From the NCBI GenBank assembly GCA_032161105.1, contig JAVHTD010000030.1: a stretch of 27,123 bases of DNA; one strand, 5' to 3'. Positions 1-27,123 of this stretch are shown here, one piece after another. A program made the position numbers and the translations under genes. Under the pieces are notes generated by a model. It saw nothing but the letters and a program-made list of their open reading frames with translations, searched no databases and had not been told where the DNA came from. The stretch comes from Candidatus Thermosaccharophagus tengchongensis. GTDB lineage: Bacteria > Armatimonadota > Fervidibacteria > Fervidibacterales > Thermosaccharophagaceae. Each line of letters begins with the position of its first letter. Position 1 is the stretch's first letter.

Positions 1-698
<698 letters not shown>

Positions 699-760
699 TT
701 GGCAGATTTGACATTGCCTTCCCTTTTGCACCTCAAGAGTGACTTGGGCGGCAATCGGCA

Positions 761-2017
761 ATGCGCACACAACACGCTGGCGAACCAATAGCAATCGTCA
801 TTCGTGAATTCCCAATGCATACTGAGCGCTTCGTTTTGCGCGAGCTCTTTGCCATGCTTGAGCTCGGCTTCAAATTGCGCATCTACGCCATGAGGAGGGG
901 CAAAGTGCACAAGGATGATGAGTTGGCACAGCGCGTAGCGCCATATGTCGTTGAGCTTCCGAGCGCGCATTCATTGGCATCACTTTGCTCATTCTCCCGT
1001 CTGCTCAGGTGTGACTTGGGGGTCATTCTCAAACTCTCATCGTTTGTGCTTGTTTCGCCCATAGCCGAGGAAAGCCGCATACCGCTTTGGAGGCGTCTGC
1101 GATGGCTGCGTTGGCACTTAGTCCACCTCGGTAGGGCGTTTTGGTTGGCTTCGGATTTGGAAAGGCATGGCATTGCGCGATGCCATGCGCACTTCGGGCA
1201 TGTAACTGCGAGCATTGCAATGGCTGCAACGATGCTCTCTGGGAGGCTATTCTCATTCACGGCGCACGCATACGACATTTATGCTGAGCCGATTGCCATG
1301 CGAAAAAAGAGCGCCAATGCGCACACAGTCATCACATGCACGAGAGCCAACTTGGAGCACATCAAAAGCGTGTATCCCGAAGCTGCCAACAAAGTCCGTC
1401 TCGTCTATCATGGCTTGTTGCGCACCGAGATAGCCAAGTTTGGTGAGTGTGTTAGGGGAGGGGATGCCCGTCAGCGCCGCTTATTGCTCTTCGTCGGGAG
1501 GCTTGTCCCGAAGAAGGGCGTTGATGTGCTCATCAGAGCATTGGCGAGATTGCGCTGTAAAGCGAGGTGCACCATAGTCGGTGACGGTCCAATGCGCCAA
1601 AGGTTGGAAAGGCTCGCAGTGCAACTTGGTGTGGATGATTGCGTCACATTCATTGGCAGCATTGAGCATACCGATGTTGCCAAGTATTATGCGAGCGCCA
1701 GCGCTTTGGTTGTCCCGAGCATAATCGCAAGGGATGGCGATAGGGATGGCTTACCAAATGTGATCCTTGAGGCTGCCGCCTCATCGTTGCCGATTGTCGC
1801 ATCTAACATAAGCGGCATACCGGAGTTCGTTGAGGATGGCAGGACTGGTCTCCTCGTTCCAGCTGGTGATGAGGAGGTGCTCGCTGAGGCGATTGACAAA
1901 CTGCTTTCAAATGATGAGCTTGCAAAGGCGCTCGCCGATGGGGCTTACAGAAAACTGCTATCGGATTTTGTCGCCGAGGAGAAAGCGCTGGAGCTCGTGA
2001 GGTTGCTTTCAAGCTGA
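761..2017 (+). CDS. GT4 (GT-B) glycosyltransferase, WcaL-like
   Basis: HAHFG, FSFTAHAYDIY, FVGRLVPKKG, DGDRDGLPNVILEA (D/E-x7-E), GIPEFVEDGRTGLLV. Confidence 0.9.
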   Translation: MRTQHAGEPIAIVIREFPMHTERFVLRELFAMLELGFKLRIYAMRRGKVHKDDELAQRVAPYVVELPSAHSLASLCSFSRLLRCDLGVILKLSSFVLVSPIAEESRIPLWRRLRWLRWHLVHLGRAFWLASDLERHGIARCHAHFGHVTASIAMAATMLSGRLFSFTAHAYDIYAEPIAMRKKSANAHTVITCTRANLEHIKSVYPEAANKVRLVYHGLLRTEIAKFGECVRGGDARQRRLLLFVGRLVPKKGVDVLIRALARLRCKARCTIVGDGPMRQRLERLAVQLGVDDCVTFIGSIEHTDVAKYYASASALVVPSIIARDGDRDGLPNVILEAAASSLPIVASNISGIPEFVEDGRTGLLVPAGDEEVLAEAIDKLLSNDELAKALADGAYRKLLSDFVAEEKALELVRLLSS

Positions 2018-2125
2018 TTCAGCACTTCAAAGGTGTGCTCTCGGCGGGAAATGAATCTATCGCAATTGGATGGCTCCGCCGAGCCGAATGATTGAGCCAA
2101 AGCTTGGTTCGGCACAAATCATTTT

Positions 2126-3793
2126 GTGGGGGCGATTGTGGAGATGTCGGATGACGGTGCAACTCTCATTGAGGAAACGAGGGAAGTTGTGGATAGACGG
2201 AGGGGCATTGCAAAGTATGCGGCCGTTGTCAGCGGCTTTAGGGCGCTCAACCCGATACTCGGCATCTTGCGCGAGGTCATTATGGCGCAGCTTCTCGGAG
2301 TCAAAGCTGGCGCTGACATTTACCGCTTCGTCGTTGATAGGGTGCTCGTTGAGCTATACACGAAGGTTGAGAAATTGCTTCAGCCGACATTCCTGCCGCT
2401 GTTTGTTGCGCGCCAGACGCTTGAAAGCGATGCGGCGGCATTTCGCTTTGCGAATGTAATGGGAACATTGCTTGCACTCGTTTTGGCTGCGATAGCATTT
2501 GCGGGCGCACTGTGGGCTGATAAGTTCACCGCCATCATGCTCCATTACCTGCACGAGAATGTTGAGGACTTCCGCCTCGCTGTGCTTGCTTTGCGCTTTG
2601 TGTTTCCGTTCCTCGTCTTCTACTGCCTGTCAAACTTGCTTGAGCTGATCTTGCAATCGTATGCTAACTTCACATTGCCGGCGCTTGCAGAGACGATTCG
2701 GCGCTTGTGCGTCGTGGTTGGCTTTGGAATCGTAGCCTTGATATCTCGCCATCCAACGCAAAGCGAAATTGTCATCACTGCCATACTTGGAGCTATATGC
2801 GGTATCATGCTTAGGTTGCTCGTGCAGCTGCCCGGTCTCAAGGGCAGGGTGAAATACATAAGACCGTCGTTGCAGCTTTCCAACCCCGATTTGATCAAAG
2901 CGGGCATTTTGATGCTCCCGCTAATCGCCGGAGTGCTATTTGCGCTTGCTCGCAGCTGGGGCGAGACGCTGATTGCCGGCAGAATCGGTGAGGGTGTCCT
3001 TGCAGCGCTCGGATACGCGCGCAAGCTGCTTGATCAACCCTGGCAAATAATCGCCTACGCCGTTAGCGTTGTCATATACCCGTTCATATCGGAGCTGAGT
3101 GCGAAGAGGGAACGCAATGAGCTCGCCGAATCACTCCTCAGCGTCTTTCGCATCATGGTTTTCGTTTTCGTCCCAACGACGATCATCATGATGGCGCTTG
3201 GTGGTTCTTTGGCGCGCGGCTTGCTCGGCTTCAAAGGCGAGGACTTAAAGCTCGTCCTATCGGCGCTCCTTTTCTACCTGCCCGGCTTGACCGTCTTTGC
3301 GCTTGAAGAGCCAACTCTAAAGTGGTTCTATGCGCTCGGAAACACGCTTGTCCCGACGCTGCTCGGTATACTTTCAGACTTTGTCTTCTTCGCTGTGCTG
3401 CTAACTGGCGTCTATGCATTTGGGGCTGGCTTGCCGGCATTTGCGCTTGCGCTCGTCATCTCAAAGGCGCTGAAGATGCTCATCGTATATGCCATATTGC
3501 ATTCATGGCTCGGCGGCTTACCGTGGGGCAAGCTGAAGCAATTTGCAATTCACATGGGGATAACATCGCTTGCGCTCTTGCTTTTCATGATGACCATTCA
3601 CATGCTCACGCCACCTTATGAGGCGAGGAGGCTCCTTCACCTTTTAATTGCCGTTGTGGGGAGCCTACTTGGCTATGCCTTTTTCGGCGTCTCTGCATGG
3701 GTGCTGCGCATGCCTGAGGCAATAACCGTCGGTAACTTCCTTTTAGATGCCGCACGCAAGCGCCTTAGAAAGGTATTCGCTCTGTCGCGCTGA
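2126..3793 (+). CDS. MurJ/MviN-family (MOP superfamily) lipid-linked oligosaccharide flippase, divergent
   Basis: About 14 hydrophobic segments; ILGILREVIMAQLLG, TFLPLF, LGYARKLLDQP, FYALGNTLVP match the MviN layout; start could be 2126, 2138 or 2144. Confidence 0.82.
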   Translation: MGAIVEMSDDGATLIEETREVVDRRRGIAKYAAVVSGFRALNPILGILREVIMAQLLGVKAGADIYRFVVDRVLVELYTKVEKLLQPTFLPLFVARQTLESDAAAFRFANVMGTLLALVLAAIAFAGALWADKFTAIMLHYLHENVEDFRLAVLALRFVFPFLVFYCLSNLLELILQSYANFTLPALAETIRRLCVVVGFGIVALISRHPTQSEIVITAILGAICGIMLRLLVQLPGLKGRVKYIRPSLQLSNPDLIKAGILMLPLIAGVLFALARSWGETLIAGRIGEGVLAALGYARKLLDQPWQIIAYAVSVVIYPFISELSAKRERNELAESLLSVFRIMVFVFVPTTIIMMALGGSLARGLLGFKGEDLKLVLSALLFYLPGLTVFALEEPTLKWFYALGNTLVPTLLGILSDFVFFAVLLTGVYAFGAGLPAFALALVISKALKMLIVYAILHSWLGGLPWGKLKQFAIHMGITSLALLLFMMTIHMLTPPYEARRLLHLLIAVVGSLLGYAFFGVSAWVLRMPEAITVGNFLLDAARKRLRKVFALSR

Positions 3794-3844
3794 TGATAGC
3801 TATCTGCCACCACAAGCCAACCCATTTTTGGCGGGACTATTGCC

Positions 3845-5032
3845 ATGCGCCCTTCAATAACACATGTCCTTGAAGCGACGGTTGGCGGCACAAGACGCCA
3901 CTTGATTGACTTGATGCGTCACTTGGACAAAAGGCGCTTTAACCTGTCGGTCATTTGCTCAACGCTGCGTGACAGGCGCTTCGTTCACGATATAGCTCTG
4001 ATGCGCTCCGCAGGGGTGAGGGTCTTTGTCGTTCAAATGGAGAGGCGCATATCACCACATGCCGATTTCATCTCGCTCATCAAAGTGTGCGCGATGCTCA
4101 AGCGCCTGCGCCCGCAAATAGTCCATGCGCACAGCAGCAAGGCTGGTGTGATTGCTCGCCTTGCAGGGCGAATCGTTGGCGTGCCAATTATCATTTATAC
4201 ACCGCATGCATTTGCGTTTTTGATGCACGAGGGCAAGTTCATGCGTAAGGCGCTCATTTGCGCTGAGCGTTTCCTTGCGAAGTTAACCGATGCCATCATC
4301 GCCGTTTCGGATGGCGAGAGGCAGCTCGCCGTTAAGGAGCGCATTGCTCCGCCAAAAAAGATTCACCTGATTGAAAACGGCATTGACTTCTCGCCGTTGA
4401 AGCATCACCCAAAGCATCGCTTGCATTGGCGCAGCAGGTGGGGAATACCAATGAGCGCATCGGTCATCGGGTGCGTCGCTGATTTCAGGATGCAAAAGGG
4501 GCATAGGTATCTCATCGCCGCAATGCCAATGGTGCTCTCTCAGGTGAGGGATGCATACCTTGTGCTTGTCGGGAGAGGCGAACTTGAATGGCAGTTGCGC
4601 TCGCTCGCCGTCAAGATGGGAATTGCCGAGCGCGTCATCTTTGAGGGCGATGTGCGCGACGATTGGTCCGTCTACAGCGCCTTTGATGTCTATGCTCTCG
4701 CGTCGTTGTATGAGGGCATGCCTTACACGCCGATTGAGGCGCTCGCATTCGGCTTGCCCGTCGTGTTGAGCAATGTCGTTGGCAACAGGGATGTGTTTGA
4801 GGCATGCGCAGCTGAGTGCGGTGATGCGTTCATCATCGGCAGGCTCGTTGAGCCAAAGTCCAGTGAGGCTTTGGCGCAAGCCATCGTTTGCCTGCTGCGC
4901 GATTGCGAAATGAGTGCCGAGCAATTGCGCAGCTTGAGGAGGAACGCAGTCATAGCGCGCTTTTCAATTGCGAGGATGGTTGAGCGCACTGAGCAGCTCT
5001 ATGAGGAGTTGCTCTCATGCGTGGTGAAGTGA
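3845..5032 (+). CDS. GT4 glycosyltransferase
   Basis: GGTRRH, IVHAHSSKAG, YTPHAF, IENGID, QKGH, EGMPYTPIEA (E-x7-E). Confidence 0.92.
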   Translation: MRPSITHVLEATVGGTRRHLIDLMRHLDKRRFNLSVICSTLRDRRFVHDIALMRSAGVRVFVVQMERRISPHADFISLIKVCAMLKRLRPQIVHAHSSKAGVIARLAGRIVGVPIIIYTPHAFAFLMHEGKFMRKALICAERFLAKLTDAIIAVSDGERQLAVKERIAPPKKIHLIENGIDFSPLKHHPKHRLHWRSRWGIPMSASVIGCVADFRMQKGHRYLIAAMPMVLSQVRDAYLVLVGRGELEWQLRSLAVKMGIAERVIFEGDVRDDWSVYSAFDVYALASLYEGMPYTPIEALAFGLPVVLSNVVGNRDVFEACAAECGDAFIIGRLVEPKSSEALAQAIVCLLRDCEMSAEQLRSLRRNAVIARFSIARMVERTEQLYEELLSCVVK

Positions 5033-5808
5033 CATTGCGTGCGTCTGGCACAATTGAAGTCCACGACTTGGGAAGGCATGTGCCATACATTGAGTGCCTA
5101 TCGCTTCAGGAACGCTTGCTCAGCTTGCGCTCGCACGACCTTGTGGCAGACAAGCTCCTTTTGCTTGAACATGAGCCGACGATAACGATTGGGCGCAGCG
5201 GCTCGGTTGATGATTTGCTCTGTGCGCCCGATGAGCTCACCCCTCTCGGCATCAAGTTGGTTGAGTGCAATCGTGGTGGCAGGGCTATGCTTCATCTTCC
5301 GGGGCAAGTTGTGGCATACGCCATAGTGCACTTGCGCAAGCGCAAAATTGATGTGATGCAGTTTGTGCGCTCACTTGAGCTTGCCCTAATAAGGGTGCTC
5401 GCAAAGTGGCGCATAAATGCGGCTATGATTGACGCGCATCACGGAGTTTGGGTCTTTACCGATGGCAGGTGGATGAAGCTCGGGTTTGTCGGAATTGCCA
5501 TCAAACGCTGGGTGACGATGCACGGGATCGCTTTGAATGTATCGGTTGACTTGAGCCTGTTTGGCTTGCTCAAGCCGTGCGGGCTTTCTCCATCTTCGGT
5601 CACGGACATGGTCAGCATATTGCAAACTGATGTTGACATTGATGGGGTGAAGCGTGAGCTTGCGCTGCAAGTCGCATCAGCGTTAAATGTCCAGCCGATG
5701 TTTGTCAGCGGTGGCTTTGAAGAGTTGTGCGCCGAAGCGCGCAGCCGGATGGAGGATTGCGAGGCAGCATTTCGGGCAGCTGAGATTTGGCAGCGCAGCT
5801 CTCGGTGA
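5017..5808 (+). CDS. lipB: Octanoyltransferase LipB
   Basis: LLLLEHEPTITIGR, RGG...HLPGQVVAY, catalytic Lys in KLGFVGI, VTMHGIALNV, catalytic Cys in PCGL; overlaps upstream GT4 stop. Confidence 0.93.
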   Translation: MRGEVTLRASGTIEVHDLGRHVPYIECLSLQERLLSLRSHDLVADKLLLLEHEPTITIGRSGSVDDLLCAPDELTPLGIKLVECNRGGRAMLHLPGQVVAYAIVHLRKRKIDVMQFVRSLELALIRVLAKWRINAAMIDAHHGVWVFTDGRWMKLGFVGIAIKRWVTMHGIALNVSVDLSLFGLLKPCGLSPSSVTDMVSILQTDVDIDGVKRELALQVASALNVQPMFVSGGFEELCAEARSRMEDCEAAFRAAEIWQRSSR

Positions 5809-5848
5809 GCAATTGGCAACTCAAATGTGGCGGCGAGGTGGCGAAGCG

Positions 5849-6574
5849 ATGCATTCCGAAGTAAGCGAAGTTGAGAGCAAAGGCGGATGGCACAGCTTTC
5901 TGGTGCTCGTCTATGACCTAACGCTTTTCTCCTTTTGCATCCTGTATTTGCTCTCCGGGTTGAAAGTGCCCATGTCCGAGCAGCTCGCCATGCTTGTTGT
6001 GAGCGTTGTAGCAGCCGTATTGTCGTTTCGCTGGATAAAGTTCGGTGACAGGTTGTTGGATGCGTCATCCCGTTGGCTGTGTGCGCTTGCATGTGCTCTC
6101 ATCTACTGGCAAGCAAGATGGGTTCTTTTGCCCGAGAGCGTTGTCCCGGCGCGTGAGGGTGTGCCTTGGCAGATTCCCTGGGCGAGCTTGATTTTGTGTC
6201 TGCGGGTCATTTTATTCGCATTTGCATTCCCAAGCGCAGTTCGCTCTCCGCTTACAGCGGTCCAATCATCCAGTGAGCCTTCAAGCGCCACAGGCGTTCA
6301 ATCGGTTGAACTTCAAATGCGCTTGGCACTCGTCATCACATGTGCGCTTATTACCTCATATGCCGTTTTTGCGTTCTTGCTTCTCAACGCACGCTATCCG
6401 GCTGACATGCGCATCGGCTACACCATTTCTGTGCTCACAAAGACATGGGAGATGACAGCCCTGCTGCTCATGGGCAGCCATCATCCGACTGGCGTTGTTC
6501 GCCGTGACATAGCCATGTGGGTGCTCGCCATCACAGTTTTGGTGAGGATTGCAATCTGCTCCATTTACAGGTGA
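5849..6574 (+). CDS. Hypothetical integral membrane protein (about 7 TM segments)
   Basis: GAGGTG RBS at 5835-5840 before ATG 5849; alternating hydrophobic stretches; fills the lipB-ribH gap. Confidence 0.7.
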
Positions 6575-6584
6575 GGTGAGTGAG

Positions 6585-7049
6585 ATGGCGCATGAGGTTG
6601 TTGGGCAGTTGCTTGCTGAGGGATTGCGCTTCGGCATCGTTGTCAGCCGATTTAACGAACTCGTGACGAGGCGCCTTTTGAGCGGTGCGCTTGATGCGCT
6701 AAAGAGGCACGGTGCAAGGGATGAGGATATAACCATCGTTTGGGTGCCCGGCTCTTTTGAGATACCGCTAATTGCGCGCAAGCTCGCCGAGGGCGGGAAA
6801 TACAACGCCATCATATGCCTCGGATGCATCATACGGGGTGATACACCCCACTTTGAATATGTGGCATCGGAGACGGCTAAGGGGATTGCACAGGTTGCGT
6901 TGACGACCGGAGTTCCAACCATCTTTGGCGTTGTGACAGCTGACGACCTTCACCAAGCACTTGAGCGTGCCGGCGGCAAACAGGGCAATAGGGGTGCCGA
7001 TGCTGCGTTGGCTGCAATTGAGATGGCAAATGTTTTGCGCTCGCTCTAA
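6585..7049 (+). CDS. ribH: 6,7-dimethyl-8-ribityllumazine synthase
   Basis: [61 protein letters not shown] before ATG 6585. Confidence 0.98.
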
Positions 7050-7199
7050 GCCAACGGTGTGAGCGCATCATTCATTGTTGTTCATTTGCTGCTGTGTTGA
7101 GGCTTGTCCATGAAGCAATTTCATTCGCTGGAAAACATATGACGCAAAGCGCCATGAGTGGCTTGCTACGAATTCACCAAAGTGATGGGGTGAAATGCG

Positions 7200-8240
7200 A
7201 TGGTGCCAGTTACAGTTGAAGGTGAGGCGAGGGCGAGGATTGCCATCGCTGGCAACCCATCTGATGGCTACTTTGGCAAGGTGATAGCTTGCACGATAAC
7301 GAATTTCAAAGCGACGGTGCGTGTATGTGAGAGCGATGCCATTGAGCTTGTGATGCACCCAAAGTTTGACCCAACCAAGTTTAAGAGCTTGGATGAGCTT
7401 GAGGCGGTCGCCGTAAGAGATGGCTACTATGGCGGGCTTAGGTTGCTCTTTGCCGGTTGCAAGCGCTTCAGCCAATACTGCCGTGAGCACAACATAAAGC
7501 TGAGGGATGGCGGATTTCGGGTTGAATATGAGACAACGATACCGAGGCAAGTTGGCTTAGGTGGTTCAAGCGCGATCATTGTGGCGCTGTTTCGTGCGCT
7601 GATGAAGTTCTTCAACCTGACGGAGGAGCACATACCCAAGCCGGTGCTCCCCAACATAGTTTTGAGCGTTGAGCGTGACGAGCTTGAGATAACGGCTGGC
7701 TTGCAAGATCGCGTCGCTCAGGTTTACGATGGTTTGGTGTTCATGGATTTCTCTCGTGAGCTGATGGAGCGCTATGGTCATGGGAGATATGAAAACTTGG
7801 ATGTGTCGCTACTTCCGCCGATGTTCATTGCGTGGGTCAGTGTGCCATCGTTTTCCGGCAGGGTGCACAGCGGCTTGCGCTTCCGATACGAGCATGGCGA
7901 TGAGAGCGTCATTGATGCCGTTAGGCAATGGATTGAGATCGCCGAGGAGGCTCGTGAGGCGCTATTGCAGCGTGACTATGAGCGTCTCGGTAAGCTCATG
8001 AATCGCAACTTTGACATCAGGCGCAGCATTCTCGGTGATGAGGCAATCGGCAGGGAGAACATTGAGATGATTGAGCTCGGAAGGAGGCTCGGTGCGCCAA
8101 CGAAGTTCCCCGGCTCGGGTGGTTCGGTCATCGGCATCTACTGGGACGATGAGCACCTTGAGCGCCTGAGGAGGGCATATACCGAAGCAGGTTACTCATT
8201 TGATGTCGTGAAACCCTACACCAATGTTTCAAATCGGTAA
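7200..8240 (+). CDS. GHMP-family kinase, glucuronokinase-like
   Basis: ARIAIAGNPSDGYFGK, GYYGGLRLL, IPRQVGLGGSSA (GHMP motif II), AGLQDRVAQVY, KFPGSGG; these match glucuronokinase-type signatures as I recall them. Confidence 0.8.
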   Translation: MVPVTVEGEARARIAIAGNPSDGYFGKVIACTITNFKATVRVCESDAIELVMHPKFDPTKFKSLDELEAVAVRDGYYGGLRLLFAGCKRFSQYCREHNIKLRDGGFRVEYETTIPRQVGLGGSSAIIVALFRALMKFFNLTEEHIPKPVLPNIVLSVERDELEITAGLQDRVAQVYDGLVFMDFSRELMERYGHGRYENLDVSLLPPMFIAWVSVPSFSGRVHSGLRFRYEHGDESVIDAVRQWIEIAEEAREALLQRDYERLGKLMNRNFDIRRSILGDEAIGRENIEMIELGRRLGAPTKFPGSGGSVIGIYWDDEHLERLRRAYTEAGYSFDVVKPYTNVSNR

Positions 8241-8326
8241 TGGCATGCCTGTGTAGCAGCTTGCGTCATCATGAGGTCGCTCGTTGGCGTCTTCATCATG
8301 TTTCGTTTGAGGGCGCTTAAAGTGAC

Positions 8327-9412
8327 ATGCTCAACCCGACTTGCATGGTGATGAGGATGGCAGCGGTATCATTCCGCATTCGCAAGCTGGCATTCATCGG
8401 CATCGTCATTGCAATGGCGCTTTTGCCCGTCGGGCATGTGGTTGGCAATGAATGGCAATATCATTTTGGGAGAGCCATCTTCCCGATTGCTTCGGTGAGC
8501 GTCACCTTGAAGGATGAGGCATTAGGCAGAGATGTGCCCGTGCGCGTCACCGTGCCGCAGGCTGATGGCAAGCACCCCGTCATAGTTTGGTCGCATGGCG
8601 CATTTGGTTCAAAGGATGGCTATCAGCCGCTTGTCAGCGTATGGGCAAGCAGCGGTTATGTGATAATTCAACCGACGCATTCGGACTCATTAGCTCTTAT
8701 GCCAGTTGAGGAGCGGCGCAAGGTCGTTGAAGCAATCTCGCAGGGGAAGTTCCCGTTCTCAGTCCTCAAGAACTGGAGGGAGCGTGCGAGGGATATTTCT
8801 TTGGTGCTTGACTCGCTTGCGCGGCTTTGCGAACTTGTGCCCGAATTGAAAGGGCGCATGGATGATGGCTGCATCGGCGTTGGCGGGCATTCATTTGGCG
8901 CATTTACAACCCAACTTGTGGCTGGGGCTTCAGCGCGCTTACTGGGCGGTGAACGAGTCATCCTTTCCGACGAGCGTCCAAAGGCTTTTATAGCCATCTC
9001 GCCGACCGGCATTGGTGGTGTTGGCATCGGCGGGTTGTTTGACAAAAGCTCCTTTGAGAATATCAAGCGCCCGATGTTGCTGATTACGGGGAGCAATGAT
9101 TTTGGAAGGGGTTTCCTGCCGGCTGAGTGGCGCAAGGCAGCATTTGAGCTCCTCCCCGAGGGCGATAAATATTTGCTCTGGATTGATGGGGCATATCATG
9201 ACTTCGGTGGGATAAGCGGCATGCCAGCGGCAGCAAGGCAGTGGTTCATGCCGAAGTTTATGGGCAGATACAATGAACGCCACCTTGAGATTGTTCGCAG
9301 CATGACGCTCGCCTTCTGGGATGCGTATTTGAAGGGCGGGGCGGAGGCGAAGGAGTTCATCGCATCTAAGATGATTGAGCGCGCCGGTGGGGTTGAATTA
9401 AGCAAGCGGTGA
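8327..9412 (+). CDS. Alpha/beta hydrolase (dienelactone-hydrolase/PAF-AH-like), probably secreted
   Basis: SHGAFGS oxyanion region, nucleophile elbow GHSFG, acid in ITGSND, His in GAYH; hydrophobic N-terminal signal; start uncertain (8327-8357). Confidence 0.85.
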   Translation: MLNPTCMVMRMAAVSFRIRKLAFIGIVIAMALLPVGHVVGNEWQYHFGRAIFPIASVSVTLKDEALGRDVPVRVTVPQADGKHPVIVWSHGAFGSKDGYQPLVSVWASSGYVIIQPTHSDSLALMPVEERRKVVEAISQGKFPFSVLKNWRERARDISLVLDSLARLCELVPELKGRMDDGCIGVGGHSFGAFTTQLVAGASARLLGGERVILSDERPKAFIAISPTGIGGVGIGGLFDKSSFENIKRPMLLITGSNDFGRGFLPAEWRKAAFELLPEGDKYLLWIDGAYHDFGGISGMPAAARQWFMPKFMGRYNERHLEIVRSMTLAFWDAYLKGGAEAKEFIASKMIERAGGVELSKR

Positions 9413-9476
9413 AATGCAGCGTGCCTTTTGTGCCGTGGTCAAAGAGCCACATGATCACGAACGGGGGTGGTGAGCA

Positions 9477-12248
9477 GTGAGGGGATTAATAGTGTCGCTC
9501 GGAATTATTGCACCCGCATCACTTTGCGCCTCAGCGGTGCTTGGCGAGCCGTTCGTTGCTGAGCGCAACGGCAATGTCTTCATCTGGCAAGAAGCGGAGT
9601 TGTTTAACGACAAGGGTGGTTGGACTGTGGACACGCAGTTCATCATGCATGTCGGCTCTGCATACTTGCTCTCTGTTGGGCTCGGCAAGCCTGTGGCTGA
9701 CGCAAAGACGACGGTTAAGATACCGAGGACTGGCTCATATCGCCTTTGGGTGCGTTGCAAGAATTGGGTGCCGGAGCATTCCCCAGGCAGGTTCGGTGTC
9801 ATCGTTGCTGGAAAACAATCCTCAACTGAGTTTGGCACTGTGCCAACGGATGAGTGGGTTTGGCAGGATGGCGGCATCTTTGAGCTTGAGCGTGGCGATG
9901 TGCAGATTATCATTCACGACTTGACCGGATGGTATAGCCGATGCGATGCCATATTGCTCACAACCGACTTGGCATTCAAGCCGCCGGATAAAACTGAGGA
10001 TGTGCGCAAGCTCAAAGCGGAGCTGTTTGGTGAGCCTGCACCGAAGGAATTGGGCGAGTTTGATGTCGTCGTGATTGGTGGCGGCGTTGGTGGCAGCTGT
10101 GCGGCAATTGCGGCTGCGAGGCTCGGCTGCAAAGTTGCGCTCATACAGGACAGACCAGTCCTTGGAGGAAATGCGAGCTCGGAAATACGAGTTGGGATTG
10201 AGGGCGCAACCGGCGGTGGGCATCGTTATGCGCGTGAGTCCGGCATCGTTGAGGAAATAAGGGAGGCTTCGCTTCAGCATGGGAGCGTTGATGCTGGGAT
10301 ACTCTCGCTGATGAAGCGTGAGCCCAACTTGACACTCTTCCTCGGCATGCGCGCTGTTGAGGCGATCATGGAGAGCAAGAGCAGGATTGCAGCGGCTAAG
10401 TGCGTTGATGTCGTGACGATGCAGCCATTCATCGTCAAAGGAAAGTTGTTCATTGACTGCAGCGGTGATGGTGACTTTGCGGCAAGTGCCGGCGCTGAAT
10501 TCCGCATGGGCAGGGAGGGTAGAGACGAATACGGTGAGAGCATGGCTCCGGAAAAGCCAGACAAGCTAACGCTCGGCAGCTCACTGCTTTATGCTGCGAG
10601 GGATGTCGGAAAGCCGGTTGAGTTTGTTGCGCCACCTTGGGCTTACAAGTTCCCGAATGAAGCCTCATTGGCGCATCGCAACCATGACAACTTTTGGTCG
10701 GGTCACTGGTGGATTGAATACGGCGGAACATTGGACACGATACGGGATGCCGAAAAAATACGCGACGAGCTTCTGCGTATACTGTTCGGCGTTTGGGATC
10801 ACATCAAAAACCACTGCGTCCACAGCCAAAGGGCAAGGAACTACGACTTGGTTTGGGTTGGGCATGTTGCCGGAAAGCGTGAATCAAGGCGCTTCATCGG
10901 CGACTATGTGCTCAAGCAGAGCGACCTTGAAAATGCGGTGCTGTTTGAAGATAGAGTCGCATACGGCGGTTGGACGATAGACCTTCATCCGCCACTCGGC
11001 ATCTTTGACAGGGGCACGCCATCAATACACAAGCAAGTGCCACTTTACAGCATTCCATTTCGCTGCCTTTACTCACGCAACATTGAAAACCTGATGTTTG
11101 CCGGAAGGCATATAAGCGCATCACATGTGGCATTTGGCTCAACAAGGGTAATGGCGACAATCGGCACTATGGGGCAAGCTGTCGGAACTGCTGCATACCT
11201 GTGCTTGAAGCACAATGCTGCGCCGAGGGAAATAGGGCAGCGCCACATAAAGGAGTTGCAACAGTTGCTCCTCAAGCACGATGCATACATCATCGGTGTG
11301 CGCAACGAAGACCCGAATGACTTGGCATTAAAGGCGAGAGCAAATGCATCAAGCCACTTGCGCTTTGAGACATTTGATGGCAGGCGAGTTAAAAGTGCCG
11401 GGTTGCATCGCCTTGACCATGCGCGCGCACAGCAATTTATCGTCAGTGGTGCAAGGCTTGAGGCGGTGTATGTTTGGTTGCGCAATGAGCTTGATAAGCC
11501 GGTTGAGGTCGTTGCGCGATTGCGTGAGGCAAAGGAGTTTGGTGACTTCACATCACAGGTTGATTTGGCAACCGCTAAGGCGACAGTCCCGGAGAAGGGC
11601 GATCATTGGGTGAGATTTGATTTTGGCGTTGATGTAAAGCCGCAGGGGCATTACTGGATTTGGCTTCCGCCAGCCGAGGGGCTGAGTTGGCATTTGGCTG
11701 ACAAAGTGCCACCAGTGGGTTGGTGTCGCGCCTATAAGTCAAAGGGCAACGGCGAAGTTTGGAACAGGATGCCGGGCAACTACGCGATTGACATTGTGCC
11801 GCAAGTCAGCATTGACTGGGGTGACTTGTTCCATCCGATGAGCGCAATCAACGGGTATGCGCGCCCGACGGAGGTTGTGAAGGGACAGTGGCAACCGAAT
11901 CAGTGGCGCTCTGACCCAACGCAACCTATGCCGCAATGGCTTGAACTTGACTTCGGGAAGCCGGTGACATTCAACACCGTCCACATCACCTTTGACACAG
12001 ACTTGGATGAAAGACACAGGAGGAGCTTGCGCGTGCCAGAGTGCGTCCGTGATTATGAGTTGCAGTGGTTTGATGATGTCGGAAATCAGTGGCGAACAAT
12101 CCTCAGGGTGATGGACAACCACAGCCGAAAGAGGGTGCATAAATTTGAGCCGGTGACATCAACAAAGCTCCGCATACTCGTGCATGCCACAAATGGGGAC
12201 AAATCGGCGAGGATTTATGAGGTGCGAGTTTACAATGAGCAGAATTGA
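9477..12248 (+). CDS. Secreted FAD-dependent oxidoreductase (FAD_oxidored family) with N-terminal beta-sandwich and C-terminal F5/8-type-C (discoidin-like) modules
   Basis: Signal peptide; VIGGGVGG Rossmann motif, LGGNASSE, FIDCSGDG, KRESRRFIGDY, GWTIDLH, YSIPFRCLYS, FAGRHIS, STRVM; C-terminal QWLELDFGKPVTFN...ARIYEVRVY. Confidence 0.88.
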   Translation: MRGLIVSLGIIAPASLCASAVLGEPFVAERNGNVFIWQEAELFNDKGGWTVDTQFIMHVGSAYLLSVGLGKPVADAKTTVKIPRTGSYRLWVRCKNWVPEHSPGRFGVIVAGKQSSTEFGTVPTDEWVWQDGGIFELERGDVQIIIHDLTGWYSRCDAILLTTDLAFKPPDKTEDVRKLKAELFGEPAPKELGEFDVVVIGGGVGGSCAAIAAARLGCKVALIQDRPVLGGNASSEIRVGIEGATGGGHRYARESGIVEEIREASLQHGSVDAGILSLMKREPNLTLFLGMRAVEAIMESKSRIAAAKCVDVVTMQPFIVKGKLFIDCSGDGDFAASAGAEFRMGREGRDEYGESMAPEKPDKLTLGSSLLYAARDVGKPVEFVAPPWAYKFPNEASLAHRNHDNFWSGHWWIEYGGTLDTIRDAEKIRDELLRILFGVWDHIKNHCVHSQRARNYDLVWVGHVAGKRESRRFIGDYVLKQSDLENAVLFEDRVAYGGWTIDLHPPLGIFDRGTPSIHKQVPLYSIPFRCLYSRNIENLMFAGRHISASHVAFGSTRVMATIGTMGQAVGTAAYLCLKHNAAPREIGQRHIKELQQLLLKHDAYIIGVRNEDPNDLALKARANASSHLRFETFDGRRVKSAGLHRLDHARAQQFIVSGARLEAVYVWLRNELDKPVEVVARLREAKEFGDFTSQVDLATAKATVPEKGDHWVRFDFGVDVKPQGHYWIWLPPAEGLSWHLADKVPPVGWCRAYKSKGNGEVWNRMPGNYAIDIVPQVSIDWGDLFHPMSAINGYARPTEVVKGQWQPNQWRSDPTQPMPQWLELDFGKPVTFNTVHITFDTDLDERHRRSLRVPECVRDYELQWFDDVGNQWRTILRVMDNHSRKRVHKFEPVTSTKLRILVHATNGDKSARIYEVRVYNEQN

Positions 12249-12562
12249 CCCATGAGCGCCCGGCAAATCCAACCTGGATGTGCACGAGATGGTTGGAAGG
12301 TGTGGGTGGCTCGCCGAATTTGACAACCAGCACTTGATGACAGAGCGCACAACAGATTGCAACTGCATTGCAGTGGGAGTGAGAGCATTTGATCCAAACC
12401 GCTATAACAGCTTGGATGCCCGTTGCAATTGCATCAGCGCGCGGCTGAGGGGGAGGGGAGGCTTTACCTCACTGCTTCTTATCCCGCTGCGGTTGCGCCG
12501 TGAGGCTTGATGGGCGCTGTGCTTGTTTGTATAGCAAAGTTGGTGCGAAAGGGGCGAGTGCT

Positions 12563-14890
12563 ATGTGGGATGGTGAGCTGACCGAGGTTGTGAAGTTGAA
12601 GGCTTTTGAGCTCGGCGCTGATTTAGTCGGGATAGCATCAACTGAGCGATATGAACATGCTCCGGAAATGATGCGTCCTCAGGCGCTTTTGCCGACGGCG
12701 AAGGCGGTGATTGTCGTTGCAATTCATCACCCGGATGCGTGCGTTGAGCTTGGTGGTGAGCCGACACCACACGACATCGGACCTTACAACATCCAAGGCG
12801 TAATGAACAGCCGTCTTGATCACATCTCATTTGAGCTTGGTCGGTTCATTGAAGGTTTAGGACACGATGCGCTGCCATTAGCCTCAACGAACATATGGCG
12901 GTATCGCCGATACAAATCAAACGAGACCGAGTTTGCTCCCGACCTGTCAAACATACACGCTGCAGTTGCAGCCGGCTTGGGCGAGTTCGGTAAAAGCGGC
13001 TTGTTACTCACGCCAGAATTTGGACCGCGACAAAGGTTATGCTGTGTCATCACCAGTGCGCCGTTGAAGCCAGACGAACTTTACTCGGGTCAGAGGCTGT
13101 GCGATGACTGCAACCTTTGTGTCAGGGCATGTCCGATGGATGTTTTCACAAAGGAGTGTGGCGAGGCTGTCGTGCGCATTGGCGAAAGGGAGTTCAAATA
13201 CATCGCCAAGAACAAATGGCGTTGCGCGTGGTGTGAGCACTTCGGATTGAGCATTGACCTGCCGAAGCCGGAGAGGATTGATGAGGGCGTGATTCTGAGG
13301 ATGCTTGATGAGCATGGTGTTCGTGGTGGCGCAATGGGCTACTGCCTGCGTTTCTGCATGCCACCACACCTTCGCCACATGGATAAAGCCTTCACACGCG
13401 TTTGGCGCAGGAAGCGAATGGGCATCGGCGAGCGCCATAACGCATCGGTGAGGAATTTGAACCTGCTCATGGAGCTCAAGTCATTGTCATTCAAGTCTGG
13501 TGCGCAACTGCTTGCCGTAGCCGATGCTCAAGCGTGCGCGCAGAATGGCATCAACTTGAATGAACATCTTCCCGGGGCACAATCGCTCCTGCTGTTTTCA
13601 ATGCGCTACCCAAAAGCCTGCGTGACAGACGACGGCAAATTGGACGTGCCGGCTTCAATGGCGCTCTCAATTCGTTCAGGTTGGCTTGAACTTGACTTGG
13701 CGCGCTTGCTTGAGAGGCGCGGTTACTCGGCATTGCCATGTAGCGGGGTTGATGTTGAGCGGGCTGGAGATGCGGTTGGTTTGGTGGGACAAGTTGGTGA
13801 TATGGGTGGTGCAATGAGGCAAGCCAGTCGGTGCATACTGACGGATGCGCCATTGCCGAGTGGCTGTTGGATGAGCGCTGTTGACGGGCTTTGGAGGGTA
13901 AGCAGCGGTGATTTGACCGAGGCGCTCGTCGCTTTCGCTAAGGAGCGCGGTGCGGATTTAATTGGGATCGCCGACGCTAAGGATGTTAATGAGCTGGCGA
14001 GGCAACTGAGGCAAGTCATTGATGAGAGGATGCTCGGTGAATATGTGGTTGATGTTGGCAGGATGCACGGTGAGGTTGTCCCAAGGATTGTGCGCACAGA
14101 CGCGAAGGTGAAGGGTGCAAGTGATTGGCTCAATGACGCTTCATCCGTCATCGTGCTCGGCGTGCATTATCCGAGCGCCAATCTGCGCTATGCTGCAATG
14201 CCTCCGGCTGAGGCTGTTGGTCCGTATGGATTTGTGAGCTACCAATCCGTTTACGAGCTGCACTTGCTTGCGCTTGATGTTGCGCTTTGGCTTGAGGCGA
14301 ATGGCTTTGATGCGAAGATTGCCCCAGACATATTTGGCATTGGCATACCGACGGCGAGCCCAAGGGGTTTCCTGCCGGATGCGACATCAAATGCGCTTCT
14401 TGGGGCGCTCTCCGGGGTTGGGTGGCTCGGTTGGCATGGCGCTCTCATCACAAGGCGATATGGGGTGGCGCAGAGGTTGATCTGCGTGGTCACAAATGCG
14501 CCGCTCAAATCATCACCGCAGTTGAGCGAGCCATCGCCGTGTGATGATTGCACAAAGCCGTGCGTTGATGCCTGTCCAGCTGGTGCGCTCCTGAAGGAGG
14601 CAACAGAGATTGCGCTTCAAAGGACAGGCTCAGCGGCACAAGTTGTGTGGCATGTTGGGAAGCTCCTCAGGCGAAGATGCGAGTGCGCAAAGCGCTATGG
14701 GCTCGTCGGTGAGGAAGGACCATCATTCATGGGCGATATGACGGATGTTGAGTTGCCCGATGGTGAGCCAACGATTGAGGAGATTGCCGAGTTGGTGAAG
14801 CATCGCGACCCAATACAGAAGCATTGGATTTGCATCATTGAGCGCTGCCTTCAAGCATGCCAATTAAGCGGTGCGTGGAGTGAAAGTTAA
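12563..14890 (+). CDS. Multi-repeat QueG/reductive-dehalogenase-like Fe-S (possibly cobalamin) protein
   Basis: GADLVGIA, AAVAAGLGEFG...FGPRQR, CDDCNLCVRACP; C-terminal copy GADLIGIA, GVGWLGWHG...YGVAQR, CDDCTKPCVDACP; AAGGGG RBS before ATG 12563. Confidence 0.78.
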   Translation: MWDGELTEVVKLKAFELGADLVGIASTERYEHAPEMMRPQALLPTAKAVIVVAIHHPDACVELGGEPTPHDIGPYNIQGVMNSRLDHISFELGRFIEGLGHDALPLASTNIWRYRRYKSNETEFAPDLSNIHAAVAAGLGEFGKSGLLLTPEFGPRQRLCCVITSAPLKPDELYSGQRLCDDCNLCVRACPMDVFTKECGEAVVRIGEREFKYIAKNKWRCAWCEHFGLSIDLPKPERIDEGVILRMLDEHGVRGGAMGYCLRFCMPPHLRHMDKAFTRVWRRKRMGIGERHNASVRNLNLLMELKSLSFKSGAQLLAVADAQACAQNGINLNEHLPGAQSLLLFSMRYPKACVTDDGKLDVPASMALSIRSGWLELDLARLLERRGYSALPCSGVDVERAGDAVGLVGQVGDMGGAMRQASRCILTDAPLPSGCWMSAVDGLWRVSSGDLTEALVAFAKERGADLIGIADAKDVNELARQLRQVIDERMLGEYVVDVGRMHGEVVPRIVRTDAKVKGASDWLNDASSVIVLGVHYPSANLRYAAMPPAEAVGPYGFVSYQSVYELHLLALDVALWLEANGFDAKIAPDIFGIGIPTASPRGFLPDATSNALLGALSGVGWLGWHGALITRRYGVAQRLICVVTNAPLKSSPQLSEPSPCDDCTKPCVDACPAGALLKEATEIALQRTGSAAQVVWHVGKLLRRRCECAKRYGLVGEEGPSFMGDMTDVELPDGEPTIEEIAELVKHRDPIQKHWICIIERCLQACQLSGAWSES

Positions 14891-14899
14891 GGTTTGGTG

Positions 14900-15730
14900 A
14901 TGAGCATGAGCTTTGCTCAATCGCTGTTTGATATTTCTGGCAGGGTTGCGGTTGTGACTGGTGGTGCAGGTGTGCTATGTAGCGAGATGTGCATTGCGCT
15001 TGCAAGGTGCGGCGCATGTGTGGCAGTGATTGACATTTCGGATGATGCCGCCAATGAGCTTGTTAGGCGAATTCATGCCGATGGCATGAAGGCAATAGCC
15101 GTGCATGCGGATGTCACTTGTAAAGATGAGCTTGAACGAGCCCGTGAACGCATACTTGACGAGTTTGGGCGAGTTGACATCCTCGTCAACGGTGCAGGTG
15201 GGAATGTGCCGCAAGCCACAGCCACTGATGAGATATCGTTTTTTGACCTGCCAGAGGAGGCGCTTCGCGCCGTCGTTGACTTGAACTTTTTTGGCACGCT
15301 GCTTTCTTGCCAGGTCTTTGGGCGAACATTCGCAGAGCAAGGCGAGGGCGTTGTAGTCAACATCTCATCGGTGAACGCCATCAGACCGCTAACGAGGGTA
15401 TCGGCGTATGCGGCTGCGAAGGCTGCTGTTGTCAATTTCACAAAGTGGCTTGCAGTGCACATGGCTCAAAACTATTCGCCAAGAATTCGTGTGAACACGA
15501 TTGCGCCCGGCTTCTTTATCACGAGGCAAAATCGCTACTTGCTCATTGATGAATCCGGAAGGTTGACCGAGCGTGCAAAGACAATTCTCGCACACACACC
15601 GTTGGGGCGATTTGGTGAGCCGAGGGATTTGATTGGCGCTCTCATTTGGCTCTGCTCTGATGCGTCATCGTTTGTCACCGGCGCGGTCGTTGTGGTGGAC
15701 GGTGGATTTACCGCCTTTAGCGGTGTGTGA
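14900..15730 (+). CDS. SDR oxidoreductase, D-mannonate oxidoreductase (UxuB-type SDR)-like
   Basis: TGGAGVLC, NGAGGNVPQAT...SFFDL, YAAAK, IAPGFF..QNRYLL, VDGGFTAFSGV terminus typical of this SDR clade. Confidence 0.85.
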   Translation: MSMSFAQSLFDISGRVAVVTGGAGVLCSEMCIALARCGACVAVIDISDDAANELVRRIHADGMKAIAVHADVTCKDELERARERILDEFGRVDILVNGAGGNVPQATATDEISFFDLPEEALRAVVDLNFFGTLLSCQVFGRTFAEQGEGVVVNISSVNAIRPLTRVSAYAAAKAAVVNFTKWLAVHMAQNYSPRIRVNTIAPGFFITRQNRYLLIDESGRLTERAKTILAHTPLGRFGEPRDLIGALIWLCSDASSFVTGAVVVVDGGFTAFSGV

Positions 15731-15797
15731 AGCCGTTGGCAAGTATGTGGGCATTTCTGCGGTTGTGTGTGGCGTGTCAAAATTGGGGTGGCTTGAA

Positions 15798-16838
15798 ATG
15801 AGTTACGAAATCGGCATGAAAGCACTCAGGCTTGAATTTGCCGAGAGGGTTGCCCACACGGAGTATTGCTCCAACTATGCCCTCGTCCGCAAGGTGACCG
15901 GGCTTGACCCCACAAAGGATGAAAACGCGTGGCGGGCATTTTACGATGCATGGCAATATGACTTGATTTGGCTCACTAATGACGGTCCAGTTGGCTGGGA
16001 AAAGCGCGGCAGGGTCACCGACATGGGGCATGCGGAATTCCTTGAAGGTGGCATTGACAAGCGCGAGACTGTCCATTGTCCATTTAAGGATGTTGAGGAA
16101 GTGCTCTCTTTTGACGCCGTCAAAGAGTATGGATTGCCAGATTTTGACGGGCTTGTGAGGTATTACGAAAACTGGCATGCGCAAACTCAAGCGGCTTACC
16201 CAAATCAAGTTTGTCCCGGCGGGTATTACAAGACGATCGTTTCCGGAGCAATTCAAGCCTTCGGATGGGAAATGCTCCTGCTTGCAGCTGCTGACAGGGA
16301 GAGGTTTGACAGCGTCCTTGAAAGCTTCTTTCAACTTTCACTGCACCATTACCGTGCGTGGGCAAAGACATCCATAAAGGTCTTCATCTGTCACGATGAC
16401 ATGGTTTGGACGCAGGGTCCATTCATGCATCCCGATTTTTACCGCAGGTCAATCTTCCCAAGATACAGGAAGCTTTGGGAAGTTTTGCACGAATCCGGCA
16501 TAATTGTGCTATTTTGCTCCGATGGCGATTGGACGATGTTCGTTGATGACATTGCTGAAGCGGGTGCTGACGGCTTTATCTTTGAGCCGTTGATACCGCT
16601 TGAGTATGTTGTTGAGCGTTATGGGAAAACGCATATTATCGTCGGGAGTAAGGTTGACTGTCGCACATTGACATTTGGCACAGCCGAGGACATCAAGCGA
16701 GAAATTGACGAAACATTAAAGATTGCCAAAAATTGCCCCGGCTTCGTTTTCGCGGTCGGAAATCACATCCCAAGCAATGTCCCCGTTGAAAATGCCGAGT
16801 TTTATTTTGATTACCTCGCTCGCAATTGGTGGAGATAA
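15798..16838 (+). CDS. Uroporphyrinogen decarboxylase / MtaA-CmuA superfamily protein
   Basis: ICHDDMVW..GPFMHPDFYR..IFPRY, LFCSDG, GADGFIFEP, LTFGTAEDIKRE, GFVFAVGNHIPSNVPVEN; GGGGTG RBS before ATG 15798. Confidence 0.85.
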   Translation: MSYEIGMKALRLEFAERVAHTEYCSNYALVRKVTGLDPTKDENAWRAFYDAWQYDLIWLTNDGPVGWEKRGRVTDMGHAEFLEGGIDKRETVHCPFKDVEEVLSFDAVKEYGLPDFDGLVRYYENWHAQTQAAYPNQVCPGGYYKTIVSGAIQAFGWEMLLLAAADRERFDSVLESFFQLSLHHYRAWAKTSIKVFICHDDMVWTQGPFMHPDFYRRSIFPRYRKLWEVLHESGIIVLFCSDGDWTMFVDDIAEAGADGFIFEPLIPLEYVVERYGKTHIIVGSKVDCRTLTFGTAEDIKREIDETLKIAKNCPGFVFAVGNHIPSNVPVENAEFYFDYLARNWWR

Positions 16839-16870
16839 TCGCTTGGCTTTGTGGGAATTCCATCAGCCGA

Positions 16871-16887
16871 TGGCTTGTGGCAAGCCA
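16871..16887. terminator. Hairpin in convergent intergenic region (possible terminator)
   Basis: TGGCTTG-TGG-CAAGCCA, 7-bp stem between convergent genes; no clear U-tract. Confidence 0.3.
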
Positions 16888-16985
16888 CGAAACGAATTGA
16901 AGTGGCGCTGTTTTACAGTGATTTTGAGCTTTTCCGGGTGGCGAATTTCCCCAATTTTGTGGCCGGTTAGATCCATAAAACGCAG

Positions 16986-17861
16986 TTAAAGTCCAGCCTC
17001 TTCAATGACTGCTGGGACATACTTGTCCCAACCAAGCGGCATTATGTGAACTCCCTGGCACATATCCTTCATTTGCCTGATGAGCCTTCCGGCAATTTCA
17101 ACGCTCTTTTTCGGTCTATCTTCCCTTGAGACCGATGCGAGTTCGTTTATCAATTCATCCGGCACAGTGACCCCAGCGACATTCTCGTTCATGTAGCGAG
17201 CCATAGCTGGCGATTTCAGGAGCACTATCCCGAGCATTATTGGCACGCCAAACTTGCCCGCTTTCTCCATAAAGCGCTCAAAAACTTTTACATCATAGAC
17301 TGCCTGAGTCTGGAAAAATTGCGCGCCAGCTTCAATCTTTTTCTCCATCTTTATGAGCTGCAATTCAATGGGCTCGTATCCCGGGCTGACTACAGCTCCG
17401 AGGAAGAAATTCGGCTTTCCATCAAGTTCGTTACCCATCATATCACGCCCTTCTGTCAGCCCCTTTGCCACTTTAAGCAGTTGCACAGAATCCAAGTCAA
17501 ACACTGGCTTTGCTTGCGGGTGATCACCAAGCGTTACATGGTCGCCAGTCAGGCATAGCACATTTTCAATTCCGAGAACAGCTGCGCTCAATAAGTCGGA
17601 TTGTAGGGCGATTCTGTTCCTATCTCGGCATGTCACTTGGAGAATTGGCTCAAGACCGCGCTGCTTAAGCAGGTAGCATGTGACGAGGGAGCCAAGCCGC
17701 ATCACGGAACTTTGCTGGTCTGTGACATTGAATGCATCCACGCAGTCACGCAACTCTTCAGCCTCTTTCAAGACCGGCTCAATGTTTGTTCCCTTTGGCG
17801 GACCAACTTCGGAAGTGATGACGAACTCGCCCCTTGCGAATTTTTCCGAAATTTTGCTCAT
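16986..17861 (-). CDS. metF: Methylenetetrahydrofolate reductase MetF (MetFV type)
   Basis: EVGPPKG, NVTD, QVTCRDRNRIALQSDLL, LCLTGDH, VFDLDS, KKIEAGAQFFQTQAVYD, GVHIM. Confidence 0.96.
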   Translation of the reverse strand: MSKISEKFARGEFVITSEVGPPKGTNIEPVLKEAEELRDCVDAFNVTDQQSSVMRLGSLVTCYLLKQRGLEPILQVTCRDRNRIALQSDLLSAAVLGIENVLCLTGDHVTLGDHPQAKPVFDLDSVQLLKVAKGLTEGRDMMGNELDGKPNFFLGAVVSPGYEPIELQLIKMEKKIEAGAQFFQTQAVYDVKVFERFMEKAGKFGVPIMLGIVLLKSPAMARYMNENVAGVTVPDELINELASVSREDRPKKSVEIAGRLIRQMKDMCQGVHIMPLGWDKYVPAVIEEAGL

Positions 17862-17931
17862 ATTCTCCGCCCTCCCTTCACTGAGCAGTGCAGTTTGGTG
17901 AATATCTCACTCCGCTTCAGATTGCCATTGG

Positions 17932-18609
17932 CTATATGCCCTTTTTCTCAAGTGCCCAAAGGCGAGAATTGCGCAATTCGGCACTCGGCATATACTTTTG
18001 AAAGTCCTTTGGCGGGACATAGCGCTTCAATATATCAAGTCTGCCAATGCGCTTTAGACGCTCGTAGATGAGATACCACCCGCAGTCAAGCTGTGGGTCT
18101 ACCTCACATTTGCCGTTGTTAGTTCCACCGCATGCCCCGTTTAACAGCGACTTTGCGCACAATGTTACTGGACAAAGCCCGCCGGTCAGATAAAGCAAGC
18201 AATCGCCGCATTGATTGCACCTTTCAGTTGATTGCCAAACTCCCGGAGCACCCCTCATTGGCAGCGTGTTGAAGGCTGGATATGCTGGCTTATCTACGGT
18301 GTTGGCAATGGCTTGCACGCCCACGCCGCAGGATAGCACAAGTATGCAGGTGGCTTCATCAATTTCGCTTATGTGCCGTGCAAGGTGTAAGCCAGACAAT
18401 GCCTTGTTGCACAGGAATTCAATTGCCACAAGCCCTGTCACCCTTTTCCCGGCGTCTTCAATTCTTGCCTTCATTTCCAGCGCCTTTGGCTCTCCGCCAA
18501 CTTCAGCCCCAACTGGGCAACCGTTACATGCGACGATGAACACACCAGCCTCACCGTCAAGGAATGAAAGCACCTCTTCAATCGGCTTTGGCTCAACAAT
18601 TAGCATCAC
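17932..18609 (-). CDS. metV: MetV, Cys-rich Fe-S/flavin partner subunit of MetF
   Basis: CNGC, LCN, SCGVGVQ, CNQCGDCLL..TGGLCPVTLCAKSLLNGACGG...KCEV....DCGW; directly upstream of metF; start GTG 18609 or ATG 18606. Confidence 0.93.
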   Translation of the reverse strand: MMLIVEPKPIEEVLSFLDGEAGVFIVACNGCPVGAEVGGEPKALEMKARIEDAGKRVTGLVAIEFLCNKALSGLHLARHISEIDEATCILVLSCGVGVQAIANTVDKPAYPAFNTLPMRGAPGVWQSTERCNQCGDCLLYLTGGLCPVTLCAKSLLNGACGGTNNGKCEVDPQLDCGWYLIYERLKRIGRLDILKRYVPPKDFQKYMPSAELRNSRLWALEKKGI

Positions 18610-18692
18610 TTACACCCCCGCATGCAGTGCCATTTAGCTTTATCACCCACATTCGCAGTGTTTTGTAGGTTCCGACCATGGTCAGCATACTT

Positions 18693-18745
18693 GTAGGGGC
18701 GGGTGAAACCCGCCAGTTTTTCGGGCGCATTTCATGCGTCCCTAC
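18693..18745. repeat. GTAG-type REP doublet in inverted orientation (REPIN-like)
   Basis: Forward GTAG-GGGCGGG-TGAAA-CCCGCC (18693-18714); reverse-strand GTAG-GGACGCA-TGAAA-TGCGCCC (18745-18723). Confidence 0.75.
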
Positions 18746-18759
18746 TTTTTGCGCAACTC

Positions 18760-19248
18760 CTATACATCGGTGGATAACTTCAAACATGCCTCCTTGACTG
18801 CCGCAACATACTCGCCCATACGCTCGCTTAGAGCCGGCGAAATTTCGCACGATGGCTTGATTGACCCAGCTTGAATTCCGATTAGCAGCACCTTTTCTGG
18901 GCATTTTCCGAGCAATTGCGCTGCGTGCAATGTTTGCCAAATGTCAAACTCATGCAGTGACAATGGTGCTGCACGATTCATCATCGCTTCCTTGGCAGCC
19001 ATATGCGAGATGTTGAGCGACACTTCCACCATCTCTCCCGGCTGCAAATCGGCGTCAATTGCATCAACAATAATGAGCGCCTTGGCGTCCACAATCAACG
19101 GCAGTAGGGAAATTCCGAGTGTGCCTCCATCAATGACCTCCACTTCGTCCGGCAACTTTTCCCGAAAGAGCTCATTAACGACATGCACGCCAATTCCGTC
19201 ATCCCCCATGAGAACATTTCCGATGCCAAGCACCAATACCTTAGGCAA
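18760..19248 (-). CDS. Hydrogenase maturation endopeptidase (HyaD/HybD family)
   Basis: LGIGNVLMGDDGIG, IDGGT, IVDAID, SLHE; TTG start overlapping the large-subunit stop. Confidence 0.95.
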   Translation of the reverse strand: MPKVLVLGIGNVLMGDDGIGVHVVNELFREKLPDEVEVIDGGTLGISLLPLIVDAKALIIVDAIDADLQPGEMVEVSLNISHMAAKEAMMNRAAPLSLHEFDIWQTLHAAQLLGKCPEKVLLIGIQAGSIKPSCEISPALSERMGEYVAAVKEACLKLSTDV

Positions 19249-20770
19249 AAACCTTTACCTCCCCGATTGGCATGCCCTTCAAATTTGTCATGTGGACTGC
19301 ACATGCAAGGCAAGGGTCAAATGAGCGGACTATTCTGACAATTTCTTCCGGATTTTCCCAATCCCTCACCTTTGCCCCAATCAAAGCAGCTTCAATTGCG
19401 CCATGTTGTCCATTGTCATCCATCGGCGAGCCATTCCAAGTTGTCGGCGATATGATGCTGTAGTTAGCGATTACGCTGTTTTCAATTCGCACATGATGCA
19501 TGAGACAGCCCCTCGGAGCGTCAACAATTCCAATGCCCTCAGCATCGCTTGGGAGCTCATATGGCACAAAAGTTGGCTCATCTGGGCTCAGCTTTAGCAC
19601 CCACTCGCAAAGCGCCTCAGCTATCACCTTTGCCTCAATTGCTCTGGCTATATGGCGTCCCATGACAGAAAGCATCTCATCAATGCCGATTGAGAGTTCG
19701 CTCATGACGGCTTTCAGTTCTTTCCTGACACTTTCGTTGCCAGAGGCATAGTTCACAAGCAGGCGTGCAAGCGGACCGACTTCGTGAGTTAACCCCTTGT
19801 ATCGTGGCGCTTTGATGAATGAATATGCGCCCTCTTTCTGTGGGTTTGGCGTGCCATCGTCATCATACCATGAGTAGCGGATTGCCTCGCATATTTGGCT
19901 CAGGTCAAGTTCCTCATGTTTTAGCGACTTGTTGGTTGTGCCCTGCACAAGAAGCCTTTTACGCCTCGCGTAATCGGGCTTGCTGCCGTCCAAGTCAAAA
20001 AAGCCAAAAGTTATGAAATTACCGCAACCAGCCCCGATGCCAAAGTAATCGCTATAGGCTTTTGCCACCCTGAGCACATCGGGCAGGTATGCATTCACGA
20101 CAAAGTCGTAAAGTTCCCTTGCACGCCAATAAAAAGACACCATTTTCTCGGTTGTAGGGCGACTCGTGACACCGCCTGGGACTATGCCAGCTTGTATCGG
20201 TGTCCTCCCGCCAAAAAGGGCGAGCATATCGTGTGCTTTGCGGCGCATTTCAAGTGCCTGAATGTAGTGGAGCACTAAAGCCTTGTTGTCGTCGTCATTC
20301 AGCCTGTAATCACCCACATATCTCGGCAAAAATGGCGCCAATTCGCCACGGGATGCAAATTGCCTCAATGCCTCAAAATCATTCTCGGGATAACTCGCTG
20401 CCCTCACGACATCGGCATAGTCAAGGCTGCACAGGTGGTAAAAATGCAGGATGTGGTTGTGGACATATTCCGAGCCGAGGATCAGGTTTCGCAATATGAG
20501 CCCATTTTCCGGTATTTTGTCCGATATTCCGAATGCCGCATCCAAGCATAGCGCTGATGCAGTCCCGTGTGGCACCGGACAAACACCGCAAACCCTTTGT
20601 GTAATCCTTGCAGCGTCCCTTGGGTCTCTACCGCGCAAAATTAGCTCAATGCCGCGATAAAGCACCCCCGAACTTCTCGCATCAACGATAGTGCCACTGT
20701 TATCAAGCGTTGCCTCAATCTTCATATGCCCCTCAATCCTCGTCATCGGGTCAATGACTATCTTGGGCAT
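19241..20770 (-). CDS. [NiFe]-hydrogenase large subunit (group 1a-like)
   Basis: DPMTRIEGH, L1 motif QRVCGVCPVPH, HFYHL, APRG, PTTWN, L2 motif RSFDPCLACAVH plus cleavable C-terminal tail; GGGGG RBS fits ATG 20770 (alternative 20779). Confidence 0.96.
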   Translation of the reverse strand: MPKIVIDPMTRIEGHMKIEATLDNSGTIVDARSSGVLYRGIELILRGRDPRDAARITQRVCGVCPVPHGTASALCLDAAFGISDKIPENGLILRNLILGSEYVHNHILHFYHLCSLDYADVVRAASYPENDFEALRQFASRGELAPFLPRYVGDYRLNDDDNKALVLHYIQALEMRRKAHDMLALFGGRTPIQAGIVPGGVTSRPTTEKMVSFYWRARELYDFVVNAYLPDVLRVAKAYSDYFGIGAGCGNFITFGFFDLDGSKPDYARRKRLLVQGTTNKSLKHEELDLSQICEAIRYSWYDDDGTPNPQKEGAYSFIKAPRYKGLTHEVGPLARLLVNYASGNESVRKELKAVMSELSIGIDEMLSVMGRHIARAIEAKVIAEALCEWVLKLSPDEPTFVPYELPSDAEGIGIVDAPRGCLMHHVRIENSVIANYSIISPTTWNGSPMDDNGQHGAIEAALIGAKVRDWENPEEIVRIVRSFDPCLACAVHMTNLKGMPIGEVKVFA

Positions 20771-20824
20771 TTGCCTCATCCCCCTTCATTGGCAGCATCT
20801 TAATTTTTCCCATGCTACATGCCG

Positions 20825-21727
20825 TCAACTTAAGGTCAGTTTGCCGGTTGCCTCATCCAATTTGAGTTTCGGTAGACGCTCCTCAAAAAATCGCTCATAC
20901 AGTGGCGACATGACATCCGGAAAGCCCGGCTCACAGCACCCAATGCACGGGTGACCGTTGTCTATGCACCAGTTAATCCCGCCATTCCACTTTCGGTATG
21001 GGCAGTCAGAAAATGTGACATAGCCCTTACATCCGACCTCATATAGGCATCCTTCATCGCTGAGCTTGTGCGCCATCCGACCGGTGTCAAAATAGCCCCT
21101 TCTTGGGCAATTATCATGTATTAGCTTGCCATAAAAAAGCTTCAAACGCCCGAGCTCATCAAGTTCTTCAGCCTTTGGCAGCCCATAAAGCATGATGTGC
21201 GCGCATGTCCCAACAAACCAATCCGGGTGCGCCGGGCAGCCGGGAACACGAACAAAGGGCGTATCAATGCCATTTAAGCGCATAAATTCAACGATGCTCA
21301 TTGCGCCAGTTGGATTTGGTCTTCCTGATGGTATGCCGCCGAAGGATGCACAAGTGCCAAGCGCAACTACCGCCATAGCATTGCCTGCGAGTTCTTTCGC
21401 CAATTCCGTCAGTGGCGTCGGTTTCCCATCCCTTTCACCGATTGTGCAGAATAGCCCATTATTTGCCGTCGGTATCGCACCCTCCATAACGAGCAAATAG
21501 CCGTTTGGAAAACTCCCCTTCGTCTCCCTAATGATTTCCATGGCAATCTCGCCAGAACCAGCCATAATTGTCATGTGGAAGCGCAGATTGATGTGCTTTC
21601 CCGGAAGAAGTTCCTCAAGGAGCAAGTTGGCAATTGATGGTCGGACGGAGTTGAGCACGGATATGCTGCACCCCGTGCAAGTTGCCCCTTGCAGCCAAAT
21701 GACGGGGATTTCAACGACCTTTTCCAT
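20825..21727 (-). CDS. [NiFe]-hydrogenase small subunit without Tat signal or membrane anchor
   Basis: WLQGATCTGCS, GTCASFGG, PGCPAHP, HDNCPRR, CLYEVGC, DC...WCIDNGHPCIGC; GGAGG RBS; start 21727, 21733 or 21739. Confidence 0.95.
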   Translation of the reverse strand: MEKVVEIPVIWLQGATCTGCSISVLNSVRPSIANLLLEELLPGKHINLRFHMTIMAGSGEIAMEIIRETKGSFPNGYLLVMEGAIPTANNGLFCTIGERDGKPTPLTELAKELAGNAMAVVALGTCASFGGIPSGRPNPTGAMSIVEFMRLNGIDTPFVRVPGCPAHPDWFVGTCAHIMLYGLPKAEELDELGRLKLFYGKLIHDNCPRRGYFDTGRMAHKLSDEGCLYEVGCKGYVTFSDCPYRKWNGGINWCIDNGHPCIGCCEPGFPDVMSPLYERFFEERLPKLKLDEATGKLTLS

Positions 21728-21783
21728 AGTCAACGCCACCTCCGCTGGTTGGGTGGATACGGCATCTCAAGCTCAGGGTGCAC

Positions 21784-22497
21784 TTATTGCCCCCGATGCT
21801 TTCGCTCCCTCTCCAAGTCGTCAATGAATTGCGAGACCTTGCTTTGCCATCTTTCAAATTCGCCCTCAACATCCAACGGCAAAGCGCGCCTGTAAAAGAT
21901 GGCGATGTGCAACTCCGTGATGATCTCACGAAACCTTTGTTCAATTTGCGGCGGCAGTCTGCCAAGCAATTGCCCCCACCTTGTTTCCTCCGTCGCCAAG
22001 TATGCCATAACCGCCAAGCGTGCCGCATCAAAAAGGGTGTTGAATGCGTTGCGATAATGCGTCTCGCGCTCTACCAAGTCAGTTGCTCTAATGGCATTGC
22101 CAAGGTAAGCGCGGGCGACTTCTGAGACTCTTTTTGCCTCATCAAATGTTGGCGGCGGCATGTCCTTTATTGCCTCCCAAACCAAATCGGCATCGCCAAA
22201 GAGCACCCTGCCAAAGGACTTGACTGCCACACCAATGTAACCAACTGGCTCACCAACTTGAACTGGAACAATGTCCACACTCAACGGGCAATTGGCTGCC
22301 GCATCGCAGTAGACTTTCATGTCTTTCTTTCGCCTCGTCAGGATGAGGAGGTCAATGTCGTTTGCAAGGTCTGGTGCGTAAACTGAGGAGCCAAACTGAA
22401 CGATTGCGACGATGTCGGGGTCAGCTTTAAGCAAAGCCTCGGTCAAGAATGATAGCCATTCTGAGTTGGCAGACAACCCTTCGCCCTTTATCGGCAT
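21784..22497 (-). CDS. Fused minimal nucleotidyltransferase (MNT) + HEPN-like domain protein
   Basis: Pol-beta motif QFGSSVY...DIDLL and third Asp in VDIV; C-terminal helical domain RNAFNTLFDAARLAVMAYL...FREIITELH; start uncertain (ORF open from 22551). Confidence 0.75.
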   Translation of the reverse strand: MPIKGEGLSANSEWLSFLTEALLKADPDIVAIVQFGSSVYAPDLANDIDLLILTRRKKDMKVYCDAAANCPLSVDIVPVQVGEPVGYIGVAVKSFGRVLFGDADLVWEAIKDMPPPTFDEAKRVSEVARAYLGNAIRATDLVERETHYRNAFNTLFDAARLAVMAYLATEETRWGQLLGRLPPQIEQRFREIITELHIAIFYRRALPLDVEGEFERWQSKVSQFIDDLERERKHRGQ

Positions 22498-22771
22498 CAC
22501 AGTGGCTTCACCGCTTTTGCCTGCACGGCGTCGCTCAACACCCAGCCTCATTCACAGGCCATAGGCTGATAACGCTGGCGCATCAACACAGCCGTGCAAG
22601 CTAATTTTCGCCCATGCCTGATAAGATACGGCTACAGTTTCGCACGCAGGGCGATAGCAATCATCCAAATTCATATGATGTAGGCATTGCGCGAAAAAGT
22701 ATGCTCCATCTTCCACTGCCGATTTTATCGGCATTGCGGCTCGCTGTGGAATCTCGCACCTATCGCTACCC

Positions 22772-24481
22772 TCAGAATATACCTACCACCTTCCCCTCCT
22801 CATCAATGTCCACATCCATGAACGCCGGTCGTGATGGCAATCCGGGCATAGTTTGCATTTCACCCGCAATCGGGTAAAGGAAGCCAGCACCAACTGATGC
22901 CCTTATATCACGAATCGGGAAGATATAGCCGCTGGGGACATTCTTCCAATTCGGGTCATGCGAGATTGAAAGGTGTGTCTTTGCCATGTTGATTGGGAAA
23001 CGGTCCCAACCAAACTTAGTATATAGCTCAATCTTGCGCATTGCCAGTGACGAGAACTCAACATCCTCGGCGTTGTAAATTTCGCGAGCCAAGATGCGTA
23101 TCTTTTCCTCAATTGACAGATCGTCCGGGTATAGCAGGCGCATTTGTGCCGGCTTCTCATCAAGCACCCTGACGACCTCCTTTGCCAGGTCAATTGCGCC
23201 CTCACCACCCTTTGCCCAACACTCGGAAACTGCAAAGCCATCTGCACCAGCCTCAAGCGCCTTTCTGCGCACGACTTCAATTTCGCTCTCATGGTCGCTT
23301 GTGAACCTGTTGAGCGCAACAACTGCAGGTATGCCGAGCTTCTTTGCTATGCCAATGTGCCATGCCAGATTCTCGCAACCCCTTTCAACCGCCTCCGGAT
23401 TTTCTCGCTCAGCAAGCTCTTTGATTGATTCGTATGATTGCCCCGGACGAAACTCAAATGCGCCACCGTGCAGCTTGAGTGCCCTTATTGATGCGACGAT
23501 GACAGCGAGGTCAACCTTCAATCCGCTTAAACGGCACTTGACATCAACGAGCTTCTCAAAGCCGCAGTCAGCGCCGAATCCGCTCTCTGTAACAACATAG
23601 TCGGCAAGCTTGAGTGCAACCATGTCGGCAAGGACTGAATTATTTCCATGGGCAACATTCGCGAATGGGAAGCCGTGAATGATTACCGGATGATGCTCAA
23701 GTGACTGGCAAAGGTTTGGCTTGATTGAGTCCTTCATCAAAGCCGTCATTGCGCCGGCTACTTTCAAGTCCTCTGCGGTTACTGGCTTGCCGTCGTATGT
23801 GAAGCCGATGACTATCCTGCCAAGACGCTGTCGCAAGTCTTTGAGGCTTGTTGTGAGTGAGTGTATTGCTGCAGTCTCAGTTGCAACCGTTATGTCGTAG
23901 CCTGTCTGCCTTGGATAGCCATTCGCTCTACCACCCAAGCCAATTACAACTTGCCTTAACGCTCTATCGTTCAAGTCAACGCACCTTGTCCATGTGACCT
24001 CAAGCGGGTCAATGCCGAGCTTGTTGCCATGAAGTATGTGCGCATCAATCGCTGCAGCAAGCAAGTTGTGAGCTGCTTCAACCGCTGGTATGTCACCAGT
24101 GAACATCAGGTTGATTTCAACCATTGGGAGAACTTGTGCATAGCCGCTGCCAGTTGCGCCACCCTTAATTCCGAATGTCGGTCCCTTTGATGGCTCTCGC
24201 ATCGTGTTGCACACCTTTTTGCCAAGGCGATGAAGCGCCATGCCCAAACCAAGAGCTGTGACGGTTTTACCTTCACCGAGCGGTGTTGGAGTTATCGCCG
24301 TTACGGAGATCAACTTCCCATTCGGTCTGTCGGCGAGCCGCTCAAGCACCGACAAGTTAATCTTTGCAATATACTTGCCGTGAAGCTCTATCTCGTCCTC
24401 TTCCAGACCGAGTTGGTGAGCTATCTCAACAATCGGCTTCATCTCGGCGCGGTAGGCGATCTCAATGTCACTGAGCATCAT
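22772..24481 (-). CDS. fhs: Formate--tetrahydrofolate ligase
   Basis: SDIEIA, TAITPTPLGEGKT, REPSKGPTFGIKGGA, FANVAHG, TESGFGADCGFEK, MAKTHLS, MPGLP; GGAGGTGA RBS before ATG 24481/24478. Confidence 0.97.
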   Translation of the reverse strand: MMLSDIEIAYRAEMKPIVEIAHQLGLEEDEIELHGKYIAKINLSVLERLADRPNGKLISVTAITPTPLGEGKTVTALGLGMALHRLGKKVCNTMREPSKGPTFGIKGGATGSGYAQVLPMVEINLMFTGDIPAVEAAHNLLAAAIDAHILHGNKLGIDPLEVTWTRCVDLNDRALRQVVIGLGGRANGYPRQTGYDITVATETAAIHSLTTSLKDLRQRLGRIVIGFTYDGKPVTAEDLKVAGAMTALMKDSIKPNLCQSLEHHPVIIHGFPFANVAHGNNSVLADMVALKLADYVVTESGFGADCGFEKLVDVKCRLSGLKVDLAVIVASIRALKLHGGAFEFRPGQSYESIKELAERENPEAVERGCENLAWHIGIAKKLGIPAVVALNRFTSDHESEIEVVRRKALEAGADGFAVSECWAKGGEGAIDLAKEVVRVLDEKPAQMRLLYPDDLSIEEKIRILAREIYNAEDVEFSSLAMRKIELYTKFGWDRFPINMAKTHLSISHDPNWKNVPSGYIFPIRDIRASVGAGFLYPIAGEMQTMPGLPSRPAFMDVDIDEEGKVVGIF

Positions 24482-24680
24482 CCAACCTTCACCTCCACGA
24501 GCTGGTTTGGTGGTTTGAAGCATCGTCATGTTGTGGAGCAATCTGCTGCCAAATGCATCACGATGTAGCAACGCTTTTGCCAGCTTCAAACACTTGCAGC
24601 GCTTGCACATTCGGCATCTCTTGTGGGGATGGGCGGGAGTCCACACAAGATTGATCTGCTGACCGAAAAACGCGGAGGCT

Positions 24681-24742
24681 ATGTGGTATACAACATGTTG
24701 AGTTTAAAGCCGCCATCACCAACTACATGTTGTATCCAACTC
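24681..24742. promoter_or_regulatory. Paired palindromic operator sites in divergent promoter region (NrdR-box-like or GntR-family-like)
   Basis: CAACATGTTG (24691-24700) and CTACATGTTG (24723-24732) lie 32 bp apart; overlapping ATGTGGTATACAACAT (24681-24696) and ATGTTGTATCCAAC (24727-24740). Confidence 0.55.
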
Positions 24743-25093
24743 ATGCACCGGCAGCTAAGCTGGTGGCTTCCAGAGATAGGCATTTGGGTTGGGGTTACGA
24801 TTTTGCGAGGCATTCACACGGCTAAGCTGATTGCGTTACGAGAGTGCCTCATCAAATTAAGCCGTTTCATTTACCCCGAGCGCATGAAGCGCTATATTGT
24901 CATTAGCCTGTAAAAGCCTCAGCAGCGGATGAGCGTCAACCGTGGGCAGCCTTGCTGAAGCAGTGTTGACATTCTGCCGATGAAAAGCAGTGCGCAAAAA
25001 TAAGCCGTGCAAAGATAGAGGCTGACTTGGACGGAAGGGGCAGGGTGGTAAAGCCGTCTCATTTAATCGCGCATGGCATGGAGGTGGGTGCAC

Positions 25094-25975
25094 ATGGTCA
25101 AACTCTCCTTCATTAGCGATGAAGCCTCTCAGGACTTCGCCACAGCCATTCAGATTGCGAAGGAGTTCAACCTGCACGGTCTTGAAGTGCGCTCAGTTTG
25201 GGAGAAGGCGCCTCATGAGCTTACGGATGACGAAGTCAGGCGCATTGCCACAATGCTGAATGAGGCATCACTCAAATGCCCGTGCATTGCATCTCCATTC
25301 TTCAAATGCGATTTCGGTGACGAGGAGCAATACAAGCAACACATGCAGATACTCAGGCGATGCATTGATATTGCGCACCAACTCGGAACCGAGCTAATTA
25401 GGGTGTTCACATTTTGGCGCAAGGAAGGATGGCAACCATCTTGGGAGGCAATAGCTGACATGTTCATAGAACCGATAAAGTTGGCAGAGGATGAGGGAGT
25501 CATCTTGGGCATTGAAAATGAGCCATCAACAAATGCCACCAACGCGTCCAAGGTCGCCGAGTTGCTATCCATCATAAACCATCCACGAGTGAAGGCAGTT
25601 TGGGATCCCGGGAACGATGTCTTTGACCCAGATAGGGAAGTGCCATACCCAGATGGATACGAACGCATCAAGGACTTCATAATCCACATTCATTTGAAGG
25701 ACGGAGTTTGGGTTGCCGATGAGGGTAGGTTTGAGGCGGTCAAGCTCGGTGAGGGCGAAGTTGATTATGTCGGTCAGTTCAAAGCGCTTAAAAGGGACGG
25801 CTACAATGGTTGGCTATCGCTTGAAACGCATTATCGCCCGAAGGTTGCGCTCCCAGAGGATATCGTCCAAATGCCCAAGGGTAGCCAATTCTCATTCATG
25901 GGCGATGTGGCTACAAGGGAATGCCTGCAGAACTTGCTCAAGCTGCTCCATGAGGCAGGTGTTGAAGTCAAATGA
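25094..25975 (+). CDS. Sugar phosphate isomerase/epimerase (xylose isomerase-like TIM barrel, AP_endonuc_2)
   Basis: ISDE, IRVFTFW, GIENE, WDPGN, HIHLKD, GEGEVD, SLETH metal ligands; GGAGG RBS before ATG 25094. Confidence 0.92.
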   Translation: MVKLSFISDEASQDFATAIQIAKEFNLHGLEVRSVWEKAPHELTDDEVRRIATMLNEASLKCPCIASPFFKCDFGDEEQYKQHMQILRRCIDIAHQLGTELIRVFTFWRKEGWQPSWEAIADMFIEPIKLAEDEGVILGIENEPSTNATNASKVAELLSIINHPRVKAVWDPGNDVFDPDREVPYPDGYERIKDFIIHIHLKDGVWVADEGRFEAVKLGEGEVDYVGQFKALKRDGYNGWLSLETHYRPKVALPEDIVQMPKGSQFSFMGDVATRECLQNLLKLLHEAGVEVK

Positions 25976-26769
25976 GCCAAGGACAGGCAATACCGATAAT
26001 TGATTGCAACACTGTCGTCGGGTTCTGGACAAGGAGGCAAGTTGATACATCGGTGGATGCCCTTCTCAAGGTGATGGAACGATACGGAGTTGCAAGGGCA
26101 CTCTGCGTTTCAACGACCGCCATCTTTTACGACTACAGGCAGGGCAACGAAGAGACACTGTCAATTGCGCGCCAAACAAACTTCCGCCTTTTTCCAGTGG
26201 CGACTGTTGACCCAAGGGAATATGTTGGCTGCTTCAACGAGATTGAGTTAAGGGCAAGACAGGGCTGGAGGCTATTTCGCTTCTTCCCGGACTTGCAAGG
26301 GTGGTCAGTTAAGTATGCACCGTTTAGGGACATTGTCCAGTTGCTGGGTGACTTGAAATTGCCGTTCATGATATCAGCACACGCGCCCGGGATCGCAACT
26401 GAGGTGGCTGAACTTGTGAGCGAGGTTCAAGCACCGGTGATACTCACGGCGGTCAATTACAACAACTTGAGCGAACTCATCTCGGTGATGAAGCATGTCA
26501 AGCATATCTACATTGAGACGCACAAACTCTTCTCAGTTGGCGCATACGAGATCCTGAAGGAACATGTGGGTGTTGAGCGCATAGTCTTCGGTTCATTTGC
26601 GCCAGTGCAGTATTTCGCCAGCTCATACTTGCCGCTCATCCATTCCTCACTCACCGATGATGAGAAGCGCAAAATACTGTGCGAGAATATCAGGTTGATG
26701 TTGGGCGCAAAAACGGAGAGGGTAGAGCAAACTCAGTTGCAATCGCACCATAGTGGGATTGAAAGCTGA
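25972..26769 (+). CDS. Amidohydrolase_2-fold protein lacking canonical metal ligands; 3' end overlaps CRISPR repeat 1
   Basis: IIDCNTVVG, GVERIVFGSFAP, KRKILCENIR; ATGA overlap with upstream gene; stop TGA at 26767-26769 lies in spacer 1. Confidence 0.8.
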   Translation: MSQGQAIPIIDCNTVVGFWTRRQVDTSVDALLKVMERYGVARALCVSTTAIFYDYRQGNEETLSIARQTNFRLFPVATVDPREYVGCFNEIELRARQGWRLFRFFPDLQGWSVKYAPFRDIVQLLGDLKLPFMISAHAPGIATEVAELVSEVQAPVILTAVNYNNLSELISVMKHVKHIYIETHKLFSVGAYEILKEHVGVERIVFGSFAPVQYFASSYLPLIHSSLTDDEKRKILCENIRLMLGAKTERVEQTQLQSHHSGIES

Positions 26770-26833
26770 AGCCAATATCAACGCCGTCCGCCCAATCTGG
26801 TTGCAATCGCACCATAGTGGGATTGAAAGGCGA

Positions 26834-26862
26834 TTAGCGCTAACTGAGTTGCTCGCTATAAT
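26834..26862 (+). promoter_or_regulatory. Putative sigma70-type promoter inside the CRISPR locus
   Basis: TTAGCG (26834-26839), 17 bp, then perfect TATAAT (26857-26862); predicted start just before the pseudo-repeat at 26874. Confidence 0.5.
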
Positions 26863-26873
26863 GCAGATTGAAG

Positions 26874-26997
26874 GTTGCAGTCGACCCATGCGGTTTTAGC
26901 ACCTTGAAAACGGTATAGGGAGGGGGTGGCTCAGTTTTCCGAATTTATCCCCATTATTTTCATCGCAGGTTGCAGTCGACCCCCTTAGCCTTTTTAG
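26874..26997 (+). repeat. Two degenerate CRISPR-repeat-like units (pseudo-repeats or leader motifs)
   Basis: GTTGCAGTCGACCCAT...TTGAAAA (26874-26910) and GTTGCAGTCGACCCCC... (26969-26997); both carry AGGTTGCAGTCGACCC; the first matches 13/16 of the repeat 5' half. Confidence 0.75.
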
Positions 26998-27123
26998 GTT
27001 GCAATCGCACCATAGTGGGATTGAAAGCACGACAAATCTCCAACACAATGACCACCACCTCTCCCATTTCACCTTGGTTGCAATCGCACCATAGTGGGAT
27101 TGAAAGCTTGTTCAAAAAATGCA

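Follow-up and report, generated by a model that had tools for sequence, protein, structure and literature searches.

The [NiFe] hydrogenase HydS-HydL and the methylene-tetrahydrofolate (methylene-THF) reductase subunits MetV-MetF encoded in the gene block described here probably constitute a single soluble, cytoplasmic H2:methylene-THF oxidoreductase. The observed basis is the gene content of the block, the missing export signal, a synteny that is conserved even where gene order is permuted, and co-occurrence with acetyl-CoA synthase (ACS); modeling adds a predicted HydS-MetV interface. We infer that the four subunits form one complex, and that it works in the direction of H2 uptake and without electron bifurcation. 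The original prediction, that a cytoplasmic hydrogenase may be the electron module of MetFV, is thus supported at the level of sequence, and the checks proposed with it that bear on adjacency, Tat leader, membrane partner, and interface all turned out in its favor. The block, found here and in many uncultured anaerobes, suggests that H2 directly drives the MetVF step of the acetyl-CoA pathway. A literature search retrieved no description of such a hydrogenase-MetVF module; if the reading is true, H2-driven reduction of methylene-THF proceeds by a biochemically new route.

The whole block is carried on the minus strand of the analyzed stretch of DNA (27,123 nt, referred to as the window), so that the co-directional run from fhs to metF is confirmed for all seven genes:

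16986-17861, minus strand: metF, catalytic flavoprotein subunit of methylene-THF reductase (PF02219, 133.3 bits)
17932-18609, minus strand: metV, Fe-S subunit of a MetFV-type methylene-THF reductase (PF12225 at residues 110-204, 114.6 bits)
18690-18755, no strand assigned: REP-like pair of GC-rich hairpins within the 150-nt hupD-metV spacer
18760-19248, minus strand: hupD/hybD-type hydrogenase maturation endopeptidase (PF01750, 84.9 bits; TIGR00072, 126.8 bits)
19241-20779, minus strand: hydL, [NiFe]-hydrogenase large subunit (PF00374, 454.5 bits; NF033181, 615.6 bits at a cut-off of 600 bits)
20825-21727, minus strand: hydS, [NiFe]-hydrogenase small subunit (PF01058 and PF14720)
21784-22551, minus strand: ORF255, 255 aa, weak nucleotidyltransferase-like N-terminus (no Pfam/NCBIfam match at E <= 0.001)
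22772-24481/24484, minus strand: fhs, formate--tetrahydrofolate ligase (PF01268, 802.7 bits; NF010030, 751 bits)

From metF to fhs, the intergenic gaps amount to 70, 150, -8, 45, 56, and 220 nt, the negative value denoting the overlap of the protease gene with the hydL stop. The start of fhs is likely the ATG pair 24484/24481, since only from residue 59 onward does the longest ORF match PF01268. ORF255 had been labeled MNT-HEPN, a label that we do not retain: the one match behind it, to a Polbeta nucleotidyltransferase (E 0.0032, 18 bits), lies below the 26.9-bit cut-off, and no HEPN domain was detected. The ORF, inserted between fhs and hydS in a lineage-specific manner, lies outside the conserved module; it is present in the genome of the window (G000) and in G003, and missing from G001 and G002, where hydS directly succeeds fhs.

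Both hydrogenase subunits find their best solved matches among the periplasmic group 1 [NiFeSe]/[NiFe] uptake hydrogenases of Desulfovibrio and Desulfomicrobium (D. vulgaris Hildenborough; PDB 3ze6, 2wpn, 5jsu), the closest being periplasmic [NiFeSe] hydrogenases of Desulfovibrio for HydL (E 5e-128) and the same group for HydS (E 1.3e-78). Common to these enzymes and HydSL are the heterodimer, the Ni-binding motifs, a large-subunit C-terminal extension for proteolytic maturation, a HybD-type protease, and three Fe-S clusters with all ligands retained, including four Cys at the medial cluster. In the HydS alignment, residues C17, C20, C126, C164, H204, C207, C227, C233, C242, C261, and C264 are invariant, while C254 is Cys in at least 90% of the rows. 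HydSL differs from the Desulfovibrio enzymes by the absence of a Tat leader, by Cys instead of Sec in the HydL motif DPCLACAVH, and by a clade-specific C-terminal tail of HydS extending about 20 residues past the end of the [NiFeSe] small subunit. Furthermore, no cytochrome partner is encoded, and the genes sit together with metVF.

The earlier observation that HydS has neither a Tat leader nor a transmembrane anchor was borne out by several features. HydS matches Tat-bearing small-subunit profiles only from profile position 38-43 on, and in the D. vulgaris [NiFeSe] small subunit the counterpart of its residue 8 is residue 9 in mature and residue 43 in precursor numbering. The alignment to 3ze6_A/2wpn_A begins at the mature N-terminus and stops at residue 278; HydS thus starts where mature periplasmic small subunits begin. 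Its ATG at 21727 is preceded by a GGAGGTG motif, and the first in-frame alternative start after the upstream stop, GTG 21739, lies only four codons upstream. On inspection of the sequence, no hydrophobic anchor was seen at the C-terminus. Since no Tat leader is present, the hydrogenase is predicted to stay in the cytoplasm.

Known H2 sensors are likewise cytoplasmic and devoid of Tat leaders, and HydSL might be a HupUV-like regulatory hydrogenase that controls metVF expression rather than a catalytic partner. However, sensor hydrogenases are not known to have a maturation protease or a large-subunit C-terminal extension, whereas the dedicated protease gene and the HydL extension speak for an enzyme that is matured and catalytic. 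In addition, HydSL is most closely related to catalytic group 1 enzymes and the block encodes no histidine kinase or response regulator, so that a sensor function is hardly credible.

Loss of the Tat leader goes along with MetVF linkage. The Tat motif occurs in none of the 22 complete small subunits of the MetVF-linked clade, compared to all 12 resolved unlinked relatives, and a credible leader was found in none of 38 metagenome small subunits. Neither a leader nor a membrane partner was found for this hydrogenase. Loss and linkage probably go back to one or a few events, and therefore the association does not represent many independent events; the tree needs three changes, and a single linked clade is not rejected (p-AU 0.093).

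The hydrogenase-metVF adjacency is conserved in relatives. Within the genus, the order fhs-hydS-hydL-hupD-metV-metF occurs in all three genomes. Among 37 genome loci found with HydL, MetV adjoins the hydrogenase in 20, is missing in 13, and 4 loci end too early; the linked loci derive from genomes labeled Spirochaetota, Dehalococcoidia, and Anaerolineales, with at least 13 of the 20 belonging to one Spirochaetota clade. MetF is also present in 19 of these 20, the twentieth (L018) being masked with N at this site. Of the 79 top-ranking metagenome loci in the MetV search, 71 are informative, the other 8 having less than 1 kb of upstream sequence; hydrogenase genes lie within 6 kb of metV in 63 of the 71, and the 8 unlinked loci are those with the lowest MetV identities (42-45%). 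The genes stay together in the permuted orders S-L-D-V-F, S-L-V-F, S-L-V-F-D, V-F-S-L (L014), F-S-L-D-V (L090), and S-L-V-V-F. In five metagenome loci (S-L-V-F-D) the protease gene comes after metF, which places metVF inside the hydrogenase operon. The block is headed by fhs here, in same-genus genomes, and in some Anaerolineales and metagenome loci; it is immediately upstream of hydS in G001, G002, L015, L024, L026, and several metagenome loci. Other MetVs of the same phylum directly adjoin HdrB-HdrA-MvhD (G042, G055) or a GltD-like/FlpD (MvhD) fusion (G053), and hence the electron-input module looks exchangeable.

Complex modeling, which had been proposed as a check, was run for the HydS-MetV pair, with HydS modeled without HydL, and yielded a score of 0.76 compared to 0.00 for the best of three controls. 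Of 157 solved complexes, 116 attain this score mark, as do 2 of 215 mismatched pairs; both counts hold only roughly here because the modeling relied on custom alignments. At least 90% of the contacts recur between runs, and the pLDDT of the partner is at least 83. A sequence search found no MetV relative in the PDB, and memory of a solved complex is therefore an unlikely reason for the pass. On HydS, the predicted interface comprises residues 191, 202, 205, 213-216, 236-237, 266-267, 272, and 280-299, which flank H204/C207 and take in the C-terminal tail. The model thus supports binding, with MetV predicted to dock at the distal Fe-S cluster and the clade-specific tail of HydS.

These findings bear on the possibility that two separate enzymes are merely co-located and co-regulated. 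The hydrogenase would then reduce a diffusible carrier (ferredoxin, flavodoxin, or thioredoxin), and this carrier, or Hdr/MvhD/Flx proteins encoded elsewhere, would reduce an ordinary 2S-type MetFV. The purified enzyme of Clostridium ljungdahlii, as described in PMC8515935, does accept these three carriers in reduced form. Wood-Ljungdahl genes often cluster, and fhs shares this block. Moreover, the reported absence of cytochrome b, Hdr, MvhD, RnfC, and NuoF-like (diaphorase) genes holds for the window but not genome-wide: HdrA-HdrB-HdrC (contig C5), an MvhD fusion with Flx-like partners (C36), and NuoEF-type modules (C8) are encoded elsewhere, any of which, or ferredoxin, could supply MetFV with electrons, as happens in characterized enzymes. 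On the other hand, H2 (-414 mV) would be a poor reductant for ferredoxin (-450 mV; potentials from PMC8760232) without bifurcation, and the block contains no bifurcating module. The adjacency is retained through no fewer than six permutations of gene order and across several phylum labels, with metVF even inside the hydrogenase operon, and the predicted interface passes its controls and uses the clade-specific tail. We therefore consider separate enzymes unlikely.

In the favored oxidoreductase, H2 would be split at the Ni-Fe site of HydL, which HupD would mature, and electrons would run through the three Fe-S clusters of HydS to the surface-exposed distal cluster. MetV, docked there and at the HydS tail, would take them over and pass them to the flavin of MetF, which would reduce methylene-THF to methyl-THF for the ACS encoded elsewhere in the genome.

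A mechanistic precedent is the hydrogen-dependent CO2 reductase (HDCR), in which an [FeFe] hydrogenase is combined with a formate dehydrogenase at the first step of the pathway. Here, in contrast, a [NiFe] hydrogenase would be combined with MetFV at the last reduction of the methyl branch, and except for generic Fe-S proteins the two systems share no homology. The principle would be the same: in Acetobacterium woodii and T. kivui, according to PMC7005907, small Fe-S subunits hard-wire the hydrogenase to a reductase of the Wood-Ljungdahl pathway, which can thereby draw on H2 directly, with no soluble carrier involved. The hydrogenase would fill the place taken in characterized MetFV enzymes by ferredoxin (2S), RnfC2 (3S), or HdrABC-MvhD (6S). 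With the 2S-type (type II) MetFV of C. ljungdahlii, T. kivui, E. callanderi, and C. aceticum (PMC8515935; PMC8760232), the present enzyme shares the PF02219 MetF and PF12225 MetV, the position of metV just upstream of metF, the conserved Cys ligands, and the absence of an NAD(P)H-binding subunit. Those enzymes are described in PMC8760232 as heterodimers accepting reduced ferredoxin in vitro, with a disputed physiological donor, whereas the block described here also codes for an entire [NiFe] hydrogenase, whose predicted docking partner is MetV. No hydrogenase forms part of any of the MTHFR classes set out in PMC8515935, namely the E. coli type, 2S, 3S, 6S, and an 'X' type with NuoEFG. In the 6S-type MetFV-HdrABC-MvhD of Moorella thermoacetica and Sporomusa ovata, MetFV is likewise fed by an accessory Fe-S/flavin module, and the phylum of the window shares HdrB-HdrA-MvhD-MetV arrangements with this type. 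S. ovata membranes reduce methylene-THF with H2 as ultimate reductant, as proposed here; in the account of PMC9430772, a periplasmic hydrogenase with cytochrome b delivers electrons via quinone and MvhD/HdrA by a route proposed to be energy-conserving. The hydrogenase described here is instead predicted to be cytoplasmic and soluble, in a block without Hdr, MvhD, quinone, or cytochrome components.

The genome also encodes an ACS/CODH cluster, FolD, an FdhA-NuoEF-type formate dehydrogenase (FDH), and HypD. ACS occurs in 19 of 20 module-bearing genomes, compared to none of the four genomes with the nearest Tat-bearing relatives. Co-occurrence with complete ACS clusters fits both directions of the reaction, and synteny and interface are silent on direction as well. 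The same complex might thus run backwards, oxidizing methyl-THF and releasing the electrons as H2, in methyl-group or acetate oxidation via a reversed Wood-Ljungdahl pathway. This would operate where H2 is very low and the temperature high, or in both directions depending on H2 pressure. The host inhabits hot springs: of the 20 sequencing runs that contain the stretch or part of it, 19 are labeled hot-springs metagenome. The nearest solved relatives are of the [NiFeSe] type, a class to which PMC13582414 ascribes enhanced H2 production activity. URO-D-family genes, possibly methyltransferases, occur convergent to metF (15633-16838) and adjoining the FDH genes. However, given standard potentials near -414 mV (H2) and -200 mV (methylene-/methyl-THF; PMC8760232), formation of H2 from methyl-THF would be strongly endergonic unless H2 is extremely low, and the block encodes no second, high-potential acceptor to drive the oxidation. 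Based on these potentials we chose the H2-uptake direction; the reverse appears improbable. Direct transfer from H2 to methylene-THF would have a bioenergetic cost, dissipating about 40 kJ/mol without energy conservation.

No [FeFe] hydrogenase was found in the genome, and the only further clear [NiFe] hydrogenase found belongs to group 4; ferredoxin reduced with H2 may therefore have another source. A bifurcating four-subunit complex, in which H2 reduces methylene-THF (exergonic) together with ferredoxin (endergonic), would provide CODH with low-potential electrons and make a separate bifurcating hydrogenase unnecessary. Flavins fed by Fe-S clusters can bifurcate, as in MvhAGD-HdrABC. Bifurcation by that system is referred to in PMC7325909. 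Nevertheless, the block encodes no bifurcating flavoprotein of the HdrA, NuoF, or EtfAB type, PMC8515935 reports no bifurcation with ferredoxin by the MetFV of C. ljungdahlii, and two-electron hydride transfer at the MetF flavin would fit one-electron splitting poorly. Bifurcation is accordingly very improbable.

MetV consists of an N-terminal alpha/beta domain followed by the C-terminal PF12225 domain. Cys is invariant in the alignment at positions 28, 31, 94, 131, 134, 137, 146, 151, 160, 168, and 176, while C67 is Cys in at least 90% of the rows. In a comparison with 14 unlinked MetVs, eleven of these twelve positions proved to be Cys throughout, and C67 is Cys in 10 of the 14. The product of metF is the single PF02219 (MTHFR-family) match in G000, which is 97.4% complete. 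Of the other module genomes, 17 of 20 contain two to five such matches, and hence the linked enzyme is often not the sole route.

The 150-nt gap between hupD and metV, with its hairpins, counts against assuming a single predicted transcript; in the only RNA run, contigs are short throughout and none spans a gene junction. In G001-G003 this spacer measures only about 30-40 nt. The hairpin pair has a T-run on the plus strand only and is a dispersed genomic repeat rather than a canonical minus-strand terminator: the element gave 20 blastn-short rows, including the self-match, spread over 11 contigs of the genome, and in metagenome contigs it coincides with approximately 100-fold depth spikes and many loose ends.

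Seven genes, all encoded on the minus strand, occupy positions 16986-24646 of the window, as determined by translation and profile searches:

fhs: minus strand; ATG pair 24484/24481 as probable start; PF01268
ORF255: 21784-22551, minus strand; 255-aa protein encoded between fhs and hydS; no family at E <= 0.001
hydS ([NiFe]-hydrogenase small subunit): minus strand; ATG at 21727; PF01058 and PF14720
hydL ([NiFe]-hydrogenase large subunit): minus strand; PF00374, and NF033181 with 615.6 bits (cut-off 600)
hupD (HybD/HupD-type maturation protease): minus strand; 8-nt overlap with the hydL stop; PF01750
metV (Fe-S subunit of methylene-THF reductase, MTHFR): minus strand; PF12225
metF (flavin subunit of MTHFR): minus strand; PF02219

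From fhs to metF, the intergenic gaps amount to 220, 56, 45, -8, 150, and 70 nt. The co-directional run of seven genes described in the original prediction is thereby confirmed, and GC skew, which changes sign at approximately 16.9 kb and 24.7 kb, fits a single co-directional block. In the metatranscriptome X20, available as contigs only, short contigs of 90-99% likeness lie on the metV 5' end, hupD, the hydS 5' end, ORF255, and fhs; none of them bridges a gene junction, DNA carry-over is possible, and the uncovered parts are uninformative. Promoter and terminator scans of the window performed no better than shuffled sequences (9 versus 7.2 and 7 versus 9.6), and no Rfam family reached its gathering score there.

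Two elements interrupt the compact arrangement. ORF255 had been labeled 'MNT-HEPN', a name that could not be upheld: its sole basis is a single sub-threshold match to a Polbeta nucleotidyltransferase, and the HEPN part was not detected. ORF255 was found in the window's own genome and in the same-genus genome G003, but not in the same-genus genomes G001 and G002. Since only one of three same-genus genomes carries it, it looks like a recent insertion of an MNT-like (toxin-antitoxin-type) gene into a metabolic block. The second element lies between hupD and metV, where the spacer measures 150 nt versus approximately 30-40 nt in G001-G003 because of a REP-like repeat, a pair of GC-rich hairpins at 18690-18755. 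This repeat is dispersed, with 20 blastn-short rows (including itself) over 11 contigs of the genome, and metagenome contig depth rises about 100-fold at the element, with many loose ends. These hairpins represent neither a riboswitch nor a clear terminator.

The top PDB matches of both hydrogenase subunits are periplasmic [NiFeSe]/[NiFe] group 1 enzymes of Desulfovibrio and Desulfomicrobium (E 1.3e-78 for HydS, 5e-128 for HydL), while chains of group 2 (Huc-type) and group 3 match far worse (E 1e-46 or weaker). The assignment to group 1 (1a-like) follows from these matches and from NF033181 above cut-off. The PF00374 match of HydL is full-length, and both Ni-Fe motifs of its translation, RVCGVCPVPH (N-terminal RxCGxC) and DPCLACAVH (C-terminal), align with the D. 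vulgaris enzyme; the latter motif indicates Cys, not Sec, and is followed by a 13-residue C-terminal extension. In HydS, C17, C20, C126, C164, H204, C207, C227, C233, C242, C261, and C264 are invariant among 23 orthologues and C254 is kept in at least 90% of them; these residues supply the ligands of the proximal, medial, and distal Fe-S clusters, allotted to the individual clusters after the Desulfovibrio structures. At its C-terminus, HydS is approximately 20 residues longer than the [NiFeSe] small subunit, and this tail has a pattern conserved in its clade, K-I/L-D-E-x-x-L-x-x-F-K-I/L. Motifs, Fe-S ligands, extension, and closest relatives taken together identify the hydrogenase, by sequence, as a catalytic group 1-type enzyme without the export hallmark of this group.

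This identity also bears on a rival reading, according to which the hydrogenase acts as a sensor. Regulatory group 2b sensors typically have a large subunit without C-terminal extension, lack a protease of their own, and are encoded with a signalling kinase. By contrast, HydL carries its 13-residue extension, the protease gene overlaps hydL, and no kinase is encoded in the window.

That HydS has neither a Tat leader nor a membrane anchor, as originally predicted, is borne out by several lines of evidence. HydS matches models of exported (Tat-bearing) small subunits only from position 38-43. In an alignment with the small subunit of the D. vulgaris [NiFeSe] enzyme, HydS residue 8 pairs with position 9 of the mature form and position 43 of the precursor (2wpn_A). 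The ATG at 21727 is preceded by GGAGGTG, and in-frame starts reach at most four codons further upstream. The C-terminus of HydS is not hydrophobic, and no gene for a cytochrome (b or c3) partner was found in the window; C-terminal anchors do occur in some Tat-bearing relatives (loci L020, L022, L023, L029, and L031).

The lack of a leader extends to the relatives in which MetV is encoded beside the hydrogenase (linked loci). Among the genome loci, all 22 complete small subunits from the linked clade lack a Tat motif, with just 15-50 residues between the upstream stop and the CxxC motif, whereas RRxFLK-type leaders are present in 12 of 12 resolved unlinked relatives, a count that leaves out two archaeal loci; several of these relatives have C-terminal anchors, too. 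Two of 38 metagenome small subunits fit a loose Tat pattern, but in both the hydrophobic region is missing and no start codon precedes the RR, and none of the 38 looks like an exported enzyme. The association of Tat loss with linkage is clade-wide and does not represent many independent events. A quick HydL tree needs three changes of label and places three Tat-bearing Geopsychrobacteraceae sequences inside the Tat-less group, beside locus L021 (weak support, SH-aLRT 85); a single Tat-less clade was not rejected by the AU test (p 0.093).

Adjacency of hydrogenase and metVF proved to be conserved in relatives, in agreement with the original prediction. The order fhs-hydS-hydL-hupD-metV-metF is retained in all three same-genus genomes. 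A scan from the hydrogenase side with HydL, with one genome per species and sorting by tblastn with the window's proteins, gave 37 loci. MetV lies beside the hydrogenase in 20 of them and MetF as well in 19 (L018 has masked N at this place), four loci stop within or just past the hydrogenase genes (L004, L008, L029, and L033), and 13 have neither MetV nor MetF. The 20 linked loci are mostly labeled Spirochaetota, the others Dehalococcoidia/Dehalococcoidaceae (L014 and L019), Anaerolineales (L024 and L026), and 'uncultured bacterium'; in L014 the gene order is metV-metF-hydS-hydL. Further neighbors in the Spirochaetota loci are housekeeping genes (rho, rpmE, and a sigma factor) and genes for small membrane or TPR-like proteins, and no additional redox partner was found beside the module in these loci.

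Starting from MetV instead, a metagenome scan based on the MetV alignment confirmed 594 relatives, of which the best 79 loci were analyzed. In 63 of these best 79, hydS, hydL, or hupD lies within 6 kb of metV, including two loose cases, L099 (about 3.8 kb between) and L146 (a HupD-like match only). Eight of the 79 are uninformative, having less than 1 kb upstream, and eight are unlinked, with MetV identities of 42-45% at the bottom of the linked range of 42-77%. The gene orders are as follows; the rest of the linked loci show partial forms of them.

Gene orders in linked metagenome loci (S, hydS; L, hydL; D, hupD; V, metV; F, metF)
S-L-D-V-F: 20 loci
S-L-V-F-D (protease 3' of metF): 5 loci
S-L-V-F: 3 loci
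fhs-D-S-L-(D)-V-F: 3 loci
S-L-V-V-F: 1 locus
fhs-F-S-L-D-V: 1 locus

Two metV copies were seen in L087 (6001-7334), L145, L081, and L124, either in tandem (S-L-V-V-F) or as a nearby second metV/metF pair, which hints at duplication and divergence of a docking subunit.

According to a second rival reading, hydrogenase and reductase are merely co-located and communicate through a diffusible carrier. The gene orders argue for selection on the adjacency itself, as the four genes stay together through permutations. The hydrogenase-linked enzyme is often one of several, since 17 of 20 other module genomes have 2-5 MTHFR-family matches; in the window's own genome (completeness 97.4%, contamination 0.64%), the window's metF is the single match. 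ACS was detected in 19 of these 20 other module genomes but in none of the 4 genomes that carry the closest Tat-bearing relatives, in a comparison among kin that are not independent.

A direct contact is favored by a structure prediction from HydS and MetV, modeled with HydL left out. The predicted complex scored 0.76 (runs 0.82, 0.76, and 0.69) versus 0.00 for the best of three controls, with at least 90% contact agreement between runs and partner pLDDT of at least 83; of 157 solved complexes, 116 attained this mark, as did 2 of 215 mismatched pairs, counts that are rough for self-made alignments. The model supports, short of demonstrating, the HydS-MetV interaction suspected beforehand. Recall of a solved complex by the predictor is unlikely because the PDB holds no MetV relative by sequence; the best match of a MetV-alignment profile, at E 0.45, is not credible.

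On the HydS side, the modeled interface comprises residues 191, 202, 205, 213-216, 236-237, 266-267, 272, and 280-299; it would border on the ligands of the distal cluster, H204/C207 and C227/C233, and take in the clade-specific tail. This face is the docking side for redox partners of group 1 enzymes and not the one that binds HydL. On the MetV side, residues 64, 68-84, 104-107, 123-128, and 187-188 are predicted to take part, mostly from the N-terminal alpha/beta domain beside C67. An AF2 model of MetV (pLDDT 78.5) found no match at E <= 0.001 in a Foldseek search against the PDB, and VIA-align wide returned generic alpha/beta folds (periplasmic-binding-protein-like and Rossmann-like) with Z 8-10, about the background of the tool, and no specific relative. 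An MvhD-like nature of the MetV N-domain, which would make HydS-MetV a copy of MvhG-MvhD, was not supported: hhalign against same-phylum MvhD gave a probability of 0.39% (E 0.15).

MetV is Cys-rich with a conserved Cys pattern and is encoded directly upstream of MetF. Purified MetFV of C. ljungdahlii carries FMN on MetF and [4Fe-4S] clusters on MetV (PMC8515935); here, the sequences show the ligand residues for such cofactors. Published MTHFR classes comprise the E. coli type, 2S, 3S (RnfC2), 6S (HdrABC-MvhD), and, as yet unstudied, an 'X' type linked to NuoEFG; none of the classes in the consulted part of this account includes a hydrogenase, in contrast to the block described here (PMC8515935). 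RnfC2, the 3S hallmark with a MetV-like N-domain and an RnfC/NuoF-like domain, is absent from the window, and the whole genome yields one MetV-like match; its two Complex1_51K proteins are encoded on contig C8 beside NuoE and FdhA. Profile searches of the window revealed no gene for a cytochrome, Hdr, MvhD, RnfC, or NuoF. The original prediction of a cluster without such partners is accurate for the window but not for the genome, where contig C5 carries HdrA-B-C and contig C36 an MvhD fusion whose partners are Fer4_22 and NAD-binding proteins, both apart from metFV and thus unlike the 6S-type arrangement. By gene content, other donors to MetFV are therefore possible. Bifurcation is a further rival reading.

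The C36 set (L041, 7086-10475) encodes a protein of 464 aa whose N-terminal part is an MvhD (FlpD) domain, then a Fer4_22 protein and a NAD-binding/DHODB-FeS protein, i.e., a Flx-like trio without adjoining Hdr; on contig C1, a similar pair of Fer4_22 and NAD-binding proteins is encoded ahead of the group 4 hydrogenase.

Other genomes of the phylum encode a MetV of about 40% identity with varied neighbors: HdrB, a 1461-aa HdrA-like protein, and MvhD (G042 and G055), a GltD-like/FlpD fusion (G053), FolD (G052), or a CoA-disulfide-reductase-like protein (G035). The slot beside metV, as far as gene neighborhoods tell, accepts other modules in related genomes. The sister family yielded one weak MetV match in 20 genomes searched. 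The HdrA-like giants of G042 (L067, 9953-14338) and G055 (L068, 3415-7803), roughly 1460 aa long and combining Fer4 with several FAD/NAD domains, are encoded between HdrB and MvhD-MetV and represent a fused variant of the Hdr-type MetV input.

The physiological donor of MetVF-type reductases is disputed; reduced ferredoxin works in vitro (PMC8515935, PMC8760232), but with this donor the ATP balance on H2 + CO2 comes out negative (PMC8760232). In S. ovata membranes, H2 reduces methylene-THF by a route that leads from a periplasmic cytochrome-b hydrogenase over quinone to MetFV-HdrABC-MvhD (PMC9430772). For the module studied here, the best reading, and in our judgment a probable one, is a soluble H2:methylene-THF oxidoreductase. 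Electrons would pass from HydL through the three HydS clusters to the MetV clusters, the MetF flavin, and methylene-THF. The putative role of the hydrogenase as electron module of MetFV, as initially proposed, gains support from gene neighborhoods that persist in several orders, from loss of the export signal in step with linkage, from co-occurrence with the pathway, and from the predicted interface. H2 uptake is the direction suggested by standard potentials of -414 mV versus -200 mV (quoted in PMC8760232), with reverse or bidirectional operation as the rival; uptake would be exergonic even at the low H2 pressure of sediments, and the direct route would leave approximately 40 kJ/mol unconserved.

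The genome encodes a full bacterial ACS/CODH cluster (AcsD, CODH, AcsB, AcsC, AcsE, CooC, and RACo), FolD, an FDH consisting of FdhA with NuoE and two NuoF-like subunits, and HypD. It also encodes two DUF1559 proteins, which tentatively pointed to Planctomycetota. It has no [FeFe] hydrogenase; the one other clear hydrogenase is a membrane-bound group 4 enzyme, whose cluster includes a formate-dehydrogenase-like molybdopterin oxidoreductase subunit, HycI protease, and antiporter subunits. Its large-subunit gene (C1, 107318-108319; L038, 9318-10422) has two in-frame TGA codons in the N-terminal Ni-binding region, and the enzyme corresponds to a UxxU-type group 4b [NiFeSe] hydrogenase described from Armatimonadota (PMC13582414). 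As a way out of the ATP deficit that MetVF-type acetogens face, Oppinger et al. postulated a chemiosmotically coupled 'Ech-MetVF' (PMC8760232). An intracellular hydrogen cycle would be conceivable along this line: the group 4 enzyme would oxidize formate or reduced ferredoxin, pump ions, and give off H2, which Hyd-MetVF would take up at low partial pressure to reduce methylene-THF. Both enzymes would then act as an 'Ech-MetVF' ferredoxin:methylene-THF oxidoreductase, with H2 as a diffusible wire replacing a physical super-complex. We consider it rather unlikely that Hyd-MetVF forms half of such a cycle.

Our literature search, largely in open-access papers, found no description of a [NiFe]-hydrogenase/MetVF operon or enzyme. 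For the pathway-bearing Chloroflexi, Actinobacteria, and Acetothermia, the consulted portions of published reports mention hdr-mvhD-metVF clusters only (PMC5736913, PMC7325909, PMC9586279). Our findings suggest that the known MetFV reductases include a new class by electron input, and the known group 1 hydrogenases a new cytoplasmic offshoot. If the soluble oxidoreductase exists, a [NiFe] hydrogenase hard-wired to MetVF would constitute a further MTHFR class, a cytoplasmic branch of otherwise exported group 1 hydrogenases, and a methyl-branch counterpart to HDCR. As the module is frequent in uncultured anaerobes, from Spirochaetota, Dehalococcoidia, and Anaerolineales by label to this hot-spring lineage, it bears on H2 supply to acetogenesis and carbon fixation in sediments, the subsurface, and hot springs. 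The window's own organism turns up in 19 sequencing runs with a hot-spring label. A four-gene expression construct makes the donor question testable.

Convergent to metF, the plus strand of the window (12500-16838) encodes a 796-aa protein (weak Fer4 and QueG_DUF1730), a short-chain dehydrogenase, and a URO-D-family member of 401 aa; the same trio is conserved next to the module in G003. A second URO-D-family gene on contig C8 adjoins the FDH/NuoEF genes. These convergent genes and URO-D proteins may represent methyltransferase-type enzymes tied to C1 metabolism.
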